Part shown: positions 1 to 64,000 of the stretch, piece after piece
Position numbering within the stretch: position 1 is the first letter of the stretch
Layout: every line of letters starts with the position of its first letter
From: a virus
Taxonomy: Duplodnaviria > Heunggongvirae > Uroviricota > Caudoviricetes
Virus record (IMG/VR): IMGVR_UViG_2802429175_000002
Strand: one strand, 5' to 3'
Length of the DNA stretch: 64,000 bases
Program-made: the position numbers and the translations under genes
The notes under the pieces: generated by a model
The model's database searches: none
Told to the model about the DNA's origin: nothing
What the model saw: only the letters and a program-made list of their open reading frames with translations

Positions 1-118
1 CGTATGTACCTGGCTTCCGCCAGGTTGGTACGAACTGACTCCAGGTGAGGAAGTTGGTGGTACGCAGCCCACTCTGCGGGTATGGCGACAGCCTGGACGG
101 TTTGATCCTTCGCTTCGA

Positions 119-409
119 ATGGATCAGGCAGTAATCCAGATTGCCGCGATTACACCGACTCGCAAAGAGTCTTGGAAACTAACCCGTTTCGTCCGTCGAC
201 TGATGGATGACGAAGTGGTGACGGGCCTTCCGATCACCCTGCCAGATGGCGAGACGTCCACCATCCGCAAGTCGGAGGAGTGGCTCGGCCCGCAGCTCGT
301 ACCCGAGCAGTACGTGGACGAGAAGTTCATCCCCATCTCCTTCAAGATCTCGCTCCGCGAGCCTGAAGGGCTGCCGAACTACCGGCAGATCATCAAATCG
401 CTTCCCTAA
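119..409 (+). CDS. hypothetical structural protein (possible tail terminator / head-tail joining)
   Basis: 96-aa ORF immediately upstream of the major tail protein gene. The role is suggested by synteny only. Confidence 0.4.
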   Translation: MDQAVIQIAAITPTRKESWKLTRFVRRLMDDEVVTGLPITLPDGETSTIRKSEEWLGPQLVPEQYVDEKFIPISFKISLREPEGLPNYRQIIKSLP

Positions 410-427
410 TAAGGACATTCGTAGCCC

Positions 428-1321
428 ATGGCTGATTTTGAGACTATTCGCGATGCGAACAACGATCTCATTCGTGCAAACATGCACTTCGCGATCCTGT
501 TCGACGACATGGACAACCCTGCTGTCGCGACTCTCGAGGATCTAGTTACTGGCGATCTTGACGTGCCCGCCACTGCTGAGTCGGCGGGCATGATCGAGAA
601 GAAGGCCGGTGTCTCGATCACCCACAACATCGACTCGACTGACATCGAGTCCTACGGTGACGCAGAGCCTGCGCGCACCATCATCTCGAAGCGTACGGTT
701 CAGTTTGAGGCCGAGTTCCTGGAGACCAAGAAGGTTGTCCTGGAGAAGTTCTGGGGAACTGTCTTCGGTAGCGACAACCTGACTGTCTCGCCTGGTGGTG
801 GCGTGACGCTGAAGGCTCCTACGCTGCCTCGCAACATCTTCTACCGCGCGTACCTGGTCGCAAGCGACGACGTGAACGGCGAGGATCTCTTCGCCTACTA
901 CATCATGCCGCGCACCAAGCTGGTCAAGGTTGACAACCAGGACAGCAAGGACGATGGTGCCGTCACCTATAAGATGACGTTCCAGGCCTTCCGCGATCGC
1001 GATATGGGCTTCTCGGTCCTTCAGGGTTGGTGCGGACCTGGGTGGCTACGCCTGGTCGACAAGACCGGCTTCGTGGCGCCAGTGGTCTCGATCACCGCGA
1101 CTCCATCGACTGCGACCGTGGCTGTAGCTGCGAACTCGCAGATCACTGTGACCGGTGACAATGGGATCAACTACACCCCGATCGCCAAGTACGTCAGCTC
1201 GGCGCCTACCAAGGCTTCGGTTGATAAGCACGGCAAGGTGACTGGTGTAGCTACCGGTAGCGCGACTATCACCGCGACTTACCAGGGCAAGACCTCGACC
1301 GTGGCGATCACCGTCAGCTGA
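428..1321 (+). CDS. major tail protein with C-terminal Ig-like (Big_2-type) domain
   Basis: 297 aa. The C-terminus ITVTGDNGINYTPIAKYVSSAPTKASVDKHGKVTGVATGSATITATYQGKTSTVAITVS is a typical Ig-like fold. It sits just before the chaperone genes and the tape measure gene. Confidence 0.75.
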   Translation: MADFETIRDANNDLIRANMHFAILFDDMDNPAVATLEDLVTGDLDVPATAESAGMIEKKAGVSITHNIDSTDIESYGDAEPARTIISKRTVQFEAEFLETKKVVLEKFWGTVFGSDNLTVSPGGGVTLKAPTLPRNIFYRAYLVASDDVNGEDLFAYYIMPRTKLVKVDNQDSKDDGAVTYKMTFQAFRDRDMGFSVLQGWCGPGWLRLVDKTGFVAPVVSITATPSTATVAVAANSQITVTGDNGINYTPIAKYVSSAPTKASVDKHGKVTGVATGSATITATYQGKTSTVAITVS

Positions 1322-1415
1322 CCCTGACCCTCTCATGACTTTCCCCGGCCCTGCGGTGAACCCGTGGGGCCGGGGAATACATCTGTAACAACCACTTTCG
1401 ATAGGAGCAGATCAA

Positions 1416-1706
1416 GTGGCTACTGCAAAGAACGTTGATTCCGTCTGGGAGAAGCTCCAGACCGAGAACGCGATCCCATCGCTGGAGTTCCAGGGACTGA
1501 AGTTCCTTGAACCGACTCAGGCGCAGGTGAACGAGTGGCGTTCCGCCCCAACGATTGAGGCCGGTGAGCGCGCCTTGTTCGGTGATCAGTATGACGCCGT
1601 GCATGAGCTGTTCGACCCGCTGCCAAAGCACGTGTGGGAGAACTTCAACACTCTCTACCTGAAGCACTTCTTCGGGGCCCCCGGTGATGACGGCCTAAAA
1701 GGCTAA
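1416..1706 (+). CDS. tail assembly chaperone (G product)
   Basis: 96-aa ORF between the major tail and tape measure genes. A downstream ORF overlaps it in the -1 frame. Confidence 0.7.
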   Translation: MATAKNVDSVWEKLQTENAIPSLEFQGLKFLEPTQAQVNEWRSAPTIEAGERALFGDQYDAVHELFDPLPKHVWENFNTLYLKHFFGAPGDDGLKG

Positions 1707-2155
1707 TCACGATCGTTGACCGTTACTGGTCTGCGATCTGCTGGGACTGCCAGCACATTCTTCATTTCTCTGCCTACGAGTACTTCCAGTGGGAGCCGGT
1801 TGGCGATGGCCGATGGCGACGCAAGCGGCCCATTGATGAGCTACTCGGATTCTTTGACACCCTGATGAATATCCAGGGCACTCTGACCAATGAGGCTGTT
1901 CTCAACGACCCGGAAACTATCGAATGGATGGGGTCTCGGAAGGACAGCGATGACGGTCCATCAAAGGTACGCATCTTCGGGCACACCGAAGACATTGTGT
2001 GGTTGAAGCGCCTCGTTGAGGTGCAGATCGGCAAGTCGCTACCTAGTCCCGTCATTCCCGGCCTCGAATTGCGTCTCCAGCGGAAGTTGATCAAAACCCA
2101 GAACGCTGTCGAGCGCGCGCAGCAGCGCAATCGCGAACGGACACAGCGTCAATAG
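1416..2155 (+). CDS. tail assembly chaperone G-T fusion produced by a programmed -1 frameshift
   Basis: Frame 0 ends at TAA 1704-1706. The -1 frame is blocked by TGATGA at 1685-1690 and opens at 1691, then runs to 2155. The shift must therefore occur between 1691 and 1703, most likely at A_AAA_G (1697-1701). Confidence 0.55.
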
Positions 2156-2168
2156 TCCAGGAGACTAA

Positions 2169-5100
2169 ATGGCTGCCACCCTAGTGGGTGAGGCCGCAAT
2201 CCGCATTGTCCCTACTCTGCGTGGGTTCAAGACTGAGGCGGATCGCCGCCTCCAGGCAATGAAGTTCGATCACATCAAGATCGAATTCGACCCGCAGCTT
2301 GCCAAGGCTGAGGCGCAGGTGCAGGCCTGGCGTCAGCGCCAGGAGCACGATGCGGTCACCATCCCTGTTCGGGCAGATCTTCAGACGTTCCGCCGCGACC
2401 TATCTCAGGTCGAGCACATCTTCAAGCGGAGCTCTGTTTCTAAGGCACTTCGCCTAAATGTCAAGGTAATTGGGCTCGACGCCCTACCGGCTCTCGCGTA
2501 TGCGGCTGGTAGTGCTGCGTCGGGCCTAGACGCATTGGCTAAGAGCGCTTTCGCTCTTCCTGGACTTGTCGGTGGCGCTCTGGCATCTGTTGGGGCTCTC
2601 GCGGTAGGACTCAATGGCGTAGGCGCCGCATTCAAGGCTTACTCCTCGGACTCCAAGGACGCGGCATCGCGTGCGCGCGAGATTGCGACCGCGAACCGCA
2701 ACGTTGAGAGTTCCTACCGCTCATACGGTATGGCCATCCGTGGCACGGTTCGTGAGATTCAGGATCTGAATGCAGAGAACCGCCGCTCGTCCCTAAATGT
2801 CGCAGATGCGGTGCTGTCCGTTCAGGAAGCAGCCGATCGTATCCGTGCGGGTGGTCAGCGCTCGCTCACTGAGTTGAAGCGTGACCAGCTTTCGTATCTT
2901 CAGGCATTGGATCACCTCCAGGAGGTTCAGACCAAGGCCCAGAGGACCGCCCAGGATGCCGCTGACGCGAACGCTCAGGGCGTAGAAGGCGCGGATCGGG
3001 TACTTGATGCCCTAGACCAGATCGCTAAGAACACAGAGGCTCTCAGCGCTTCGAAGATCACTGAGGTCGATAGGGCGCTCGGGAAGCTATCGCCCAATAT
3101 GCGTGCGACCGTGGAGGCGATCCACGGATTGTCGGGTGCGTGGCAGGAGCTCCAGCAGGGCGCGCAGGACAGCCTGGCAGAGGGCCTTGACAAGCAGATT
3201 ACCGACCTTGGCACCAAGGCTATTCCAGGCCTTTCGATCGGAATTCGCCGTACCGCAAGCGGAATCAATGCCGCGCTGAAGAGCGCACTGACTTCCGTCG
3301 CCGGCAATTCCAACCAGGGCTTCCTGTCTTCGATCTTCGGTAACACCGACATCTTCTGGCGCAATATGGCCCGGGGAATGGATCCACTGATCAGTGGAAT
3401 CATTCGTCTCACCAAGGAGTCGTCGGACTTCCTGCCACGTATCGGCAACGCATTCACCACTGTCTTCAACCGTTTCGATCAGTTCACCCAGCGCGTATCC
3501 GCTGACGGATCTCTGGACCGCTGGATCGACACGGGGCTGAAGGCTGTTGGCGATCTGGGCAATTCGCTACTGAACATCGGTGGAATCGTGTCCTCGGTCG
3601 CGGCTGCCTTCGACAAGGCATCTGGGCACAAGGGCGGATTGATCTCCTCACTTGCTGATGGAACCAAGAGGCTCGACGAGTTCCTGAAGTCCACCCGTGG
3701 ACAGAACCTGCTCGCCAAGTATTTCGACGAGGCTCGAGACTTCATCGACCGCCTATGGGATGCACTCAAGCGCATCAAGGGTGGCATTGGTGACGCCGTT
3801 GAGGCCGCGCGTGAGTGGTCGGCAGCAATGCTTGGAACACTCGGCGTGTTCATCAGCTCGGCCAGGTGGATTGAGCAGCACACCCACGCGCTCTCCACTC
3901 TGCTGAAGGTCTACCTGACTTACCGCACCGTGAAGCCCATCATCGAGGGGCTTACTTCGACGTGGAAGAACTACAACAAGGTCGTTGAGGCGGCTGCACG
4001 CTTCGAGGGAACTCGCAACCTGCCCGGAGTCCAGTCGACTGCGCGCAACCTGCGCATCGCCAAGGGCGAGGAGCTTCCCGGCCTATCGAGTCGCCAGGCC
4101 CGCGAGGAGGCCCTGCGCTTCGGTGAAGCTGTCGACCGTGCGGGCAACAGGTACGACGCGTTCGGGCGCAAGCTAAAGGACGTTGAGCCCAAGCTCACTG
4201 CAACCGCGACCGCTGCAGGTAATGCCGGTAAGAGCTTCACTGACGCTGGTGACGCTGCTGGTCGCGCCGGGGAGAAGATCGGTGGAGCTGGTAAGGCTTC
4301 GATGCTCACCCGCGTTGGCGCTCTTGCTGGAGCACTCTTTGGCCCACTGGCGCTGACCGCTGCCGTTGGTGGCGCGATCATGGCGATCGACAAGCTGGGG
4401 GAGTCGCACCGCAAGGCCGCGGAGGACGCGGACAGGCAGAGGAGCGCTCTTGAGGATCTCAAGGGTGCTATCGACGATGTCACCGGAAACCTCAGCGCGC
4501 AGGGAGTAACCGATACCGCTCAGAAGGCTCAGAAGTACGCAATCCCAGGCCTGGGGGACCGGAACCTCTTTGAGGATGCTCGTCGCACCAATCAGGTGCA
4601 AAGCGATGCCCAGCTTCTTGCGGCAATGCTTCCGGGTAACGATGCACAGCGCAGTCAGCTTCTCGGGGCAGGCCAGGAGCGTCTGAAGTCGGTTATCGGC
4701 TCCAGTGAGGTGTGGCGTGGCGATGCCGACCTGTGGAATGAGCGCGGCATCGACCTGGACACATTCGTCGCTGGCCTGCGCGGCGATCAGACGGCTAAGG
4801 CGAAGGTTGACAAGGCCTACAACGAAATCCTCGAGAGCCACAACATCTTCTCGTGGATGCCTGCGGCCATCAACACTCCTCGTATTTCCGCTGGGCAGGC
4901 CACTGGATCCATCCCGCACGACTTCACCTCGGTTCTAAAGTCCACTGGGACTATTGATCTCGCTGCTCCTTTGATCGGCCTCAGTGACATTCCGAGCTCG
5001 TTGGGCCAGCACAGTGCGGACAAGCGCCAGGTGAATGAGGCGTCCAATGGTCAGGGCCGATTCAAGCCCGGTGGCCGTGGTGGCGCAATCTTCGGGCCCT

Positions 5101-7895
5101 TTGGTGGACTGAACGATTCGTCGCACATCGCCATTGGTCAGGACGGAAACGGTGTCATCACCACCGACCGCGACCCGAATGTTGACGAGACCATTGGCTC
5201 CACTACCCGAGTTCGCGATGGTCAGTACGAGACGCGCCTGACCGCAGATGCCACTGCACAGCTCTTGGACGTTCAGAAGTTCAAGGACGGCGGACTGGTC
5301 AAGGGAATTGGTGGTCCTCGCGACGACATGAACCTTGTTCGCGTCTCGCCATACGAGCACATCACCAATGCAGACGCGGTGAGTTACTACGGCGTCAAGC
5401 TGTTTGATGATCTGAACAACAAGCGAATCCCTCGCCACTTCGGTGGAGGATTCCCGTTCGACATTCCGCAGCAGCCACCAACTCCCGTTCCGCTGCCCGC
5501 ACCAGCACCCGACATCACATCGGCGATGCTTGGTCCGTCAGCTCCAGTTCCCGCGTCGGGTCCAACTGGTAGCCCAGCGATCGATATCGCAATGGGCAGG
5601 CCTGCGCCACTTCCTGCACCGCCTCCTCCGCCTGCTCTCGACCTCGCACCAATCGGGCCGAAGCAGACCCTAAACCCGGGTGGTCCTCCGTCTATCGGTA
5701 AGCCCACCCCGCATCTCGATGACACGCCTGTCACTCCTGGGCCCGGTGCTGATCTCAGCATCCCAGGTGCAGATGTAGCCCTCGGCGGTGGAATCCCATC
5801 TGTACGTGAGCCTTACGGACTTGCGCTCGGTTCTAACAGTCAGGGGTACGGCGGTCAGGGTGTCAAGTTCCCCGACTGGGTTAACCAGGTTGGTGCCGCG
5901 TTCGGTGTGAAGCCGTCCACCTACCCTGGACACCAGGAGAAGGCTGGCCTAAACAAGGGGATCGACTGGTCCGGGCCTCCCGAGAATCTGCGAGCCTTCG
6001 CTGAGTATGTGAAGTCTGTTCCAGGCATGGAACAGGTCATCTTCATGGACCCCCGTGACGGTACCAAGATCGGCGTCGATCCTGGCGATCGTGGCGTGAA
6101 CCAGTCGATCGAGGACTACTACCGCGATGACTGGGGTGGTCACACCGACCACGTGCACACTCGCCAGAGCTGGTCCATTCCCATGCCTGGTGGCCAGTCA
6201 GCTCTTCCTGGTCTTTACCAGCAGCTTCCCGGTGGGTCTGGGACGCCAAACCTGTTGGCGGCGTTGAAGACCCTTCCTGACAACATCCAGCCGGTTTCTA
6301 TCGCCAAGCAGGTGGGTCAGGTAGGCCTACAGGCTCTGGCCGGAATGTTCGGGCTGGACCTGTCCTACTTGCAGGCTGCTCAGCAGGTCGGCAACTTCTA
6401 CCTCGGAGATGAGTCCAAGAAGAAGAGCGACCCACTCGGCAGCTTCATGTCCGCGCTCAACGGCGGATCAGCAGGAACCGATGTGGCCGACCAGGCAATG
6501 TCGGACTACACGAACGGCATTGCCGGACTGAGCCCGCAGCTGCAGCAGAAACTGTCGGCCAATGGGATGTCCTTCGATCCGAGCTCCAACAGCTCAGGCA
6601 AGGGCGCAACCCCAACCAGCGGACTCGGACAGTCGGTTACCAAGGAACAGATCCACGCACGCTACGGGGCGCTCATCGCTCAGATCTGCGCAGCCATGGG
6701 TGTGGATCCTGCACTGTGGCAGAAGCCTCTTGAGGAGCAGATCTGGACCGAGTCGAAGGGTGACCCGTTCTCGATCAACCCGAATGACTCGGATGGCAAG
6801 GGCGGTAAGCAGACCGTCCAGGGTCTATTTAACTTCCTGCCCACCACTTTCGATGCCTACAAGGTTGAGAACATCGGTTCGGGAAGCATCAACGACCCTG
6901 TTTCGCAGATCGCGGCTGCCATCAACTACACGACCAAGCGTTGGGGTGTAAACAAGGACGGATCGCCGAACCGAATCGGCAAGGGCACTGGATTCGCCAA
7001 TGGCGGATGGGCCGACAGCCTTGCGTGGCTGTCCACTGGCGAGTACCGCATGGGTGGGGATGCAACCCAGTTCTACGGTCCCGCGCTGTTCGATGCCCTG
7101 AACAGCAAGAAGATCCCGCGCAATGGGTTCGCCGATGGTGGATTCCCACTCTTCATTCCACCCCCACCTGCTCCAGGTGCCGGTGGACAAACCCCTGGAC
7201 CGCTCGACCTGGGCCAGCCTGACCAGCCAGGCCCGGGAAACACCCCCATGCCATCGATCGGCGCGGCGGGTGCGGTCCCTTCGACCGGAGGTGCGCCGGG
7301 GCCAGGGGCGACTGCTCCCGCGCCTGTCCCTGGTGCCCTCCCCACCGTCAATGACGCTCTGGCTGAAGTTGGTGGCGCTGGCGCTGCTATGGGCGCTGGA
7401 CCGCAGGCTGGTGACCCTGGAGCTCAGCCCGGTGCATCGCCTACCGATCAGCCTGACGCGCGCGCAACTCTTGGTGCCGCCCCCGCGTCGCAGGAGCACA
7501 ACAACCCCAGCGTGTCGGGCGCCATCAAGGGCGCCGCTGGTGCGATCGGAAGCCTTGCGGCGACCGCAGCATCGATGGCGACCAACATGGGGGCTCCTGG
7601 CGCAGGTGGTGCAGCGGGACAGGGCATTCAGGCTGGATTCCAGATTGGTGGCCAGGCCATCTCTGGAGCTGTAAATATCCTCTCGTCCTTGATGGTTGGA
7701 ACCGCAACTGGCGGATCTACTCAGTCGGCCTCGGGTATTCCAATGATGCCGCAGCGCCAGCCACAGCAGACCGGCGTGCCCAAGCTCGTTAACGACAACC
7801 GTCAGTACCACGTCACGAACCTTGATGAATTCAAGCGGGTTCAGCAGACCTCGGACGCGCAGGCAGCCATGCCATACATCCAGAAGTACGGCTAA
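2169..7895 (+). CDS. tape measure protein
   Basis: 1908 aa, coiled-coil and Gly/Ala-rich, located downstream of the chaperones. It contains an SLT-type lytic transglycosylase motif (AQICAAMGVDPALWQKPLEEQIWTESKGDPFSINPND) and internally duplicated segments followed by Pro-rich stretches. Confidence 0.85.
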   Translation: MAATLVGEAAIRIVPTLRGFKTEADRRLQAMKFDHIKIEFDPQLAKAEAQVQAWRQRQEHDAVTIPVRADLQTFRRDLSQVEHIFKRSSVSKALRLNVKVIGLDALPALAYAAGSAASGLDALAKSAFALPGLVGGALASVGALAVGLNGVGAAFKAYSSDSKDAASRAREIATANRNVESSYRSYGMAIRGTVREIQDLNAENRRSSLNVADAVLSVQEAADRIRAGGQRSLTELKRDQLSYLQALDHLQEVQTKAQRTAQDAADANAQGVEGADRVLDALDQIAKNTEALSASKITEVDRALGKLSPNMRATVEAIHGLSGAWQELQQGAQDSLAEGLDKQITDLGTKAIPGLSIGIRRTASGINAALKSALTSVAGNSNQGFLSSIFGNTDIFWRNMARGMDPLISGIIRLTKESSDFLPRIGNAFTTVFNRFDQFTQRVSADGSLDRWIDTGLKAVGDLGNSLLNIGGIVSSVAAAFDKASGHKGGLISSLADGTKRLDEFLKSTRGQNLLAKYFDEARDFIDRLWDALKRIKGGIGDAVEAAREWSAAMLGTLGVFISSARWIEQHTHALSTLLKVYLTYRTVKPIIEGLTSTWKNYNKVVEAAARFEGTRNLPGVQSTARNLRIAKGEELPGLSSRQAREEALRFGEAVDRAGNRYDAFGRKLKDVEPKLTATATAAGNAGKSFTDAGDAAGRAGEKIGGAGKASMLTRVGALAGALFGPLALTAAVGGAIMAIDKLGESHRKAAEDADRQRSALEDLKGAIDDVTGNLSAQGVTDTAQKAQKYAIPGLGDRNLFEDARRTNQVQSDAQLLAAMLPGNDAQRSQLLGAGQERLKSVIGSSEVWRGDADLWNERGIDLDTFVAGLRGDQTAKAKVDKAYNEILESHNIFSWMPAAINTPRISAGQATGSIPHDFTSVLKSTGTIDLAAPLIGLSDIPSSLGQHSADKRQVNEASNGQGRFKPGGRGGAIFGPFGGLNDSSHIAIGQDGNGVITTDRDPNVDETIGSTTRVRDGQYETRLTADATAQLLDVQKFKDGGLVKGIGGPRDDMNLVRVSPYEHITNADAVSYYGVKLFDDLNNKRIPRHFGGGFPFDIPQQPPTPVPLPAPAPDITSAMLGPSAPVPASGPTGSPAIDIAMGRPAPLPAPPPPPALDLAPIGPKQTLNPGGPPSIGKPTPHLDDTPVTPGPGADLSIPGADVALGGGIPSVREPYGLALGSNSQGYGGQGVKFPDWVNQVGAAFGVKPSTYPGHQEKAGLNKGIDWSGPPENLRAFAEYVKSVPGMEQVIFMDPRDGTKIGVDPGDRGVNQSIEDYYRDDWGGHTDHVHTRQSWSIPMPGGQSALPGLYQQLPGGSGTPNLLAALKTLPDNIQPVSIAKQVGQVGLQALAGMFGLDLSYLQAAQQVGNFYLGDESKKKSDPLGSFMSALNGGSAGTDVADQAMSDYTNGIAGLSPQLQQKLSANGMSFDPSSNSSGKGATPTSGLGQSVTKEQIHARYGALIAQICAAMGVDPALWQKPLEEQIWTESKGDPFSINPNDSDGKGGKQTVQGLFNFLPTTFDAYKVENIGSGSINDPVSQIAAAINYTTKRWGVNKDGSPNRIGKGTGFANGGWADSLAWLSTGEYRMGGDATQFYGPALFDALNSKKIPRNGFADGGFPLFIPPPPAPGAGGQTPGPLDLGQPDQPGPGNTPMPSIGAAGAVPSTGGAPGPGATAPAPVPGALPTVNDALAEVGGAGAAMGAGPQAGDPGAQPGASPTDQPDARATLGAAPASQEHNNPSVSGAIKGAAGAIGSLAATAASMATNMGAPGAGGAAGQGIQAGFQIGGQAISGAVNILSSLMVGTATGGSTQSASGIPMMPQRQPQQTGVPKLVNDNRQYHVTNLDEFKRVQQTSDAQAAMPYIQKYG

Positions 7896-7940
7896 ACGCA
7901 CTCTGCCGCTGCGCTTTTTATTGCCCTTCTACGGGAAATT

Positions 7941-8855
7941 GTGATGGACACTATCGACAACACGGCGAAGATTGAGATCTTCGGCGTCCACGGAGAGTAC
8001 TTCTGCATCTCCGGGCCCGGTAAGGGTGAGCAGGGCGTTGATCTCATGCCCAAGCTCAAGGGAATGATCGACGCTCCGGTCAAGTCTCTGTGGCTTCCGG
8101 GTGCCTACGGGCAGACGTTCGTCGACTTCCGTTGGGAGAGGCGTGACGTCGTCTTCACCGTCAACATCTTTGACGATGGAGGAGACGCCGAAGTATGGCG
8201 CACCATCGATTCGAAGTGGCGCTTCGCATTTGACTATGTGAAGGAAGCGACCATTCGCTTCACCACCTCTGACGGATACCGCGACCTGAAGGTTCGGCTT
8301 CTCGAAGAGCCCAAAGCGTATGAGGACGGCGGCTGGGAAGGTAAAGATCCCGCGCTCTACGCCTGCAGCACTGTGGTTATGACGCTCGCTGCTGAGCTTC
8401 CGTTCTATGTCGGCCCCTCCGACTTCTACGAGTGGTCGGGCGATACCTCAAGCGGTCGTCAGACTTTCAAGCTCGATGTGGACTGTGACGTTCCGGTCTG
8501 GCCGAGGTGGACTCTGACTGATCAGGCTCGGTGGCGCCTGCCTGACTTCTCGTTCGGCAACCAGGAGTACGGGCGAGGGATTCAGGACTCAGGTCGCACC
8601 CTGGAGCTCCCATATCTCCCCAAGGGCGCTGGTTGTGTGGCGGATTCGGATCCGCGAGTTCAGACACTGATGGCAGCCAACAGGATTCATCTACAGGGCC
8701 TTTGGAAGGGCAAGGATCTTCTGTACCCGATTGCTGGCGGCACCTACAGCCGCATCCCCGTTCAGGTGAAAGACGCTGTCGGGGGATACCGAATGCTGCT
8801 CGAGGTACCTAAGTGGTACTCGCGCCCATGGAGCCGTCCAGTGGGGGCGGTATGA
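7941..8855 (+). CDS. minor tail protein (distal tail protein-like by position)
   Basis: 304-aa ORF directly after the tape measure gene. Assignment is by synteny. Confidence 0.5.
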   Translation: MMDTIDNTAKIEIFGVHGEYFCISGPGKGEQGVDLMPKLKGMIDAPVKSLWLPGAYGQTFVDFRWERRDVVFTVNIFDDGGDAEVWRTIDSKWRFAFDYVKEATIRFTTSDGYRDLKVRLLEEPKAYEDGGWEGKDPALYACSTVVMTLAAELPFYVGPSDFYEWSGDTSSGRQTFKLDVDCDVPVWPRWTLTDQARWRLPDFSFGNQEYGRGIQDSGRTLELPYLPKGAGCVADSDPRVQTLMAANRIHLQGLWKGKDLLYPIAGGTYSRIPVQVKDAVGGYRMLLEVPKWYSRPWSRPVGAV

Positions 8856-10582
8856 GCCTAAGGACTCTCGACGAGATCGCGGACATCGGTACCTCCGTTG
8901 AGGCGTACCGCCAAGAGCTGATGTGGCTCCGAATGGCCAAGCCCGTTATCTCGTTCTGGCGCAACAAGGAAGACGGATCACCCGGCCTGGAGTTCTACGG
9001 GCGAGTCGACTACCGCGACACCATCAAGGCTTCGTTCCCGTTCAAGAAGAACACCTCCACACAGGGTGTTCTGGAGCTGCGCTTCGATCACTACATCTCG
9101 GAATGGATGCGCTCCATTCCAGACGATCCACACGCGCGAAAGAACGTCGTCATTCGTATCGACTTCTTCGGCGGCAAGCTCCGCTGGACCGGGTTGCTTC
9201 ACCACCATGCCAAGAAGATGCGAGATGGCATGGCGTACATGGAGTTAACGTTCAACGACGACCTCCAGTTCCTCCAGTTCCTTCTCGGACCCCCGAACCC
9301 GGCCCTGCCCATCCCAGTCTTTCAGTGGCCAAGGGTGCTGCCCATCCTGGGCCCTGCGAAGTGGGCCTGCTCGATCATGATCCTGATCAACCTGATTCGA
9401 GTTCAGGCACCCATCTATCACCTGCCAGACGATCCATTCGACCTCAGCCAGTGGCTCGGACTACTGCCTACCGAGTGGGAGAACTGGCAGTGTCATATCA
9501 AGGCCAACCCACTGCCGCTTGATGACTCGTCTCTATGGACGGTTCTCGGCACCCGTATGAACCCGATCGATTCGGTGATCGCGGACGCGCTTGAGGATGC
9601 CCAGCTGACTATCAGGTGGAGGCGCTGTTTCTCCGATGAGGGCGAGACTGAGAACGGAATTCTCTTCGTTGAGAATCCTGCAAACGGCGCCTTGATCTTT
9701 GAGATCGTTGACGACAGTGGGTACTACAACCCAATCCTGGGCGGTACCTTCCTGGGCGGCACGATCGCAGACGGCATGGTCCGTTCGGTTGTGCAGTACG
9801 TGGGTGGATTCATTGAGGACACCGCAACTGTCATCTCCGATGATGAGACCTACCACCCTGACGAATACTACGGGAGCGGGTGGCTTGCCACCTTGGCGCA
9901 AATGCCGTGGTTGGTCATCAGAGATTCAAGCTGGTCCCCGATCGAGACCAGCGAGCTTACGTGGAGTCCGGCCACCGCAGTTTCTGTGGTGGTTGGTGGT
10001 GATAACCCTGCGGCAGATGCCATCGCACGCCTGATCATCGAGACCACTGGAAACATCCTCGGTTACTTCCTACTCGGTGGATTCTCCTCGGCGGGAACGA
10101 TTGCAGCCGATGTGATCATGCCGTTCCTGGTGGGAACTATCGCCGCATGGCTTGAGTGGAAGAACACTGGCCGCGCGAAGAACCTTGGCTGGGTGCACCT
10201 TTGGGAGCTGTACCAGCAGGGTGCAGAGAACAACAGCTGGTCGCTCAGTGCACTGGCCGCTCTACGTGGTGGCTTCTTGGCGTCGAAGTCAGAGACCTCG
10301 CATACACTGTCATTGAGGGGTAACTCCTGGATTATTCCGGGTGCCCACTTCGCAATTGGTTCCCGCGTCGGCTCCACTAGCCGTGGATACGGTGACCGCA
10401 TTTTCGTTTCCCAGGTCGAAGAGATCATTCCGTCTTGGGATAACGCGTCCAACACGCCTGTGAGTGTCCAGGTCAAGATCGGTCAGAACAAGGCAGCAAT
10501 GTCTGTTGGTGAACGACTTGCTCGGCTAACTAAGAAGATCAAGGACATCCTTCAGAACATCGGTGTCCACCTCATTAGTTAG
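8852..10582 (+). CDS. minor tail protein (tail-associated/baseplate-like by position)
   Basis: The ATG at 8852 overlaps the upstream stop as ATGA. The product is 576 aa and lies in the tail-tip block. Confidence 0.55.
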   Translation: MSLRTLDEIADIGTSVEAYRQELMWLRMAKPVISFWRNKEDGSPGLEFYGRVDYRDTIKASFPFKKNTSTQGVLELRFDHYISEWMRSIPDDPHARKNVVIRIDFFGGKLRWTGLLHHHAKKMRDGMAYMELTFNDDLQFLQFLLGPPNPALPIPVFQWPRVLPILGPAKWACSIMILINLIRVQAPIYHLPDDPFDLSQWLGLLPTEWENWQCHIKANPLPLDDSSLWTVLGTRMNPIDSVIADALEDAQLTIRWRRCFSDEGETENGILFVENPANGALIFEIVDDSGYYNPILGGTFLGGTIADGMVRSVVQYVGGFIEDTATVISDDETYHPDEYYGSGWLATLAQMPWLVIRDSSWSPIETSELTWSPATAVSVVVGGDNPAADAIARLIIETTGNILGYFLLGGFSSAGTIAADVIMPFLVGTIAAWLEWKNTGRAKNLGWVHLWELYQQGAENNSWSLSALAALRGGFLASKSETSHTLSLRGNSWIIPGAHFAIGSRVGSTSRGYGDRIFVSQVEEIIPSWDNASNTPVSVQVKIGQNKAAMSVGERLARLTKKIKDILQNIGVHLIS

Positions 10583-10627
10583 CGCTGTCCTGCAGGCCAA
10601 TTCATGAGACAATAGAGGTAGGAGCAG

Positions 10628-11083
10628 ATGCCTCCAGTTAACGTTCATCGACCAGACCCTGACAGCCCCAAAGGGATGGCATGGGTACTCGGCGTTGGGA
10701 TGGTTGATCCCCGCCCGGGAGCGAACCCGAATCAGGTAATGGCGATCGTCCAATCCTGGGAACCCACTTCGGAATTGTGGTGGGAACTCGGATTGCGCTG
10801 GCACCCAGAGCTTGCCACTAAATGGGCAGTTGGTGGTGGTCAGTTTGCAGTTGCGGACATCGTCAAAGAGAAGCCCGAGGACTTCGGGGAGGATTCTGAC
10901 CTCAAGGCGAAAGCTGAAGAGGTTCTTGGGTATATCGCCGAGGAGCACCCCGAGTATGCGGAGCTTCTGAAGAAGATCAAGTCTGCTGGCAGCGACGAAG
11001 AGCGCGCCAAGATTTCGAAGCAGTTCGAGTCAGAGATCAAGAAGTTGATTCTGCTCACCGAATACATCAAGTCCAAGGAGTAA
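10628..11083 (+). CDS. hypothetical protein
   Basis: 151-aa ORF in the tail block. The C-terminus is acidic and Lys-rich. Confidence 0.45.
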   Translation: MPPVNVHRPDPDSPKGMAWVLGVGMVDPRPGANPNQVMAIVQSWEPTSELWWELGLRWHPELATKWAVGGGQFAVADIVKEKPEDFGEDSDLKAKAEEVLGYIAEEHPEYAELLKKIKSAGSDEERAKISKQFESEIKKLILLTEYIKSKE

Positions 11084-11086
11084 CCC

Positions 11087-13132
11087 ATGACGATGCCGTC
11101 AGGCAGCGATCCGAGTGGTTATGACCTCTCTGGACATGATGGCGGTGTTGTTGGTGCGGGACTAGGCAATCTAGCCGGTCGTCAGCGTGGGCCCATCGAG
11201 GACATGCTCAAGGCGCGCGTTCAGAACACCACGTCTCTGAACAACGCATCTGACGCGGTCTTCCACGGGCTCAACGCTGCGCTCGGGTTGCCACTCGCGA
11301 TTCTTGAAGCGTTGATCAACAGGCTTTTCCCGGGGTTGAACATTGACCTCGACGGAGGAATGGAAGCATTCCTCAACAGTCTGAAGGAAGTTCCACTCCT
11401 CGGGGATATCGTCAAGTGGATCACTGGCGTTGCTGATGGTGGAATCGCAGAGCTCAAGCTTTGGTTCGATAACCTGAAGCAGTTCCTCGCACATATCGAT
11501 TTCAACTCGCCATCGTTCAATCCGCTTGCAGCGGCAGGGATCTTCATCGACATGATCCTCGCTCCGGTTGGCAAGCTAGCCACCCTCATCGGTGGCCTGC
11601 TCTCGGGCAGTGTGATCCCAGGACTTGACGCCTCAAAGATCATCTCAGGCCAGTTCGCGCAGGACATGATCGCGGGCCTTGGGGGAGTGCTCAACGGCAT
11701 CAACTCGATGATCAATCAGGTCATCGACATCTTCCGTGGCGTCCTCGTCACCCCGATCAACCAGGCCCTCCAGGACGTCAAGGACTGGTGGAACGCGCTT
11801 ACAGGCAAGACCTCCAACCTGACCCATGACGGCAACCTTGGGATCGACAAGGTCACCAACCTTGTGGAGAACCTGGGGAACATGCTGTCCGGCGTCAAGA
11901 AGGGCGCTGACGGAACCACCACTGGCACCACGGGCACTCTGTCTGACCAGATCGACCAGGCGAAGGATTCCCTACTAGGACTGCTCGGGCTATCGAAGGA
12001 CGCGCTGAAGAGCGCAATTGCCGCTCAGACCACGCTGCAGGAGCAGGAGACCGAGCAGAACACTGGCGGTGGCAACAGCTACAGCTTCGTGTTCTCCGGT
12101 TCCGATGGCGCCGCTCTGAACTCCACGGACTGGACCACCGGCCCCAATCCCGGTGATATCACTATTCGTGGGGACTCGGGGTATGCGGGCGTCAAGAACG
12201 GCAACCCGGACGGGTACTTCTTCGCCAGCCCGAACTACACCTATGCCACCGATGGACAGTCGGCGTCGTTTGTACTGGGTGACACCCAGAACGGGAACTA
12301 TTACTCCGGTGTCTACATCCGATGTGACGTTGATCGGACCACTGGTGCGTACTGCCTGGCCAAAGAGGGCGAGATCCGAATCGGTAAGTTCACCCGGTCA
12401 GGCTCGAGCTGGTCGTTCAGTGCACCCCTAACGCTTCAGACGGGACTCTCTGCGGTTAAGCAGGGCGCGCGTGTCGAGATCCGCTGCTCTGGCACCAACT
12501 ACTTCGTGCGTGTCAACGGTCGACAGGTTCTCTCGGCGACCGACGCGGGTAACACGATCAGCATTGGTGCCGCATACCGCTATTCGATGTTTAGCGTGCA
12601 GCGGGCGAGCCCGTTCTTCACCTATGACTCCTATCGCGTCGCGGCGTTCGCCATGTCCGATTACACCTCAGCGGGAGCTGGATTCTCGATGTCCAATTCA
12701 TGGAGCATCAGGCGCGATAGCACCGCCGACGTCACATACGGCCCGTACTCGTCCGGTGCGTTCCCTTCGGGATTCTTCACCTTCAACGACTACACCACCG
12801 ACGTCACTCTCGACGACCTGGGCACGGCACGTATCGAGATCGCGACCACCGGCCTGTACCGAATCAACACGACATACCGATCGGTCACCGCCAAAGGCAC
12901 GTCCGTGCCCTATTGGGTGGTGTACAAGAACGGCACCCGCATCACCGGGGCCATTCCGTCGGGTTGCCCGTTTGAGATCCCGCTTGTGGCGGGAGATGTC
13001 GTGCAGCCCGGATTCATCGCGGTCGACTACGACCTCCGTTCCAACGGCTCGACAGGATCGGAAACCGTTGTCGCGCGAAGCATCACAGCACTATCCGGCA
13101 TCGCCACTTTCGATGGCCGTCGAATCGTATAA
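11087..13132 (+). CDS. minor tail protein
   Basis: 681 aa with a Gly/Thr-rich linker (TTTGTTGT) and a beta-rich C-terminal domain. Located in the tail block. Confidence 0.55.
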   Translation: MTMPSGSDPSGYDLSGHDGGVVGAGLGNLAGRQRGPIEDMLKARVQNTTSLNNASDAVFHGLNAALGLPLAILEALINRLFPGLNIDLDGGMEAFLNSLKEVPLLGDIVKWITGVADGGIAELKLWFDNLKQFLAHIDFNSPSFNPLAAAGIFIDMILAPVGKLATLIGGLLSGSVIPGLDASKIISGQFAQDMIAGLGGVLNGINSMINQVIDIFRGVLVTPINQALQDVKDWWNALTGKTSNLTHDGNLGIDKVTNLVENLGNMLSGVKKGADGTTTGTTGTLSDQIDQAKDSLLGLLGLSKDALKSAIAAQTTLQEQETEQNTGGGNSYSFVFSGSDGAALNSTDWTTGPNPGDITIRGDSGYAGVKNGNPDGYFFASPNYTYATDGQSASFVLGDTQNGNYYSGVYIRCDVDRTTGAYCLAKEGEIRIGKFTRSGSSWSFSAPLTLQTGLSAVKQGARVEIRCSGTNYFVRVNGRQVLSATDAGNTISIGAAYRYSMFSVQRASPFFTYDSYRVAAFAMSDYTSAGAGFSMSNSWSIRRDSTADVTYGPYSSGAFPSGFFTFNDYTTDVTLDDLGTARIEIATTGLYRINTTYRSVTAKGTSVPYWVVYKNGTRITGAIPSGCPFEIPLVAGDVVQPGFIAVDYDLRSNGSTGSETVVARSITALSGIATFDGRRIV

Positions 13133-13150
13133 CCCAGAGAGGCCTCAGCG

Positions 13151-13309
13151 ATGACCACATTCGCCATGCCTGAACTACCCGACATCACCTTCACTGTTGA
13201 GCGTGGCGGTCTCGACCCTGACGGGAAACTCAATCCGTCATGGATCCAGATCACCGGCACCGATTCGAACGAAAAAATCGTTTCGAGTGTTGGGTTCTCG
13301 GGCCCGTAA
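13151..13309 (+). CDS. small hypothetical protein (52 aa)
   Basis: ATG preceded by an AGAGAGG ribosome-binding site. It falls below the ORF-track length cutoff. Confidence 0.35.
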   Translation: MTTFAMPELPDITFTVERGGLDPDGKLNPSWIQITGTDSNEKIVSSVGFSGP

Positions 13310-13321
13310 TTAGGAGTTCAT

Positions 13322-13603
13322 TTGTCGCTCAGGACATTCAAGCAGGATCCTGACGCGGTTCTCGACTACACACTCGATTGGAGTGCCTGGCTCGCTCCCG
13401 GTGACACCATCACGTCTGCAACGGCGACGGTGTCCCCAAGCGGTGGCCTAACTGTCGGAACTGTTTCAAACACGGTTGACGCAGTGACCGTTTGGGTTTC
13501 TGCCGGTGCAGCCGGAAGTAAGTACGACGTCACCGTCCACGTCATTACGAACGGTGGTCGTGAAGATGACCGAACTTTCACGGTCGAAATCAAGGAGATG
13601 TAG
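13322..13603 (+). CDS. hypothetical protein
   Basis: TTG start preceded by an AGGAG ribosome-binding site. 93 aa. Confidence 0.45.
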   Translation: MSLRTFKQDPDAVLDYTLDWSAWLAPGDTITSATATVSPSGGLTVGTVSNTVDAVTVWVSAGAAGSKYDVTVHVITNGGREDDRTFTVEIKEM

Positions 13604-13689
13604 GTGACCGAGCCTACTCAGATTGTTCTCGCTCTGACGGTGTGGGCAGACGCCGAAGTTGAGCGCCCCAGTGATTCAAAGGATTCCGT

Positions 13690-14079
13690 ATGACGGTTGG
13701 TCTTCACACTGCCAATCTTGCTAACAAGATTCTCGACCACCTACGCGGTGGTACTGCATGGGCGCAGCCCGGTGGACTGTGGGTTCGGCTCCACACCGCC
13801 GATCCTGGCGCAGCAGGCACCGCCGCTGGTTCGGCTGTAACTGCAAGGAGCCAGGCAACTTTCGCGGTTGCCGCTTCTGGAGCCATCGCGCTTACTGGAA
13901 CTAACCCGTCCTGGTCGATGACCGCCACCGAAACCATCACTCACATCTCAGTTTGGGATGCGAGCACTGGTGGCAATTTCCAGTGGTCGGCGGCGCTGTC
14001 GGTATCGAAGAACGTTCAGTCCGGCGATACCCTGACCCTAACGTCCTGCGGGTTGTCCCTAGGGCCGCTGGCGGCGTAA
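13690..14079 (+). CDS. hypothetical protein (possible minor tail)
   Basis: 129 aa. Its stop overlaps the downstream start as TAAATG. Confidence 0.5.
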   Translation: MTVGLHTANLANKILDHLRGGTAWAQPGGLWVRLHTADPGAAGTAAGSAVTARSQATFAVAASGAIALTGTNPSWSMTATETITHISVWDASTGGNFQWSAALSVSKNVQSGDTLTLTSCGLSLGPLAA

Positions 14080-15666
14080 ATGGCGCTGGGGCTGTCGACA
14101 TTCTCCACTGTCGGCTCGTACAGCTACACCTTGCCTCCTGAGGCCAACCGCGTTGACGTCATCCTAATCGGTGGTGGCGGCGGTGGTGGTGGAGGCGACG
14201 GTGGCCTCGGCTCAACCGGTGAGGGTGGCAAGAAGGCCACCTGGCAGGCCTATCAGCTTGTGCGGGTGGATGGCGGCTCCTGGGCAGCGGCTGCTGTCAC
14301 TGGTGTAGTCGGTGCAGCTGGCACTGCTGGCCCCAAGGAGAACAACGGAGGGGCCGGGGGCAACTCCACAGCGACGTTCAACGGTTCCACAACCACCGCA
14401 GTTGGCGGCGCAGGGGGCGCAGGAGCCTACTCCGGTAACGGCAAGAACAAGCCAGGTGAGAGTCCTGGAGACACCACATACAACGGGCGCACTTATAGCG
14501 GCGGCCTAGGCGGCTCCACGAACAACGCAGGCACTGATCCTGGCGCTGGTGGTGGACCCGGCTCGGGTGGAGCGTTCGGCATGGCCAATGCTGGCAAGGC
14601 TGGTGGCGCAGGCCGGGTGTGGTTCTACGCCTGGTATCAGCCCGTTGCCTACACCGCCGATGCGAGCTTGGGAGTGGCCGCTGCTCTATCCGCTGGGCTG
14701 TCTTGTGTATTCACGGCTACAGGAGTCCTGCCAGTCGTTGCGACACTGACCGGGGCCCTATCGCGCGGGCAGTCAATGGGAGCAAACCTCTCCGCGACAG
14801 CCACACCTTCCGGTTCTGATCGGTATGACGCCAAGACGCAGGCGAATCTCTTCCTTGCCGCGACACCAGTTGGTGCGATCGTCAAGATCCTCAACGCGGC
14901 GTCCACGCTCGCTTTGACCGCATCCACCTCGGCTGCTGCCACTGAATTCGGGGTAGGTGACGTCAGCCTCACGCTCGCGGCCTCGATGCTGGCCGGGGCG
15001 AACGTAGACCTCGGCGTGGCAGGAACTTTGAATCTGGCAGCGGAACTAACCGCAGCGGTATCGCGTGGCCAGGCCATCGGGGGAGCGCTTGGCGTAACCG
15101 CCCAGACGCAGGGCGGACTCAAGTACGAAGGAAGCCTGGGCGCGAACCTCGTAGCAGTGGCATTCCTTACCGCAGAGGCGCAGAGGACTGTACGGGCAGA
15201 CGCCGCACTGGTAGTCGCCGCAGATGGTCCATCAGATGCCACTGGTGGCAATGTCGCAGATACCAATCTCGATGCAGTAGCCGCGATGACTGCCGCAGCC
15301 CAGGTCAACTACGCGGCAGCTGCGAGCCTGGCTGTTGAGGTACTGAGCGCCGGAACGGCGGGGGCCCAGTTCGCCGCTGACACAGAGCTTGTCGTCAACG
15401 CATCTATGTGGGCCTGGTTCGGATCCGTCCGCGAGGTTCTCTACGTCGATCCCGTGGATCGTTCGGCGAGCGTCATTGAAACTGAACGCGATATCGCGGT
15501 GATTGAAAGCGAACGCAGCGCAACTGTGGGTGTAACTGAGCGAGAGATGGACATCGCCTCAGTTGAGCGAATGGGTGTCGTTTCCGGCGAGAGTCGCGCT
15601 CTCTCCGTTGATGAGACGACACGTGGTGTGGATGTCCCCGGGCTCGATACCACCACATCTGTATAG
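14080..15666 (+). CDS. glycine-rich minor tail protein
   Basis: 528 aa with a long Gly-rich tract (GGGGGGGGDGGLGSTGEGG...) and Ala-rich repeats. This is typical of actinophage minor tail proteins. Confidence 0.6.
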   Translation: MALGLSTFSTVGSYSYTLPPEANRVDVILIGGGGGGGGGDGGLGSTGEGGKKATWQAYQLVRVDGGSWAAAAVTGVVGAAGTAGPKENNGGAGGNSTATFNGSTTTAVGGAGGAGAYSGNGKNKPGESPGDTTYNGRTYSGGLGGSTNNAGTDPGAGGGPGSGGAFGMANAGKAGGAGRVWFYAWYQPVAYTADASLGVAAALSAGLSCVFTATGVLPVVATLTGALSRGQSMGANLSATATPSGSDRYDAKTQANLFLAATPVGAIVKILNAASTLALTASTSAAATEFGVGDVSLTLAASMLAGANVDLGVAGTLNLAAELTAAVSRGQAIGGALGVTAQTQGGLKYEGSLGANLVAVAFLTAEAQRTVRADAALVVAADGPSDATGGNVADTNLDAVAAMTAAAQVNYAAAASLAVEVLSAGTAGAQFAADTELVVNASMWAWFGSVREVLYVDPVDRSASVIETERDIAVIESERSATVGVTEREMDIASVERMGVVSGESRALSVDETTRGVDVPGLDTTTSV

Positions 15667-15811
15667 GAAAACCTTTGACTGACAATAGGACCCCGGAGAT
15701 TCGCGTGTCAGCGGATCGGCTTTCCATTGCGATTCAGCGCGCGGACGGAAGGTGGGCAGTGATGCATTCGGCAGAGGGTGGTCACTATGCCGCCGATGCT
15801 GAGGTCGCTGA

Positions 15812-16168
15812 TTGGGCCGTGTTGTGAGCCTTGTGGACGAACTCATTGATCTTGACGCCGAAACTGTCGTTTCCCTCTTTGGGGCACTGGCAGCTGGTGG
15901 CGTACTGAGCAAGGCCATTGAGTTCGTTACGGGTCGCCGTAAACGCAAGGTCGATGAGGCGCAGGTTCTTTCGGCCATCTCGACCGCGATCCGTGAGGAA
16001 GTCCGCAAGGAGAATGCCGAACTGCGTGACCGCCTAGACCAGCTCTTGGGCGCCGTAACGGGGTTGACGGACATCCTTGACGACCTCTTCCCAAAGATCA
16101 CTGGCCTAGATGAGGAAGAGCGTATCGCGTTGCGACGCAAGATCAATCTCGCGAAACGTGTCTCCTGA
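15812..16168 (+). CDS. hypothetical protein with N-terminal hydrophobic helix
   Basis: 118-aa ORF. The start could be TTG at 15812 or GTG at 15825. It has one predicted transmembrane helix followed by a charged helical region. Confidence 0.4.
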   Translation: MGRVVSLVDELIDLDAETVVSLFGALAAGGVLSKAIEFVTGRRKRKVDEAQVLSAISTAIREEVRKENAELRDRLDQLLGAVTGLTDILDDLFPKITGLDEEERIALRRKINLAKRVS

Positions 16169-16190
16169 TACACTGAAAGAGAGAGTTTTG

Positions 16191-17192
16191 ATGGCGATTT
16201 GGACGTCCTCGACTCGGGTTCTCAGCAACCAGCCTCTTGAGCTGAATCGCGACAATCCGCTCCACTACTCGTACACGTTGAGTGGTGGAAAGAAGTTTCC
16301 CTCGGGTACCACAGCCTTCCTGACGATCAAGAACACCTACAGCCAGACGCTGGGATCATACGAGGGCGTTGTCGCGGGCGGAACCGTGACCTTCCTTGAA
16401 ACCAAGGCTATTGCGAACGCCCTACCTCGTGGTGCTTCCTGGACGCTGCATGTACAGACACCGGAGTTGGATGAGCCAAGGCTCGAGCTCCAGGGAACAG
16501 TGATCCGCAGCGAGGCTCCATTCCCAGACGCTCCTCCGCATTCGGGCGAGTTCGACGGCGTGCAGTACCGCTACAGCTTCGGCACTCCTGGCTTCGTGGT
16601 GGATCCCGCCTGGAGCATCATGAACGGCAAGCCCCGCGTCTACGACAATTCGAGCCGCAGCCTTCCCAATGCTGTTGCGGCGGCATCTATCACCGATGGC
16701 GCTGGCGGTGGGCCAACTCTGTTCGACGACGTTGCGATGCTTTACTTCGCTCCACTGAAGACGGATGCAATCCGACTTACGTACAACACTATTCGGTTTG
16801 GAGCTGGCTACGGCTGGGTGGCGATCTGCTCTAACTATGACATGACCAACTATGCGGCCATCCGCCATAGGGGAGTGTTCCTATCCGGTCTATGGGATCA
16901 CGACACCGTAGAGGTTGTGACCGGTTCAGGGCCCGTGACGCTCCAGTCGCGCACTACCCCTGCGAACTACTCGACCGCAACCAACCAGAACTACACCGCT
17001 GAGTACAACCCGCTCACCAACACCTACTCCCTATATGTGGGAACTTCCCTGACTCCAATCGTCAGCTGGACGGACACGACGCAGATCGTGAATCACGGTG
17101 AGGGGGAGCGCTATTTCGGGCTTGGCTTCAAGTCAGACCTTCTGACTCCCGGGGTTGAGATTTCCGACATCATCATCGCCGACACTCCCTAA
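16191..17192 (+). CDS. minor tail protein
   Basis: ATG at 16191 preceded by a GAAAGAGAGAG ribosome-binding site. 333 aa, last gene of the tail block. Confidence 0.55.
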   Translation: MAIWTSSTRVLSNQPLELNRDNPLHYSYTLSGGKKFPSGTTAFLTIKNTYSQTLGSYEGVVAGGTVTFLETKAIANALPRGASWTLHVQTPELDEPRLELQGTVIRSEAPFPDAPPHSGEFDGVQYRYSFGTPGFVVDPAWSIMNGKPRVYDNSSRSLPNAVAAASITDGAGGGPTLFDDVAMLYFAPLKTDAIRLTYNTIRFGAGYGWVAICSNYDMTNYAAIRHRGVFLSGLWDHDTVEVVTGSGPVTLQSRTTPANYSTATNQNYTAEYNPLTNTYSLYVGTSLTPIVSWTDTTQIVNHGEGERYFGLGFKSDLLTPGVEISDIIIADTP

Positions 17193-17199
17193 GGGATTC

Positions 17200-18543
17200 A
17201 TGTACTACACCAAGGATGACATCGCGCGCGTCATCATCCAGGTGGGCCAGCAGATGGGCATCACCTCGCGCGGTATCCACATTGCGCTTGCAACCGGTTG
17301 GGTTGAGTCCAAGTTGGTCTTCTATGCGAACTCCAATTACCCAGAGTCCCTTGACAAGAGGTTCAAGTATGACGCGGTGGGCTCGGACGGTACGTCCGTT
17401 AATTACATGCAGCAGCAGAATTTTGCTGAATGGGGTTCGCTCGATGAGCGTATGGACCTTTACGCGCCTGCTCGTATGTTCTTCGATCACTTGGCGAACC
17501 CTACGAAGTACGGCATCAAGGCCTTCGACTACAACGATCCGAACCTCACCCCAGGCCAGTGTGCCCAGAAGGTACAGCGCTCCCAGTTCCCCGATCGTTA
17601 CGACCAGGCAATGGGAGTGGCTGTTGAGTACTTCAACCGACTGACCACTGGGATTGTTCTCCCGCCAAGGTTCTTCGAAGAGATCAACATTATTGGCGAG
17701 TGGGCGCCGAACTGGCAGTCCCGCAATGGCCGCAAGCCGCGACTCTTTGTTCTGCACACCTCCGAGGGTGCTGCAGGTATGGACCTCGTCGACTATATGG
17801 CGGGGGCTTCGGTCTCGTACCACTACCTCGTTAACCCAGACGGCAAGACATGGGATCTGGTCGACACCGACGATGCTTCCTGGTCTGTCCTAGATGCGAA
17901 CAACTACACCATCAACTTGGTGTTCGGTGGGTCACGGGCGGCGATGAGTCGTGTTGAGTGGCTTGACAAGTACGACAAGGCAATTCGCGTAGCGGCCTAT
18001 CTAGCTGTGCAGGACTGCTTGAAGTACGGCATTCCCGTTCAGCTGTTGGTGGGGAACAAGTATTCGCAGCTGCCCACCACTGACGGAATCACTGACCACA
18101 ACGGCATCACGGTCGGCCTTGGCATCGGAAGCCACACCGACGTCGGGCCCAACTTCCCGTGGGACGTCTTCAACAACTACCTACTCGAATTCTCAGCTCA
18201 GGCTGGAGAGGATGACATGTTCAACGACGACGATCGGCTGAAGCTGAACCGCGTCTACTTCGAGCTGACCAACCGCTGGGAGTCCCGCTCGATCTACCGC
18301 ACCCCGGGTGAGGGGCCCGTGGACACGCTCGCTGGAATGCTCCTGAATGACGACGGTATGGAGCATGCGGAGCTCATTGAGCGCCTTGCAGTTCTTGGTG
18401 ATGAGGATGCGCTACAGCGCGTAATTCGCACTGCTGCAGGCGAAGGCGCTGTGACCGATAAGGGCAACGTTGCACGCGCCAAGAGGGTTCTGGCCACGGT
18501 GCCCAAGGAGATCCTCGAGGGATACAAGGAGGCGGCTAAGTGA
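17200..18543 (+). CDS. lysA: endolysin (lysin A) with amidase_2/PGRP-type domain
   Basis: ATG at 17200 with an AAGGGA ribosome-binding site. The central region (FVLHTSEGAAGMDLVDYMAGASVSYHYLVNPDGKTWDLVDTDDASWSV...) resembles N-acetylmuramoyl-L-alanine amidases. Confidence 0.75.
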   Translation: MYYTKDDIARVIIQVGQQMGITSRGIHIALATGWVESKLVFYANSNYPESLDKRFKYDAVGSDGTSVNYMQQQNFAEWGSLDERMDLYAPARMFFDHLANPTKYGIKAFDYNDPNLTPGQCAQKVQRSQFPDRYDQAMGVAVEYFNRLTTGIVLPPRFFEEINIIGEWAPNWQSRNGRKPRLFVLHTSEGAAGMDLVDYMAGASVSYHYLVNPDGKTWDLVDTDDASWSVLDANNYTINLVFGGSRAAMSRVEWLDKYDKAIRVAAYLAVQDCLKYGIPVQLLVGNKYSQLPTTDGITDHNGITVGLGIGSHTDVGPNFPWDVFNNYLLEFSAQAGEDDMFNDDDRLKLNRVYFELTNRWESRSIYRTPGEGPVDTLAGMLLNDDGMEHAELIERLAVLGDEDALQRVIRTAAGEGAVTDKGNVARAKRVLATVPKEILEGYKEAAK

Positions 18544-18749
18544 GCGCGCTGACGAAGTTCATTGATGAAGCGGTAGTGACTCCCGCTGTGCGAGAGCTGA
18601 AGCCAGTCATCGAGAAGATCCTCCGCGAGGAGATCCAAAAGGCTAAGAACGAGGCATGGGAGTTGCTGCCCGACTGTATTGAGAAGACTGTCGATGACGC
18701 TGTCGAGCGCTTCCTTGGTCCGATCGGGAAGTTCCTCGGAGGTAAGTGA
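18540..18749 (+). CDS. hypothetical lysis-cassette protein
   Basis: 69-aa ORF between lysin A and the holin, translationally coupled on both sides. Confidence 0.45.
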   Translation: MSALTKFIDEAVVTPAVRELKPVIEKILREEIQKAKNEAWELLPDCIEKTVDDAVERFLGPIGKFLGGK

Positions 18750-19060
18750 TGGACTTCCTACGTCGCGTACCTGAGATCTACAAGGCTCTTGTTGCCTTCC
18801 TTGGCGCCCTCGCCGCACAGGAGGGAACTGTTCTTGCCATCGCAGACGGACTACCTCCCAACTGGGTCCATGGACTCATGGTTGGATTCGCCGGAATCAC
18901 AGCGGTTTTGACTTTCCTCAAGAAGAACAAGACCGCTATGGACTTGGTGGAGAAGATCCTCCGCGATGGAGCCACCGACCCGGCCCACGTCGAGGCAGTT
19001 GTGAAGGCTAACCCAGAGTTGGTCCAGGAACTGATCGACCAGTACCGCACCTCTCACTAA
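18746..19060 (+). CDS. holin (two predicted transmembrane helices)
   Basis: 104 aa with hydrophobic segments ALVAFLGALAAQ and GLMVGFAGITAVLTFL and a charged C-terminus. Located between lysin A and lysin B. Confidence 0.6.
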   Translation: MMDFLRRVPEIYKALVAFLGALAAQEGTVLAIADGLPPNWVHGLMVGFAGITAVLTFLKKNKTAMDLVEKILRDGATDPAHVEAVVKANPELVQELIDQYRTSH

Positions 19061-19123
19061 CCCAAAACGCGACGGGCTCACCGCTATTGGTGGGTCCGTT
19101 CGTCATCTCTGAAAGAAGTTCCA

Positions 19124-20089
19124 ATGGCATGGATTGGCTGGCAGGAAGGCATGGAAGGCCTCCCTGTTCTTGCGGCGATCGGTGAGCTCCGCGCGAAGTT
19201 TACGTACGGCAAGTCGTTGACGCTGACACAGAAGTTCACCCCAGAACTGACTGAAGCGCTGAAGACGTTCCAGCGCAATAAGGGTGGACTGCGCACCGAT
19301 GGGGTCATGGACTACGAGACCCAGAAGGCGCTCGGCGTCCTAGAGGCATTGAAGCCGTGGCTGTTCACAGTGGCCGGTACGGGTGCTGGTTGGGATGCTG
19401 GTTTTCCCGCCGACCTCGCGCGCGCGGTGCTCGACCTGTTCCGCTGGCAGGGCGTCAACTACCCGGCTGCGGCGTTCCCCATGGGAACTTCGGTGGATGC
19501 TGGCATCGCCGAGCTGCTTCGCCTGATGAAGCTGCGGTTGGAGCGCTATCCGGCCGCGATGTTCGTGCTAGTCGGGTATTCGCAGGGAGCCATCGTCACA
19601 TCGATGGTGTGGAAGCGCTACATCAAGGGCACCGACCTTGAGGACCGCATCATCGGAGCCGTTACCTACGGAAACCCCTGTCGTGAGGTGGGCGTTGCCA
19701 ACGGCAACCGGGCCGCTGGATGGCCTGTACCGACTGGCCGTGGCATTGGCGACGATCGCATCGTCGATACTCCAGTCTGGTGGTACGACTATGCCCACGG
19801 CGCAAACACTCCATGGGGCCGCGATATCTACACCGACACCCCGGACGACAAGACCGGCGAGATGATGACAGCCGTCTACCGCGTGGTCCAGGAGCTGAAG
19901 AACGCCTTCATTGGTGCCGACTCTCTTCTCGAGCAGGTTGGCCAGATCATCCGCAATCCGCCTGTGGAGATCTTCGCCGCCTTCCGGGCGATCATCTACG
20001 GGGGACAGTTCGTCGCCCAGTCGCCGCCGACGCTTCCCCATATCAATTACGACATCGAACCCGCAGTCGCGTACCTGCGTTCGCTCTAA
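19124..20089 (+). CDS. lysB: lysin B (mycolylarabinogalactan esterase) with N-terminal peptidoglycan-binding domain
   Basis: GxSxG lipase motif (VGYSQGAIV). The N-terminus carries a PG_binding_1-like segment (LKTFQRNKGGLRTDGVMDYETQKALGV). Follows the holin. Confidence 0.8.
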   Translation: MAWIGWQEGMEGLPVLAAIGELRAKFTYGKSLTLTQKFTPELTEALKTFQRNKGGLRTDGVMDYETQKALGVLEALKPWLFTVAGTGAGWDAGFPADLARAVLDLFRWQGVNYPAAAFPMGTSVDAGIAELLRLMKLRLERYPAAMFVLVGYSQGAIVTSMVWKRYIKGTDLEDRIIGAVTYGNPCREVGVANGNRAAGWPVPTGRGIGDDRIVDTPVWWYDYAHGANTPWGRDIYTDTPDDKTGEMMTAVYRVVQELKNAFIGADSLLEQVGQIIRNPPVEIFAAFRAIIYGGQFVAQSPPTLPHINYDIEPAVAYLRSL

Positions 20090-20097
20090 GGAATCTC

Positions 20098-20349
20098 TTG
20101 ACCATCACTGTCTTTTCCACCGGTCCGTCCTGCCACCGCTGCACCCTGGTGAAGAATCAACTGAAGAAGAACGAAATCCCATTCGAGGAGATCCGCTTGG
20201 ATGAGGACGCCGCCTGGCATGAGCGTGTGACTTCCCACGGGTTCATGAACGCACCTGTGGTGTTGATCGATGATGACAACGTCTGGGAAGGGTTCGCATC
20301 TGATGAGCTGAAGGAGTTGATCGCGGACTACCGCGCAATGGCCGCATAG
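20098..20349 (+). CDS. NrdH-like glutaredoxin
   Basis: TTG start with an AAGGA ribosome-binding site. 83 aa with a CxxC motif (SCHRC). The longer 19720..20349 track ORF is probably an artefact overlapping lysB. Confidence 0.55.
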   Translation: MTITVFSTGPSCHRCTLVKNQLKKNEIPFEEIRLDEDAAWHERVTSHGFMNAPVVLIDDDNVWEGFASDELKELIADYRAMAA

Positions 20350-20379
20350 TCGCCCTCAGGTCACCGCAGACAAGAGAAA

Positions 20380-20412
20380 ACCCCGACTCCGTAGGTGGAG
20401 CCGGGGTTCTTT
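20380..20412. terminator. bidirectional stem-loop terminator between convergent gene blocks
   Basis: CCCCGACTCC...GGAGCCGGGG stem followed by TTCTTTCG on the + strand. An A-run precedes it, so it could also terminate leftward transcripts. Confidence 0.5.
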
Positions 20413-20435
20413 CGTTGTGGAGCTATAGTGTCGGT

Positions 20436-20999
20436 CTACTTCTGTGTTTCGATGCAGATCGTGAATTTTCGGTCAGGATGCGCATAGCCGGTTTCGTCGC
20501 AGCCGGATATGTCGGTCGTATTGAGAAGTACCCCCACGGGCTTGACCCGGTTCGCAACATTCTTATCGTCACAAGCCACACGGCGAGCGGATGTCTGATT
20601 CGTCACGAGGCAATCATTCGCCGACCAAGCCAGATCAAGGCAGGCCGTCCACTCACCCTCATCGGGGTAGCGGTAGAACCGTTGGTCTACATCCTTGGGG
20701 CACTGATCCGGTGTCGAAACGCGCTGCACGACTTTGAACCCGTTAGTGGGGGAACCGCAATCCACCACATTCAGTTTCGGAGCGGCGCGTTTCCCCTCAA
20801 GACTCACGCACGCTCCCACTGGCGCTGACTTGGCGCCAGGAATACCGGGAGCTTGCGCCGGATACTGGCCCGGAATGTTGTCAAACGTGGCCGGTGACGA
20901 TTGTGTGGACGTAGCGGTGGCCTGTTGGACGGTTGGGGTGTCTTGTCCGCATGCTGTCACGACGATCGCGGCAGCCGCGATGAAGAGCTTAGTGTTCAT
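20436..20999 (-). CDS. lipoprotein (signal peptide with lipobox, Cys-rich mature domain)
   Basis: From the ATG at 20999 the product begins MNTKLFIAAAAIVVTAC|GQ. The mature part contains several Cys pairs. Confidence 0.55.
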   Translation of the reverse strand: MNTKLFIAAAAIVVTACGQDTPTVQQATATSTQSSPATFDNIPGQYPAQAPGIPGAKSAPVGACVSLEGKRAAPKLNVVDCGSPTNGFKVVQRVSTPDQCPKDVDQRFYRYPDEGEWTACLDLAWSANDCLVTNQTSARRVACDDKNVANRVKPVGVLLNTTDISGCDETGYAHPDRKFTICIETQK

Positions 21000-21270
21000 T
21001 CTTTGACTGCTGCTCAATCTTCTTCTTACCCGCGAACCACACAAGGGCCGAAGATGCGATGAACATGGCTACAAACCCAGCTGACTTGGTCCAGCTGAGA
21101 CCCAGGTAGATGTCGATACCTAGCCTTATGCACATGAGGGCAGCGCATACGAGCATACCGATAGACGAAACTCGGATTCTGACAGGCATCGGGCTCTTCC
21201 ATGTTATGCCCACAATAATTGACACAACAATTAAGAGAATTACGCCGACAACAATAGTGGCAATGATCAT
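20989..21270 (-). CDS. small integral membrane protein
   Basis: 93 aa with 2-3 hydrophobic helices (IIATIVVGVILLIVVSIIVGI, MLVCAALMCI, FVAMFIASSALVWF). Confidence 0.5.
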   Translation of the reverse strand: MIIATIVVGVILLIVVSIIVGITWKSPMPVRIRVSSIGMLVCAALMCIRLGIDIYLGLSWTKSAGFVAMFIASSALVWFAGKKKIEQQSKNEH

Positions 21271-21279
21271 TTAGATACC

Positions 21280-22350
21280 CTACTTACCTGGCTGTGTGAA
21301 GTGAATTCCTTCAGAGCTACGTGTGCAATCAGCTATTTTGGATACCCCATCTATGGCAACCCAACCGGCACCGATTCCTGAGACAAAACCCGCCCCAAAG
21401 GCTGGAATGGCCGGAAGGCTCAGGATCACGCCGTAGATGCCAGTATTAATTTGCGCAATATCGCCCATAATATCGGTTACACCGCATTTCTTAGCCTGGT
21501 CCTCAAAAACCTTCTTCCAGTGGTCTATCTGTGCTTGAGCTTTAGGGTCGTCAGCTTTCGGTAGCGGTTTGTCCTTCTGAATAGTGTGTTTTCCGCCAGG
21601 CTGGCTTAGCTGTGAGCATGCGCCGTTGCACGGGACCAGTGGCGTGAGGGGGTCCTCGGGGAGCATGTCCAGAGACCCACCGCCACCTGACCCAAGATCG
21701 AGATATCCGAGGTTGGCAGCCTCGCTCATGCACTTCTGCTGTTTCTGCTGATCCATCTGCTGGATGTTGTCGTCTTGCTGGTTTTCCGGCTGCTGCTGTT
21801 GCGGCTGCTGACCTTGTTGGGGTTGTTGACCCTGTTGCGGGGACTGCTGTTGCGGAGCTTGAAAATCTGGATTGGGCTTACCAGGGCCTTGGGTGTAGCC
21901 GGGGGCAGTCGAATAATTCGGGGGCTGTGTGCCATGTGCGGGTTGGTCCCACCCCTGTTGGGGCTGCTGTGCGCCTTGCTGACCGGGAACCTGTTGCGCA
22001 CCAGGTGATCCCGTGTTGTAGATGGAAATCCCCGAATTCTGATCTAGGGGTGGCTGGTTGATGCCGCCCTGGTAGTCGGGCATCTGTGGCGGTAATCCGG
22101 GTGGTTGGAACGCGCCCCCGTTCATCCCATCCGGGCCTCCAGGGCCTCCAGTGGGGCCTCCCGTGGGATCGGCTGCCACAGTCGCCACGGTCGAAAATCC
22201 ACTACCGGGCATGGTGTGGTCGCTGGCGATCTTCGCGCCACCGATGACTAGCGCCGTGACGGCTACGACCGCTGATGTGCGGCGCAAAGCTGGCGACATG
22301 CGCCAACGATCACTTACATCCACCCGAGGAAGCCCTCCCGTTCGTGCCAC
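21280..22350 (-). CDS. Pro/Gln-rich membrane-anchored protein
   Basis: N-terminal anchor (SAVVAVTALVIGG), a long P/Q/G-rich low-complexity region, and a C-terminal Cys-containing domain with a Gly-zipper hydrophobic segment. The start may be an internal Met (MSPALRR...). Confidence 0.5.
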   Translation of the reverse strand: MARTGGLPRVDVSDRWRMSPALRRTSAVVAVTALVIGGAKIASDHTMPGSGFSTVATVAADPTGGPTGGPGGPDGMNGGAFQPPGLPPQMPDYQGGINQPPLDQNSGISIYNTGSPGAQQVPGQQGAQQPQQGWDQPAHGTQPPNYSTAPGYTQGPGKPNPDFQAPQQQSPQQGQQPQQGQQPQQQQPENQQDDNIQQMDQQKQQKCMSEAANLGYLDLGSGGGGSLDMLPEDPLTPLVPCNGACSQLSQPGGKHTIQKDKPLPKADDPKAQAQIDHWKKVFEDQAKKCGVTDIMGDIAQINTGIYGVILSLPAIPAFGAGFVSGIGAGWVAIDGVSKIADCTRSSEGIHFTQPGK

Positions 22351-22557
22351 ACACCAAACGGGGGTGTAGCTATGTTTCTCGGATCATGTCAGAAGACACC
22401 TGGCAATGTCCAGATTTATCGACAATTTAAGTGTTTGCTATCCCGGAGTGCTAGCGCGGATGGCTGTAATGAACTTGCCGGTAACCTACTGTCACCTGGG
22501 CAATGCGAATTGCCGGTTGTCGTGTGTGGGCAGGCTGTGGTCGGACGGGCTGGCGTT

Positions 22558-22806
22558 CTACTGTTCCGGGGTTGGCTGTGCCGCACGCTGTCGCCGGTAG
22601 GCTTTCTCGGGCGGGATGGGGGCCGGATTGCGGTTGTTCGGCCCGCCGCGCCCACGTAGCCGGGTGCCGGTTTGCGTGAGGGCGTCGTGAACGTAGCCGT
22701 AGGAATGCCCACCAGCAGCAGCCAGGGCGCGGATACTGGCACCGGCCTCGTACTCCGCTTTCAACGCCGCGCGTTCGCGTGCGCGCTCGTCCCCATGTGT
22801 CTTCAT
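22558..22806 (-). CDS. helix-turn-helix DNA-binding protein
   Basis: 83-aa product MKTHGDERARERAALKAEYEAGASIRALAAAGGHSYGYVHDALTQTG..., where the underlined-type segment is HTH-like. It sits next to a 200-bp intergenic region. Confidence 0.5.
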   Translation of the reverse strand: MKTHGDERARERAALKAEYEAGASIRALAAAGGHSYGYVHDALTQTGTRLRGRGGPNNRNPAPIPPEKAYRRQRAAQPTPEQ

Positions 22807-22922
22807 GGTTTCCCGCTTTCGGCCTCTGTGCCGTTCAAAACAGGGTTGATTCTCGCAACTTATATTCGAGCATCGCAAGCCCTCCCTGGAAGGGGCGTCC
22901 GAGAACGAAGGGGCCTGTTCCT

Positions 22923-23540
22923 CTATCCCGCCGTCAGCGACTTTAGCTGCTCGATCCTCTTCACAGCCTGGTCGGCGGTGAACTTGTTGTACAAACCTGA
23001 AAGATCCGGTGGTTTAACCGATTGCGTGAACGTCAGTGTCGGATGGTCGACTGGCACAACATCCTCGTGCTGAACCAAGAGTAGGACGGTGTCAGGTTTC
23101 AGGATCTGAATGGTGTGGAGTTCGTCTGCTGCCATGTCGTAACCCTCACCGCGCGAACACTGCATCGCTCGGTAGTTCTTCAGCGTGATCTCACCGCTGA
23201 GGGTGAAGCCATCGCCACCGTTGAGCGGGGTACGCCACTCAAACATGTTGTAACGCTGCGGCCTTGTATCTCCGTTGAATCCGAACGGATACGACCGATA
23301 CCAGCGATTCTCCACCGCGCCGGACAAGCATGTGGTGTGGAAGTCGTAGCGATGGTTGTGTGGGTTCACCACCTCGCTGGCGTTCTGAACATCGCCTTCG
23401 AAGAAGTAGGCCTTCAGGGTGAGATCCTCTGAGCGATGAAGGCAGAGGTAGTCGAATCCCTTGACGTGGTAGTCCTTGTAGGAGTGTTCGAGCACTGACT
23501 CCATGTCGAGATCCCTGAGGTCGGGGAGTGTGATGTTCAT
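22923..23540 (-). CDS. hypothetical protein (possible double-stranded beta-helix / oxygenase-like)
   Basis: Product starts MNITLPDL and has a SAS-like ribosome-binding site. An HNHRYD...H pattern is suggestive only. Confidence 0.45.
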   Translation of the reverse strand: MNITLPDLRDLDMESVLEHSYKDYHVKGFDYLCLHRSEDLTLKAYFFEGDVQNASEVVNPHNHRYDFHTTCLSGAVENRWYRSYPFGFNGDTRPQRYNMFEWRTPLNGGDGFTLSGEITLKNYRAMQCSRGEGYDMAADELHTIQILKPDTVLLLVQHEDVVPVDHPTLTFTQSVKPPDLSGLYNKFTADQAVKRIEQLKSLTAG

Positions 23541-23833
23541 AGTGGATACACCGTGACGAAGTCCTGGTTGGTGAGGAACTTGTGCTTGCATTCAGCGCAG
23601 ATGATGTGACCGAACTTCTCCACCTTGCGCTTGTGTCGAGGGATCAACACCTCGATTGCTCGCTTCAAGTGTGCCTCGCACAGTAGGTAATTCGCGCAGG
23701 TGTGGCCTACCCAAAGTCCAGCGATCTTGCCCTGATGCTGGACATCCTTGGTAGTGGATCCACATTCATCGAATGCTGACTCGACCAGCTGCGAGATATC
23801 CGCCTCAGTCGCTGTCGCCATCGCTGTCTCCAT
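23537..23833 (-). CDS. Cys/His-rich zinc-ribbon protein
   Basis: Motifs GHTCANYLLCEAH...HIICAECKHKF. The start was chosen at METAMATAT to avoid overlap with the upstream ORF. Confidence 0.45.
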   Translation of the reverse strand: METAMATATEADISQLVESAFDECGSTTKDVQHQGKIAGLWVGHTCANYLLCEAHLKRAIEVLIPRHKRKVEKFGHIICAECKHKFLTNQDFVTVYPL

Positions 23834-24077
23834 AGTCACGCTGGAACTCGTCGTTGGTGAGCTTCTCGTAGTAACCGTTGGGGTGCTTGATGATCCAGTC
23901 ACCCTCATAGGCGCGTGTTACGTCCAACGTCCCTGGCATGGAGAGCTTGAAGAACGCGAAGGCCCCGCTAGCCTCCTTCACCTGGTGGGCGAATGGAATC
24001 GCGTCTTGAACTCGCTTCCAGGGGCGCCCAACCTGAATGGCCTCAACCACAGTGGGGTTGTGGGTGTACGTCTTCAC
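23805..24077 (-). CDS. hypothetical protein
   Basis: 90-aa ORF with an acidic C-terminal tail. Confidence 0.45.
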   Translation of the reverse strand: MKTYTHNPTVVEAIQVGRPWKRVQDAIPFAHQVKEASGAFAFFKLSMPGTLDVTRAYEGDWIIKHPNGYYEKLTNDEFQRDYGDSDGDSD

Positions 24078-24418
24078 TCGGAGACGTCCACGTAAGGCAG
24101 ATCCTCGTCGAACCAGGCGACAGTTTCGCGGTCGAGGGCCTCGAGGGTGACGTACATTCCCGGGTCGAGGTCCGCGATCTGGCCCTGTGCGGCGTGGACG
24201 GTTACGCGCGCGAGGCTGCCGTCTTCGTTGAAGTAGATACCCAACGCGCGCTTCTCGTGAGACCGCTCCGCCTCGATGGACACCAAGTGGGTAACGGCTC
24301 CGAGGTTGTGGCCGGTAACCTTGGTGCCCACTGCGATAGGCGGTCCAGGCTCGGCGAGCTGAAGCATGCCCTGCGTCTTGGACAGAACCTTGATGCTGTC
24401 CTTCTTCTTGTTACTCAT
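24074..24418 (-). CDS. hypothetical protein
   Basis: 114-aa ORF. The sequence GAACACGAAGGGATACGC upstream of the ATG is a SAS-like ribosome-binding site. Confidence 0.5.
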   Translation of the reverse strand: MSNKKKDSIKVLSKTQGMLQLAEPGPPIAVGTKVTGHNLGAVTHLVSIEAERSHEKRALGIYFNEDGSLARVTVHAAQGQIADLDPGMYVTLEALDRETVAWFDEDLPYVDVSE

Positions 24419-24436
24419 ATGCGTATCCCTTCGTGT

Positions 24437-25240
24437 TCAAAGTTGCCCCGTGCGTTTCCAGAAGCTGTAGTGCAGTCCGATGAGAAAGTCGTTCAGTTCG
24501 TTGCGGTCGACGTGATTAGGGAGGGTGGATCGTTCGATGTTGGTCTCGAGGTTCTGGGTGTAGAGATCCAGCCAGGAAGTGACTTTGTCCACCGAGTACC
24601 GGCCCCGGCGCACATTCCGTAGCCACTCCACCTCGAGTGGCCGCATGGGAATACAGATGTCATGATCCCGCATCAGTTCCGTGCCCTGGATAGCCAGACG
24701 GAGAGCGTGGTACGCCATCTTCGTGTCGAAACCGTACTGCTCCACCAGCTCGCGGCGGTTCTTGTGCTTAGACTTGCCCTTCTCGCCGAGCATCCGGGCT
24801 CGCTGAGCCTTTAGGTATCCGTGGAACCTCCACCCAGCATCCTTGGAGAGGAACAGATTCCGGTTGGATACGATCTGTTGGCCTTCTGGGGACTTGTGGT
24901 AGATGGACTTGGGTGGTGCGAACAATGGCAGTAGCACGGTCGGATTACCCTGCGCTGCAAGACGTGCCCACTTGTTCAGTGCGTACGTTGTATGGTCAGT
25001 GTCCCCGTGTTGGCTGCGCACGCCATCTGGAATGCGAGTCCCATCAGCATGCCAGCGATCGGCATACTGCTCGAACTGCTCAAGTCCAAGAACGCATTCC
25101 GGTGGTGGGATACACACGCCCATCTCGTCGTGGTCATCAGTGTTGGCGAGAGTCACACCGTGCAGACCGGATCCAACTTCAGTGAGGAGAATCAGCCCTC
25201 TCGATGCAATCTCCCTATGGCGAGGAGAGTGGTGGCTCAC
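24437..25240 (-). CDS. Pol-beta superfamily nucleotidyltransferase
   Basis: N-terminal GS-x11-DDHDE motif (GSGLHGVTLANTDDHDEM), characteristic of minimal nucleotidyltransferase folds. 267 aa, translationally coupled (ATGA) to the upstream gene. Confidence 0.55.
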   Translation of the reverse strand: MSHHSPRHREIASRGLILLTEVGSGLHGVTLANTDDHDEMGVCIPPPECVLGLEQFEQYADRWHADGTRIPDGVRSQHGDTDHTTYALNKWARLAAQGNPTVLLPLFAPPKSIYHKSPEGQQIVSNRNLFLSKDAGWRFHGYLKAQRARMLGEKGKSKHKNRRELVEQYGFDTKMAYHALRLAIQGTELMRDHDICIPMRPLEVEWLRNVRRGRYSVDKVTSWLDLYTQNLETNIERSTLPNHVDRNELNDFLIGLHYSFWKRTGQL

Positions 25241-25677
25241 TCCGTCACCTCAGTGTAGGGGCCAAGTTCGGTGAGGTAGAAGGGGTAGTTCCCAATCGAG
25301 ATCTTGTCCCAGGGTTGGTATGGGCCGGTGCGGAGGTACCAGAATCCATTGGTGTACCGGTAGTGCCAGTCACAAGTGCCGGTGACCTTCTCTGTCCACA
25401 CGGTCCCGTCGCGTGCCTCTTCACAGGCCAGTGATGGGAGCTCACGTGACTCGGCAGTGACGGGGTAGGCCTTGTCGTAGAGCTCGCCGTACGCCTTAAG
25501 CAGTTCCTCAGCCTTGTGACGCGAGCCATTGAGGAGGAAGTTGTGTCCTTCAAGTGACACCGTCCACTCATCTTGCCGTGCCGAAGTGGCGACTGCTGAG
25601 CCCGGGGCCGTGCCGAGGACAGCCTCGTACTTGATACTCGCTGGACGAGCTGGTGTGTAAGCAATTCCCATAGTCAA
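25237..25677 (-). CDS. hypothetical protein (first gene of the leftward operon, partner of the nucleotidyltransferase)
   Basis: 146-aa ORF at the edge of the divergent intergenic region. Confidence 0.5.
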   Translation of the reverse strand: MTMGIAYTPARPASIKYEAVLGTAPGSAVATSARQDEWTVSLEGHNFLLNGSRHKAEELLKAYGELYDKAYPVTAESRELPSLACEEARDGTVWTEKVTGTCDWHYRYTNGFWYLRTGPYQPWDKISIGNYPFYLTELGPYTEVTE

Positions 25678-25696
25678 AGTGTTGCACCGGGTTTCG

Positions 25697-25711
25697 TGTT
25701 CATGTGGGTAG
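25697..25711 (+). promoter_or_regulatory. conserved motif copy (TGTTCATGTGGGTAG)
   Basis: Located in the divergent control region next to the start of the leftward operon. Confidence 0.5.
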
Positions 25712-25957
25712 CGTCCGCGCGCGCACGCGCTCTAGTACCGTTCCCGACTTACGTAACGACTACCTCTATGTCAACGTGAGATGCGTTGACTGCAAGGGTT
25801 ATTCATTGCACCGAGAACCTTGCCCAAGTGGGGACGCTGCGGTCTGGAGGTTGATGCCCTTCGGGCGCCACGCCTACCCGGCGTGGGCCTCCCTAGCGGG
25901 AGGTGCGTGCTCACTGCGTTCGCACTCTCCTTTTAGGGAGGCTACGACACGGTGGAG

Positions 25958-25972
25958 GGTTCATGTGGGTAG
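25958..25972 (+). promoter_or_regulatory. conserved motif copy (GGTTCATGTGGGTAG) abutting a TTGACC box
   Basis: The motif is followed 5 nt later by TTGACC, a possible -35 element for rightward early transcription. Confidence 0.5.
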
Positions 25973-26098
25973 ACAGTCTTGACCTGCTGAAACACGTAGG
26001 AATACTCAATCGGTAAGTCCAAGAATGGGGGGATCAGTAGAATGGGATTCGAGGCTCAGGGAGGCCGAGCAAAGTAGTATCCCTTCCTGTCGACCTGA

Positions 26099-26428
26099 GT
26101 GCGCAGTCGCGCCGCCGAGGGAGTCGTGACCCTCGGCGCTCAAACCCACACGAACACAGTCGGGGAGTACCTCCACGCTGGTTGCGTGACTAGATCAGCG
26201 ACCAAGTTCCTGGAGAGTCGGAACGAAAATATCCTTGAGCTCTTTCTGCTTGATGAGGCGATTCGCGAGCGGCACAAGGAATCCGATACTGACGCGGTGT
26301 TAACGCTGAAGATCCAACGCACGCGCATATGCAAAGAGCTCCGAGGGATGGACGTGGAGCCATGGCCTCTTGATGTGGTGCAAGACAACAGTTGGCTTGT
26401 TCGCCAGCAAACTGCATCATGTGGGTAG
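26099..26428 (+). CDS. possible small early regulator (non-ATG start)
   Basis: ORF in the divergent control region with a helical core (ENILELFLLDEAIRERHKES). There is no ATG start, and the ORF ends inside the conserved motif. Weak call. Confidence 0.3.
   Translation: MRSRAAEGVVTLGAQTHTNTVGEYLHAGCVTRSATKFLESRNENILELFLLDEAIRERHKESDTDAVLTLKIQRTRICKELRGMDVEPWPLDVVQDNSWLVRQQTASCG
26417..26428 (+). promoter_or_regulatory. conserved motif copy (TCATGTGGGTAG) containing a start codon
   Basis: The ATG within the motif is in frame with the 26392..26850 ORF. Confidence 0.45.
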
Positions 26429-26850
26429 TTGATAGAATTACAGCTATGTCTACTGCTAATTGGCTACGTCGCTTGGCGCGCAAGAACAACGTTGTTGTGC
26501 TTGATGATCCAGACGCAGTATCGGCAACATTGCAGATCGCGGCCCGTCTTCTGGCAAATGGTTGGACCCAGGGATACCGCTTTGAGCGGGTAGGTGACGG
26601 TATGCGCTACGACATCCTTGGGGCTCTTGACGCCGCCGTAGGCAAGTCAGCAGCGAAGGACGACGCCCGGACCTGGTGGGGGGCCCACCGGTTGATTTCG
26701 CGAGCGATTCCAGCCGGATTTGGCGGGGATGTGTCGGCCTACAACGACGACCCGGCCCGTACGCAGGGCCAGGTAGTGGAACTCATCCGAGGAGTCGCCC
26801 GGAGTCACGGGACGGTCCTACAGGCTCAGAAGAAAGTGACACCAGCATGA
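26419..26850 (+). CDS. hypothetical protein
   Basis: The ATG at 26419 lies inside the conserved motif TCATGTGGGTAG (product MWVVDRITAMSTANW...). An alternative start is the ATG at 26446. Confidence 0.45.
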   Translation: MWVVDRITAMSTANWLRRLARKNNVVVLDDPDAVSATLQIAARLLANGWTQGYRFERVGDGMRYDILGALDAAVGKSAAKDDARTWWGAHRLISRAIPAGFGGDVSAYNDDPARTQGQVVELIRGVARSHGTVLQAQKKVTPA

Positions 26851-27065
26851 GTGATTCCAACGCGGGCACCACGATTGGCTGCACCCTCCTCTTCGGGATC
26901 CTTGCGTTCCTGAAGATCGGGCCTTACGAGAATCCAGTGCAGGACTGGTCGTGGTGGTGGGTAACCGCTCCGTTGTGGGCTGGTACCGCATTCCTACTCG
27001 TGGTCGCGGCGGTGTTCGGAATTCTGGCGCTGATACTCAAAGTGATCGACAAGAACCTCAACTGA
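26847..27065 (+). CDS. small membrane protein (two predicted transmembrane helices)
   Basis: ATGA overlap with the upstream gene. Hydrophobic segments LLFGILAFL and LWAGTAFLLVVAAVFGILALI. Confidence 0.45.
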   Translation: MSDSNAGTTIGCTLLFGILAFLKIGPYENPVQDWSWWWVTAPLWAGTAFLLVVAAVFGILALILKVIDKNLN

Positions 27066-27126
27066 TGTTTCAAATCCCATGGTGGCCATGGGCATTCATT
27101 CTTTTCGTTTTTCTCTACATAGGAGC

Positions 27127-27765
27127 ATGGTGAGCGAAGCTGTCAAGCACTCAACCCTCGCAGAGGCCCTGGTTGCCTTCCAGGCCGAAGTTGGCTTCGT
27201 CGCCAAGGACACTCAGAACCCATTTTTCAAGTCGAAGTATGCAGACCTTCCCGCAGTGATGCGTGAGGCTCAGCCCGTACTGGCCAAGCATGGACTTGCT
27301 GTGTCCCAGTTGCCGTCCTTCTACGACACCGATGGCAAGGTCTACGACACGCTCAAGACTGTTGTCATCCACGAGAGTGGGCAAGAAGTCGCTTCGACGA
27401 TGGTCCTGCACCCGGTGAAGAACGACCCTCAGGCCCACGGCTCCGCGATCACCTATGCGCGTCGCTACGCCTATATGGCTGCGCTTGGTCTCGTGGCAGA
27501 TGTGGACGATGACGGTAACGCGGCGTCGGCTCCAGCCAAGGCTGCTCCGCGTAAGGCTACGCCGAAGAAGGTCACCACCAACCCCGAAGCCGCTGAGGCG
27601 CTCGAGCGTGTGAAGGCCGCAGCCAAGGCTGCCGGTGTCGTGTCGAAGGACGTTCAGGCATGGTTCGCCGAGACGTACCCGGACGGCGGTGCGGTAGTCA
27701 GCTCCACTGATGTGGACGCACTGACCGCAACCGCTGCCCACTTCGAGCTGCTTGCGAGCGCCTAA
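27127..27765 (+). CDS. erf: ERF-family single-strand annealing protein
   Basis: ATG with an AGGAG ribosome-binding site. The N-terminus (LAEALVAFQAEVGFVAKDTQNPFFKSKYADLPAVMREAQPVLAKHGL) matches the ERF family signature. Confidence 0.7.
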   Translation: MVSEAVKHSTLAEALVAFQAEVGFVAKDTQNPFFKSKYADLPAVMREAQPVLAKHGLAVSQLPSFYDTDGKVYDTLKTVVIHESGQEVASTMVLHPVKNDPQAHGSAITYARRYAYMAALGLVADVDDDGNAASAPAKAAPRKATPKKVTTNPEAAEALERVKAAAKAAGVVSKDVQAWFAETYPDGGAVVSSTDVDALTATAAHFELLASA

Positions 27766-27806
27766 TTACTGACTGGGCCATCCCTCGGGACCGATACCAG
27801 CGACCC

Positions 27807-28664
27807 ATGCTGTTCACCCCTGACGGTGGACGCCGGGTCGCCTACTCGCGATGCTCAACGCTCGCTAAGGATCTCGACAAGCCCGGAGATGGGTTGTTCG
27901 CGTGGCACCAGGCCAACGCCATGTTCGGCCTCGCACAGAATCCCCAGCTCCTGAACCGCGTCAGGGCGATCATTGCCAAGGGCGGCACCTGGGATTCGAG
28001 CAAGGGCGAGATCCGGGAAGTCATCTCACAGGCCGAGACCATCGGCGGCGCGATGAACAAGTCCTCCCGGGGCACCTCGATCCATGACTTCACTGGCGTG
28101 CTGGAAGAGGGCAGCCTCGACTGGTCGCTGGTCGACGAGGATATGAAGCCGATCCTGGATGGCTACCACGAGTTCATCGCATCCCTTCCTGGGATGAGTT
28201 TCCTCGCGCGCGAGGTCTTCCTACAGGCGAATGACCGCATCGAGTTGCCGGATGGCCGCGTCGCCACGCTGCGTGCTGCTGGATCCGCTGATCGCATCGT
28301 CGAATGGGATGGCACTCGCTACATGGTTGACATTAAGACCGGTAAGGATGACCAGTACCGGATGGGTGTCTGTGCCCAGCTGGCGCTCTACGTCCTCGGG
28401 AGGCTCTACCAGGACTCCGCAGTCCACCAGGACATTCCGTGGGCCGACTTCTGGCCGAACGCCGATGGCACTGCTGAATTTGCCGACCACGAGTGCGACA
28501 ACGAGACCGCTCTGATGTTCCATTGCCCGCAGACACCCGACTCGCGTGGCCGCTGGAAGTGGGGGATCTACGAGGTTCCCCTTGCGCGTGGCCGAGACAT
28601 TGTTCGTGGTGGCCAGTGGGCCCGCAAGCTTCGCGTTGTTCCCGAGCTGAAGAGGGTTGCCTGA
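27807..28664 (+). CDS. PD-(D/E)xK exonuclease (Cas4/RecB/YqaJ-like)
   Basis: Motifs VDIKTGK and QLALY. It is adjacent to the annealing protein, as in two-component recombination modules. Confidence 0.6.
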   Translation: MLFTPDGGRRVAYSRCSTLAKDLDKPGDGLFAWHQANAMFGLAQNPQLLNRVRAIIAKGGTWDSSKGEIREVISQAETIGGAMNKSSRGTSIHDFTGVLEEGSLDWSLVDEDMKPILDGYHEFIASLPGMSFLAREVFLQANDRIELPDGRVATLRAAGSADRIVEWDGTRYMVDIKTGKDDQYRMGVCAQLALYVLGRLYQDSAVHQDIPWADFWPNADGTAEFADHECDNETALMFHCPQTPDSRGRWKWGIYEVPLARGRDIVRGGQWARKLRVVPELKRVA

Positions 28665-29188
28665 TGTCTGCGGAACCATCAGCAGAGCTCAGTCTCCATG
28701 GCGAGATCGATGACAAGGTCGCCCGTAAGACCCTGAGCCATCTTCGTGACATCGACATCAATACGCCTGGGCGTCCGATCGATCTGATCATCAACTCACC
28801 CGGTGGGTCCATGGAGCACGGGGACGCCATCTACGACGAGCTCGTGCGGATGTCTGTTGCGGGTGGTGGAGGCCATCACATCACCACTCGCGTGCGCGGT
28901 CGTGCTGCGTCTGCCGCTTCCTTGATCCTCCAGGCTGGTGATAAGCGCCTTGGTGGACGAATGAGCTACATCTACATGCACGAGCCGTTGTCTACGTTCC
29001 ACGACCAGACGATGGCCCAGGTGCGCAACGAGCTCGAGTTCTGTGAGAAGTGGGTGGAGCGATACATCGACGCCCATGACCGCTGCAATATCTCGTACGC
29101 CGAATTCCGTGAACGCATTCGGGATAAAGAGTGGTACCTGGCGATGGATGAGGCTGTGGCACTGGGGATTGTGGATGGTATCGGATGA
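28664..29188 (+). CDS. ClpP-like serine peptidase (S14 family)
   Basis: Motifs INSPGGS...AASAASLILQAG. ATGA overlap with the exonuclease gene. Confidence 0.6.
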   Translation: MSAEPSAELSLHGEIDDKVARKTLSHLRDIDINTPGRPIDLIINSPGGSMEHGDAIYDELVRMSVAGGGGHHITTRVRGRAASAASLILQAGDKRLGGRMSYIYMHEPLSTFHDQTMAQVRNELEFCEKWVERYIDAHDRCNISYAEFRERIRDKEWYLAMDEAVALGIVDGIG

Positions 29189-29394
29189 GTAGCGTCAGTG
29201 AGCAGCTCGAGATCCAATCCAAGCGGTTGCCGAAGTGCCACCTGGAGTGGAACTTCGCGTATCCGTGCGGAGAGCTGGCGCACCGCGATGAGGTTGGCGA
29301 ACTTACAGAGGCTCAGGCGCGAAACTACGTATCCCAGGATCCTGAGCGGAAGCTGATGCAGCGCACTGTCACTGACTGGTATGAGGCCGAATGA
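29185..29394 (+). CDS. hypothetical protein
   Basis: 69-aa ORF, translationally coupled. Confidence 0.45.
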   Translation: MSSVSEQLEIQSKRLPKCHLEWNFAYPCGELAHRDEVGELTEAQARNYVSQDPERKLMQRTVTDWYEAE

Positions 29395-29585
29395 TTGCGA
29401 ATCTGACTGTCAGTCCTGAATCGGCGAACGTCGAAGAGTTTGGCGGCAGGGTTGTGCGCTCCTTCACGTCGTGGCGGATCGACTGGCTCGAGTGCAAGAA
29501 CGATCAGGCCTGTTGCCTAGAGCGTCGCGCACTGCACTACTCAGATATCCCCTGTGTCCTGCAGGAGATCTACCGCAATGAGTGA
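29391..29585 (+). CDS. hypothetical protein
   Basis: 64-aa ORF. Confidence 0.4.
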   Translation: MIANLTVSPESANVEEFGGRVVRSFTSWRIDWLECKNDQACCLERRALHYSDIPCVLQEIYRNE

Positions 29586-29955
29586 CGAGCTAGAAGGTTA
29601 CGAATACACGGATCTCACGCCGGATCACATCGATCGTGAGTTGGATCGGGTGAACTACCTGATCACGAAATGGAACAAGATACTCGCTTGGCACCGCGCG
29701 CAGAAGGACTGGCGCGCAACTCGATTCGCTGTAGCCGAAGCACGTCAAATGATGTCTTTCGGGGGTGCGGTTGGTAAGGCAAAGGCTCACGCAGCCAAGG
29801 AGACTGAGCAAGAGCGCATCGATCTCGATATCGCCAATGCCCAGCTTGGTCTCTGTGAGCGGCGGTTGTCAGCGCTTGAGAAAGAACTGATCGCGATCGG
29901 CATGCGCTCCAAGCTGTTGGCGCAAGTATTCGGAACCGGTGGAGGAAACTTCTAA
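29578..29955 (+). CDS. hypothetical protein
   Basis: The ATG at 29578 overlaps the upstream stop (ATGAGTGA). Product is helical and charged. Confidence 0.45.
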   Translation: MSDELEGYEYTDLTPDHIDRELDRVNYLITKWNKILAWHRAQKDWRATRFAVAEARQMMSFGGAVGKAKAHAAKETEQERIDLDIANAQLGLCERRLSALEKELIAIGMRSKLLAQVFGTGGGNF

Positions 29956-30314
29956 TGGCGCGCAGGCCAATCCCAGATCCCATCCAGTTGCCCCCTCAGC
30001 GACCGCAGTTTGATCCGTTCGCGATCACATTGCCGTTCGCCATTGCTGAAGCTCCACGGACGTTCATTAACTTCCTTGCATTGCATACGAGCATCCCCAA
30101 GAGCTATCGCGAGAAGATCGCAGACTGGCTGCTTGGGTACAACCAGCTCCTCGCCGAGTATCTCCATGCGGCATACGGGCCGATGGGTGTGGCCGCAGGC
30201 GAGGCTATTGCGCAAGAGGTTGGCAAGAGCTTCCTGGAGACCGTAACCGAGCTGTACAACGAGGCCGAGGGAGACTTCTTCAATCGCCTTGAGGACGAGA
30301 TGCGCGATGAGTAG
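29955..30314 (+). CDS. hypothetical protein
   Basis: 119-aa ORF. Confidence 0.45.
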   Translation: MARRPIPDPIQLPPQRPQFDPFAITLPFAIAEAPRTFINFLALHTSIPKSYREKIADWLLGYNQLLAEYLHAAYGPMGVAAGEAIAQEVGKSFLETVTELYNEAEGDFFNRLEDEMRDE

Positions 30315-30621
30315 TTCTGCCCAGATTCCCATCTCATACGGCGAGGTCTTGTATGTGGCCCTCTCGCATGTACTCGACTACCTGGAAGAGTATGGAGAGT
30401 ACCCAGCGGGAATGGCCACGAACATGCGCGTGGTGCTCGCCTCCTACAACCATGACCGCACAAAGGCGCTGCAGGCCAGAGGAATCTCCGAAGAAGCTGT
30501 GAGGCGATATACCGCTCAGTCTGCTGAGGGTCTCGCTAAGTGGTTGGACAGCAAGGCATTGCGCGACGAGAACTCCTCGGTGCATTTCGAGGAATGGTCG
30601 AAGGAGCTGGGCCTTGAGTGA
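30307..30621 (+). CDS. hypothetical protein
   Basis: The ATG at 30307 overlaps the upstream stop. Confidence 0.45.
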   Translation: MSSSAQIPISYGEVLYVALSHVLDYLEEYGEYPAGMATNMRVVLASYNHDRTKALQARGISEEAVRRYTAQSAEGLAKWLDSKALRDENSSVHFEEWSKELGLE

Positions 30622-31066
30622 AATTGTGCTTCGACTCGTAGGTAAGTGGCCCGATGAGGGTTGGCAAGACCCGGAGACCGGCGAAGAATTCTTCAACGAC
30701 ACCGTACTTGCCGAGGGTTATGGCCAGGTTGGACGCTTCTGCGTTGGGCACAGTGACGACGGACCAGTCATTCTGGCTGCTGATGAGTACATGCTCGCCG
30801 GGAAGGGGCTCGACCCTGTTCTCATGGATAGGGATCGCATTACGGCGATCAACTCTCCTTTCGGGTTCACCATCCTGCGGTGTGACGCGGCAAACGGCTA
30901 CGTCGAGTACCGCATCCTTGATGACGACGTTGTGTGGTGGGACAAGCCAGATGCAGACACGAATCTTCGTTTCTGCGTGAGGAACTTCCACGACTGGACT
31001 CCCACCATGGACGCGCGGAGTCGGTCCCAAAGCTACATCGAGACAACGTATCTGGGGGAGATGTGA
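30614..31066 (+). CDS. hypothetical protein
   Basis: 150-aa ORF. Confidence 0.45.
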   Translation: MSEIVLRLVGKWPDEGWQDPETGEEFFNDTVLAEGYGQVGRFCVGHSDDGPVILAADEYMLAGKGLDPVLMDRDRITAINSPFGFTILRCDAANGYVEYRILDDDVVWWDKPDADTNLRFCVRNFHDWTPTMDARSRSQSYIETTYLGEM

Positions 31067-31266
31067 ACTCCATCCGCGTGCGGCTGGAAAGCCGTATTGC
31101 ACAGGCTATTCGCAGTCACCCTCGTTCGGACTACCAGGTTGCCCTCACGCTTACTCACGGCGCTGCGCTACTGACAATTCCTGGTGGTGATGCGCATTCG
31201 GTTCGAATTACGCAAGAGCCAGATGGGCTTTGGCTCACTCTGGAATTCAAGGAGAACGCTCTGTGA
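31063..31266 (+). CDS. hypothetical protein
   Basis: GTG start with a GGGGGAG ribosome-binding site. Overlaps the upstream TGA. Confidence 0.4.
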   Translation: MNSIRVRLESRIAQAIRSHPRSDYQVALTLTHGAALLTIPGGDAHSVRITQEPDGLWLTLEFKENAL

Positions 31267-31568
31267 ACCCCTTAGCTTGGGTGCTGCGGAAGCTGGCCAT
31301 CATCTTCGGTGACCTCCAGGAACCTGACCTCACCCCGGGCGCGTGGTTCTGCTACTACCTGGGTGACTACCTCGTCGCACACCCTAACGAGAAGACCGTT
31401 AAGTCGTCGGTTGTCGAACTCTCTACTGGTGAATTCGTTTGGGCCACAGAGACACCGGAGTGGGATCGCGACTGGTTCGAGGCGCGCGGGTTCAACTTCC
31501 CCGAGCGCTGGACTCTGTATAGCTCCCTCGCTGGGCTCAATGTTGAAATGAAGGGACTTGGATCCTGA
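31263..31568 (+). CDS. hypothetical protein
   Basis: GTG start with an AAGGAG ribosome-binding site. Overlaps the upstream TGA. Confidence 0.45.
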   Translation: MNPLAWVLRKLAIIFGDLQEPDLTPGAWFCYYLGDYLVAHPNEKTVKSSVVELSTGEFVWATETPEWDRDWFEARGFNFPERWTLYSSLAGLNVEMKGLGS

Positions 31569-31747
31569 TGCGCCCATCACATTTTCACGCACCTGGCATG
31601 CCGAACAGGCTGCCCGACCAGCGTCCGTACAAGGACATCAACGGCGAGCTACAGAGCGGCAAGACCATGTCTTTCCCGAAGGTACTACGCGGCATGCTGG
31701 AACGCCGCAAGGCCGAAGAGTTCAAGAGGGGCAAGCGCAATGGCTGA
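31568..31747 (+). CDS. small basic hypothetical protein (59 aa)
   Basis: ATG overlapping the upstream stop (TGATG), and its own stop overlaps the next ATG (ATGGCTGA). This fits the coupling pattern better than the 31558..31827 track ORF. Confidence 0.4.
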   Translation: MRPSHFHAPGMPNRLPDQRPYKDINGELQSGKTMSFPKVLRGMLERRKAEEFKRGKRNG

Positions 31748-31928
31748 TTTTGCAGCACTGGACGCGGAACTTCGGAGCTGGACGCGCACTACTCCTGCAC
31801 CAGACCGGGTCCGCTGGCTACCCATAATCGACTTCAGGCCATGGGAGCGGGAGTTGATGCAGAAACTGCTGGGTATACAGCCAACCCCTAGTCGATTGTT
31901 CGTTAGCCTTCCCCGTCAGTTTTCGTGA
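31740..31928 (+). CDS. hypothetical protein
   Basis: 62-aa ORF. Confidence 0.4.
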   Translation: MADFAALDAELRSWTRTTPAPDRVRWLPIIDFRPWERELMQKLLGIQPTPSRLFVSLPRQFS

Positions 31929-32278
31929 CGGAGAAGCTCTGCCGCATAGAGATCCCTCAGCGCTCAGGCGGCCTGTGTGAGCGCTGCGGCATCGGGGGTG
32001 GGTTGTCCATGCACCACCGTAAGAAGAGGTCTCAGGGAGGTCCCTGGAGCCTCGACAACATCGTTCACGTCTGCGGCCACGGAACTGCCGGTTGCCACGG
32101 TTGGATTGAGCACAACCCCAACGCAGCTCACTCTGAGGGGTATCACGTAAGGCCTTGGGAAGAACCAAGTTCCATCCCGATCTACCAGCACCACCTGGGA
32201 AAGTTCACCCACATGAACCTACTAGGGGGCGAATATCATAGAGACGTTGATCTACGAGACCCATGGTCCGACAGCTGA
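31925..32278 (+). CDS. HNH endonuclease
   Basis: Cys/His pattern CERCGIGG...HH...N...CGHGTAGCH. Confidence 0.6.
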   Translation: MTEKLCRIEIPQRSGGLCERCGIGGGLSMHHRKKRSQGGPWSLDNIVHVCGHGTAGCHGWIEHNPNAAHSEGYHVRPWEEPSSIPIYQHHLGKFTHMNLLGGEYHRDVDLRDPWSDS

Positions 32279-32299
32279 TCCCGAACGAATCGAGAGCTT

Positions 32300-32734
32300 A
32301 TGAGTATCACCCTTCCTGATGTGACCGTTGTCGGAACTCTTACCCGCGATCCTGAACTGCGCTTCACCGGCAGTGGCAAGGCAGTCGTGAGCGTGTCGGT
32401 CGCAACGAACACCCGCAAGAAGGATCCGGCTGGCAACTGGGTCGACGGCGACACCACCTTCCTGAACGGCAACGTGTGGGAGAAGTTCGCGGAGAACATC
32501 GCTGAGAGTCTCTCTCGCGGAGACCGCGTCATCGGCCATGGCCAGATCAAGCAGCGCGAGTTCGAGACGAATGCAGGTGAGAAGCGCCGCGTTTTGGAGG
32601 TGGAATTCGACTCCTTCGGACCTGACCTGCGATTCGCCACCGCAGCCCCGCAGAAGGCCGGTGGGGGCGCACGCCAGAAGCCCGCTGAAGATGCGTGGGG
32701 CGGCGATACCAGCAACGATGAACCGGATTGGTGA
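32300..32734 (+). CDS. ssb: single-stranded DNA-binding protein
   Basis: OB-fold pattern (VVGTLTRDPELRFTGSGKAVVSVSVA) with an acidic C-terminal tail (DEPDW). Confidence 0.7.
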   Translation: MSITLPDVTVVGTLTRDPELRFTGSGKAVVSVSVATNTRKKDPAGNWVDGDTTFLNGNVWEKFAENIAESLSRGDRVIGHGQIKQREFETNAGEKRRVLEVEFDSFGPDLRFATAAPQKAGGGARQKPAEDAWGGDTSNDEPDW

Positions 32735-33249
32735 GCGAGAAACTCACCCCCGGCGAGGCGCGTAAGAAACACGCTCGGTCCTTCAGGCAGTTCTGGGATG
32801 CATATCCCAAACACATTGCCATCAGTGAGGCCGAGCGTGTTTTCGCTGACCTCGTTGAGAACAAGGGGCAAGATCCGGCCAAGCTGATTACGTCAGCGCA
32901 GAACTTCGCAATGACCTGCGATCCAAACGATCTGACGTATGTTCCCTCCGCTCATTCCTGGCTCAAGCAGGGCAGGTATGACGATGTCGACCTTTTCGCC
33001 GATGAGCGAGCAGCGCAGCGCAATTGGCTGAAGCAGCAATGGAAAAGCGCGAACGTCAAGGCAGTTGAAGACCGATTCGGTATCAAGATGCCCAAGCTGT
33101 ATCCGCCTGATGAGATGACCAACCCTGAGGCTATCCGCTTCTGGCACAGGGAGGAATCGCGGGCCTGGATCACCAAAGTTTACAGAGAGAAGGTCGAGTG
33201 TCAGGAGACCGAGAGCCAGCCCACGACCTCCGAGCCGAGCAAGGCGTAA
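32728..33249 (+). CDS. hypothetical protein
   Basis: 173-aa ORF between the SSB and helicase genes. Confidence 0.45.
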   Translation: MVSEKLTPGEARKKHARSFRQFWDAYPKHIAISEAERVFADLVENKGQDPAKLITSAQNFAMTCDPNDLTYVPSAHSWLKQGRYDDVDLFADERAAQRNWLKQQWKSANVKAVEDRFGIKMPKLYPPDEMTNPEAIRFWHREESRAWITKVYREKVECQETESQPTTSEPSKA

Positions 33250-34493
33250 TTGGCGCCCTCCTCCTGAACCCTGATGTGTTCTCCAAACTGGAGGGACTAA
33301 GGGCCGACCACTTCTACCACCCCACGAACGAGCTCCTCTTCACGTGCATCCAAGGGATGTATGCGGAGGCAGTGCCGATTGATGCCATGACGGTTTTCGA
33401 TCGGCTGCGTCGCAGCAAGGATCTACGCAAGTCCGGTGGTGCCCCATACCTACAGACCTGCATGGAACACTGCAATGTTCCCGGGAACGTTGGGTACTAC
33501 GCGCAGATCGTCACTGAGCAGTGGAAGATCCGCACCGTCAACGGCCTCGGTCAGAGGTTCCAGCAGCTTCATGACGACCCAGGAGAGATCCCGGAGGCCA
33601 TCGAGGCTGCACGCTCCTTCCTGGACCAGCTGGACGACATGCAGGAGGTCTACTCGCTGGGCTTCCGCGATCTGTATGACCAGTGGTCCACAGCCCAGGA
33701 GGATGACCGTCCATTCCTCGCCACCCCTTGGTTGAACGTCAATGACCAGCTGGGCGGGGGATACCAGAGCCAACGCCTGTATGTGACTGGCGCGCGCCCC
33801 GGGTGCGGGAAGACGATCTTCGGAACGCAGGTCTCGTGGCATATCGCTAAGCAGGGCTACGAGACACTGGTGTTCTCTCTGGAGCTGTCAAAGGACGACC
33901 TGATGGGTCGTCTCGCCGCGTGTGGCACTGAGACCGCGTACACCCCGATCTTCCGGCGCAAGATGGACCCGTCCCAGCAGGAGAAGATCAGCCGCTGGGC
34001 AGCCGACAACGCGGAGATCCGGTTCACTATCGACGATGAGCCAGACCTCACGATCGAGGAGATCGCTCAGCGCTGCCGCGTACACAAGCAGCGCTATGGC
34101 CTGGACTTCGTGTTCATCGACTACCTGCAGCTCGTCAAGTCTGCCAAGCGATTTGATTCACGTGTACTCGAGGTTGACTACATCGCAACGATGGCGCGCA
34201 GTATCGCCCGTCGCATGGATTGTGCCGTTCTCGTTGCAGCACAGCTCAATAGGAGCCTCGAACAGACGAACGGAAAGCCGCGCATGCCGAACAAGTCAGA
34301 CTTCCGTGAATCTGGGGGCATCGAACAGACCGCTGACGTCGCAGTAATCCTCGCGCGCCCACCTGCCTCCACGGGCGATGGTGAGGACCAGAGCGTCCCG
34401 CTGATGAATGCGTGCTTCGTGAAGAACCGCCAGGGCCCGGAGGATGTCGTGATTCTCGCCGAGCGCTTCGATCAGATGCGGTTCGCGGCATGA
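33198..34493 (+). CDS. DnaB-like replicative helicase
   Basis: N-terminal DnaB-N-like segment (AEQGVIGALLLNPDVF) and a C-terminal RecA-like core with Walker A (GARPGCGKT). Confidence 0.8.
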   Translation: MSGDREPAHDLRAEQGVIGALLLNPDVFSKLEGLRADHFYHPTNELLFTCIQGMYAEAVPIDAMTVFDRLRRSKDLRKSGGAPYLQTCMEHCNVPGNVGYYAQIVTEQWKIRTVNGLGQRFQQLHDDPGEIPEAIEAARSFLDQLDDMQEVYSLGFRDLYDQWSTAQEDDRPFLATPWLNVNDQLGGGYQSQRLYVTGARPGCGKTIFGTQVSWHIAKQGYETLVFSLELSKDDLMGRLAACGTETAYTPIFRRKMDPSQQEKISRWAADNAEIRFTIDDEPDLTIEEIAQRCRVHKQRYGLDFVFIDYLQLVKSAKRFDSRVLEVDYIATMARSIARRMDCAVLVAAQLNRSLEQTNGKPRMPNKSDFRESGGIEQTADVAVILARPPASTGDGEDQSVPLMNACFVKNRQGPEDVVILAERFDQMRFAA

Positions 34494-34813
34494 AGCTCTG
34501 GAACTCAAGCCAGGAGTGGTACCAGTACATCCAGTGCGGCGGGGATATCCGATTCATCAAGGACCCCAACGAACTTAGCGGCAAGGACATTAAGGAAGTA
34601 CAGGCGATCTGCGCCCAGTGCCCCGTTCGCCCCGAATGCTTGAAGGCGAATTGCGTTGACCGACAAGAGGCTACGGTCTGGGTGGCTGGGGAATGGATTC
34701 CCGAGATGCCCGGGAAGACAAAGAACGCGAAGAATCGACGCGCCTTGTTCTACGCGGGTATGGCTGACCGTATCCCTGAGGAAGAGGCCAATCGACCAGA
34801 TTTCATCCGGTAG
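34490..34813 (+). CDS. WhiB-family transcriptional regulator
   Basis: ATGA overlap with the helicase gene. Four Cys with a CAQCPVRPEC core. Confidence 0.65.
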   Translation: MKLWNSSQEWYQYIQCGGDIRFIKDPNELSGKDIKEVQAICAQCPVRPECLKANCVDRQEATVWVAGEWIPEMPGKTKNAKNRRALFYAGMADRIPEEEANRPDFIR

Positions 34814-34942
34814 ACGGCAAACCTCACCCAGTAGTTGTTTGGTAATCAACAATCCCCAGATTTTTACCCCATGTGACCGGGGTTACAGTCTCCTGAAAGG
34901 GAGCTGGGAGGAAGCTAATGGGGAGGTGGGGGATCGTTTGCA

Positions 34943-34955
34943 GTTCATGTGGGTG
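34943..34955 (+). promoter_or_regulatory. conserved motif copy (GTTCATGTGGGTG)
   Basis: Intergenic region downstream of whiB. Confidence 0.45.
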
Positions 34956-34977
34956 CCGCATGTCATACCCTCTCGGT

Positions 34978-35436
34978 ATGGTGATTCCAACGATGGACAG
35001 CCAACCGGGGAGGTTGACGGTCTGTCGCGTGAGAAGGTTCGGACGTAAAGGTAGCGGGTCGTTGAGTAGGAACCGAAGTTCGGCGAAAGCCGCAGGGGCG
35101 AAGTTCAATCGCCTCATTGTTGATGGGCTGCGAGAAGCATTGCAGGATCCCAACATTCAAGTTGCACCAAGCTGGGGGAGTGTCGACAAGGGTGACGTTG
35201 TCAACTTCCGAATCGGTGGCCAAGACATCGTTATCGAAACTAAGGACGTAACTACATTAAGCCTTCCCGAAGGGGTCGGGGAGGCTAAAGTAGAGGCCAA
35301 GAACGCGGGCGCTCTCGCCGGGTTCTTCGTTCACAAGCGCAAGGGCACAACTGATCCCATGAAGCAGTGGGTTAGCTGTACTCTCGCCGAACTTGTCGCA
35401 CTTGCAACAAAAATTCCGGTACACGACCGGGATTGA
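34978..35436 (+). CDS. hypothetical protein (start uncertain)
   Basis: The C-terminal 120 aa look protein-like. The upstream part of the track ORF (34918) contains the conserved motif, so an internal start at 34978 or later is preferred. Confidence 0.35.
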   Translation: MVIPTMDSQPGRLTVCRVRRFGRKGSGSLSRNRSSAKAAGAKFNRLIVDGLREALQDPNIQVAPSWGSVDKGDVVNFRIGGQDIVIETKDVTTLSLPEGVGEAKVEAKNAGALAGFFVHKRKGTTDPMKQWVSCTLAELVALATKIPVHDRD

Positions 35437-35454
35437 TTGAAGGGATACAACCAA

Positions 35455-36081
35455 ATGACCGCTATGATCGATCACCCATCACCGGCTAGCGACCTGGATC
35501 TTGATTGGCGCAGCAAAGCCGTATGCGATCCATCTGATACCGAGTCCCACTTCCAGACGGTGGAAGACCTCGTTGAGGATGGAGTCCCGCAGGAGCTGGC
35601 TACGGAAATGGTGGCCTATGCCGAGCAGCGCGCAAAGGCCACGTGCTCGCGTTGCCCTGTGATGGATAAGTGCCGTACCTGGGCCCTGGAGAATGGGGAG
35701 GAGTTCGGCATCTGGGGTGGAACCACCCCCGCTGAGCGCGCAGCATTGCGTCCCGAGTGGCCCGCGATCAAGAAGATCACCTACCTGCCGGTGGAGCCAC
35801 TGCCTGGTGAAGCTCTTCATGAGCACAACGGTGTGGATACCCGCTACCGCAATCGCCTGGTCAAGGCACGGTTGGCTCACGAGATGCTGTCTTCTCAGCC
35901 CGAGTTCGCTGTGTTCCACCGTCGCGTGGGTCACCAGGGTCGTCAGGCATGCCTGGATGTGGTGGACGCGATCATCGCCAATCCATCCACTCCAACTACG
36001 GATCTAGCTGCACGCATTGGGAAGTCATCGAACTTCTTCAGTCAGCTGTTCAGTTTGGTGTGCCGCGAGCTGGGTATCTAG
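35455..36081 (+). CDS. WhiB-like protein with C-terminal extension
   Basis: ATG preceded by GAAGGGATAC. Cys pattern C-x(n)-CSRCPVMDKC. Confidence 0.5.
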   Translation: MTAMIDHPSPASDLDLDWRSKAVCDPSDTESHFQTVEDLVEDGVPQELATEMVAYAEQRAKATCSRCPVMDKCRTWALENGEEFGIWGGTTPAERAALRPEWPAIKKITYLPVEPLPGEALHEHNGVDTRYRNRLVKARLAHEMLSSQPEFAVFHRRVGHQGRQACLDVVDAIIANPSTPTTDLAARIGKSSNFFSQLFSLVCRELGI

Positions 36082-36149
36082 CAAACCCAGCCTCGCGCAC
36101 CATCGCTATATAATAGAAGTAGCTGTTGTAGAGCTACGCTCCAGCAGTC

Positions 36150-36210
36150 GCCCCGGTCGATGTATCTAGACGCCCTCTCACGCGCCGCCGACCGGGGCTC
36201 TACTTTTTCT
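36150..36210 (+). terminator. stem-loop terminator
   Basis: GCCCCGGTCG...CGACCGGGGC 10-bp stem followed by TCTACTTTTTCT. The conserved motif follows immediately. Confidence 0.45.
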
Positions 36211-36224
36211 CACCCACATGAACC
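36211..36224 (-). promoter_or_regulatory. conserved motif copy, reverse orientation (CACCCACATGAACC)
   Basis: Lies directly after a terminator. Its ATG is the start codon of the 36218 gene. Confidence 0.5.
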
Positions 36225-36466
36225 CCGACCCCGTCGATACCATTACTTACATGGATGGAAACGACTGGGGCGCAACGGCATCACTGAATGGAAGCATTCA
36301 GGCGCTCTCGGAAACCGTTGCAATACAAAGGCTTCAAGTCGCAGAGCTGAACAAGCAGGTTAGCGACGCATACTTCGCACTTGGTGAGGTCTACGGCATT
36401 GCCGTCCGATCTGGATACGCATCGATTGAACGTGCGATCGAGCGGTGGGCAGGACTCAACCGATGA
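36218..36466 (+). CDS. hypothetical protein
   Basis: The start codon lies inside the conserved motif (CACCCACATGAACC). Product MNPDPVDT... Confidence 0.5.
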   Translation: MNPDPVDTITYMDGNDWGATASLNGSIQALSETVAIQRLQVAELNKQVSDAYFALGEVYGIAVRSGYASIERAIERWAGLNR

Positions 36467-36915
36467 GTCGACCACCTGATGTCACGTTGAATCGACAGGA
36501 TGGAACTCCATACCTGTTGCGGTGGCATGTCATTCCCCGAAACAAGCGATTCAACATCTACCTTCACAAGTTCCTTGGTTCGGATGATGACCGCGCGCTT
36601 CATGACCACCCCTGGTGGTTCGTGTCAATCCTGATGAAGGGCTCCTATTGGGAGCATCGGGCTGATGGCTCGCGGAACCTGCGCAAGGCTCCCAGTATCG
36701 CTTTTCGTCGAGCCACTACGGCCCATCGCGTGGAGCTCGAGACTGGAGCTTTTGTAGACCCGTGGGATCCGAATGACGCGGGGCCCAGCTTCGAGATCCC
36801 AGCCACCACCCTGATTCTAACGGGGCCGAAGGTGCGGTCCTGGGGATTCCACTGCCCAAACGGTTGGAAGCACTGGCGAAAGTTCATCAATCACAACGGA
36901 TGTGGAGAGAAATGA
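36463..36915 (+). CDS. hypothetical protein
   Basis: ATGA overlap with the upstream gene. 150 aa. Confidence 0.5.
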   Translation: MSRPPDVTLNRQDGTPYLLRWHVIPRNKRFNIYLHKFLGSDDDRALHDHPWWFVSILMKGSYWEHRADGSRNLRKAPSIAFRRATTAHRVELETGAFVDPWDPNDAGPSFEIPATTLILTGPKVRSWGFHCPNGWKHWRKFINHNGCGEK

Positions 36916-37082
36916 GTTTCCGAACCTTCCTATTCATCGCCGCACTGGTCACCTCAGTGGCGATTGCTGCGGATCTCGACGCCCCTCGAGTTTTTGCGGC
37001 GTGGGCGGTTGAGTTCTTGCTTGGTATCGGCGTCGCCTGGTCGATCGAAGGGGACGTCAATGACGCGAGGCGTGGGCGATGA
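36912..37082 (+). CDS. small membrane protein
   Basis: ATGA overlap and a GGAGAGAA ribosome-binding site. Hydrophobic product FLFIAALVTSVAIAA. Confidence 0.4.
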   Translation: MSFRTFLFIAALVTSVAIAADLDAPRVFAAWAVEFLLGIGVAWSIEGDVNDARRGR

Positions 37083-37279
37083 CCGAAGACCACTCGCATG
37101 TGGACGGCGAAAATCCGATGGTGCCCGCCGACTCCGAATGTGCGCCTGAGCGTTGGTCTCGCATCCCGGGTCGTGCGCTGAAGCGCAGCCTGGCAATGGG
37201 GCGTGGCGACTACAACCCGAAGCGTTCACGTGTGCGCCGTCGCATTCACCGTATCCGTCGACAGAAGGCATGGATTTGA
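37079..37279 (+). CDS. small basic protein
   Basis: 66 aa with an Arg-rich C-terminus. Confidence 0.4.
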   Translation: MTEDHSHVDGENPMVPADSECAPERWSRIPGRALKRSLAMGRGDYNPKRSRVRRRIHRIRRQKAWI

Positions 37280-38094
37280 CCACGCTCATAGTCGGCTCCT
37301 CGGCTGCAAAACACTGGTTCACCGACTGGCGAGAGCCCAAGGATCTGGACGCCTTTAGTGACAAGCCGTGGGGGGACACTCTTCCATCTCGGGTTTACGG
37401 ACAGAAGGATCTAGGCGACTTTTTCTGGGATGACCGGCTGCGCGAATTGATCGGTGCGACCAACTGGATGGGCTACCGCTATGCCAATCCTGACGAGATG
37501 TACACAATCAAACACTCGCACGCCTACTGGGAGCTGAAGAACAACTCCTGGGGTAAGCACATGGCCGACCTGCTTGATCTCAAGCGCAGGGGAGCCAAGC
37601 TTGTCCCCGAATGGCATGACGTTCTCTACAAGGTGTGGGAAGACCTCCACGGCAAGAAGCAGGTGGATCTCACCCAGGAGTCGGGCGAGTTCTTCACCGA
37701 CGCGGTGAAGCGCATCTACGACCATGACTCCATCCACCACTCAGTGGCCTACACGCCCGGGAAGCCCATCTACGACGAGTGCCTGAAGGATGACAAGTCG
37801 GTTCAGATGGACATGGCGAAGGTCTGGGCTATGCCACACGAGCGGATCGTGCAGATGTTCCGCGAGGAGATCTACGTGACCGCGCTGGAGCGGCTGGTGA
37901 TCCCCAACGACTACAAGTACTCACCCGGCGCGGCATACCAGTGGGCCCTGCGCCGCACCATCACCTCCCTGACTAAAGGGAGGAGCGCCCAGTTCATCGT
38001 GAGTCACTTCGACGAGTTCCGCGCGCCGGACCTTAACTACGTGCAGTGGCACAAGAACAACAGCCATTTTCTGACGCGATTGGAAACCGCATGA
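37270..38094 (+). CDS. hypothetical protein
   Basis: ATG with a GAAGG ribosome-binding site. 274 aa. Confidence 0.5.
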   Translation: MDLTTLIVGSSAAKHWFTDWREPKDLDAFSDKPWGDTLPSRVYGQKDLGDFFWDDRLRELIGATNWMGYRYANPDEMYTIKHSHAYWELKNNSWGKHMADLLDLKRRGAKLVPEWHDVLYKVWEDLHGKKQVDLTQESGEFFTDAVKRIYDHDSIHHSVAYTPGKPIYDECLKDDKSVQMDMAKVWAMPHERIVQMFREEIYVTALERLVIPNDYKYSPGAAYQWALRRTITSLTKGRSAQFIVSHFDEFRAPDLNYVQWHKNNSHFLTRLETA

Positions 38095-38423
38095 ACTACA
38101 CCGTCAAGGACATCGTTGATCTCGCCACAACCTTCGTTGCGCCACCTATTGCGTGGGCAGGCTTCTACAACCTGCTGGAGGTAGGGGCCTCAATCGCCCT
38201 TCCAGGCATTGGCGTCGCCAAGCTGGTGGAGGCGGAAACCCCCGAGAAGGAAGAGGGGTCTCGGACCTCGGCATTCTTCGTCTTCGAGGTCGACTCGTTA
38301 TCAGGCACGCGTTACTTCAAGCACGAGGGCTATGCAACTTCGTATGACGGAATCCATTGGGGTGGAGAGACTACCGAAGTCGAACCTGCCGCAGTGAAGA
38401 AGACTGACTGGAGGGCAATCTGA
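38091..38423 (+). CDS. hypothetical protein, paralog 1 of a tandem triplet
   Basis: The C-terminal motif FFVFEVDSLSGTRYFKHEGYATSYDG...W is shared with the next two genes. Confidence 0.5.
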   Translation: MNYTVKDIVDLATTFVAPPIAWAGFYNLLEVGASIALPGIGVAKLVEAETPEKEEGSRTSAFFVFEVDSLSGTRYFKHEGYATSYDGIHWGGETTEVEPAAVKKTDWRAI

Positions 38424-38851
38424 TGAGCTACACCGTTGATGAACTCAACACTGCGATCGAAGAGGACACCGAGGAACGGTGGGAGGGCAACTGGTACGGC
38501 TTCTACGATCGCGCTGAAAACACGCACGAGTACGTGAAGGTCCCTGAAGGTACCAAGGGTGCCCACAGCTTTGATGGCGGGAAGACTTTCGAGAAGTATC
38601 TTCCGAAGGCCGAACCGGGCGTGGAGATCCCAGGACTTGGCCGCGCTCATCTTGTTGAAGACCATGGTGGTGGTGAGGGGTCGGGCGAAGAGCGTTGGTT
38701 CGTGTTCGCTGTCACTGACGCTGGTGGCAATGTGCGCCACTTCCGACGCAACGGCTATTACGCATCGTTTGTTGGTTCCAATTTCGATGGCCCCACTGAG
38801 GAAGTGCGCTCCGTCGAGAAGCTCGTTTCTGTCTGGGAGGCAATCAAGTGA
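38423..38851 (+). CDS. hypothetical protein, paralog 2 of a tandem triplet
   Basis: N-terminus MSYTVDEL. C-terminal motif WFVFAVTDAGGNVRHFRRNGYYASF...PTEEV...W. Confidence 0.5.
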   Translation: MSYTVDELNTAIEEDTEERWEGNWYGFYDRAENTHEYVKVPEGTKGAHSFDGGKTFEKYLPKAEPGVEIPGLGRAHLVEDHGGGEGSGEERWFVFAVTDAGGNVRHFRRNGYYASFVGSNFDGPTEEVRSVEKLVSVWEAIK

Positions 38852-39261
38852 GTTACACCATCGCGGACATCGAAGAGCTAGTCGAGCAGACTGGCTGGGA
38901 TTACACGTACCGGAGCGGCGACACCGAGCGCGTCAGTGGGTGGACTGAGTTCATGGAGTACGTCCATGTCAGCCGGAAGCGGTGGAACTCGGACACTCGC
39001 GGATACGATCCGATCCCTGAGTCGGAGATCGAGTACCGCCACTTCGAAGGCTTCGGTCGCATTGAAGTCGTTGATAGTTTCGGCGGTGAAGGCCAGGGCG
39101 ACCAGTATTGGTTTGTCTTCAAGGTCACCGATGATAACGGTGAAGTCCGCTACTTCCGCCGCGACGGCTGGTATGCCTCGTTCAATGGGGGGTATTACGA
39201 CGGCCCGACCGAAGAGGTTGTAGCGCAGGAGAAGACGATCCAGGTCTGGGTGAAGAAGTGA
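38848..39261 (+). CDS. hypothetical protein, paralog 3 of a tandem triplet
   Basis: N-terminus (V)SYTIADIEEL. C-terminal motif YWFVFKVTDDNGEVRYFRRDGWYASF...PTEEV...W. Confidence 0.5.
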   Translation: MSYTIADIEELVEQTGWDYTYRSGDTERVSGWTEFMEYVHVSRKRWNSDTRGYDPIPESEIEYRHFEGFGRIEVVDSFGGEGQGDQYWFVFKVTDDNGEVRYFRRDGWYASFNGGYYDGPTEEVVAQEKTIQVWVKK

Positions 39262-39443
39262 CCCCAGAAGCGATCACGGAAGTCGCGCGTCAGATCGCGA
39301 TAGAACATCTGGAAGACGGAATCGAGTTCAGCTCAGTCTATGAGCGTGACGAACTCAGCGAGGTGGATGAGGACGTCTTGCGGGACATCCACGACCAGGC
39401 GAACGACTTTATCAACGAGTTGGCAAGGAGTATGGGCGCGTGA
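39258..39443 (+). CDS. hypothetical protein
   Basis: 61-aa ORF with a GTG start overlapping the upstream stop. Confidence 0.4.
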   Translation: MTPEAITEVARQIAIEHLEDGIEFSSVYERDELSEVDEDVLRDIHDQANDFINELARSMGA

Positions 39444-40039
39444 GCGTTGGCGAAGTGATGACCACCTCCTCCACAGGAGGGCAGAAGGCGGGCAACGACG
39501 TTCGCATGTCACTGCCTCCCGTACGCGAGCTGCTCGAGGTCGCAGAGCTCTACGGCAAGGGCGCGAAGAAGTACTCAGACCACAACTGGGCCAAGGGCTA
39601 TGAGTGGTCTAAGAGCTATGACGCCATGATGCGCCACGCCATGGAATGGTGGGCAGGCAACGAGTTCGACGAGGGCGAGGGTGGCACTGGTCAGGAACAC
39701 CTGGACGCAGTAATCTTCCACGCCTTGACGCTCAAGTACTTCCGCAAGCATTTCCCCGAGTTTGATGACCGCTTCAAAATCCCGAAGAGGCCAGAGGAGA
39801 AGCTCGGCGAGCAGGTGTGGCCGAAGGTGCCTCGACCCAGGGAGGTTAAAAACCTGGACGAAGCGTGGATGCGGGAGTTCGAATGGCGCAGCAGGTATCT
39901 GATTTATGCTTGGAGGGCCGACAGCGGAAAATCAGGTTGGCATTACCGTGCTGATGACCCGGGCCATCACAGGTGGTCGTGGTCTTCGGAGAACCTGCTC
40001 ACTTACACCTATAACAACGGGCCGTTCACCCGCGACTAA
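39440..40039 (+). CDS. hypothetical protein (possible nucleotide pyrophosphohydrolase-like N-terminal domain)
   Basis: The motif GKGAKKYSDHNWAKGYEW resembles the KY...NW..G signature of phage dNTP diphosphohydrolase N-domains. Tentative. Confidence 0.4.
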   Translation: MSVGEVMTTSSTGGQKAGNDVRMSLPPVRELLEVAELYGKGAKKYSDHNWAKGYEWSKSYDAMMRHAMEWWAGNEFDEGEGGTGQEHLDAVIFHALTLKYFRKHFPEFDDRFKIPKRPEEKLGEQVWPKVPRPREVKNLDEAWMREFEWRSRYLIYAWRADSGKSGWHYRADDPGHHRWSWSSENLLTYTYNNGPFTRD

Positions 40040-40260
40040 TGCGCTATTCCGAAAAGGGCTGGATCGGCCTGGTGGCGTACATCGCCGCCATTGAATACTT
40101 TGCGCCCGAAGATGAGAAGCTCAGCCACCAGTTCGATAGGTGGCTGAGCTCTCGTCTTGGATGGGCTATTTGTCATGCGGCAGTGGCTATTACAGGACTG
40201 CATCTCCTGAACTACCTGAATGAGAGGGTCGACCCGTACGCAGGCTTCGGCCGAAAATAG
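40039..40260 (+). CDS. hypothetical membrane protein
   Basis: 73 aa with hydrophobic segments. Confidence 0.4.
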   Translation: MRYSEKGWIGLVAYIAAIEYFAPEDEKLSHQFDRWLSSRLGWAICHAAVAITGLHLLNYLNERVDPYAGFGRK

Positions 40261-40275
40261 CTACCCACATGAACC
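40261..40275 (-). promoter_or_regulatory. conserved motif copy, reverse orientation (CTACCCACATGAACC)
   Basis: Its ATG is the start codon of the 40269 ORF (MNP...). Confidence 0.5.
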
Positions 40276-40538
40276 CGGGATGCCGAAATACACTGGGACA
40301 CATGGAAACTTTGAAAACACCAGGGACACAGCTCCCATTCCACTACTCCAACGGACACGTCACGGTCGCACTGGAGGATGGACGTTACCTCCTGATCGTC
40401 GCAGGGCCAGACGCGCTCGTAGCGTCGCCAAAGAGCGCCTGGGTGCAGACCGTGGAAGAGCGCAACGAGATGGCTGACAGGCTGCTCGAGGCCCTTCTCA
40501 CTGGTACGACCCTCGACTGCTTCGCGGCCTCCGAGTGA
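40269..40538 (+). CDS. hypothetical protein
   Basis: The start codon lies inside the conserved motif (CTACCCACATGAACC). Product MNPGC... An alternative ATG is at 40302. Confidence 0.45.
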   Translation: MNPGCRNTLGHMETLKTPGTQLPFHYSNGHVTVALEDGRYLLIVAGPDALVASPKSAWVQTVEERNEMADRLLEALLTGTTLDCFAASE

Positions 40539-40768
40539 GCGCTACGGGCGAGTTCGAGCATTTCGGTCAGCTCGAAGCCATCAGGACGGAAATGGGCGTG
40601 ACCATCCGCGTCACCGAGAACATCTTCGTTCAGGTGCTTGCTCACGAGAGCGGTGACGTACATGCCTTCCTGATGTCCGGTGAGCAATTGCGCTCCATGA
40701 CAGGAGAATTCGTCGCCCATTGGGATGGGCTCGACATCGCGAAGCTCGAAAAGCAGTTCCAGAACTGA
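40535..40768 (+). CDS. hypothetical protein
   Basis: GTG start overlapping the upstream stop. Confidence 0.4.
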   Translation: MSATGEFEHFGQLEAIRTEMGVTIRVTENIFVQVLAHESGDVHAFLMSGEQLRSMTGEFVAHWDGLDIAKLEKQFQN

Positions 40769-40781
40769 GATAGGCGAATAC

Positions 40782-41588
40782 ATGACGGATGCGAAGATCC
40801 TGGCCATCGATATCGAGCGCCAGTCGGCTTTAGTCGACGGTGTATGGGAAGGGAAGCAGTACGGAAGCTGGATTGCCCCCGAACGTGTTATCGAGCCACC
40901 TCGCACCATCTGCTTCGCCTATCGGTGGATTGACGACCCTGACCACAAGACGAAGTTTGTTGCCGAGTGGGATGGAAACCTCCCGCAGGACAACCAGTCC
41001 CACACTCCCGGTGGTGGCCATCAGGCCATGGTGGAGGAAGCCTGGGATCTCCTGTCGGCAGCGGACTACGTCGTCGGCTACAACAGCAAGAACTTCGACG
41101 TCAAGCACCTCAACACCGCGTTCTGGTACTACGACCTCACCCCACCGGCCCCGCATGTGGATATCGATCTCATGAAGGAGATCGCGCGGAACTTCAACCC
41201 ATACGCCAAGTCGATGCGATACGTCGCGAAGGCAAAGGCTATGGACGGCAAGGAAGACACTGAGAAGGGCCTTTGGCGCACACTGCGCTTCGGCCAGGGT
41301 GACGTTCTGCGTCGTGCGCGGAGGTCGATGAAGAAGTACAACATCCGCGATGTCGACCAGACCGTCGAGCTCTTCTACGACTCGCGCCCATGGTTGCGAG
41401 GCATGAACCTCGGCATGTGGGAGACCGACGGTGAGATGCATTGCCCGAATTGCAGTTCCACGCACATCACCCGCCAAGGAACTCGGAAGTCCGCTACGCG
41501 CGAGTATGCCCGGTTCCAGTGTCAGGAATGTGGCAAGTGGTTGCGCGATGTCAAGTCCATGAAATCCATTGAAGTAGTAGGAGTTTAG
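40782..41588 (+). CDS. DEDD-type 3'-5' exonuclease-like protein with C-terminal zinc ribbon
   Basis: N-terminal ILAIDIE acidic motif. C-terminal CPNCSS...CQECGKW. Confidence 0.45.
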   Translation: MTDAKILAIDIERQSALVDGVWEGKQYGSWIAPERVIEPPRTICFAYRWIDDPDHKTKFVAEWDGNLPQDNQSHTPGGGHQAMVEEAWDLLSAADYVVGYNSKNFDVKHLNTAFWYYDLTPPAPHVDIDLMKEIARNFNPYAKSMRYVAKAKAMDGKEDTEKGLWRTLRFGQGDVLRRARRSMKKYNIRDVDQTVELFYDSRPWLRGMNLGMWETDGEMHCPNCSSTHITRQGTRKSATREYARFQCQECGKWLRDVKSMKSIEVVGV

Positions 41589-41589
41589 T

Positions 41590-41799
41590 ATGAGTTCACA
41601 GATTGTTACAACGTTCAAGATCGTGGGCGAGACCGTGGATATCGGTTTCACAGGGATCCCGATTGAGTCGTCCGGCCAGTTTTTCTCCTGGCTTGGCACG
41701 GCTGCGGGAATCAGCGCACTCGCTGACGCCTTCGTCGCAGCCGCGAAAGACTCGGGTGCCTTCCCTGAGGAGTTCATCGCCGAATTGGAGCAGATCTAG
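41590..41799 (+). CDS. hypothetical protein
   Basis: 69-aa ORF. Confidence 0.4.
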   Translation: MSSQIVTTFKIVGETVDIGFTGIPIESSGQFFSWLGTAAGISALADAFVAAAKDSGAFPEEFIAELEQI

Positions 41800-42015
41800 G
41801 TGAGTTTGCGCCCCGATGACACGGTGCTCATTCGCCAGCTGGAAGAGGTTTTCATCAGCGAGCTCGATCGCCAGTACCTAGACGGTGAGATCGAGGAAAC
41901 CACCACGGGCGAAGTCTATTTCGACGCCGTGGATGGTGAGCTGAGCGGTCGCCCGGACTGGTACAAGGCAGTCACCAAGGTGATGGAGGCCTACTGGGCT
42001 GAGGAAGGACGTTGA
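41800..42015 (+). CDS. hypothetical protein
   Basis: GTG start directly after the upstream stop. Confidence 0.4.
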   Translation: MSLRPDDTVLIRQLEEVFISELDRQYLDGEIEETTTGEVYFDAVDGELSGRPDWYKAVTKVMEAYWAEEGR

Positions 42016-42536
42016 TGGGAAAGCTGAATGGGGATCATCTGGATCCCACCGCGATCGACATCTCCACTGACCCGCTGGAGCGCCGCATGCGCGGCACCAC
42101 TGCCCACGGCTGGATTCCGTTCGACGTCCCATTTATGACGGAGATCGGCCCCAACCTCTGGCAGGGCGGCTGCGAGACTGGGCTGAAGCTTCCCGGGAAC
42201 ATCAAGCACCTTGTGTCCCTCTACCCGTGGGAGCGCTACAAGACTCACGAGCATCTCGCCTCGGAGCTTTACGTCACCATGTATGACTCGACAGGGCAGG
42301 ACACCTCACAGATCGAGGAGATCGCCCTCTGGGTTGCAGCTAAGAGGCGAACCGGCCCCGTGTTGGTTCATTGCCAGGCAGGCCTGAACCGGTCGGCTCT
42401 GATTGCTGCGCGTGCTCTTTGGCTTGACGGGGAAATCGGTACCGGCAAGGAGATCGTTGAGCACCTTCGTGCTACTCGATCCCCAGCGGTTCTATGCAAC
42501 CCCGCGTTCGAAGCCGAGGTGCTGTCATGGGTGTGA
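42012..42536 (+). CDS. dual-specificity/tyrosine protein phosphatase
   Basis: CX5R active-site loop VHCQAGLNRS. Confidence 0.6.
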   Translation: MMGKLNGDHLDPTAIDISTDPLERRMRGTTAHGWIPFDVPFMTEIGPNLWQGGCETGLKLPGNIKHLVSLYPWERYKTHEHLASELYVTMYDSTGQDTSQIEEIALWVAAKRRTGPVLVHCQAGLNRSALIAARALWLDGEIGTGKEIVEHLRATRSPAVLCNPAFEAEVLSWV

Positions 42537-43099
42537 CCGTATGCCGGAAGCCTTGGAAGACTCCAATGGACACCTGGCTGGAAGTGGAGACGCCTGCGGT
42601 GGTGTGGAAGCACGTCCCATTTTTGGAGGAACGCTTCCAAGTATCCAACACAGGACAGGTTCGCACGCGCCCCTACCACAAGGAGTACGTGCGGAAGGAC
42701 GGCACTACATTCGCCCGTCACTACCGAGGTCGCCTGCTGATCCAGCGGGTTGGCGGCGGAGGAGGTGGCCGACACCTCCTGAACGACCACCTGTATGTGT
42801 CGATCTACCGAGGTTCGGGCCGCGAAAGCAGCTGGACCCAGGACCACCGAGTCGACACCCTCGTGGCGTCGGCATTCCACGGACTGCCATACGACCGCAA
42901 TGACCGCAGCGCATGCCAACTCTGGCGAGTCCAGCATCTTGACGGCGACCCCGACAACTGCAGCGCGGAGAACCTGAAATGGGTGCACAGCTTCGGTAGT
43001 GGGGATATCCAGTCCCGCTACAACGAGCAGCTGACGAAATGGGAAGCCCATGACGTGTCTGTCGAGTCCTTCATGGACCGCTTCTACTCAGTCGCATGA
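42527..43099 (+). CDS. HNH homing endonuclease (HNH_3 / NUMOD-like)
   Basis: Motifs VSNTGQVRT and HLDGDPDNCSAENLKW. Confidence 0.55.
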   Translation: MGVTVCRKPWKTPMDTWLEVETPAVVWKHVPFLEERFQVSNTGQVRTRPYHKEYVRKDGTTFARHYRGRLLIQRVGGGGGGRHLLNDHLYVSIYRGSGRESSWTQDHRVDTLVASAFHGLPYDRNDRSACQLWRVQHLDGDPDNCSAENLKWVHSFGSGDIQSRYNEQLTKWEAHDVSVESFMDRFYSVA

Positions 43100-43204
43100 A
43101 GCGACTAATTGAGTCCTACCGCAGGTTGTTTCACTTCCGGCGCGCCGCACAACGTCCCGTGACCGTAGCCGAACTACTCACCAACAAACTCTAGGAGAAC
43201 GCTT

Positions 43205-44065
43205 ATGCCGCCCACAATGTGGATCACCCTGATCCTGCTCATCGTCGCCGGAATCGCTCTGGTCGCTACTCCGATTCTTCGTAAGGAAGATCGCCCAGCT
43301 TCCCTCCTGGTAACTGGAGTCGCGGGAGTGCTTGCGCTCGTCTTCGGTATCTTCGCGTCAATTACCACCGTTGGCACTCGCCAGATTGGTATCGAGACCA
43401 CCTTTGGCCGACCGAACGGATCGACACTGTCGAATGGTCTGCACTTCAAGGCCCCATGGGCGCAGGTTACTGAGATGGATGGTGCTATCCAGATCGACCA
43501 GCACAAGGGCGACAACCGCGTCAAGGTTCGTCTGGGCAACTCGTCGACCGCCGACGCTGACGTATCGGTGCGCTGGCAGATCAAGCAGGAAGCCACACCC
43601 GAATTGTTCGTGCAGTACAAGACATTCGACAACGTGCGTACCAACCTGGTGACTCGCAACCTGCAGGTGGCGTTGAACGAAGTGTTCGCGACGTTCGACC
43701 CTTTGGCGCCGAAGAATCTCGACAAGTCTCCACTGCCAGAACTATCGGAGCAGGCCCGCAAGATCCTTGCCGAAAAGGTCGGCACCCAAGTCGAAATCTT
43801 GGACGTAGCTGTCCCGACGATCGACTACGACGAGGGCACGGAAGCCAAGATCAACCAGATCAACCAGGCTCGCGCCGCAACCTCGGTAGCCCTCCAGGAT
43901 CAGCAGACCGCGTCAGCCCAAGCGGACGCTAACAAGAAGCTTGCCGACTCGGTGTCGCACGACCCCAATGTCCTGGTCTCCAAGTGCCTGGACATCGCCA
44001 AGGAGAGGGGCCTCGCGCTCCTCTGCTGGCCGACACCCGTCATGCCGACCGTCCCCACCAAGTAG
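43205..44065 (+). CDS. SPFH/band-7 domain membrane protein
   Basis: N-terminal transmembrane helix followed by a prohibitin/HflC-like domain (VSVRWQIK...LVTRNLQVALNEVF...), then a coiled-coil. Confidence 0.6.
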   Translation: MPPTMWITLILLIVAGIALVATPILRKEDRPASLLVTGVAGVLALVFGIFASITTVGTRQIGIETTFGRPNGSTLSNGLHFKAPWAQVTEMDGAIQIDQHKGDNRVKVRLGNSSTADADVSVRWQIKQEATPELFVQYKTFDNVRTNLVTRNLQVALNEVFATFDPLAPKNLDKSPLPELSEQARKILAEKVGTQVEILDVAVPTIDYDEGTEAKINQINQARAATSVALQDQQTASAQADANKKLADSVSHDPNVLVSKCLDIAKERGLALLCWPTPVMPTVPTK

Positions 44066-44073
44066 GTGGGGAC

Positions 44074-44319
44074 GTGTCTGACGTCAGCCTGATGGCCGCG
44101 CTTATCAAGCAGCATGCGAAGACCCGGGTCAATGGACGCTTCTACGACTGGACTGACGTCTATCCGAACGAGGGTGGAGCCCAGAAGGCCGCAGAGGCGC
44201 TGTATGAGGCGGGTTTCCGCATGATGACCGACGATACGGACAAGGCCCAGAACGCGCGCCTGGATGAACTTGAGCGCCGTCTGGTGCGTCTTGAGGGATG
44301 GGCCGGGTTGCCACTGTGA
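44074..44319 (+). CDS. hypothetical protein
   Basis: In-frame GTG 9 nt after the SPFH stop, with an AGGTGGGG ribosome-binding site. The track ORF starts earlier, inside the SPFH gene. Confidence 0.4.
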   Translation: MSDVSLMAALIKQHAKTRVNGRFYDWTDVYPNEGGAQKAAEALYEAGFRMMTDDTDKAQNARLDELERRLVRLEGWAGLPL

Positions 44320-44714
44320 GCAGGCTACTGGTGGTGGCAGGTGACACCCGAAAGAAGCCGACCGTCATCTGCTGGTGGCGTCGTGAGCTACAGGAGCAGG
44401 ACGGAACGAACTACATCGCCATCAGTCGGCTTGCGGTGGATGGCGGGACAGACTGGAAAGACCCATGGGCGGGGAGTATTGAGTACTTTGATGGCCGCGA
44501 CGATTGGTTATTTCCTTACGCCCACCTCGTCTCACCCACGAAGTCTGTAATAGATAAGTATCCCGTCAAGCTTGACATTGTCGAGGTCTCCCGGAGGCGA
44601 TACTTCCTAGACATCCTTGATGTGACCTGGCCGGGGCGTGGGTGGTTTCGGCTGAGCAAAAACGGAATTCACCACCCGGACGACTATAACGAGTCAGCCT
44701 ATGACTGGCGCTGA
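44316..44714 (+). CDS. hypothetical protein
   Basis: GTG start overlapping the upstream stop. 132 aa. Confidence 0.45.
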   Translation: MSRLLVVAGDTRKKPTVICWWRRELQEQDGTNYIAISRLAVDGGTDWKDPWAGSIEYFDGRDDWLFPYAHLVSPTKSVIDKYPVKLDIVEVSRRRYFLDILDVTWPGRGWFRLSKNGIHHPDDYNESAYDWR

Positions 44715-44898
44715 GATCTACGACCTATGGCGTCCATGCGGTTCGAAGTACTGGTACGAGCTGGAGCACGAAGAGCAGCTTCGCTGGGAAGACTTGTCGC
44801 ACAGCCTCAGTAGTCACAAGGGCCCTGAATATAGGCGTGGCTATGACGCCGGTTATGACGACGGATATGACATGGGCTACAGCGATGCGGAGAGCTAA
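44701..44898 (+). CDS. hypothetical protein
   Basis: 65-aa ORF. Confidence 0.4.
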   Translation: MTGAEIYDLWRPCGSKYWYELEHEEQLRWEDLSHSLSSHKGPEYRRGYDAGYDDGYDMGYSDAES

Positions 44899-44934
44899 GC
44901 CGAGAGCTCGTGAGATAATGGGTAGAGGAACCCA

Positions 44935-45252
44935 TTGCCGACTTCATCGAAGAACGGCCCGCGCTCCCTCGGTCGCACTGGAGTCAAGTTTGACAAGGCG
45001 AAAGCCCGCGTTCTACGCGCAAACCAGATCTGCGACGAGTGCCATGAAATCATCGACCTAACCCTTCCATGGCCCGATCCGAAGAGCGCCACCGTTGACC
45101 ACATCATCCCCGTGAAAGATCTCGCGTGGGATGACCCGTTGTGCTACGACGTCTCGAATCTCGTTCCCTGCCATCTGGTTTGCAACCAACGCCGAGGCGG
45201 GAAGGCGAAGAAGAAGGTCAAGCATCCCACATCCCGCAACTGGCGAGAATAG
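44935..45252 (+). CDS. HNH endonuclease
   Basis: TTG start. Motif CDEC...DHIIP...N...CHLVCN. Confidence 0.55.
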   Translation: MPTSSKNGPRSLGRTGVKFDKAKARVLRANQICDECHEIIDLTLPWPDPKSATVDHIIPVKDLAWDDPLCYDVSNLVPCHLVCNQRRGGKAKKKVKHPTSRNWRE

Positions 45253-45329
45253 AGACAGCAAACACATGCTATCATTAATGTGTAAGCACAGTGTCTGTGC
45301 ATCAAAGACTTTCACGCAAGGACTCTCAA

Positions 45330-45509
45330 ATGGCTAACCAGACCAACAAGCCAGTGGCCGGTACCCCGCAAGCGGATCTCTTCCGCTCGCAGGTGGTTGA
45401 GGCCATTTATGGGTCGGCTGACCGCGACAAGTGGTCACAGGCGAAGGCTCATGGATGGTGGAACGGCACCACTCCCGTCAACGATGGAACTTTCCCGACT
45501 CCGCAGTAA
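45330..45509 (+). CDS. hypothetical protein
   Basis: ATG with an AAGGA ribosome-binding site. 59 aa. Last CDS before the RNA array. Confidence 0.4.
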   Translation: MANQTNKPVAGTPQADLFRSQVVEAIYGSADRDKWSQAKAHGWWNGTTPVNDGTFPTPQ

Positions 45510-45529
45510 GCACTGACTTCTCGGCGTTT

Positions 45530-45568
45530 GGGCCCCGGTTCCTCAGCGGATCGGGGCCCATTTTTATT
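45530..45568 (+). terminator. intrinsic terminator
   Basis: GGGCCCCG...CGGGGCCC stem followed by ATTTTTATT. Confidence 0.6.
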
Positions 45569-45575
45569 CGCTAGA

Positions 45576-45590
45576 GGTTCATGTGGGTGG
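45576..45590 (+). promoter_or_regulatory. conserved motif copy (GGTTCATGTGGGTGG)
   Basis: Lies 8 nt after the terminator and ahead of the tRNA/tmRNA array. Confidence 0.5.
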
Positions 45591-45642
45591 GTCGTAAACT
45601 TAGTTCAGCAAGAGGGGCTACCAGAGCCCAAAACCTGGTGAT

Positions 45643-45713
45643 ATGGGCGTGGTCCAAAGGCAGGACAACGGATTCCAAACCCGTTAGTGGGAGTTCGATT
45701 CTCTCCGCCCGTG
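45643..45713 (+). tRNA. tRNA-Trp (CCA)
   Basis: Acceptor ATGGGCG/CGCCCGT, D-stem GTCC/GGAC, anticodon loop TTCCAAA, T-arm GGGAG-TTCGATT-CTCTC. Hand-folded. Confidence 0.5.
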
Positions 45714-45731
45714 CAATGCCTATGTGTGGCA

Positions 45732-45761
45732 TGACATTTGAAAACTCCATAGAGATATAGT
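45732..45761 (+). promoter_or_regulatory. near-consensus sigma-A-type promoter for the tmRNA
   Basis: -35 TGACAT, 18-nt spacer, -10 TATAGT, about 9 nt upstream of the tmRNA 5' end. Confidence 0.45.
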
Positions 45762-45770
45762 TACTTCAAT

Positions 45771-46161
45771 GGGGCTGACAGGCTTTCGATTGCGAGCCAA
45801 GTCACCAGAGAAGCGTGCCGGGATGCAACGCCCGTAACAGTGCAAACACAATAACTGCAGCTTCTGCTCAGTCCGACTACGCCCTAGCTGCGTAGTTCGG
45901 TGGGGTACAACGGTTCACCCGTTCCGTGTGCCAATCCACCGTCGCCAATACGGGGACCGTCGCTCGGTTGACTAACGGTAGCGGCATACAAATTGCCTTA
46001 GTTCACCCGCCGTGAGGTGTGTAGATCGGCTGTGTACCGTGCGGTATTCCCTTCGAGGGTTTGTCTCGCAGATCGCACGGAATACGAGAAGACTGCGAGC
46101 TACGCACGTAGAGGACTGTGACAAGTCACGTAAGACCCCGGTTCAATTCCGGGCAGCTCCA
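45771..46161 (+). ncRNA. ssrA: tmRNA (ssrA), tag peptide ANTITAASAQSDYALAA
   Basis: 5' GGGGCTGACAGGCTTTCGATTGCG pairs with 3' ...CCCGGTTCAATTCCGGGCAGCTCCA, giving a tRNA-like domain with a G3:U70 pair. The internal tag ORF (45842..45895) ends ...DYALAA-TAG. Confidence 0.7.
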
Positions 46162-46450
46162 CGAGGGGGAGATCCGGGTTCGAGTCCCGGCTGGGTAGCT
46201 AGCAGCTGGCCAGTAGTTCAAGGGCAGAACACCCTCGTTAAACGACGCGTGGCCCCGGCTCGCGATCGACGTCACCACGTCGCGGAAGCGTTTCGGTGGT
46301 GATCAGCCGATTCTACGGGGAATGTGGAGAGACATCTCCGCGCGGCCATGGGGATGCCTGTGGTCACATGGATGACAGGGTAATCCCGCAGTAGGTTCCG
46401 ATAAAAAGGATCCGACCTGAGGTGCCGTACCTGGGCCCTGTTGTCCATCA

Positions 46451-46525
46451 TCTGCTTGTAGGGAAGTTTGGCCATCCCGCCTGGTTTGGGACCAGGAAAC
46501 CGCACGTTCGAATCGTGCCTGGCAG
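46451..46525 (+). tRNA. tRNA-Pro (TGG)
   Basis: Anticodon arm CCTGG-TTTGGGA-CCAGG, T-arm GCACG-TTCGAAT-CGTGC. One acceptor mismatch. Confidence 0.5.
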
Positions 46526-46705
46526 ACTGGTTAGGTTGTCAGTACACCTCCATGAGTAGGGAACTGTTCGTCTGTTCGCGGACGATAGACGTAAATTCGC
46601 GCGCTACGCCCCCCTAGCGTCAACATGGTGGGCTCTACTTGGCTTCAGGCTCTCGTGAGTCTGTGATGCGGTTGCCACGCCGTGCAGGGCCGGAAGGTGG
46701 CGTCT

Positions 46706-46778
46706 TGGCCTGTAGCTCAATTGGTAGAGCAGCGAGCTGTTAACTCGCGAGGTGTAGGTTCGAATCCTTCCAAGCCAG
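46706..46778 (+). tRNA. tRNA-Asn (GTT)
   Basis: D-arm TAGCTCAATTGGTAGAGC, anticodon arm GCGAG-CTGTTAA-CTCGC, T-loop TTCGAAT. Confidence 0.55.
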
Positions 46779-46888
46779 CGTTGGAACGTGGTGCAAGCGT
46801 AGAGCAGCCAAGCGCGACGGCGAGTGGTCAGCACATCGGCAGTCGACGGTCGAAAATGCCAGGGGAAAGCTGGTCGTTCCAAACCTAT

Positions 46889-46965
46889 CTCGTCGCGAAT
46901 AGGCGATCAACGCAGACTGTAAATCTGTTCCTTCGGGTGTGCAGGTTCGACTCCTGACGGCGAGA
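46889..46965 (+). tRNA. tRNA-Tyr (GTA), tentative
   Basis: Anticodon arm GCAGA-CTGTAAA-TCTGT, acceptor CTCGTCG/CGGCGAG, T-loop TTCGACT. The D-arm is atypical. Confidence 0.35.
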
Positions 46966-47040
46966 CAACTTCGTTGGTTGGCCGGGGCAAATGTCAACTG
47001 GGTGGCGACCCGATCGGATGCATACGGTCAAACCGCTCTT

Positions 47041-47112
47041 TGAAGATTGGTGTAACGGCAACACACGACGCTCTGAACGTCGCAGTTCTTGGTTCGAATC
47101 CAGGGTCTTCAG
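47041..47112 (+). tRNA. tRNA-Gln (CTG)
   Basis: Acceptor TGAAGAT/GTCTTCA, anticodon arm CGACG-CTCTGAA-CGTCG, T-arm CTTGG-TTCGAAT-CCAGG. Confidence 0.55.
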
Positions 47113-47194
47113 CTTTTGGGTCAACCGGTAGGTACCTGCCATGAGTTGACTGTCCGGTGGCTCGCATGCCCTCCGTCACAGAAGCATGCCGTAT

Positions 47195-47280
47195 GGAAGG
47201 CTCCGCTGAGTTGGTCGGCAACTGGCTTCGAAACCCAGGGGGCGCATCGTGTCGCAGGGGTTCGACTCCTCAGCTTTCCG
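47195..47280 (+). tRNA. tRNA-Ser (CGA), class II
   Basis: 86 nt. Anticodon loop TTCGAAA, long variable arm, T-loop TTCGACT, acceptor GGAAGGC/GCTTTCC. Confidence 0.45.
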
Positions 47281-47358
47281 CTCTAAGACTTCCACCTGCC
47301 TGAACGGTGGCTGAACAGGTGCACTGAAGATCGCGTCGGTGCTGAAATGGTGGACCAT

Positions 47359-47441
47359 GGAGAGCGCAACTAGTTAGGTGACTAGGCCTGGTTGCTAACC
47401 GGAGCGCTGTTCGCAGTAGGTTTCGAATACCTGCCTCTCCG
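47359..47441 (+). tRNA. tRNA-Ser (GCT), class II
   Basis: 83 nt. Anticodon loop TTGCTAA, variable arm GCG-CTGTT-CGC, T-loop TTCGAAT. Confidence 0.45.
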
Positions 47442-47968
47442 CGTTGCGGCGCTACCCCGCAGCCCTGAAAAGGGACTATGTGCTGTATAAGTGCACTGGG
47501 AAACCAGAGGTAGCACCCACACGAACTCTGTTGTGGGAGATATAGTTGAGACATTCGGGGCATGGCCCATAAGCCACCGCAAGGTGGTGAAAGGTGGGGT
47601 GACAACCCACCACCCGCAAGGGCAATCCATGCAATCCAATCCTCAAGCAGTCAGAGATGGCTGCCAGTGGTCGAGCTACGCGCAAGAGTCCAGGGCCGTG
47701 AACCGGTGGGACGCACCATCCCGTACGTGCGGGTGAAAGCGCTATTGGGCAAGCACACTGTGGAACGGAAGGAACTGAGTCCGAGCCTCGCAAGCAAGGG
47801 CGTGTTCCATGGAGACCATGGGTTGGGACGACGGTTCCATATCGGGTCAAAGAGTGTCGGTAGCCCAGCCAGGCCAAAGCACAAGAGGCGTGAAGCATTC
47901 TGTGCCCTAAAAGGGTTCGGAACTTCATGGGGAAGCACGTCTCTAGTCAAATCATTCTCCGCTGCGAG
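47442..47968 (+). ncRNA. candidate structured non-coding RNA (GNRA-tetraloop-rich) inside the tRNA array
   Basis: About 525 nt with no convincing ORF. It has multiple hairpins capped by GCAA/GCGA loops (CCACCGCAAGGTGG, CCCGCAAGGG, GTGGGGTGACAACCCAC). Confidence 0.35.
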
Positions 47969-48040
47969 AATGACGTAGACCAACGGAAGGTCACCAGTTA
48001 TTGGAAACTGGATGTGCGGGTTCGAGTCCCGTCGTCAATA
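47969..48040 (+). tRNA. atypical tRNA-like gene with an 8-nt anticodon loop
   Basis: Good acceptor, D-arm (GACC/GGTC) and T-arm (GCGGG-TTCGAGT-CCCGT). The anticodon stem CCAGT/ACTGG encloses TATTGGAA, which is 8 nt. Confidence 0.35.
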
Positions 48041-48334
48041 AAAAGCAAAAGTCCTTCCCCTGCCGAGGAGCAAAAGCGCCTTAATCCCAGACCCTCGGGA
48101 ATCTGGGCCGCACAATAGTCCCGCAAGGTGAGTGCGGTTTGTAGGCAAGTACTGCAGCAGTGAGACGGCCATCTCATCGCGAAGGGAAAGCCGCAGAGTA
48201 GCTTTCGGCATGACGAGTGGTTCACGGTAACGGACCAGGCGTGAGAACTAGGTCAGGGATGGCCTGGAGAAGCAGCGAATCAATAATGCTGCGAAAGGTT
48301 CTCGATAGCGGGTGTACTCTCAGCCTCTAACAAT
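48041..48334 (+). ncRNA. second candidate structured non-coding RNA in the tRNA array
   Basis: About 290 nt between tRNA genes, with several GNRA-capped hairpins (CCCGCAAGG, TCGCGAAGGG, CTGCGAAAGG) and no plausible ORF. Confidence 0.3.
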
Positions 48335-48408
48335 CGACTCTTAGCTCAGTTAGGTAAGAGCGACCGGTTGAAGCCCGGTGCGCCCCCGTTCGATTCGGGG
48401 AGAGTCGG
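48335..48408 (+). tRNA. tRNA-Phe (GAA)
   Basis: Perfect acceptor CGACTCT/AGAGTCG, D-arm GCTC...GAGC, anticodon arm ACCGG-TTGAAGC-CCGGT, T-arm CCCCG-TTCGATT-CGGGG. Confidence 0.7.
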
Positions 48409-48529
48409 CGTGTAAGGGAAACCAGGTTCCGCAGCTACTGGTGAAAAGCTGGGCACTCCACGTAAAAGGTCGCGTTGACTCGCGCGGATACGGTAGGCGA
48501 AGAACTGTCCTGCCGGAATGAGTCCTCAT

Positions 48530-48604
48530 GTCGGGGTAGAGAAGTTCGGCCATCTCGCTGTCCTCATAAGTCAGAGACCGTGGGTTCGAATCCCACCCCC
48601 GCCA
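48530..48604 (+). tRNA. tRNA-Met (CAT)
   Basis: Anticodon loop CTCATAA, T-arm GTGGG-TTCGAAT-CCCAC, D-stem GAGA/TCTC. Confidence 0.45.
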
Positions 48605-48663
48605 CGCAAAACCAGGGGCACCTGGTTGGGCCCGCCGCAGCCCAGCGCCAATGCGGCTCCAAT

Positions 48664-48738
48664 CCCGTTGTTGGGCAATGGAGCGCCCACCGCCCTACGA
48701 AGGCGCAACGCATGCAGGTTCGAATCCTGTCAACGGGT
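48664..48738 (+). tRNA. tRNA-Arg (ACG)
   Basis: Perfect acceptor CCCGTTG/CAACGGG, anticodon loop CTACGAA, T-loop TTCGAAT. Confidence 0.5.
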
Positions 48739-48802
48739 CTTAGCGCTGCCGGTACAAAGCCCGAAGAAACAGAGATGCCATGCTGCTCTGGCCAGCGCCA
48801 TA

Positions 48803-48873
48803 CCTTGTGTAGCTCAATGGAAGAGCCCCTCGCTGTGACCGAGGTTATCGCGGTTCAACTCCGCGCATAGGGA
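48803..48873 (+). tRNA. tRNA-His (GTG)
   Basis: D-arm TAGCTCAATGGAAGAGC, anticodon arm CCTCG-CTGTGAC-CGAGG, T-arm CGCGG-TTCAACT-CCGCG. Confidence 0.55.
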
Positions 48874-48897
48874 CGTACAGACACTGAAAGGCTTGAC

Positions 48898-49074
48898 ATG
48901 GTTGCAAAGCTGCGCGCGGGTATTGCCCACGCTGACATCGTCACTGCGGTAAACGCATTGATCGACGGCCTGGACGAGTTCCAGGATGTTCTCGACGATC
49001 TTCGCGAGAAGGTGGAGGAGAAGGTCGTAGCCAAGAAGGCACCGGCCAAGAAGGCAACTGCCGCCGCAGAGTAG
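48898..49074 (+). CDS. small hypothetical protein (58 aa) embedded in the tRNA array
   Basis: ATG with a GAAAGG ribosome-binding site. Product MVAKLRAGIAHADIVTAVNALIDGLDEFQDVLDDLREKVEEKVVAKKAPAKKATAAAE is helical with a Lys/Ala-rich tail. Below the ORF-track cutoff. Confidence 0.4.
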   Translation: MVAKLRAGIAHADIVTAVNALIDGLDEFQDVLDDLREKVEEKVVAKKAPAKKATAAAE

Positions 49075-49098
49075 CGGCCTCATCTATAATCGATAGAC

Positions 49099-49189
49099 GG
49101 TGTGTCTCTCGGCGAGAGGGCGGTTCGAGTCCGCAGCGTGAGGTTCTCACGTCATGGGCCCCTGGCAGGTTCGATTCCTGCGCACACCA
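49099..49189 (+). tRNA. atypical 91-nt tRNA-like gene (identity unresolved)
   Basis: 7-bp acceptor GGTGTGT/GCACACC with discriminator A, and a 3' T-arm GCAGG-TTCGATT-CCTGC. The interior holds a second TTCGAGT hairpin and extra hairpins. Preceded by a TATAAT box at 49085. Confidence 0.3.
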
Positions 49190-49194
49190 CCTAT

Positions 49195-49266
49195 GGCGAA
49201 GTGAGTGAGTGGCTAGCTGGCAGGCTGCAACCCTGACCCACGCCGGTTCGATCCCGGCCTTCGTCT
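49195..49266 (+). tRNA. tRNA-Cys (GCA)
   Basis: Acceptor GGCGAAG/CTTCGTC, anticodon loop CTGCAAC, T-arm GCCGG-TTCGATC-CCGGC. Confidence 0.45.
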
Positions 49267-49323
49267 CGACGCGCTCGGTGAGTAGGAGTCACCGTAAAGC
49301 CGACGCGGCAATATCGGCACTAA

Positions 49324-49398
49324 GCTCCAATAGCCCAACATGGCAGAGGCGACAGGCTTAGACCCTGTGCGGTGGGGGTTCGAATCCCTCTTGGAGTA
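49324..49398 (+). tRNA. class-I-shaped tRNA with Leu anticodon (TAG)
   Basis: Anticodon arm ACAGG-CTTAGAC-CCTGT, 5-nt variable loop, 3-bp D-stem with a 12-nt loop, discriminator A. Confidence 0.4.
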
Positions 49399-49465
49399 CG
49401 CATCCTGAGGCCGGTGGCAACTGGTAAGGGGATCCGCAGCCACAGCGGTCCCGCCTCAGGACTCT

Positions 49466-49540
49466 GGTCGGCTAGGCAAACCTGGCAAAGCCGCCGAGCT
49501 CAAACCTCGGTGTCTGCGAGTTCGATCCTCGCGCCGACTA
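49466..49540 (+). tRNA. class-I-shaped tRNA with Leu anticodon (CAA)
   Basis: All 75 nt are accounted for. Anticodon arm CCGAG-CTCAAAC-CTCGG, 5-nt variable loop TGTCT, T-arm GCGAG-TTCGATC-CTCGC, discriminator A. Confidence 0.45.
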
Positions 49541-49541
49541 C

Positions 49542-49613
49542 TGGGCGTTGGTGAAACGGCATCACCCTAGACTTTTAATCTACGAGTTGAGGGTTCAAAT
49601 CCCTTGCGCCCTA
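49542..49613 (+). tRNA. tRNA-Lys (TTT)
   Basis: D-stem GTGA/TCAC, anticodon loop CTTTTAA, T-arm GAGGG-TTCAAAT-CCCTT. Confidence 0.45.
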
Positions 49614-49614
49614 A

Positions 49615-49686
49615 GGGAGTATAGTTAAGCGGTTATAACTCTTGGCTCTTACCCATGAATCCCAGGTTCGACCCCTGGTGCTCCCA
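49615..49686 (+). tRNA. tRNA-Lys (CTT)
   Basis: Acceptor GGGAGTA/TGCTCCC, D-stem GTTA/TAAC, anticodon loop CTCTTAC, T-arm CCAGG-TTCGACC-CCTGG. Confidence 0.45.
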
Positions 49687-49687
49687 C

Positions 49688-49759
49688 TGGTTCGTCATCC
49701 AATGGTGAGGATACCGTTCTGATAAGACGGCAATCACAGTTCAATTCTGTGCGAACCTA
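49688..49759 (+). tRNA. tRNA-Ile (GAT)
   Basis: D-stem ATCC/GGAT, anticodon arm CCGTT-CTGATAA-GACGG, T-arm CACAG-TTCAATT-CTGTG. Confidence 0.5.
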
Positions 49760-49763
49760 CCAA

Positions 49764-49830
49764 GCGGTAGTTCCGGAAAGTGCGTGGCCTCCTAAGCCGC
49801 TGCAAGGGTGTTCGAGTCACCTCTACCGCT
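49764..49830 (+). tRNA. tRNA-Arg (CCT), short D-arm
   Basis: Perfect acceptor GCGGTAG/CTACCGC, anticodon arm GTGGC-CTCCTAA-GCCGC, T-loop TTCGAGT. Only 67 nt. Confidence 0.4.
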
Positions 49831-49833
49831 CCA

Positions 49834-49909
49834 AGCGAGTGTGATGTTTTAACGGTTTAGCATCCCTGTCTTCCAAACAGGTCGTGCCAGTTCGAATCTG
49901 GTCACTCGT
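49834..49909 (+). tRNA. tRNA-Gly (TCC)
   Basis: Anticodon arm CCTGT-CTTCCAA-ACAGG, T-arm GCCAG-TTCGAAT-CTGGT, acceptor GCGAGTG/CACTCGT. Confidence 0.45.
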
Positions 49910-50035
49910 TCGACGCCCTGAGATGGGCGACCCTCCAGTGGAGACTGCGGTTGTCGCTGGAAGTTTGGCGCGGATAGGGCATCCGCCAGGGACCTCTCGC
50001 TGCAGCATTGGCACCCTCAACCAAAAGCCCAATAT

Positions 50036-50103
50036 GCCTGGTTAGTCTGGGACGAAAGCTGGCTTACATCCAGCTAAGCGGGGTTCGATTCCTCGACTGG
50101 GTA
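50036..50103 (+). tRNA. tRNA-Val (TAC), reduced D-arm
   Basis: Anticodon arm GCTGG-CTTACAT-CCAGC, T-arm CGGGG-TTCGATT-CCTCG. Acceptor has G-U pairs. 68 nt. Confidence 0.4.
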
Positions 50104-50177
50104 CGTAGCGGGAAGGATCGGTTCGATACCGAGCCAGTTTCGGCTGGATAGTGTAGAGGAATGCACACCCGCGCCAG

Positions 50178-50251
50178 GCCTCATTAGCTCATCCGGCTAG
50201 AGCACTTCCTTAGTAACGAAGAGGCGCGGGGTTCGAGACCTCGATGAGGCC
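50178..50251 (+). tRNA. tRNA with AGT anticodon (Thr-like), tentative
   Basis: Perfect acceptor GCCTCAT/ATGAGGC, D-arm GCTC...GAGC, anticodon loop TTAGTAA, T-arm CGGGG-TTCGAGA-CCTCG. Confidence 0.4.
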
Positions 50252-50343
50252 CTATGTTCAGTCTGCGGCCATGTTCAGGAATCCTGAACAGCTACGTGGA
50301 TTGAACACAAGTTCAGACCCAGTCTTGTCAAAACGGGGACCAT

Positions 50344-50417
50344 GGGGGCGCATGTTCCAAGGTGGCGACCGATCCTTGCAAGATTGGTGTGGTCGCGTTC
50401 AATTCGCACCGTCTCCA
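50344..50417 (+). tRNA. tRNA-Ala (TGC)
   Basis: Anticodon arm CGATC-CTTGCAA-GATTG, acceptor GGGGGCG/CGTCTCC with a G3:U70 pair, discriminator A, T-loop TTCAATT. Confidence 0.4.
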
Positions 50418-50524
50418 CGGGAGTTTTGGCCAAGCAGCTCCAGGGTTTGATTCCCAGAAAGTTGGCTCAGGTTGTTCGTACCTGCCCCGGTGGCCTCGAA
50501 AACCACTGGGGGTAAACGTCCAAT

Positions 50525-50598
50525 CGAGTCGTAGCTTAGTGGACTAAAGCACTGCCCTGTCACGGCAGGGGACGCGGGTTCAAATCCCGTCGACTTGA
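50525..50598 (+). tRNA. tRNA-Asp (GTC)
   Basis: D-stem GCTT/AAGC, anticodon arm CTGCC-CTGTCAC-GGCAG, T-arm GCGGG-TTCAAAT-CCCGT. Confidence 0.6.
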
Positions 50599-50599
50599 C

Positions 50600-50938
50600 G
50601 TGAGTAGAGAACGAGTACTGTCTGTAACCCTCGCGGATTGTCGTGTTGACACATTCCGGTCTGGGGGCAAGGGCGGTCAAAACCAGAACAAGCGCGAGAC
50701 AGGTGTGCGGATTACCCACGAACCGTCCGGTGCTGTGGGTGAGTCGCGCGAGGAGCGTAGCCAGCTGCAGAACAAGCAGGCTGCGTTCAAGCGTATGGCG
50801 AGCTCGCCCAAGTTCCAGCTATGGGTGAAACGTCAGGTGGGTCGCGAAGACCTACAGCGTGCCCAGGTAGAGCGTGATATGTGGCCGGTGAACCTCAAGA
50901 CTGAGGTCCGCGAATCCGGCAAGTGGGTTGAGCAATAA
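50600..50938 (+). CDS. arfB: ArfB-like peptidyl-tRNA hydrolase (release-factor GGQ domain)
   Basis: GTG start directly after tRNA-Asp. GGQ motif RSGGKGGQNQNKRETGVRITHEPSG with a basic C-terminal tail. Confidence 0.6.
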   Translation: MSRERVLSVTLADCRVDTFRSGGKGGQNQNKRETGVRITHEPSGAVGESREERSQLQNKQAAFKRMASSPKFQLWVKRQVGREDLQRAQVERDMWPVNLKTEVRESGKWVEQ

Positions 50939-50943
50939 CCCTA

Positions 50944-51014
50944 AGGTCCATTGGTGTAGTGAGAGCACACCACCCTCTCAAGGTGTTGGTGCGGGTTTGA
51001 TTCCCGCATGGACT
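50944..51014 (+). tRNA. tRNA-Glu (CTC)
   Basis: Acceptor GGTCCAT/ATGGACT, anticodon loop CTCTCAA, T-arm GCGGG-TTTGATT-CCCGC. Confidence 0.5.
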
Positions 51015-51019
51015 ACTCG

Positions 51020-51052
51020 AAAGGCCCTCAGCGAAAGCTGGGGGCCTTTTTC
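51020..51052 (+). terminator. intrinsic terminator closing the RNA array
   Basis: AGGCCC...GGGCCT stem followed by TTTTTCG. Confidence 0.55.
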
Positions 51053-51066
51053 GTACCCACATGAAC
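51053..51066 (-). promoter_or_regulatory. conserved motif copy, reverse orientation (TACCCACATGAACC)
   Basis: Lies immediately after the terminator that closes the RNA array. Its ATG opens an 11-codon ORF (MNPSALNTIGT). Confidence 0.5.
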
Positions 51067-51091
51067 CCTAGTGCCCTCAATACCATTGGTA

Positions 51092-51202
51092 CATGAAGGA
51101 ATTTAGGAAGTACTTGAGCATCACGATCTTCGCGCTGAGCGTCGTTGACTTCGTGGCGTCGGTAGTGGAGTTGGTCGAGAACATCAAGTTGGAGCGTCAG
51201 GC
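51092..51202 (+). CDS. small hydrophobic peptide (37 aa), tentative
   Basis: Product MKEFRKYLSITIFALSVVDFVASVVELVENIKLERQA. Its stop overlaps the next ATG. Confidence 0.3.
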
Positions 51203-51502
51203 ATGACATCGAATCCCTATGACTTCGAGCAGATTACAACTGTCACGCCGGAAATGATCTGGTTCGCGCGCGACATCATGTGGCGCGGAATTTCTTCCGG
51301 CCCATCTAGTCCAGGGACGGGACGGATCCAAGAGGTCGTGCGCTGGCTCGAAGAGCGTGCTGAGGCTTACCGGGCGCTTGAAGAGCGGGAAGCAGTCGAG
51401 AAGGCCTTCATCAACGCCGTGGAAGAAGAGGCCGGACAGGGCCGGACGTATCCAGGCGCGATTCGGAAGGTTCTCTCTACCTACAAGCTGGAGAAGCTAT
51501 GA
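51203..51502 (+). CDS. hypothetical protein
   Basis: 99-aa ORF. Confidence 0.5.
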   Translation: MTSNPYDFEQITTVTPEMIWFARDIMWRGISSGPSSPGTGRIQEVVRWLEERAEAYRALEEREAVEKAFINAVEEEAGQGRTYPGAIRKVLSTYKLEKL

Positions 51503-51609
51503 AGCGCCTGGACGATTGGGCTTGGTACGTGTCACTCGCCATGGGTGGGTTCGTGATCATCCTGGTCCTGATCTTCCCGGTTCTGATGGAGCTGAGGTGG
51601 GGGCATTGA
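51499..51609 (+). CDS. small membrane peptide (36 aa), tentative
   Basis: ATGA overlap with the upstream gene. Product MKRLDDWAWYVSLAMGGFVIILVLIFPVLMELRWGH. Confidence 0.3.
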   Translation: MKRLDDWAWYVSLAMGGFVIILVLIFPVLMELRWGH

Positions 51610-51899
51610 GCCAGATCGAGCTGGAAGAATTCCCGAAGCTTCCAGAGGGTTACCGATGGCGAGTCCGTTACAAGCCAAGTTCATTCATGGTTGACCTTGA
51701 CGAGGTGAAGGTGTCGATCAAGCGTGGATGGCTCACTGTCGTGAGTGAGAACACCTTCCCGAGCATTCACAATCATAGTTTGCGGGACGCTGCGCTCTGG
51801 GCGGCACAGCGGGCATGGTCCGAATGGAAGTCCCCATCCTTACATGACCAAGCTGCGGCGATCCAGGCCGAGCTCAACTCGGGAGTACTGACCCCGTGA
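51597..51899 (+). CDS. hypothetical protein
   Basis: In-frame GTG at 51597 or TTG at 51606. The ORF continues in the 51357 frame to 51899. Confidence 0.4.
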   Translation: MGALSQIELEEFPKLPEGYRWRVRYKPSSFMVDLDEVKVSIKRGWLTVVSENTFPSIHNHSLRDAALWAAQRAWSEWKSPSLHDQAAAIQAELNSGVLTP

Positions 51900-52405
51900 C
51901 TCGCCGTGTTCTTGTCACCGGCAGCCGTGACTGGCCTGACCCGAAGCCGGTTGTCTGCGCGCTCAATAGCCAGTGGCTCAAGGCGCACAGGAAGGGTGAG
52001 AAGCTCGTCGTTGTGCAGGGGGAGTGCCCTACGGGTGCTGATCTTTTCGCTGCCGAGTGGGCCCAGTTCCGCGAGGATCGCGGCTTCCGCGTCAAGAATG
52101 AGTCGCACCCCGCAGATTGGAATCGGGACTGCGACCACCACTGCACTCATCCACCTCGGTGGAAGTGGGGTAAGTCGTACTGCCCACTGGCTGGGCACAT
52201 GCGAAACCAGGCGATGGTAGATCTCGGTGCTGATATGTGTATCGCATTCCCGTTGAAGGACTCTCGCGGTACGTGGGACTGCATGAAGCGCGCAAAGAAG
52301 GCCGGAATGTCCGTGATCAACTTCGGATACGACGGGCCCCTGTGCTCTCCGTCGATCGATTATCACGTTGAGCCACATACCGGTCCGTGTGTTCGTGCCC
52401 GCTGA
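51896..52405 (+). CDS. SLOG/DUF2493-like Rossmann-fold protein with Cys/His-rich insert
   Basis: Motifs VLVTGSRDW and VVVQGECPTGADLFAAEWA resemble the YspA/DprA-like SLOG fold. Tentative. Confidence 0.4.
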   Translation: MTRRVLVTGSRDWPDPKPVVCALNSQWLKAHRKGEKLVVVQGECPTGADLFAAEWAQFREDRGFRVKNESHPADWNRDCDHHCTHPPRWKWGKSYCPLAGHMRNQAMVDLGADMCIAFPLKDSRGTWDCMKRAKKAGMSVINFGYDGPLCSPSIDYHVEPHTGPCVRAR

Positions 52406-52524
52406 ACCGTTCTGGTTTGAGAAGTATCCCGCCATCCCCGGCAAGGGATACCGCGACTCTGCTTGCGATTACGACCCGATGACCGTCTATGAGGGCGCCC
52501 AAATCATGGGAGAGGTGAACAACG

Positions 52525-52878
52525 ATGAGTGAACTGAAGCAAATGATCGTCATGCGTAAGGATCTCGGCATGCCTGCCGGGAAGATGGTCGCGCAGGGTG
52601 CTCACGCCTCAATGGGCGCGGTGCTTGAGTACCGCGATGACCCACGGGTCGTTGAGTGGCTAGCTGGTTCGTTCACGAAGGTCTGCGTGCGGGTGGAAGG
52701 CGAAGATGCGCTGATTGAGCTTTGGCACAAGGCAATTGATGCGAAGCTTCCAACGTCCCTCATCACGGATAGCGGAAAGACTGTTTTCCATGGTGTTTTG
52801 ACGACCACGTGTTGCGCTATTGGACCTGCAACGGCTGAAGAACTCGCTCCGATCACGGGGGAGTTGAAGCTACTGTGA
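52525..52878 (+). CDS. Pth2-family peptidyl-tRNA hydrolase-like protein
   Basis: The N-terminus MIVMRKDLGMPAGKMVAQGAHASMGAV matches the PTH2 signature (RxDLxMxxGKxxAQxxHA). Confidence 0.5.
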   Translation: MSELKQMIVMRKDLGMPAGKMVAQGAHASMGAVLEYRDDPRVVEWLAGSFTKVCVRVEGEDALIELWHKAIDAKLPTSLITDSGKTVFHGVLTTTCCAIGPATAEELAPITGELKLL

Positions 52879-53564
52879 CCACATACTGGTTCAACCGCAA
52901 CCCAGTGGTCATTGGACCTCAGGCGTATTCGGAGCCTCCTGGCTTGATCGAGGGAACGCCAAACCTGCGCCGCGCCAGCCTGTCCAACGCGGTGCTATTC
53001 GGTGGCCCATTTCTGCGTCAGCTCCTGCAGTCGGCTCCAATTGTTGGGGACCACAAGCACATCACGGTGGACACGAAGGTGTCGATGCTGATGCCCGGTT
53101 GGTGGCCAGCGATTCCCGGGTGGCATACCGATGGAGTGCCACGCTACAGCGTGACAGACAAGACTGTGACCCCGGCGAATTGGGGCATGCCGTCCCTTCC
53201 GCTGCAGAATGATCGGTCCCTTGAGGGCTATTACCCGCGCTACCACACTCTGCATGTCGGAAACGACTGCCCAACTGTGTTCATTGATGGCCTGATGCAC
53301 TTGCCAATTGAGCACGACGAAGACGAGCAGATGTACTCGGAGATGACACGCCGGATTGACGGATGCACCACTCTGCGGAAACTGATTGCGCAAGAGGCTG
53401 TTTGGTATTCGTGGGACTGGTGGAACATTCACCAGGCTTCGCAAGCCACTGAACGTGGTTGGCGCCTGCTAATCCGCATTACGGAATCAGACATGGCCCC
53501 AGTGGATTCGGACTTTATCCGACCACAGAACCAAGTCTACGTACCGAAGGAGTTCGGCTGGTGA
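52875..53564 (+). CDS. 2OG-Fe(II) oxygenase-like protein (tentative)
   Basis: WHTDG (HxD) with downstream His residues. 229 aa. Confidence 0.35.
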   Translation: MTTYWFNRNPVVIGPQAYSEPPGLIEGTPNLRRASLSNAVLFGGPFLRQLLQSAPIVGDHKHITVDTKVSMLMPGWWPAIPGWHTDGVPRYSVTDKTVTPANWGMPSLPLQNDRSLEGYYPRYHTLHVGNDCPTVFIDGLMHLPIEHDEDEQMYSEMTRRIDGCTTLRKLIAQEAVWYSWDWWNIHQASQATERGWRLLIRITESDMAPVDSDFIRPQNQVYVPKEFGW

Positions 53565-54268
53565 GCGCGAAGCTGGAACTAACGGAACCTGTTCGAAAGG
53601 CCATGGCGCGTAGGCTGTGTGAGTCCCTCGGCCTTGACGAAGAAGTCGGCTTGTACGAAGTAGATCACATGATCGCTGCTGCCAACAGCATCCCAGAACT
53701 GCCTGTCGGCACCATCGCGCTCCGACCAGACGGGAAATGGGTAGGGGTTCGGGATAATAAGCGTCGCGGGGTGCCTTGGCTCTATTGCCCCCTGAGTGAT
53801 TCGGCGGCTGACTGGCCAGCCCTTCGCGCCGCTGACTGCTGGCGTGTCATCCACAACCCGACAAATCCTGGGTGCCCGGAATGCTCCAACTATGCCGCAG
53901 TGGGATTGGAATTGGTCGAGAAGCTAGCGGCTGCCGAGGGCACACGTCTCGCGCTCGAGGAGATCGTCTCGAAGTGTAAGTGTGGGGCTGACTCAAAAGC
54001 GCAACAGGAACAGGCAGGCTGCGGTATCGGCATTGACGGAGAGTGTGAGGGTAGGTGCCGCGCACCCCGTGTTGTTGACCATCTAGGGGTAGACGAGCGA
54101 GACGCCGAGTGGACACGAATCGAAGTTTGCCGCGACACCTATGTTTGGGAGTACCGCTTCCGCCATGGAGTTTGGAAGTACCGGCAACTTGGCCACAAGA
54201 ACTGGATTGCAATGAAGCCTGGCGACGAGCCACTTGCTAGTGGCCCATTCACGGAGGTGATCGAATGA
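53561..54268 (+). CDS. hypothetical Cys-rich protein
   Basis: GTG start with an AAGGAG ribosome-binding site, overlapping the upstream stop. Cys clusters CPECSNY and CKCGADS...CGIGIDGECEGRC. Confidence 0.45.
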   Translation: MSAKLELTEPVRKAMARRLCESLGLDEEVGLYEVDHMIAAANSIPELPVGTIALRPDGKWVGVRDNKRRGVPWLYCPLSDSAADWPALRAADCWRVIHNPTNPGCPECSNYAAVGLELVEKLAAAEGTRLALEEIVSKCKCGADSKAQQEQAGCGIGIDGECEGRCRAPRVVDHLGVDERDAEWTRIEVCRDTYVWEYRFRHGVWKYRQLGHKNWIAMKPGDEPLASGPFTEVIE

Positions 54269-54957
54269 GCAAGGTGTGGTTCACCTCTGACCTACATGTC
54301 GGCCATCCCAAGGTAGCTCAGCTCCGCGCGGATGATGTCGGGCTAGTGATGGATGCGTCGTATCGCACTGAAGACGAGATGCGCGCACGCATTGTGGAGT
54401 GGCACGACAACATGCTCGCTGCCCGCTGGGATGCGGTGGTTGCGCCTGGGGATGTCGTGTGGGTGGTTGGCGATATCTCGTCTGGTACGGCAGCTGGACA
54501 GCTGAGTGCCCTCGATTGGATCCGTGCACGGAACGGAGACAAACACCTGGTTCCCGGGAACCACTGCGGTACACATCCTCTCCACCGTGATTCACACAAG
54601 TGGCTGCCGATCTATTTGGATGGCGCGTTTAAGACCGTCCAGCTGGCCGCTAAGCGTCGAATCCCGCTGCGCGAGGGTCACGTAACCGCGATGGTGTCCC
54701 ACTTCCCGTACAGGGGCGACCATACGGATGAGGACCGCTATCCCGAGTGGCGTCTACCCGACCATGGGCATTACATCCTGCATGGCCACACGCACAGCAG
54801 TGAGAAGCTCAGCTACGGCTCGCCTCGCTGGGATGGTGCTACCTCGATTGCACGGAGCGCCCAGATTCACGTCGGCCTGGACGCATGGGATTACACGCCT
54901 GTGGGGCTTGATCAGATCGTGGAGATCGTTCAGGGCCTGGAGGACGCAACGTGCTGA
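54265..54957 (+). CDS. calcineurin-like metallophosphoesterase
   Basis: Motifs DLHVGH, GD, GNHC and HGHTH. Confidence 0.6.
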   Translation: MSKVWFTSDLHVGHPKVAQLRADDVGLVMDASYRTEDEMRARIVEWHDNMLAARWDAVVAPGDVVWVVGDISSGTAAGQLSALDWIRARNGDKHLVPGNHCGTHPLHRDSHKWLPIYLDGAFKTVQLAAKRRIPLREGHVTAMVSHFPYRGDHTDEDRYPEWRLPDHGHYILHGHTHSSEKLSYGSPRWDGATSIARSAQIHVGLDAWDYTPVGLDQIVEIVQGLEDATC

Positions 54958-55208
54958 TCATTCCAATTATGGTGAATAGCAGAGTTATTGGTGAGGTATT
55001 CATCTCGCGTCAGGAGATGTTCACCCCTGACCGTGGCAGTGCATACGTCTACCGCTGGAACGCAGAGCAGCGTGCCGCCAGGCTGTTGGATGGGACAAAG
55101 ATTCCGAAAGCCAGCGCATCTGGCACCCTGCACCACCGATACTCGGACGGCTCATGGGCGCTCATCGCTGAGGTTATGAAGCAAGTAAGCAAGGTGCTAC
55201 CCAGATGA
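54951..55208 (+). CDS. hypothetical protein
   Basis: 85-aa ORF. Confidence 0.4.
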   Translation: MLIIPIMVNSRVIGEVFISRQEMFTPDRGSAYVYRWNAEQRAARLLDGTKIPKASASGTLHHRYSDGSWALIAEVMKQVSKVLPR

Positions 55209-55402
55209 CATGGTCACATGAAGATGAAGCAATCTTCGCTCGAATCCTCAGTGACGCACCACCGCTCACTCAGTCCCAGCTGTCGAGGATCTCAGCCATT
55301 ACTGGGCTTGTGCCAGTGGACGTCGATGTTATGCCCGAGCGGAGCGTGAGTGGCCTGCATTCCCTTGAGTCCGATGGGGTGCACAACAATCGAGTCGCAT
55401 AG
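55205..55402 (+). CDS. hypothetical protein (convergently overlaps the integrase 3' end)
   Basis: 65-aa ORF. It overlaps the integrase gene on the opposite strand by about 110 nt, so the call is uncertain. Confidence 0.3.
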   Translation: MTWSHEDEAIFARILSDAPPLTQSQLSRISAITGLVPVDVDVMPERSVSGLHSLESDGVHNNRVA

Positions 55403-56689
55403 CGCCTCAATGAGGGCCCGTCTTGCATCGAGTGACATCTCGTCATAAAACCGACCACGGTCGTTCGCGGTGAGTATCCCATCGGGGAGTGGTTTGACAT
55501 TGGTTCGACGTAGCTTGTTTTCCACCTCATCTAACTTCACCTGCAGCCGCTCGTTGGCGATGCGCAACTGACTAGAGGTCAGCTCGCCTTCGGCGAAATC
55601 GACGGCAAGAGAGTCCATTCGGTGCTTTATTGCGTCGAGTTCCTCGCGCAACTGAAGAGCTAGCTCGCGGTTGTCCTGATTCCCGGGAACCCAATGCCTG
55701 CTCGACATCCTGCGTAGGACAAGCTCTTTCACCCACTCGTCCATCCGTTCAACACGGCGCGTTACTCGGCCACAGCTGACATGCTTGCACCGATAGATAG
55801 GAACGTTCCCGTTCTTTCTGTGCTGCACACCCACAGCCATCTTGTTCCCGCACTCGCTACATGTGAGTAGTCCACCCAGTAGGTATCGACGCACTTGGCG
55901 TGGCTGGTGTCGCGACGGATCGCTGAGGATGGAGTGGGCAGCTTCCCAGGTCGTCTCGTCAACGATCGCTGGCCAGTCGCCATCACCCACGGTCTCATTG
56001 CGGTAGGTGCGAATGGCTGTATAGCGTGGGTTCTGAAGGATTCTGCGAACCGTTGTGCCGGTGAAAAGATTGCCCCGGGGTGTCTTTAGGCCAGCGTCGT
56101 TCCAGCTCTTCGCGATGGAGTAGAGGGTCTCACCGGACATGAGCATCTTGTACCCACTGCGCAGTGCATCAGCTTCCTTGGGAACGATCTTGGCTTTCTC
56201 GTGGTCGCCGTTATAACCGAAGGCGCGAGGGCCCCAGCCTTTACCGGACTGTGCCATCTGTAGGAATGCTCGTTTCTGCCTGGCTGACTTGCGCTCCACC
56301 TCGGCCTTGGCTACTGCACCTTTGATGCGCGCGAACAGTCGACCGTTATCTGTGGATAGGTCAGCGTCACCACCCACAGTCGCAAGGGAGAGTTGCTTCT
56401 CGTCGGCCAACTCGATGAACTGCTCCAACTCCTTGGGCTGACGATGCAGACGATCAAGATCCCACGCCACCACGGCGTCTATGTGGCCACTGCGGATATC
56501 TGCGAGCATCCGCTCATAGGAAGGACGTCGTCCCTTGCTCGCGCTGGTGTCGTTGTCGATGTACTGGGTGGGCTCCCAGCCTCGGTCTTCGCAGATCTTC
56601 AGGCAGTCTTCACGCTGTCGGTCAACAGCCAACCCATCGCCATCGCGGTCCATGGACTGGCGCAGGTAGACAGCAGCTCGCATAGTCAC
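55292..56689 (-). CDS. int: large serine recombinase (serine integrase)
   Basis: N-terminal resolvase catalytic domain (AAVYLRQSMDRDGDGLAVDRQ...), recombinase domain, zinc ribbon (CSECGNK...CKHVSCG) and a coiled-coil. 465 aa. Confidence 0.85.
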   Translation of the reverse strand: MTMRAAVYLRQSMDRDGDGLAVDRQREDCLKICEDRGWEPTQYIDNDTSASKGRRPSYERMLADIRSGHIDAVVAWDLDRLHRQPKELEQFIELADEKQLSLATVGGDADLSTDNGRLFARIKGAVAKAEVERKSARQKRAFLQMAQSGKGWGPRAFGYNGDHEKAKIVPKEADALRSGYKMLMSGETLYSIAKSWNDAGLKTPRGNLFTGTTVRRILQNPRYTAIRTYRNETVGDGDWPAIVDETTWEAAHSILSDPSRHQPRQVRRYLLGGLLTCSECGNKMAVGVQHRKNGNVPIYRCKHVSCGRVTRRVERMDEWVKELVLRRMSSRHWVPGNQDNRELALQLREELDAIKHRMDSLAVDFAEGELTSSQLRIANERLQVKLDEVENKLRRTNVKPLPDGILTANDRGRFYDEMSLDARRALIEALCDSIVVHPIGLKGMQATHAPLGHNIDVHWHKPSNG

Positions 56690-56734
56690 AGATGATACCG
56701 CAGGAGACTGAATGATTGGGTGTGTAGCTGGTTA

Positions 56735-56800
56735 GATTGGCTAACGATCCGGGTAATAGAAAAGGGCCACCCATGTGGGCTGACCCTCTTCTCTATCGCC
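56735..56800. other. candidate attP region (imperfect inverted repeat centred on CATG)
   Basis: TAATAGAAAAGGGCCACCCATGTGGGCTGACCCTCTTCTCTAT shows imperfect dyad symmetry about CATG. It lies immediately upstream of the serine integrase gene. Confidence 0.3.
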
Positions 56801-56984
56801 TCCTGAACTTCGCTTTGTCAGCAGTGCAAAGGTGGTATTCGCCGCACCGGCATGGATAGGGCTCCAGCGGTATGAACCGCCTATTGGAGTGTGGCGCCTT
56901 GCATCGCTTACGGATGTTCTTCACTGCCTTCAAAGCCACACCCTTGTTGGCGTATACCTCCTTATGTGGCGTGGGGCAGATCAT
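56793..56984 (-). CDS. small Cys-rich protein
   Basis: The ATG at 56984 overlaps the upstream stop (ATGA). Cys/His pattern CPTPH...CKAPH...CRCGEYHLC. Confidence 0.4.
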   Translation of the reverse strand: MICPTPHKEVYANKGVALKAVKNIRKRCKAPHSNRRFIPLEPYPCRCGEYHLCTADKAKFRRR

Positions 56985-57154
56985 TCCCACACCTCAACCT
57001 CGTCAGTTTCGTGCAAGACCTTGACCGTGCCACAGTCTGTGAGTGTCACGGCTATGAAGTCCTCCAGGCGAAGCGTTTCGGCTACGGTGTCGGCGTAGTC
57101 GGGCAGGTAGTCGCCTTGCTTCAACTGGCGGGCCAGTTTCACTGCGGCGCTCAC
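56981..57154 (-). CDS. small hypothetical protein (57 aa)
   Basis: GTG start overlapping the upstream stop (GTGA). Not in the ORF track. Fits the translational-coupling chain. Confidence 0.3.
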   Translation of the reverse strand: MSAAVKLARQLKQGDYLPDYADTVAETLRLEDFIAVTLTDCGTVKVLHETDEVEVWE

Positions 57155-57426
57155 TTCCGCTTCTCCTTCTGAATGTTGGTGAGTGTCTTGTTGATTCGAT
57201 GCACCCGCGTGATGCGCTCGGGATACACGGACACGTACCGCTCGCCCTGGCCATGTAGGGGACCGCCCACGAATGTGAGTTCGTCCATGCCGGAACTGGT
57301 GTGTCGCCAGTACTGAAACCGGAAGCGCCCAGTCTTGCCCTTGATGGACACCTCAACCCCGGGGGTGAGTGTGCGCTTGCCCATCAAGTACTGGTAGTGA
57401 ACGTCCCGGGTGACAACCATGGTCAT
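57151..57426 (-). CDS. hypothetical protein
   Basis: 91-aa ORF. The overlapping 57003..57356 ORF is probably spurious. Confidence 0.45.
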   Translation of the reverse strand: MTMVVTRDVHYQYLMGKRTLTPGVEVSIKGKTGRFRFQYWRHTSSGMDELTFVGGPLHGQGERYVSVYPERITRVHRINKTLTNIQKEKRK

Positions 57427-57620
57427 CGCAGCCCCGCCAATCGTTGGTCCAGGTACTCCTCGGAGACACTGAATCCCTTGGCTTCCAGGCGTTTAGCTAG
57501 GCTGGCCCGGTTACGCCGACCGTGCCGGGTGTCCTTCCGTTTGTATGACTGGTCATAGTGGTGTCTGCATAGTGTCTTGGCGGTAGCGTCTTCCCAGCAG
57601 TAGCTGATCGAGCACTTCAC
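57423..57620 (-). CDS. small Cys-rich protein
   Basis: GTG start. Pattern CSISYCWEDATAKTLCRHHY. A 26-aa SAS-associated leader ORF sits at 57617..57697. Confidence 0.4.
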   Translation of the reverse strand: MKCSISYCWEDATAKTLCRHHYDQSYKRKDTRHGRRNRASLAKRLEAKGFSVSEEYLDQRLAGLR

Positions 57621-57766
57621 TGAGCCAACCTCCCCGACTCCTGGAGGTAGTCACCCCACCATTCGGGGCCGTAGTCGATCTCTTCCTCGTCGAACATTTT
57701 GGGTATCCCTTCCGTCGTGTATTTAGAACGTAAACCCGACCCACTTAATACAGGTCAAGGCATGTT

Positions 57767-58234
57767 TTAGGCCATAAGCAAGTAGGCCTTCAATGACCGG
57801 TACGCGCGGTCACTGGAGATGTCACCCGTGTGGCTATCCCTGCAGTGGCGGCAGAGCTTGTACCTGTCTGCAATGAACTTCCTTGACCGACCGGCCAATT
57901 GGGGGAGAGGGTGTAGCACCGTCTCGCCGTTGATGCACCGGCACGTAAGCGTGGTGTGAACAGCTCCACCACGCACCTGGTAGTAGCGGCTCCAGCGCCC
58001 GTGGCGCTGCCAACGCCCGTGGGCGTACAACATGGACGGGCCCATGTCTCTCAACGCCTCTGCGAGGCTCTCAGCCCGTTTTGCATCCTTCAGCCACACC
58101 GCACGGTCATACTTGCGGCGTAGGTTGCGTGCTTTCAGAACCATCTTGGCCCAATAGCGCTCGTGCTCGACAATCTCAACGCGCGTGAGCCGTTCGTGTT
58201 CAACTGGTGTTGATGTCCAACCTTCCAATAACAT
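57767..58234 (-). CDS. HNH-like zinc-binding endonuclease (tentative)
   Basis: Start MLLEGWTSTP preceded by the SAS-like AGAGGAAGGGATCAC. Pattern CRCINGETVLH...CRHCRDSH. Confidence 0.45.
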   Translation of the reverse strand: MLLEGWTSTPVEHERLTRVEIVEHERYWAKMVLKARNLRRKYDRAVWLKDAKRAESLAEALRDMGPSMLYAHGRWQRHGRWSRYYQVRGGAVHTTLTCRCINGETVLHPLPQLAGRSRKFIADRYKLCRHCRDSHTGDISSDRAYRSLKAYLLMA

Positions 58235-58359
58235 GTGATCCCTTCCTCTGGGCATAGAAAAAGGGCACGGGTTCGTGAGTCCCATGCCCTGAGTGCTGAA
58301 AACAGCAGAGCCGCAACGAGAATTGCTCCCGCTGCGGCTCCTCCGTACTCAGATGTGTG

Positions 58360-58575
58360 TTAGATGACCGGTGTTACGTCTGCCCGTCCGGTCGCCTGAC
58401 CATTGTTGGTGTAGATGATGGATCCGTTCTCATCGAGATAGTCATGTACGTCGGACCCGCCGTGCTCAGATGCTAAGGCGTTGGCAGTGGCGATGAGCTG
58501 CGGAAGATCCTTCCCCTCAGCATCGTTCGTGAATCCGTCATCCATTTTCAGCGCGATGCGGTATTGCTGTGTCAA
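58360..58575 (-). CDS. hypothetical protein
   Basis: 71-aa ORF. Confidence 0.4.
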   Translation of the reverse strand: MTQQYRIALKMDDGFTNDAEGKDLPQLIATANALASEHGGSDVHDYLDENGSIIYTNNGQATGRADVTPVI

Positions 58576-58829
58576 TTGACGTCCTTGTGTTGCTGCAGGT
58601 AGGCGATAACCTGACCGGCGACATCCTTGGGTGCATTAGTTTGACCGGTAACGGTGGAAGCTACCTCGTGAGTGCCGAACAGTGCTGCTGTAGCGGTGCC
58701 CTTAGGACCGTAGTAGACCCAAACGCCGTATTGCCCGCGCACATACACGCGACTGCGCTCATCGACCAGTTGCGCTAGGGCCCACCCGTTTTCCTTGGCT
58801 GCCTGTTCTATACGCTCACGCCCGTTCAC
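58572..58829 (-). CDS. hypothetical protein
   Basis: 85-aa ORF. Confidence 0.45.
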   Translation of the reverse strand: MNGRERIEQAAKENGWALAQLVDERSRVYVRGQYGVWVYYGPKGTATAALFGTHEVASTVTGQTNAPKDVAGQVIAYLQQHKDVN

Positions 58830-59023
58830 ACATGGCCCCGATACTTGAGCGCGTATCGCTTGATGGCCTTAACAGTCGGTGAAAGCATGTCGGAACCAAG
58901 GTCCACATCAGTCGTGGATTCGAGACGGTCTAGGAAGTCGTGCCAATCTACTGGCCCGCTGGGGTACCAGCCATCAACGATCGACTCAATTGCCTCTTCC
59001 ATCTCTGCTGTCAGTTCGGTCAT
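58826..59023 (-). CDS. hypothetical protein
   Basis: 65-aa ORF. Confidence 0.4.
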   Translation of the reverse strand: MTELTAEMEEAIESIVDGWYPSGPVDWHDFLDRLESTTDVDLGSDMLSPTVKAIKRYALKYRGHV

Positions 59024-59026
59024 GTG

Positions 59027-59245
59027 CTAACTCCCTGGTATTACTTGCCGACACTGATATTCAACCTGGTCGCACAAGACTGGATTGGTTGTCCAACCCC
59101 CATACGTGCCTGGTGTGTTCCATGTGGGCATGAGGGGACCGTTGTATCCCGGCTGATACTTGCACACATCGAAACGTGCACAGTCGGGAACCGTTGGGGG
59201 AGTAAGTATTACGCTACCAGCGATGAGGATAGCGGGGATAATCAC
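59027..59245 (-). CDS. small secreted/membrane Cys-rich protein
   Basis: N-terminal hydrophobic segment MIIPAILIAGSVIL followed by four Cys. Confidence 0.4.
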   Translation of the reverse strand: MIIPAILIAGSVILTPPTVPDCARFDVCKYQPGYNGPLMPTWNTPGTYGGWTTNPVLCDQVEYQCRQVIPGS

Positions 59246-59469
59246 TGACTCCCCAACCGTATTGAACTGACGTAGATGTCGTTGACCTCACTGTCAAGCA
59301 ACATGAGTTCGGTGTTGAGCCTGTTGGCAATACCCACAGCCTCAGCAAGTGTGCGGGCGGAGGTCCAAGGCTCATAGCCCGGTTCGTTCTCCGTGATGCG
59401 AGCAACGGTGTATTGCTGAGTCGCCCGATCGAAATAGGACTCGTCGGTGTGGTAGCAGACTCGTGCCAT
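59242..59469 (-). CDS. hypothetical protein
   Basis: Start MARVCYHTDES preceded by a SAS-like site and an ESAS-like upstream element. Confidence 0.45.
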   Translation of the reverse strand: MARVCYHTDESYFDRATQQYTVARITENEPGYEPWTSARTLAEAVGIANRLNTELMLLDSEVNDIYVSSIRLGSQ

Positions 59470-59492
59470 GGTTCGTACCCCTTCTCGTGTGT

Positions 59493-59552
59493 GGTGCTGA
59501 GTACACCAGACGGGCCGCGAGAAACACCCGCGCCCCATCCTGCCTACTCAGG
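59493..59552 (-). repeat. ESAS-like imperfect inverted-repeat element (copy A)
   Basis: GGTGCTGAGTACACCAGACGG - hairpin - CATCCTGCCTACTCAGG. Confidence 0.5.
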
Positions 59553-59556
59553 CTCA

Positions 59557-59919
59557 TTAGCTATAGACAACCTCACCGAACAAACCAGCTTGAATGATGC
59601 AGTCGTAGTCGATTGCGTCCGCGTCCGCCTCATCCCCGTTGGTTCGGTTGTACGCCGTGATGCGACTGCGGGTGGCACCGTCATATCCGGCGTTGAAGTA
59701 CTCAACCTTGCCGTCACAGACAAGGCGCAACCCTCGCGCAACCACATCAATGTCAACAGTGGCTGCGGGCGACTCGCCCTCGGGTAGGAATTCAACGACA
59801 TTGGTACCGTCATCTCGCACGTGCCATGACTGGTGGAGTGCCCAGTACCTAGCCGCTGCCATGCCTTGGTCCAAGATGTCTCCAAGGAATGTGACCCGCT
59901 CTTCTGTGCGATTTATCAT
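59557..59919 (-). CDS. hypothetical protein
   Basis: 120-aa ORF. Confidence 0.45.
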   Translation of the reverse strand: MINRTEERVTFLGDILDQGMAAARYWALHQSWHVRDDGTNVVEFLPEGESPAATVDIDVVARGLRLVCDGKVEYFNAGYDGATRSRITAYNRTNGDEADADAIDYDCIIQAGLFGEVVYS

Positions 59920-59922
59920 GGT

Positions 59923-60129
59923 CTAAACCCTCTCTACCAGGATGTTTGCAACATGCTCCCCATTGCGGACAATTATGCCGTCGTCAACCGACACATCGCC
60001 GCTCTTACGGCCAAACCAGTACAGTGCGTGCTGCTCAGCCTCCTTATAGGCCTCGGCTCGGTTGACCCTGCCAGGCCCTTGCCACATGACCCCGGTTCCA
60101 TCGGTTCCGAGGATGCTGGATGTATGCAT
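59923..60129 (-). CDS. hypothetical protein
   Basis: Start MHTSSILG immediately downstream of a SAS (GGAAGGGATATCTAATG). Confidence 0.45.
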   Translation of the reverse strand: MHTSSILGTDGTGVMWQGPGRVNRAEAYKEAEQHALYWFGRKSGDVSVDDGIIVRNGEHVANILVERV

Positions 60130-60154
60130 TAGATATCCCTTCCGTGTATCGCCG

Positions 60155-60209
60155 TTGAATACAGCAGGCGTACGACAGCGCGGCTGCCGCACACCCTCCC
60201 TATTCAGCC
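60155..60209 (-). repeat. ESAS-like element (copy B, degenerate)
   Basis: TTGAATACAGCAGGCG ... CCCTCCCTATTCAGCC. Confidence 0.4.
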
Positions 60210-60446
60210 GAGGATGTCTTTCAGTTCCCTCTTGATCCGGCGCGCTACCTCACCGCGCCAGGTTCCAGAGTTGGCCAGGAAGTGCAGGACGATGGACTCA
60301 GCAGAGTCACACCCATAACGTTCGTCTATGTCTCCGAGTGCAGCCATCGCAACCAAGTAGGGGACGGCGCCGAAATATGGCTTAGTCCAGTTCCTCTTGA
60401 TCTCGTCCGCAATCACATTCAACGGTCGTGCCGTGGTGGTTGTCAT
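60204..60446 (-). CDS. hypothetical protein
   Basis: Start MTTTTARPL preceded by a SAS. Confidence 0.45.
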   Translation of the reverse strand: MTTTTARPLNVIADEIKRNWTKPYFGAVPYLVAMAALGDIDERYGCDSAESIVLHFLANSGTWRGEVARRIKRELKDILG

Positions 60447-60463
60447 TAGTATCCCTTCCGTGT

Positions 60464-60537
60464 GTGCTGCCTAAATACAGCAGGCGGGCCGCGAAAAGGC
60501 TTGTACCCCTTCGTGACCCACCCTCCCTACTTAGACG
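60464..60537 (-). repeat. ESAS-like element (copy C)
   Basis: GTGCTGCCTAAATACAGCAGGCGGGCCGCGAAAAGG ... CCCTCCCTACTTAGACGG. Confidence 0.45.
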
Positions 60538-60604
60538 GTTTGCATTGGGCTATGAAGATTGCCGCGCAGATAACCCACGCGACAATCCATCCGGCATCCA
60601 CAAC

Positions 60605-61369
60605 TCAGCCGATCGCTCGCGCGAACTCGGCCTGACGTCCATCTCGCTGGCCATGGCTATAGCCGTCACGGTCAAATCGACTGCGAGTCTTGGCCTGACG
60701 AAGGTTCGGGTGAGCGTCTTGCATGGCAATCTCAGCCCGCTGCGCATCACCCCGGTAGAGCACTAGGGCAGCGCCACCGACAGACTCAATGGCGATGGTC
60801 TCCTGCTCGTGAATGCGTGACTCGATGGTCTGTGCATATCCCGCAAGCCAAGAGCGCCGGTATGTCTTGAGCCGTCCGGCGTCTTTCACCACCTTGGTAG
60901 TGAATGTGTTACTCGACCAGTCGTACCGCTCTTGTATCCGTTGGTATTCGGATGATGGTCGCACGTTCTCCACAAGTCGAACCATCTGCGGTCGCAACAT
61001 CTCCCATAGGAACTGGAGACGCTCGATGTGGTGAGGAACGCCGTACACCCATACAACGTAAGTACCACCACTGCTCGCATATACGGTGTGGCAGTGCAGG
61101 GCCCGAGCCATGCCATGTAGCAGTAGCGCTTGAGCTGACTGATACTTCCCGCGCACAAACACTTCCCATTGGATAGCGTTCGGTAGGTCTGAGATGTCCA
61201 AACCCTCTTTACGGGCATGGATTTGAGCCATGTCTAGCCCGTACTTGGCCACAATCTCGAACGCGCGAGCTTGAAACACACCCTCTTCGGGCGTACCCGC
61301 GACATCCTCAGCCTGACGGAGAAGCTTGGCTACTTTCTCAGTTATCTTGGCACGCTTATTGTCGTCCAT
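60605..61369 (-). CDS. hypothetical protein
   Basis: Start MDDNKRAK preceded by a SAS (ACACACGGAAGGGATACTAATG). 254 aa. Confidence 0.5.
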
Positions 61370-61391
61370 TAGTATCCCTTCCGTGTGTGTT

Positions 61392-61451
61392 GGTGCTGAA
61401 TACACCAGGCATACAACGGGTTACCCCGCTGTACACCCTGCCTATTCAGGC
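61392..61451 (-). repeat. ESAS-like element (copy D)
   Basis: GGTGCTGAATACACCAGGC - ACAACGGGTTACCCCGCTGT hairpin - CACCCTGCCTATTCAGGC. Confidence 0.5.
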
Positions 61452-61868
61452 CGAGAAGCGATGCCATGTGAGTGCGCTGTAAGTACGGCTGTTGACCTCA
61501 GCCCATGTGATGGTGCCGTCCTTGGCAACGTGGTAGATGTACTCAGCGCCTGAGTTGTACAGATCATCGCCAGGGCGAATCAGGTAGTTATCAGCGTCGA
61601 GATAGCGCACGCCGTAACCTGGTACAGACTCAGCCCGGTCAGTGCCAAGGTGGTTGTTCGGGTTGTCTTCTCCGAAAATCGATGACCAGCCGCCGAATTC
61701 GGCACCGGCCAGGATGGTTGCGCGGAACTTATCCACCCCATCGCGTTCGATGATCTTGCTATATACCGACAAGCGGCCATAGTCCCCGTCCGGGTAACCG
61801 TCGCTATGCACGTATACGCCAGCGTCGCCGGTATCAGTCGCAATCATGAGGATTGAACGTGTAGACAT
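61446..61868 (-). CDS. hypothetical protein
   Basis: Start MSTRSILM preceded by a SAS. Confidence 0.45.
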   Translation of the reverse strand: MSTRSILMIATDTGDAGVYVHSDGYPDGDYGRLSVYSKIIERDGVDKFRATILAGAEFGGWSSIFGEDNPNNHLGTDRAESVPGYGVRYLDADNYLIRPGDDLYNSGAEYIYHVAKDGTITWAEVNSRTYSALTWHRFSA

Positions 61869-61937
61869 TTTGTATCCCTTCCGTGTGGTGAAACCATCCG
61901 ACCACGCACCCAAACGATGCAGGTCAATGGATGTTTT

Positions 61938-61996
61938 GGTGCTAGATACACCAAGCGGGCCGCGAGAAGAACTCGCGACCCACTCTGCCTATCTAG
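61938..61996 (-). repeat. ESAS-like element (copy E)
   Basis: GGTGCTAGATACACCAAGCGGGCCGCGAGAAGAACTCGCGACCC ... CTGCCTATCTAG. Confidence 0.5.
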
Positions 61997-61998
61997 AA

Positions 61999-62583
61999 CT
62001 ATTCGGCTTTGCCTCTAATGGCTACCCATACTGTTGCCTGCATAACCGAGGCAGGAACACCAGCGTGTGCCGCAGCCTTGCGGTATGCGTCGGCTACCTT
62101 GTCATATGCGCCAACCCACGCAATCGTTTGTGCGGCAATGGCTTTATCCATCGTGCCGAACGCTGCACGTGCTGCCCATACATCTACTGTGACAGCGTCG
62201 GTATCTCCAAGGATGTTGCGCGCGAACGCTTTAACCTTGGGTCCGTTACCTAAACCGTCTAGGCCCTGTTCAATGACAGCAGCCGCGCGACGAACGTTCG
62301 CCCCCATTACTCCAGAGCGCAGGGGAGACCCTGCTAGGTGGTACTCAGCATCCCGTAGGTTGTCCACCCATCGGGTTTGTGGTGAGTATGCCGCGATAAC
62401 ACCGGCCACCACCTCATTGCCGACATTGTGACGTTCGGCAGCCTCAATAACCCACTGCCGTGCAGCGTCATACCACTTGGTACCCGCATCATGCTGCCAC
62501 GGTGCCGCGCTCTGCCAGATTGAATAAAGACGGTCTGCCATCTCATCGACTGAGAGGCTGTCAGACTTCCGATTCTTTGACAT
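61999..62583 (-). CDS. hypothetical protein
   Basis: Start MSKNRKSD preceded by a SAS. Confidence 0.45.
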   Translation of the reverse strand: MSKNRKSDSLSVDEMADRLYSIWQSAAPWQHDAGTKWYDAARQWVIEAAERHNVGNEVVAGVIAAYSPQTRWVDNLRDAEYHLAGSPLRSGVMGANVRRAAAVIEQGLDGLGNGPKVKAFARNILGDTDAVTVDVWAARAAFGTMDKAIAAQTIAWVGAYDKVADAYRKAAAHAGVPASVMQATVWVAIRGKAE

Positions 62584-62672
62584 GCGTATCCCTTCCGTGT
62601 GTAGACAATCTCGTGATTGATTGCCACAACCGGACACGGTTAGACCGTGCCCGACTGAAGCGAGCAATACGC

Positions 62673-63206
62673 TTAGAGTTGTTCCATTTGTGCGAGATAT
62701 GCACGCGCGCTGTCTAGTTCGGCAACGCGCTCTTGAACTTCAGCCTCAGCCTTTTCTTTCTCGCCGACGGCGTTCGCTACCTTGTACTTGGCCGCGCCAA
62801 CGATCGCCGCCTTAGACGCTTCGGTCGTTAGGTACCTGTCAGCTACAACGGCTGCGAGCTGTTCTAGCTTCTTCCGCGCGCTATCTGTGAGCTCGCGGAA
62901 TGTTCCACCTGCACTAGGTGAGTAGAGGACTTTCTTAAACCCCTTGTCGGTCAATACCTTGCGTTCAGCATCACCCCAGCGGCCAGGCGCAAAATCTGCG
63001 CTACACCGCCATGCGTCGTAGTCCTTATTGTTGATCGTTACGAGTCCCTGGAATCGAATGTGAACAGCAGGGGTCACAAACTCGTTGTCGTTGTCATATC
63101 TAGGCACATGAACGTAAAGCGAAACCGTGGCTTTACCGCTTACGCCCCGATCGTTAATGACGATAGTGGCAACACCATCATCATTGGAAACCTCTGTGAA
63201 TTCCAT
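62673..63206 (-). CDS. hypothetical protein
   Basis: Start MEFTEVSN preceded by a SAS. The C-terminus is coiled-coil-like. Confidence 0.45.
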   Translation of the reverse strand: MEFTEVSNDDGVATIVINDRGVSGKATVSLYVHVPRYDNDNEFVTPAVHIRFQGLVTINNKDYDAWRCSADFAPGRWGDAERKVLTDKGFKKVLYSPSAGGTFRELTDSARKKLEQLAAVVADRYLTTEASKAAIVGAAKYKVANAVGEKEKAEAEVQERVAELDSARAYLAQMEQL

Positions 63207-63289
63207 ATCTAATCCCTTCCGTGTGTGGATTGTGTGTAGTGAGCACACAACGCACACACCTAAACGGGGTTAGGTGCGACGCAATGCAA

Positions 63290-63437
63290 TCACTCTTCAT
63301 CGTCAAAATATGAGCTCACTTCCTCGCCTGTTGGGCGGAGGTAGACACGAACCGAGCGCGCCCAGTAATTAGGTAGATTCTGTGCGATTTCCCTAGCATC
63401 TACATTTTCGTCATCAGTCCATACAACGATGTCCATT
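63290..63437 (-). CDS. small hypothetical protein (about 48 aa), tentative
   Basis: Start MDIVVWTDDE preceded by a SAS. Coordinates are accurate to within 1 nt. Confidence 0.3.
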
Positions 63438-63457
63438 TATTGTCCCTTCCGTGTGAT

Positions 63458-63520
63458 GGTGAAATACACCAGACGGACAACGGGCCGCGAAAAATACCGT
63501 TGTCCATCCTGCCTATTCCA
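63458..63520 (-). repeat. ESAS-like element (copy H)
   Basis: GGTGAAATACACCAGACGG - GGACAACGG...CCGTTGTCC hairpin - CATCCTGCCTATTCC. Confidence 0.5.
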
Positions 63521-63644
63521 TGTAGTCACTGATATGCCAGCGGATATCAATCGCCCGCAAGAAACTCTCAACCCCTAATGTGCCCATGAGGGCTAGGGGA
63601 TAGGCGAGTACAAACGCTGCTATGAACATTTGTGTCATCGTCAT
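63513..63644 (-). CDS. small membrane peptide (43 aa), tentative
   Basis: ATGA overlap with the upstream gene. Product MTMTQMFIAAFVLAYPLALMGTLGV... Confidence 0.3.
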   Translation of the reverse strand: MTMTQMFIAAFVLAYPLALMGTLGVESFLRAIDIRWHISDYME

Positions 63645-64000
63645 GCGTCCTCAGGGTCGGCTGAAAGAATCGAAAGCTCATCGCTTACCGACTCAGCCCA
63701 TTGCCCAACATGCTCGGGGAACAAATCGACGTTCTCACCGACACCAAACTCTGCGAAGTATTTGCGAGACTCAGCGCACGCGTACAGAAACCCGAGTAAG
63801 TCTCGGGATAGGTGCTCTGTATCAGCGTCTGCACCAACGCCAGAGCGCAAGTCATTGCTGACGTACTCCCAATCGGGTGTAGTGATGCTGTACCCGTAGC
63901 GCTGGCGGAAACCAGACTCACCGGGCTCACGGTCAGCGCCGTCATGCCAGACCTTGACCGTTGCACTGTCGATGGTGAAAACCTGATCTTCGGTAATCAT
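63641..64000 (-). CDS. hypothetical protein (start at the window edge)
   Basis: 119-aa ORF whose ATG is the last three bases of the window. Confidence 0.4.
   Translation of the reverse strand: MITEDQVFTIDSATVKVWHDGADREPGESGFRQRYGYSITTPDWEYVSNDLRSGVGADADTEHLSRDLLGFLYACAESRKYFAEFGVGENVDLFPEHVGQWAESVSDELSILSADPEDA

Follow-up and report, generated by a model that had tools for sequence, protein, structure and literature searches.

Positions 47553–48326 on the plus strand of the 64,000-nt stretch of viral DNA analyzed here (hereafter, the window) almost certainly constitute, judging from the sequence, a single gene of ~774 nt for a GOLLD RNA (Rfam RF02032), located in the tRNA/tmRNA array of a Cluster-M-like (Mclasvirinae) prophage of the M. 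abscessus type. In a cmscan search against all of Rfam, the check proposed in the first-pass annotation and the one that settles the identity of this RNA, RF02032 aligned with 47883–48326 over the complete model (positions 1–416 of 416) at 193.1 bits (E 6.9e-53; gathering score, 150 bits). The match runs across the odd tRNA at 47969–48040, which had been thought to separate two structured regions; the alignment places this tRNA as an insertion in the variable linker of one GOLLD RNA. Syntenic RF02032 matches are present in 16 relatives (162–216 bits), and the GOLLD copies in prophiGD54-2, prophi86-1, prophiT49-2, and Cluster M phages are 69–93% identical in nucleotide sequence to the copy in the window. 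Beyond the RF02032 score, the locus has the other features of the family, namely, a structured 5' domain, a variable linker with a tRNA, and a phage or prophage location beside tRNAs, and its total length of 774 nt fits the range of about 700–850 nt that defines GOLLD. The GOLLD region folds far better than shuffled sequences (z = -4.6), and this result, along with the covariation described below and the RF02032 match, bears out the original proposal of a large structured noncoding RNA in a phage tRNA array. The RNA belongs to a known family, already published from mycobacterial tRNA arrays, as an ordinary member that lacks annotation; it is neither a new RNA, as had been suggested, nor an intron.

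The layout follows the two-domain plan of the GOLLD family, with a 5' domain of about 330 nt (47553–47882), a branched hairpin (47883–47945), a variable linker (47946–48042), and a conserved 3' core domain (48043–48326), all on the plus strand. The RF02032 model covers the 3' half of GOLLD alone; automated annotation therefore leaves about 330 nt of real RNA as apparent spacer, and two elements had been recognized in the first-pass annotation because the 5' domain lies outside the model and looks like unexplained spacer. The branched hairpin, which aligns with model positions 1–60, is the best conserved stretch in all homologs and, by its position, probably corresponds to P13/P14, with the helix names inferred from the literature. 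The linker, J13/15 in the published numbering, is an insertion relative to the Rfam model; among the homologs, it varies in length from 47 to 118 nt and is variable in content. The 3' core opens with the conserved single-stranded AAGCAAAAGU (48043–48052) and closes with ...GGUGUACUCUCAGCCU; a peripheral GCAA hairpin that the Rfam consensus has at about model positions 236–249 is missing from it. The sequence TCGCGAAGGG (48177), originally read as a tetraloop hairpin, corresponds in the GOLLD consensus structure to a helix strand and an internal loop. Eight nucleotides downstream of the GOLLD 3' end lies a plus-strand tRNA-Phe(GAA) gene (48335–48409; ARAGORN and Rfam tRNA), and in the relatives a tRNA is likewise found within about 10 nt downstream of GOLLD.

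The left boundary of the structured region had been drawn at 47442, but alignment with 15 relatives (M. abscessus prophages, Cluster M mycobacteriophages, and IMG/VR contigs) shows that the conserved RNA begins at 47553. By this comparison, the first 111 nt (47442–47552, plus strand), situated between an upstream tRNA-Ser-like gene and GOLLD, are a nonconserved spacer outside the RNA: positions 47444–47517 are absent from prophi86-1 and prophiT49-2, positions 47518–47552 are present only in the closest clade, the M. abscessus prophages, and the start of GOLLD in Cluster M phages is immediately preceded by a tRNA or the remnant of one. The spacer contains GNRA hairpins at 47463–47474 and 47496–47507 as well as the motif GAGATATAGTTGAG (47537), and its fold z-score is just -1.74.

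The 5' domain is collinear and co-conserved with the 3' domain in all homologs, and its secondary structure is reinforced by covariation. In a 16-sequence alignment of 47553–47882 (A1), compensatory double changes occur in 33 of the 68 predicted pairs. Paired cells amount to 96.1% in the 5' domain, compared with 31–47% for slid partners, and the covariation score of 0.374, as opposed to 0.03–0.08 for the slid controls, was matched by none of 500 shuffles. The compensatory covariation sought among homologous phages is present in 47553–47882; the spacer at 47442–47552 is not conserved. The helices, all on the plus strand, include a 5' hairpin (47557–47559/47566–47568) whose loop GCAUGG (47560–47565) pairs with CCAUGC (47627–47632), two GCAA hairpins (47573–47588 and 47613–47622), a hairpin at 47593–47611, another at 47647–47664 that is present in the relatives and has CAGTCAGAGATGG (47648) as its loop, a long-range helix pairing 47669–47682 with 47740–47756, and two further hairpins (47825–47838 and 47863–47874). 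The many GNRA tetraloops stay GNRA across the relatives with covarying stems; in particular, the hairpins at 47573–47588 and 47613–47622 carry GCAA, GAGA, GUGA, or GUAA loops on stems with compensatory changes. The earlier impression of an unusual richness in GNRA hairpins withstood comparison with shuffled sequences: six were observed with stems of 3 bp or more, where 1.97 were expected (P = 0.019), and five with stems of 4 bp or more, where 0.66 were expected (0 of 1,000 shuffles). The six motifs quoted in the first-pass annotation were all found where they had been reported. Both the 5' boundary at 47553 and the helices of the 5' domain are derived in the present analysis.

A covariance model of the first ~90 nt of the 5' domain (junction model R1) was used to search unrelated GOLLD lineages, including phiCbK and phages of Mesorhizobium, the Roseobacter group, Erythrobacter, and Vibrio. 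The module was found on the GOLLD strand, 368–399 nt upstream of the Rfam match, in all seven of these lineages; single matches are weak (E 0.07–3.7), and the case rests on their consistent placement. The 5' domain in the window is about 40–90 nt shorter than those of the other lineages. Two GOLLD RNAs have been solved, that of env-38, which forms a 14-mer cage (PMC12286853; PDB 9MEE), and that of Streptococcus agalactiae, a 12-mer (PMC12990946; PDB 9L0R). The window copy shares with both the Rfam 3' domain and the order of 5' domain, P13/P14 hairpin, disordered linker, and 3' core, and the start of its 5' domain resembles theirs in the succession of a short hairpin, an A-rich strand, a GNRA hairpin, a GAAAG-type strand, and a hairpin. 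Unlike the two solved RNAs, it lacks one peripheral 3'-domain hairpin. Compared with env-38, its 5' domain is shorter (about 330 versus about 420 nt) and has no detectable sequence similarity: an nhmmer search with the 5'-domain alignment matched the P13 hairpin alone (env-38 423–456). In addition, the window GOLLD has a G+C content of about 55%, whereas env-38 is A+U-rich, and its linker carries a tRNA-like module that the env-38 linker lacks.

The genomic setting is that of known mycobacterial GOLLD loci. The window is about 85% identical to the M. abscessus prophage prophiGD54-2 over 77% of 24 kb; the array comprises 20 tRNAs and a tmRNA (45643–51016), and a gene for an HNH endonuclease lies at 44935–45252, so that the HNH/tRNA/tmRNA context is as in the published mycobacterial GOLLD. 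Across the family, GOLLD is encoded by phages or prophages near tRNA islands; its 3' region is conserved, its 5' region less so, and its variable linker, which sometimes contains tRNAs, faces the cage interior (PMC12286853). Mycobacterial tRNA clusters contain GOLLD together with an HNH endonuclease and with a pseudo-tRNA inside (PMC6582537; PMC9569102), and the presence of GOLLD in Mycobacterium tRNA arrays and in Cluster M phages has already been reported (PMC6582537; PMC9569102; PMC12286853, Supplementary File 3). According to papers that cite them, the RNA family goes back to Weinberg et al. 2009, and its occurrence in Mycobacterium tRNA arrays and Cluster M phages was described by Morgado et al. 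2020. The alignment of Kretsch et al. 2025 (PMC12286853, Supplementary File 3) includes Cluster M phages at exactly the coordinates found here, for the 3' domain only. The mycobacterial and Cluster M copies and that in the window have in common a full 3'-domain match, an upstream 5' domain, a linker with a tRNA or pseudo-tRNA, and an HNH and tmRNA neighborhood, and we see no difference of substance in the window copy. ROOL RNA occupies the same genomic niche (phages and tRNA islands) and is likewise presumed to form a homo-oligomeric cage with an internal linker, but it is unrelated in sequence and fold, and the Rfam cmscan yielded no ROOL match in the window. Scans of contig collections with short patterns were uninformative: the 15-mer TTCATGGGGAAGCAC, a pattern too short for the purpose, gave no homolog among the matches listed from genome contigs (596 Gb), and a 21-base GOLLD pattern had no matches in metagenome contigs.

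GOLLD is not annotated in any GenBank record examined. On its 5' domain, several of these records carry spurious small CDSs (Estes gp105, PegLeg_94, Aziz gp105, Reindeer gp95, and Rey gp107), and that of PegLeg a tRNA; in the window, a 138-aa ORF could be drawn at 47562–47978. A protein-coding region here is nevertheless exceedingly improbable. No ORF is conserved among 14 homologs, in which the longest stop-free stretch shifts in strand, frame, and position; the 141-codon stop-free stretch of the window is broken in relatives about 90% identical to it, and the frame is interrupted in prophiGD54-2, prophiT49-2, and L133. Furthermore, substitutions track base-pairing rather than codon periodicity. 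The first-pass judgment that the region contains no credible ORF is thus upheld. Its suggestion of a degenerate or permuted intron fared differently. A group I (or group II) intron, or another ribozyme such as RNase P RNA, was suggested solely by an impression of intron-like core motifs together with the many GNRA loops, and we give this reading virtually no credence. Searches against Rfam returned no intron, RNase P, 6S, or other family at the gathering score, nor any at E≤1 with permissive filters. As for the motifs, GAGATATAGTTGAG falls in the spacer that is missing from the relatives, and CAGTCAGAGATGG is an ordinary hairpin loop. There is no interrupted gene, the flanking tRNA-Phe and the embedded tRNA-like element each being complete, and GOLLD accounts for the whole region. 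A group I intron specifically was ruled out at the sequence level, there being no Intron_gpI match and no split host gene.

The element embedded in the linker (47969–48040, plus strand; ARAGORN and Rfam tRNA) is tRNA-like but aberrant. It scores 49.3 bits with the Rfam tRNA model (gathering score 29) and forms a cloverleaf with normal D and T arms, encodes no CCA, and is reported by ARAGORN as tRNA-??? with the anticodon 'tg'. The acceptor stem is incompletely paired (six of seven pairs, with an A2·A71 mismatch and only three G-C pairs), and its 5' strand overlaps by 4 nt the 3' strand of a 7-bp linker hairpin (47953–47972), which forms in its place in the MFE fold. The anticodon arm, CCAGU-UAUUGGAA-ACUGG, admits the 8-nt loop originally proposed, but a 6-bp stem with a 6-nt loop, formed through an extra U-A pair, is equally possible and is the reading of ARAGORN; a canonical 7-nt anticodon loop with a defined 3-nt anticodon is absent. 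In its D-, T-, and anticodon-type arms, its weak or absent acceptor stem, and its noncanonical anticodon loop, the embedded element resembles known tRNA mimics such as YrlA/Y RNAs and the tRNA-like domain of tmRNA, but, unlike those, it forms part of a linker within a far larger RNA. A YrlA match was not found over the insert. Elsewhere in the window, a weak YrlA-like match is present at 46148–46256.

Conceivably, the insert is a genuine tRNA that is excised by RNase P/RNase Z, so that the GOLLD 5' and 3' parts would be two separate stable RNAs flanking it. The tRNA score, the good D and T arms, and the six acceptor pairs are compatible with this view, as is the identity of the odd loop UAUUGGAA in prophiGD54-2, prophi86-1, and prophiT49-2, where the element is annotated as tRNA-OTHER or Gln. 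We consider excision unlikely, and the same holds for particular versions of it, such as a +1 frameshift suppressor with an 8-nt loop or an odd Pro or Gln decoder. With an overall identity of about 90%, the prophages that have this loop in common lend no weight to its conservation. In the next relative, L133 (85% identical), the loop is a different one of 7 nt, AUAUGGA. Different anticodons again are found in other relatives; Bongo, MrMagoo, Aziz, and Reindeer lack the acceptor stem, L158 keeps the anticodon-arm hairpin only, and Nanosmite lacks the module altogether. The competing hairpin in the MFE fold argues in the same direction, as does the observation of Behra et al. that expression of the pseudo-tRNA of M. 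aubagnense GOLLD was not detected (PMC6582537). The first-pass suggestion that the structured regions are scaffolds for tRNA processing found no support.

For a broader view, 15 distinct embedded tRNAs from nine GOLLD lineages (phages of actinobacteria and alpha-proteobacteria) were compared with 130 free-standing tRNAs from the same loci, with acceptor stems counted by an offset search, since the 3' ends reported by ARAGORN vary. A fully paired acceptor stem was found in none of the 15 embedded tRNAs, compared with 93 of the 130 free-standing ones, a further point against excision, and the G-C content of the acceptor stem is far lower in the embedded set. The near-universal U33 is replaced by G33 in 5 of 15 embedded tRNAs, drawn from four lineages and from phages of two phyla, and in none of the 130 free-standing tRNAs, of which three have a residue other than U33, in no case G. 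Several embedded tRNAs have anticodon loops of 6, 8, or 9 nt, and the loops differ by lineage (UAUUGGAA, AUAUGGA, CGCAUAA, UUUAGGA, UUGGAAU, AUUGAGA, CUUGAAC, CCUGAAC, and CAUUGAAC). The identity of the anticodon is not conserved among orthologous inserts and differs even between close relatives. Embedded copies typed as 'Ser' are 72 and 76 nt long versus 82–94 nt for free-standing tRNA-Ser, and a Ser anticodon on so short a body speaks for nonfunction. The corresponding argument from Leu anticodons was dropped, given that free-standing phage tRNA-Leu genes are also just 76 nt long. The systematic aberrance of embedded tRNAs across nine lineages may be a new observation.

These oddities could reflect decay, whereby tRNA genes of the array inserted into a tolerant linker and eroded neutrally, leaving features without function; the identity of the RNA as GOLLD would be unaffected. 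We take this possibility seriously and place it only slightly short of an even chance. The homologs form an apparent decay series, from a full cloverleaf through loss of the acceptor stem and retention of the anticodon arm only to deletion; at one and the same site, the GOLLDs of the window and L164, which are 84% identical, carry tRNA bodies of two unrelated types; and some lineages (DSS3P8 and Vibrio PG07) have no insert. Neutral erosion fits less well with close pairs that keep their arms by compensatory changes while the loops change. Between the window and L133, the D stem changed from GACC/GGUC to GGCC/GGCC and the anticodon stem from CCAGU/ACUGG to CCUGU/ACAGG, and compensatory changes are also seen between Estes and Rey (anticodon and T stems) and between MrMagoo and Bongo (T stem). 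The recurrence of G33 in separate lineages also speaks against erosion. A more speculative interpretation, which we advance tentatively and regard as rather doubtful, is that the linker insert, in view of the nine-lineage comparison, has a dedicated role in the working of GOLLD as a tethered mimic of a tRNA, as opposed to a spare or stored decoding tRNA.

The solved homologs and the genomic context suggest how this GOLLD RNA might operate. It would be transcribed together with the tRNA array, with its ends set by the processing of the flanking tRNAs; the RNase P site of the tRNA-Phe at 48335 probably defines the 3' end. A simple consensus scan, poorly suited to mycobacteria, did not find a promoter or terminator of its own within the array. 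By analogy with the two cryo-EM structures (env-38 and S. agalactiae), tertiary and inter-subunit contacts would be made by the tetraloops and by pairing between loops, and the RNA would self-assemble into a closed homo-oligomeric cage of 12–14 subunits, in which the 5' domains would form the caps and the 3' domains the rings. Given the missing peripheral hairpin and the shorter 5' domain, the subunit number in this case is not predictable. The linker and its tRNA-like insert would point into the cavity of the cage. As for expression, M. aubagnense GOLLD is weakly detectable by Northern blot (PMC6582537), and GOLLD RNA rises during lysis in L. brevis (PMC12286853). Our best guess is that, in lytic growth, GOLLD serves as an RNA compartment or a multivalent scaffold with a link to tRNA and translation biology, in which the embedded element would mimic a tRNA while tethered and would not decode.

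What looked like a striking orphan structured region is resolved as an unannotated GOLLD, a member of a family with an RNA-only nanocage structure. If the mimic interpretation is correct, and if each subunit of a 12- to 14-mer cage holds one module inside, GOLLD would be a multivalent tRNA decoy or bait. Such a decoy might capture, or shield against, a host factor that targets tRNAs, be it an anticodon nuclease, a tRNA-modifying enzyme, or a ribosomal site. The systematically noncanonical embedded tRNAs of distant lineages offer a testable handle on the contents of the cage.

In an Rfam scan of the whole window, interval 47883-48326 of the + strand matched the full length of GOLLD, the giant phage non-coding RNA (RF02032; 193.1 bits, E 6.9e-53, with a gathering score of 150 and model positions 1-416 of 416 aligned); a tmRNA at 45771-46164 and 18 tRNAs came up in addition. 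In the Rfam alignment, the tRNA at 47969-48040 is an insertion in an unstructured linker of the model, and hence the final 86 nt of region 47442-47968 and region 48041-48334 are parts of one RNA spanning the tRNA. The first-pass annotation, which had described two GNRA-rich regions within the tRNA array and counted a novel phage ncRNA among the candidates, rightly picked up a large structured RNA that is real, but it is a single known one: the RF02032 match runs across the tRNA, GOLLD has already been reported from the tRNA arrays and phages of mycobacteria, and the 3'-domain coordinates for the Cluster M phages are identical to those in the published Kretsch alignment. One RF02032 consensus hairpin is missing from the window copy. 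Even at E<=1, Rfam gave no match in the region to introns, RNase P, 6S, or any further family, and the region is not an intron; of the two sequences taken for intron-like elements, GAGATATAGTTGAG (47537) sits in a non-conserved spacer and CAGTCAGAGATGG (47648) forms a hairpin loop, the hairpin being kept at that position in relatives. The view that the region carries no credible ORF holds, with no ORF conserved across 14 homologs, among which the longest open frame shifts strand, frame, and position.

Identity at this locus is 90-93% with the M. abscessus prophages prophiGD54-2, prophi86-1, and prophiT49-2 (prophiGD54-2 matches the window over 24 kb at ~85% identity across 77% of the length) and 69-72% with Cluster M mycobacteriophages (Vilmaviridae/Mclasvirinae), including Bongo, PegLeg, Rey, Estes, MrMagoo, Aziz, Reindeer, and Nanosmite, among others. 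A full-length GOLLD match (162-216 bits), syntenic within the tRNA array, is present in all relatives fetched, and GOLLD is annotated in none of the GenBank records of relatives examined. The GenBank features that fall within the GOLLD 5' domain (Estes, locus L004, 1702-1818; PegLeg, L007, 1672-1815 and 1502-1573; Aziz, L009, 1702-1830; Reindeer, L010, 1674-1817; Rey, L011, 1584-1727) comprise 38-47-aa 'hypothetical proteins' in all five phages and a second 'tRNA-Asn' in the PegLeg record, and are probably mis-annotations.

Across the region as a whole, an alignment of 12 sequences shows conservation that begins abruptly at 47553 (AUUCGGGGCAUGGCCCAUAAGC...) and ends at 48326. Upstream of this boundary, 47444-47517 is absent in prophi86-1 and prophiT49-2 and 47518-47552 is common only to the closest prophage clade, so that the first 111 nt of the originally delineated region represent a variable spacer; the fold z-score against shuffles is a marginal -1.74 for the spacer and -4.63 for the 774-nt RNA. 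In the Cluster M phages, a tRNA or tRNA remnant directly abuts the GOLLD start in the same alignment. A 74-nt segment of the spacer (47442-47552), found in the window and prophiGD54-2 and absent from the other two prophages, carries two GAAA-capped hairpins. In Estes (L004, ~1460-1494) and, at the same place, in MrMagoo (L005) and Rey (L011), the GOLLD 5' end is immediately preceded by what is left of a tRNA, a truncated 5' half (GCUCGCUUAGCUCAGUCGGCAGAGCGCCCGCGUU), and a longer, degenerate form of the remnant occupies the boundary in Aziz (L009, ~1440-1494), which indicates tRNA gene decay.

GOLLD consists of a 3' part that is conserved and a 5' part that is less so, which are separate domains that a variable linker connects (PMC12286853, PMC12990946). 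For 47553-47945, aligned with 15 homologs that included the more distant IMG/VR contigs L142, L150, and L154, RNAalifold predicted 68 pairs, of which 33 show compensatory double changes. Standard pairs occupy 96.1% of the cells in this alignment, compared to 31-47% when the partners are slid by 1-3 columns; the slid controls yield 6-14 covarying pairs against the 33 observed and covariation scores of 0.03-0.08 against 0.374, and 0 of 500 shuffles matched the observed pairing and covariation values. The GOLLD 5' half is a real structured RNA. Its first ~90 nt form a junction, with 98% of the cells paired and 13 of 23 pairs covarying, in which the loop GCAUGG of a short hairpin (47557-47568) pairs with CCAUGC ~60 nt downstream (47627-47632), enclosing a GNRA hairpin (47573-47588), a further hairpin (47593-47611), and a GCAA hairpin (47613-47622). 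Both the stem of the short hairpin and its loop pairing covary, and the latter may represent a pseudoknot within one molecule or, as the sequence is nearly palindromic, a kissing contact between subunits. The enrichment of GNRA hairpins is substantiated for stems of at least 4 bp (5 observed versus 0.66 expected), and in the two best of these (47573-47588 and 47613-47622) GNRA is kept (GCAA, GAGA, GUGA, GUAA) and the stems covary; another proposed tetraloop hairpin, TCGCGAAGGG (48177), corresponds to no hairpin in the GOLLD structure.

A sequence search of the 5' alignment against env-38 GOLLD (Supplementary Table 4) recovered only the P13 hairpin, so the junction itself was turned into a covariance model (R1) and, with filters disabled, compared with loci from seven unrelated lineages of GOLLD in the published alignment (phiCbK, Mesorhizobium Cp1R7A-A1, DSS3_MAL1, Phaeobacter MD18, Erythrobacter L02, DSS3P8, and Vibrio PG07). 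In all seven, the top R1 match shares the strand of GOLLD and has its start 368-399 nt upstream of the 3'-domain match, for which published coordinates served as the reference in Erythrobacter L02, where GOLLD scores below the Rfam gathering score. The individual matches are weak (5.6-12.4 bits, E 0.07-3.7, with rough E-values); by our estimate, the chance of a top match in that ~30-nt interval on the right strand is ~1 in 100 per locus, and the seven placements thus provide strong joint evidence for the junction as the family-wide start of GOLLD.

Beyond the identity, extent, architecture, and covariation demonstrated in the window, solved homologs (PMC12286853, PMC12990946) suggest that GOLLD monomers would assemble into a closed cage through loop-loop and A-minor contacts, with the linker inside. 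The 5' domain is shorter in the window copy and, because a review ties differences in the peripheral helices of GOLLD to altered stoichiometry, this shortening and the missing hairpin make the subunit number unpredictable. Judging from its context, GOLLD would be co-transcribed with the tRNA array, and processing of tRNAs probably defines its ends, given that tRNA-Phe begins 8 nt past the GOLLD end and that a tRNA ends at the GOLLD start in Cluster M.

The array lies among translation-rescue genes, namely, those for tmRNA, an RF-1-domain (ArfB-like) protein (50600-50938), and the peptidyl-tRNA hydrolase Pth2 (52525-52878). It is flanked by a gene for a YspA/SLOG-domain protein (51896-52405) and preceded by one for an HNH endonuclease (44935-45252), a marker of such tRNA clusters (PMC9569102); among the window ORFs scanned, none was seen for the RtcB ligase that prophiGD54-2 has annotated at the corresponding position. 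The tmRNA (+ strand; 95 bits in Rfam) received no ARAGORN call in the window, and its homologs in prophiGD54-2 and prophiT49-2 were called. Just 3' of it, 46148-46256 (+) gave a sub-threshold match to the tRNA-like Y RNA YrlA (28 bits, E 3e-4; gathering score 69), with hairpins resembling the T-arm and D-arm. YrlA RNAs are known from some Ro60-encoding mycobacteriophages (PMC4201824); no Ro60 gene was found in the portion of the window inspected, and the match could be a tRNA remnant. ARAGORN also missed two class-II (long variable arm) tRNA-Ser-like genes on the + strand, neither annotated in the closest prophage records: 47359-47441, with the anticodon loop UUGCUAA (GCU) and a cloverleaf fold, has no Rfam match even at E<=1, and 47195-47279, with the loop UUCGAAA (CGA), has only a sub-threshold tRNA-Sec match (26 bits). 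A long variable arm is typical of bacterial tRNA-Leu; at only 76 nt each, the free-standing tRNA-Leu(UAG) and tRNA-Leu(CAA) (49324-49399 and 49466-49541) are without it, and 76-nt tRNA-Leu genes are also present in loci L001-L003, L133, and L164.

The embedded tRNA at 47969-48040 is reported by ARAGORN as tRNA-??? with the anticodon 'tg'. Its D and T arms are normal, 6 of 7 pairs form in its acceptor stem (with an A2·A71 mismatch), and its anticodon arm, CCAGU-UAUUGGAA-ACUGG, can be read with a loop of 8 nt or with a 6-bp stem closing a loop of 6 nt; a 7-bp hairpin (47953-47972) sharing 4 nt with the acceptor 5' strand prevails in MFE folds. Among the relatives, L133 (GOLLD 85% identical) has an embedded tRNA with the 7-nt loop AUAUGGA, L164 (84% identical) an unrelated tRNA body with the loop CGCAUAA, and L158 an anticodon-arm hairpin only. 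Estes and Rey carry the same tRNA body with the loops UUUAGGA and UUGGAAU, respectively; Bongo, PegLeg, MrMagoo, Aziz, and Reindeer (the last with an 8-nt loop) keep the D, anticodon, and T arms without an acceptor stem; and Nanosmite is devoid of the module. Between close pairs of modules, the loops differ and the stems are preserved through compensatory changes.

Following an ARAGORN re-run on all sequences, 15 distinct embedded tRNAs from nine lineages were set against the 130 distinct tRNAs that stand free in these loci; the embedded count is limited to modules that ARAGORN can call, which renders the contrast conservative. U at tRNA position 33 is near-universal. In these sequences, which are not phylogenetically independent, the acceptor stem is fully paired in 0 of 15 embedded versus 93 of 130 free-standing tRNAs (Mann-Whitney p 1e-10), it contains 1-3 G-C pairs versus mostly 4-5 (p 2e-10), and position 33 departs from U in 5 of 15, all G33, versus 3 of 130 (Fisher p 3e-4). 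The G33 carriers are Caulobacter phage phiCbK (L192, 1307-1380), roseophages DSS3_MAL1 (L194, 680-755) and MD18 (L195, 570-645), Erythrobacter phage L02 (L196, 689-766), and the actinophage-like IMG/VR contig L164 (8396-8469). This aberrancy agrees with the report of Behra et al., who termed the GOLLD insert a pseudo-tRNA with undetectable expression (PMC6582537), and is less easily reconciled with a storage of functional tRNAs (PMC12286853, PMC12990946). The embedded tRNAs may be captured tRNAs in neutral decay or, alternatively, may represent functional tRNA mimics, and the systematic aberrancy of these linker tRNAs is the only part of the picture that is possibly new.

Follow-up and report, generated by a model that had tools for sequence, protein, structure and literature searches.

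A tRNA, tmRNA and GOLLD RNA island with structurally unusual tRNA genes in a cluster MabI prophage of Mycobacterium abscessus

The analysed stretch of DNA (64,000 nt, hereafter the window) carries at 45.6–51.0 kb a tRNA/tmRNA/GOLLD island of a cluster MabI (cluster M-like) Mycobacterium abscessus prophage (Table 1). The locus matches prophiGD54-2, prophi86-1 and prophiT49-2 with 87–91% nucleotide identity over 74–81% coverage and an identical gene order; these prophages belong to cluster MabI, which is organised like cluster M (Dedrick 2021, PMC8092301). In close relatives an RtcB ligase gene is annotated immediately downstream of the island, and their arrays differ by gene-sized indels and swaps. 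Lone T-arm-like hairpins are also seen in several spacers of the array. A first-pass annotation had listed five oddities here: Leu anticodons on class-I bodies, an 8-nt anticodon loop, a 91-nt tRNA-like gene, an AGT anticodon and truncated D arms. All five are present in the sequence, and four of the genes were confirmed by ARAGORN and the Rfam model RF00005. Since these tools reproduce the structures, the option that they are mis-folds can be rejected. The GOLLD RNA, the tmRNA and the prophage identity had been missed, and they explain most of the tRNA picture. In GenBank, Leu(tag), Leu(caa), Thr(agt) and a "tRNA-OTHER (tg)" are already annotated for close relatives. Among the odd genes the 91-nt tRNA-like gene is the only one without annotation; most of the others lie in an already annotated island.

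Table 1. Features of the island discussed in the text. The RF00005 threshold is 29 bits; relaxed ARAGORN denotes a run with -ps85.
Feature	Position in window	Strand	Support
tRNA-Trp(cca), first gene of the island	45643..45714	+	ARAGORN; Rfam, 54.6 bits
Phage tmRNA	45771..46164	+	Rfam RF00023, 95.1 bits; annotated in relatives
tRNA-Tyr(gta), 78 nt, short variable hairpin and reduced D arm	46889..46966	+	Relaxed ARAGORN only
tRNA-Ser(cga), 87 nt, variable arm kept	47195..47281	+	Relaxed ARAGORN; weak tRNA-Sec match, 26 bits
tRNA-Ser(gct), 84 nt	47359..47442	+	Relaxed ARAGORN; orthologue annotated in Bongo
GOLLD RNA, conserved part under the Rfam model	47883..48326	+	RF02032, 193.1 bits, E=7e-53
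tRNA-like module, anticodon arm CCAGT-TATTGGAA-ACTGG	47969..48040	+	RF00005, 49.3 bits; ARAGORN "tRNA-??? (tg)"
58-aa ORF within the array	48898..49074	+	Conserved in relatives; without Pfam family
TATAAT hexamer, 8 nt upstream of the 91-nt element	49085..49090	+	Seen in sequence
91-nt tRNA-like RNA	49099..49189	+	Sequence, folding, relatives
Short tRNA-Leu(tag)	49324..49399	+	ARAGORN; RF00005, 52.7 bits
Short tRNA-Leu(caa)	49466..49541	+	ARAGORN; RF00005, 51.8 bits
tRNA-Arg(cct), TTCCGGAAAGTGC (invariant) in place of the D arm, CCA encoded	49765..49832	+	Relaxed ARAGORN only
tRNA-Val(tac), 69 nt, reduced D arm, three acceptor G.U pairs	50036..50104	+	ARAGORN; RF00005, 31.7 bits
tRNA-Thr(agt)	50178..50252	+	ARAGORN; RF00005, 45.1 bits
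tRNA-Ala(tgc), G3.U70, non-canonical D arm	50344..50418	+	Relaxed ARAGORN; annotated tRNA-Ala in GD54-2 and T49-2
Small RF-1-domain (GGQ) protein within the array	50600..50938	+	Pfam PF00472, 68 bits; annotated in relatives
tRNA-Glu(ctc), last gene of the island	50945..51016	+	ARAGORN; Rfam

Both tRNA-Leu genes were found to have the architecture first proposed for them by hand folding: the D stem has 3 bp (and a 13/22 mismatch), its strands are 12 nt apart, the variable loop measures 5 nt and the discriminator is A73. The long class II variable arm, a stem-loop of >10 nt, is absent from both, and the loop is likewise 5 nt in all but one of 14 relatives. The label "class-I bodies" should be recast: the body is Leu-specific by its D-arm signature and A73, and has lost its variable arm. 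This signature, which was defined after inspecting the Leu sequences, occurs in 15 of 17 short and 7 of 8 long Leu tRNAs (22/25 in total) versus 0 of 224 other tRNAs. In an alignment of short Leu tRNAs (14 sequences, six phage groups), 98.6% of cells were paired and 17 of 20 pairs changed on both sides, a level of covariation reached by none of 500 shuffles. A15 with U48, G18G19, A20a and the 3-bp D stem form invariant columns of the alignment, and A73 is present in 14/14 sequences. According to a review (PMC9976931), E. coli LeuRS requires A73, A15-U48, G18G19 and A20a while the long arm is dispensable; the nearest armless tRNA-Leu precedent cited there is animal mitochondria. The short type is found on at least 120 IMG/VR contigs and in at least 224 cultured phages (BLAST), its carriers being very different phages with a GC content of 28–69%, and it occurs together with long Leu genes at 21 viral loci. 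Among 120 distinct viral sequences from IMG/VR, A73 is present in 119 and a full 7-bp acceptor stem in 104; the pattern scan preset the D-arm 3' half, A35/R36, U48 and G53TTC, so that independent testing is confined to the other features. By these sequence features the short Leu tRNAs are genuine Leu bodies that lost the variable arm, a common phage type not peculiar to this locus. Both would belong to a widespread phage tRNA-Leu lineage that retained the elements recognised by bacterial LeuRS, and they are expected to be charged with leucine. Variable-arm loss in tRNA-Leu may characterise viruses as a whole and have a role in defence evasion. A virus-wide armless tRNA-Leu contradicts the textbook view that the arm is absent only in animal mitochondria, and no discussion of armless tRNA-Leu in phages was found in the literature searched. 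Armless tRNA-Leu is frequent in phages infecting many hosts; it provides a simple marker of viruses and a natural experiment on how LeuRS recognises its tRNA.

The AGT anticodon was also borne out: it belongs to a tRNA-Thr with a C31/C39 mismatch in the anticodon stem. Eight distinct sequences of this tRNA, seven of them from cluster M, cluster V and MabI, have covarying anticodon stems. It appears to be the sole Thr tRNA of the phage lineage and would read several ACN codons via A34 or I34; no deaminase is annotated in the 30–79 kb part of the close relative prophiGD54-2. The truncated D arms turned out to be those of Arg(cct) and the 69-nt Val(tac). There is no RF00005 match to Arg(cct) at E<=10; orthologues exist, and gene 114 of Nanosmite is annotated as tRNA-Arg(cct). 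Sequence comparison shows that related phages have kept both Thr(AGT) and Arg(CCT), with compensatory substitutions. The Val(TAC) gene is borderline: it scores just above the model threshold, its thermodynamic fold is not a cloverleaf, and the 69-nt form is shared with prophi86-1, while a canonical 74-nt Val takes its place in GD54-2 and T49-2. Arg(CCT), Tyr and Val share a reduced D arm, which for Arg and Tyr is lineage-conserved; the Tyr(gta) orthologue is annotated as tRNA-Tyr in prophiT49-2, Rey and Bongo. With relaxed ARAGORN, the island tRNAs cover all 20 amino acids with approximately one tRNA per codon box, a completeness that depends on Tyr, three Ser genes, Arg(cct) and Ala, which are called only at relaxed thresholds, and Ser(tga) folds poorly. 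The codons TTA (0.00), ATA (0.01) and AGA (0.02), for which there is no phage tRNA, are nearly unused in 19 long window ORFs from crude ORF calls. The odd tRNAs are probably best read as parts of a streamlined, self-sufficient phage decoding set.

The match to the GOLLD model exceeds its threshold of 150 bits and aligns the full model positions 1–416. Every cluster M relative has a GOLLD RNA, and the window copy lies in a prophage and adjoins tRNA genes. The tRNA-like module is an insertion in the unpaired linker between model positions ~104 and 105, annotated in relatives as tRNA-OTHER Gln|Pro(tg). Its acceptor and T arms had been called perfect; we found an A2/A71 mismatch in the former and one G.U pair in the latter. 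The CCAGT/ACTGG arm is there and can fold with 5 bp and an 8-nt loop, but ARAGORN and the ViennaRNA MFE structure give a 6-bp stem with a 6-nt loop. In the four-base-anticodon register of the loop UAUUGGAA, position 33 is A, not U, and in the MFE fold the 5' acceptor strand is sequestered by an upstream 8-bp hairpin. The GOLLD linker of Rey holds a full tRNA-like element with a different, 7-nt loop and that of Bongo a fragmentary one; none was detected in the linker of Nanosmite. Kretsch 2025 (PMC12286853) described tRNAs in disordered GOLLD linkers and, by cryo-EM, a homo-oligomeric nanocage formed by another GOLLD member, and Behra 2019 (PMC6582537) reported a pseudo-tRNA inside mycobacterial GOLLD whose expression was not detectable. 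The supposed 8-nt-loop tRNA would then be a module in a flexible linker, part of the GOLLD RNA and not a free decoder. Its earlier description as frameshift-suppressor-like is not credible for a module that lies inside GOLLD, has A where U33 is needed and a mismatched acceptor stem, and competes with the upstream hairpin.

The 91-nt element is no canonical tRNA; it is an unannotated RNA with the shape of tRNA-Sec. It comprises an acceptor stem, a D-like hairpin with a short loop, a T-loop-like hairpin (GCGG-UUCGAGU-CCGC), a variable hairpin, a 12-nt linker, a T arm and A73. The second internal TTCGAGT hairpin was correctly noticed, and so were the 7-bp acceptor stem and the T arm, which has 5 bp, but the acceptor includes one U.G pair and is not perfect. 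Similarly, the TATAAT hexamer exists and has counterparts in T49-2 (TATCAT) and in the sequence labelled L010 (TAGCAT), but no full -35/-10 promoter was called at the element. RF00005 gives no match at E<=10. The tRNA-Sec model (RF01852) aligns the RNA end to end and puts UUCGAGU in the anticodon-loop position, at 20.4 bits versus a threshold of 47. This score, the UUCGAGU loop instead of UCA and the 7-bp instead of 8-bp acceptor stem set it apart from tRNA-Sec, and the 7/5 rather than 8/4 or 9/3 geometry sets it apart from allo-tRNAs. All helices are kept in two unrelated prophage clusters (MabI and MabF); covariation is modest, with two doubly changed pairs among five sequences. The element might be an accessory, horizontally moving tRNA-like RNA. 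Tentatively, it could even be the founding member of an undescribed phage tRNA-like class, with a T-loop copy standing where its tRNA-Sec-like frame would have the anticodon loop, moving between MabI and MabF M. abscessus prophages with its own -10 element and acting on the tRNA machinery instead of decoding, for example by serving as a decoy for toxins or enzymes that recognise the elbow, T arm or acceptor. A structured tRNA-like RNA common to two unrelated prophage clusters is in any case a cheap experimental target.

Overall, we suggest that the region is probably a translation island with a near-complete streamlined tRNA set, belonging to a temperate mycobacteriophage of cluster M type (MabI) that resides as a prophage in M. 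abscessus. Such an island would combine a tmRNA, the GOLLD RNA, the small RF-1-domain protein and about one tRNA per codon box, the tRNAs being streamlined yet apparently still substrates of host aminoacyl-tRNA synthetases. The odd tRNAs would then be not annotation noise but the decoding set of a clinically relevant prophage type. For the locus itself the value is mostly clarification, the supposed frameshift suppressor being a GOLLD module.

A possible, though doubtful, alternative is that phage tRNAs stay chargeable but evade host nucleases and toxins that target tRNAs (VapC, MazF, MenT-type and similar) through their structural departures: loss of the variable arm, shortened D arms, changes in the anticodon loop and the frequent G1.U72. 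The 91-nt RNA and the GOLLD-linked module would then serve as decoys or protected reservoirs. It is compatible with a streamlined decoding island and would supply a selective reason for it. The grouping of the tRNAs with repair and rescue functions (tmRNA, the RF-1-domain protein and, downstream in close relatives, RtcB) speaks for escape, as do the argument that mycobacteriophage tRNAs avoid anticodon nucleases by loop changes (van den Berg 2023, PMC10264068) and the proposal, citing the cluster M paper, that MenT toxins may target phage tRNAs (Xu 2023, PMC10435456). The recurrence of the short Leu type in phages of such different GC content suggests a general benefit to viruses. However, no nuclease is known here that requires the variable arm of Leu tRNAs, the island's own Ser tRNAs retain theirs, and 21 viral loci have short as well as long Leu genes.

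It is rather improbable that the non-canonical genes are decaying pseudo-tRNAs or recombination debris in an array shuffled by HNH endonucleases, with only the canonical genes working. The indels and swaps between close relatives, the replacement of the 69-nt Val by a canonical one in two of them, the variable content of the GOLLD linker, the undetected expression of the GOLLD-embedded pseudo-tRNA of Behra 2019 and the lone T-arm-like hairpins would all fit decay. Against it, clusters M, V and MabI all retain Leu, Thr(agt), Arg(cct) and Tyr, which show compensatory changes, have their identity elements intact and are the island's only genes for their codon boxes, and the 91-nt RNA has retained its helices in both prophage clusters. 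The pseudo-tRNA option raised at first is therefore dismissed for Leu, Thr(agt) and Arg(cct), given their conservation with compensatory changes in M, V and other phages; the GOLLD-embedded module and the 69-nt Val may be pseudo-tRNAs. Recoding, with the GOLLD module as a +1 quadruplet suppressor and the short Leu tRNAs or the 91-nt RNA ("CGA" anticodon) charged with a non-cognate amino acid, is very improbable: one fold of the module does permit an 8-nt loop, the tRNA-Sec model does place UUCGAGU at the anticodon loop and irregular tRNAs with suppressor potential are known from phage clusters (Mukai 2017, PMC5389517), but the module has the defects given above and a Rey homologue with a different loop, the Leu identity set is complete in the short Leu tRNAs, and any T-loop-like hairpin taken as an anticodon loop yields "CGA", as ARAGORN does on the sequence labelled L026.

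Among known systems, the GOLLD copy resembles those of Kretsch 2025 and Behra 2019 in its strong model match, its place in a prophage beside tRNAs and the tRNA in its linker; it differs in the non-7-nt anticodon loop of the module and in the upstream hairpin overlapping the 5' acceptor strand. The 91-nt RNA resembles tRNA-Sec and allo-tRNAs (Mukai 2017) in its overall length of ~90 nt, its long extra arm and its long D-like stem capped by a tiny loop. Unlike them, its acceptor/T lengths are 7/5, not 8/5, 8/4 or 9/3, and unlike tRNA-Sec it has UUCGAGU in place of a UCA anticodon loop, A73 and a 12-nt linker before the T arm. The short Leu tRNAs share with bacterial class II tRNA-Leu the anticodons, A73, U8, the 3-bp D stem with its 13/22 mismatch, A14 A15, A22, G18 G19 Y20 A20a and a possible A15:U48 pair, but have a 5-nt loop instead of the long variable arm and frequently G1.U72. 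Mycoplasma capricolum has an A34 tRNA-Thr(AGU) that decodes a four-codon box within a reduced tRNA set. The window Thr tRNA has the same anticodon and would likewise serve a four-codon box in a reduced set, whereas the phage host is a high-GC actinobacterium expected to have its own Thr tRNAs with G/C/U34. [quoted passage not shown] The island has in common with its closest relatives the order HNH endonuclease, Trp, tmRNA, ~20+ tRNAs, RF-1-domain protein, Glu and RtcB ligase, and with these arrays in general the short Leu, Thr(agt), short Tyr, Arg(cct) and GOLLD. It differs from the deposited MabI prophages in being at most 91% identical to any of them, in a 91-nt element found elsewhere only in prophiT49-2 and one IMG/VR contig, and in the 69-nt Val that it shares with prophi86-1.

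The best megablast matches of the tRNA island are the Mycobacterium abscessus prophages prophiGD54-2, prophi86-1 and prophiT49-2 (87-91% identity, 74-81% query coverage), and cluster M mycobacteriophages match more weakly. The relatives' prophages belong to cluster MabI, which is organized like cluster M (Dedrick et al. 2021, PMC8092301). The gene order in their GenBank records is the same: HNH endonuclease, Trp, tmRNA, about 20 tRNAs, RF-1-domain protein, Glu and RtcB ligase. tRNA-Leu(tag), tRNA-Leu(caa), tRNA-Thr(agt) and a 'tRNA-OTHER Gln|Pro(tg)' are already annotated in these relatives; GOLLD is unannotated. Relaxed ARAGORN settings add Tyr(gta), Ser(cga), Ser(gct), Ala(tgc) and a weak Ser(tga), and once these are counted the island covers all 20 amino acids. 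All five structural oddities picked out by the first-pass annotation are present in the sequence, with small corrections from ARAGORN and Rfam.

Coordinates and scores of features in the tRNA island and in related loci
Feature	Sequence	Position	Support
tRNA array (20 tRNA genes, + strand)	window	45643-51016	ARAGORN
tmRNA	window	45771-46164	Rfam, 95 bits
T-arm-like hairpin	window	46134-46256	Rfam YrlA (Y RNA-like), weak, 28.3 bits, E=0.006
Conserved 200-nt stretch	window	47752-47949	
GOLLD RNA	window	47883-48326	Rfam, 193 bits (threshold 150)
tRNA-like module in GOLLD (+ strand)	window	47969-48040	Rfam tRNA, 49.3 bits
58-aa ORF	window	48898-49074	
91-nt tRNA-like RNA (+ strand)	window	49099-49189	
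Arg(cct)	window	49765	Relaxed ARAGORN
Val-Thr spacer (73 nt)	window	50105-50177	
RF-1-domain ORF	window	50600-50938	Pfam, 68 bits
Annotated holin (gene 76)	prophiGD11-3 (L007)	2174-2590	
Nucleotidyltransferase gene and small ORF (genes 55-56, leftward)	prophiGD54-2 (L165)	8856-10090	
GOLLD, short and long Leu tRNAs, double-T-loop RNA	metagenomic phage contig L014	4176-4691	

The two short leucine genes, tRNA-Leu(tag) and tRNA-Leu(caa), score 52.7 and 51.8 bits against the Rfam tRNA model. Both fold as had been proposed by hand, with a 3-bp D stem, a 5-nt variable loop and A73, to which ARAGORN adds a 13/22 mismatch. An alignment was built from 14 tRNAs of 73-78 nt with Leu anticodons; its sources are the window and its prophage relatives, the phages Rey, Bongo and Nanosmite, Wildcat (cluster V), Samy (a Streptomyces phage) and two metagenomic contigs of phages. 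Folded as a class-I cloverleaf with a 3-bp D stem, the alignment is 98.6% paired, and 17 of the 20 pairs show two-sided changes (matched by 0/500 shuffles; slid controls fall to 33-47% paired). Invariant positions include U8, A14, A15, G18, G19, U33, A35, U48 (the last variable-loop base) and A73. E. coli LeuRS requires A73, the A15-U48 pair, G18G19 and A20a; the long arm and the anticodon are dispensable, and armless minimal tRNA-Leu variants are still active (Giegé and Eriani 2023, PMC9976931). A D-arm signature drawn from the LeuRS elements is found in 15/17 short Leu tRNAs and 7/8 ordinary long ones, and in none of the 224 other tRNAs of our pool. Because the LeuRS identity elements are present and the signature is confined to Leu in the pool, the sequences identify the short genes as Leu bodies without their former variable arm, not as Leu anticodons grafted onto another body. 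The earlier interpretation is partly right, but its description of Leu anticodons on class-I bodies needs rewording. On the same identity evidence, the trimmed Leu structure is predicted to be compatible with host synthetases. A G1.U72 pair closes the acceptor stem in 12/14 aligned short Leu tRNAs and, among the matches listed, in 59/120 of the IMG/VR set described below; the pair is seen as well in certain long phage Leu tRNAs and several further tRNAs of the island.

The short Leu type is more than a local curiosity. An IUPAC pattern for it, run on IMG/VR, recovered at least 120 contigs with GC contents of 28-69%, and among the matches listed 124/124 are tRNA-Leu by ARAGORN. The pattern left position 73 and the acceptor stem free; among the matches listed, A73 is nevertheless present in 119/120 distinct sequences and a perfect 7-bp acceptor stem in 104/120. 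BLAST with one short Leu sequence found 224 cultured phages in which it is annotated as tRNA-Leu, with hosts including Streptomyces, Erwinia, Salmonella, Pseudomonas, Bacillus, Vibrio, cyanobacteria and others (for example, 77 nt in phiEa21-4 and 74 nt in P-RSM6). Leu and Ser tRNAs are stated to bear a long arm everywhere save animal mitochondria (PMC9976931), and our literature search on short phage tRNA-Leu found no paper noting a phage exception. The wide spread of armless tRNA-Leu in phages merits follow-up.

The tRNA-like gene credited with an 8-nt anticodon loop is a module of the GOLLD RNA, inserted in an unpaired linker between model positions ~104 and 105 of the Rfam alignment. Its acceptor stem, described as perfect, contains an A2/A71 mismatch. 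The proposed 5-bp anticodon stem with an 8-nt loop can form, but both ARAGORN and ViennaRNA favour a stem of 6 bp closing a 6-nt loop. In the minimum-energy fold of its context, the 5' acceptor strand pairs instead with an upstream 8-bp hairpin, and in the four-base-anticodon register position 33 is A, not U. Given this base, the GOLLD-linker location and the alternative pairing, the idea of a frameshift suppressor is unsupported. Odd-sized anticodon loops are confined to GOLLD modules among 1205 distinct phage tRNAs. The anticodon arm is identical in all four M. abscessus module copies. GOLLD itself was found in each cluster M relative examined. At the same site Rey carries a different tRNA-like sequence, whose anticodon loop has 7 nt (UUGGAAU), whose acceptor end contains two A/A mismatches, and which has a D loop without GG and an unusual T loop; Bongo has a tRNA-like fragment only, and in the Nanosmite GOLLD no tRNA was detected. 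A tRNA situated in the disordered linker of GOLLD has been described before (Kretsch et al. 2025, PMC12286853). A pseudo-tRNA with undetectable expression has been described inside mycobacterial GOLLD (Behra et al. 2019, PMC6582537). The 200-nt stretch overlapping the 5' end of the GOLLD match is ~80% conserved in ~25 cluster M phages, where it is labelled 'hypothetical protein' or left without annotation; it probably belongs to the GOLLD RNA rather than being a gene. The L014 contig, which combines GOLLD with short and long Leu tRNAs and a double-T-loop RNA, also gives two sub-threshold group I intron matches between tRNA genes.

Thr(agt), which scores 45.1 bits against the Rfam tRNA model, is found in every array examined from M, V and MabI, and its anticodon stems covary. 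These arrays supply 7/8 Thr(agt) genes among the 66 distinct Thr tRNAs of the phage pool. It is the sole Thr tRNA of the island, and the window's long ORFs use all four ACN codons (ACC 0.48, ACG 0.21, ACT 0.21, ACA 0.09); we therefore infer that it reads beyond ACU, via A34 or I34. In the relative prophiGD54-2, the stretch from 30 to 79 kb contains no annotated deaminase. In Mycoplasma capricolum, a Thr tRNA with unmodified A34 likewise reads beyond ACU.

A truncated D arm had been reported at 49764, and relaxed ARAGORN indeed calls Arg(cct) there, a gene missed by Rfam and default ARAGORN. The window, two prophages, Nanosmite (as annotated gene 114) and Rey all have an invariant TTCCGGAAAGTGC instead of a D arm, and the stems are compensated across these copies. 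Val(tac) is 69 nt long and scores 31.7 bits, barely over the Rfam threshold. This form is common to the window and prophi86-1 only; two relatives have a canonical Val instead. The Val-Thr spacer contains a T-loop-like hairpin, CGGTTCGATACCG, and its two ends, GCGGG...CCCGC-G-CCA, allow an acceptor-like pairing, but with an unusual order of arms. GD54-2 and T49-2 lack the spacer and have Val directly next to Thr.

The claimed acceptor stem, T arm and internal TTCGAGT hairpin of the 91-nt RNA are all present. The variable hairpin occurs in three versions, all paired (CGUGAG/CUCACG, CGCGA/UCGCG and CGCGCAG/CUGCGCG), and in the T stem GCAGG/CCUGC is replaced by GCGGG/CCCGC between copies. Double changes affect only two pairs among five sequences, and 7/500 shuffles do equally well. 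In 3/4 variants a TANNNT hexamer is found 7-8 nt upstream, but no full promoter was called. The element matches no Rfam family. The tRNA-Sec model aligns it end to end, with a long D stem and tiny loop, a long extra arm and a T arm, yet at 20.4 bits versus a threshold of 47, and the anticodon-arm position is filled by GCGG-UUCGAGU-CCGC. The 'CGA anticodon' is probably a mere T-loop copy. A cloverleaf with a CTCG/CGAG D stem and a long closed arm was rejected, since the hp1 hairpin is backed by differing sequences in prophiGD11-3, L014 and the phage tRNA-island locus L017. The relaxed ARAGORN fold, 'Ala(cgc)', is poor and was likewise rejected.

The 91-nt RNA lies within a 115-bp indel, present in the window and, unannotated, in prophiT49-2 and missing from GD54-2 and prophi86-1. 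An 83%-identical copy sits between lysin B and holin, on the opposite strand, in prophiGD11-3 and prophiGD08-3, whose cluster, MabF, is listed with 0 tRNAs (PMC8092301). The annotated holin of prophiGD11-3 runs antisense across this copy; the initial ~67 residues of this ORF do not resemble protein, and translation probably begins at a later Met (MINQLRALN...). As the holin ORF start appears over-extended, we rejected the reading of the 91-nt RNA as coding sequence antisense to the holin N-terminus. IMG/VR holds one additional copy of each type, and an exact-core scan of it returned two contigs only. A double-T-loop pattern found two unrelated Rhodopirellula repeats in genomes, and heterogeneous RNAs with additional T-loop hairpins in metagenomes and IMG/VR. 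With the search model R1, L014 alone exceeds the tRNA background, at 42.9 bits, part of which is forced by the search pattern itself. The matches from an acceptor-anchored scan were all chance hits within coding DNA, and a plasmid search for relatives gave nothing. This unannotated RNA merits follow-up. Just upstream, between His and the 91-nt RNA, the 58-aa ORF has a Lys/Ala-rich tail and no Pfam match and is kept in 3/3 prophage relatives.

Other phage tRNA islands contain RNAs of 100-145 nt with an acceptor-like closing stem and two or three T-arm-like hairpins (L021, L023 and L026 from IMG/VR; L015/L022, L017/L020, L018, L024/L027 and L025), some of which ARAGORN misreads as Ser(cga). Rfam matched none of them in L015-L018 and L020, and they are at most candidate homologues of the 91-nt RNA.

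Directly 3' of the tmRNA lies a second T-arm-like hairpin, GATCCGGGTTCGAGTCCCGG, with further weak matches to mascRNA and permuted tmRNA. Y RNA-like RNAs accompany RtcB in some bacteria, and RtcB is encoded just downstream of the island in the closest relatives of this prophage. The nucleotidyltransferase gene and its small partner ORF in prophiGD54-2, a prophage that also carries the tRNA island, are possibly a MenT/AbiE-like toxin module.

Overall, the island most likely serves as a minimal, self-sufficient kit of decoding and repair functions used in lytic growth. Each four-codon box has a single tRNA, which carries U34 or, in the case of Arg and Thr, A34, and the set is accompanied by the tmRNA, the RF-1-domain rescue factor and then, in relatives, the RtcB ligase. 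TTA (0.00), ATA (0.01) and AGA (0.02), the codons without an island tRNA, are nearly unused in 19 long ORFs (window 428-44065). For the trimmed non-Leu tRNAs, we can only infer compatibility with host synthetases. Decay is the main alternative for the 69-nt Val and the GOLLD module. An attractive candidate for an added reason is that structural trimming would also let phage tRNAs escape tRNA-targeting toxins. The minimal-kit reading fits the published view of cluster M and MabI arrays, in which the tRNA array is interpreted as translational reprogramming during lytic growth (Dedrick et al. 2021, PMC8092301).
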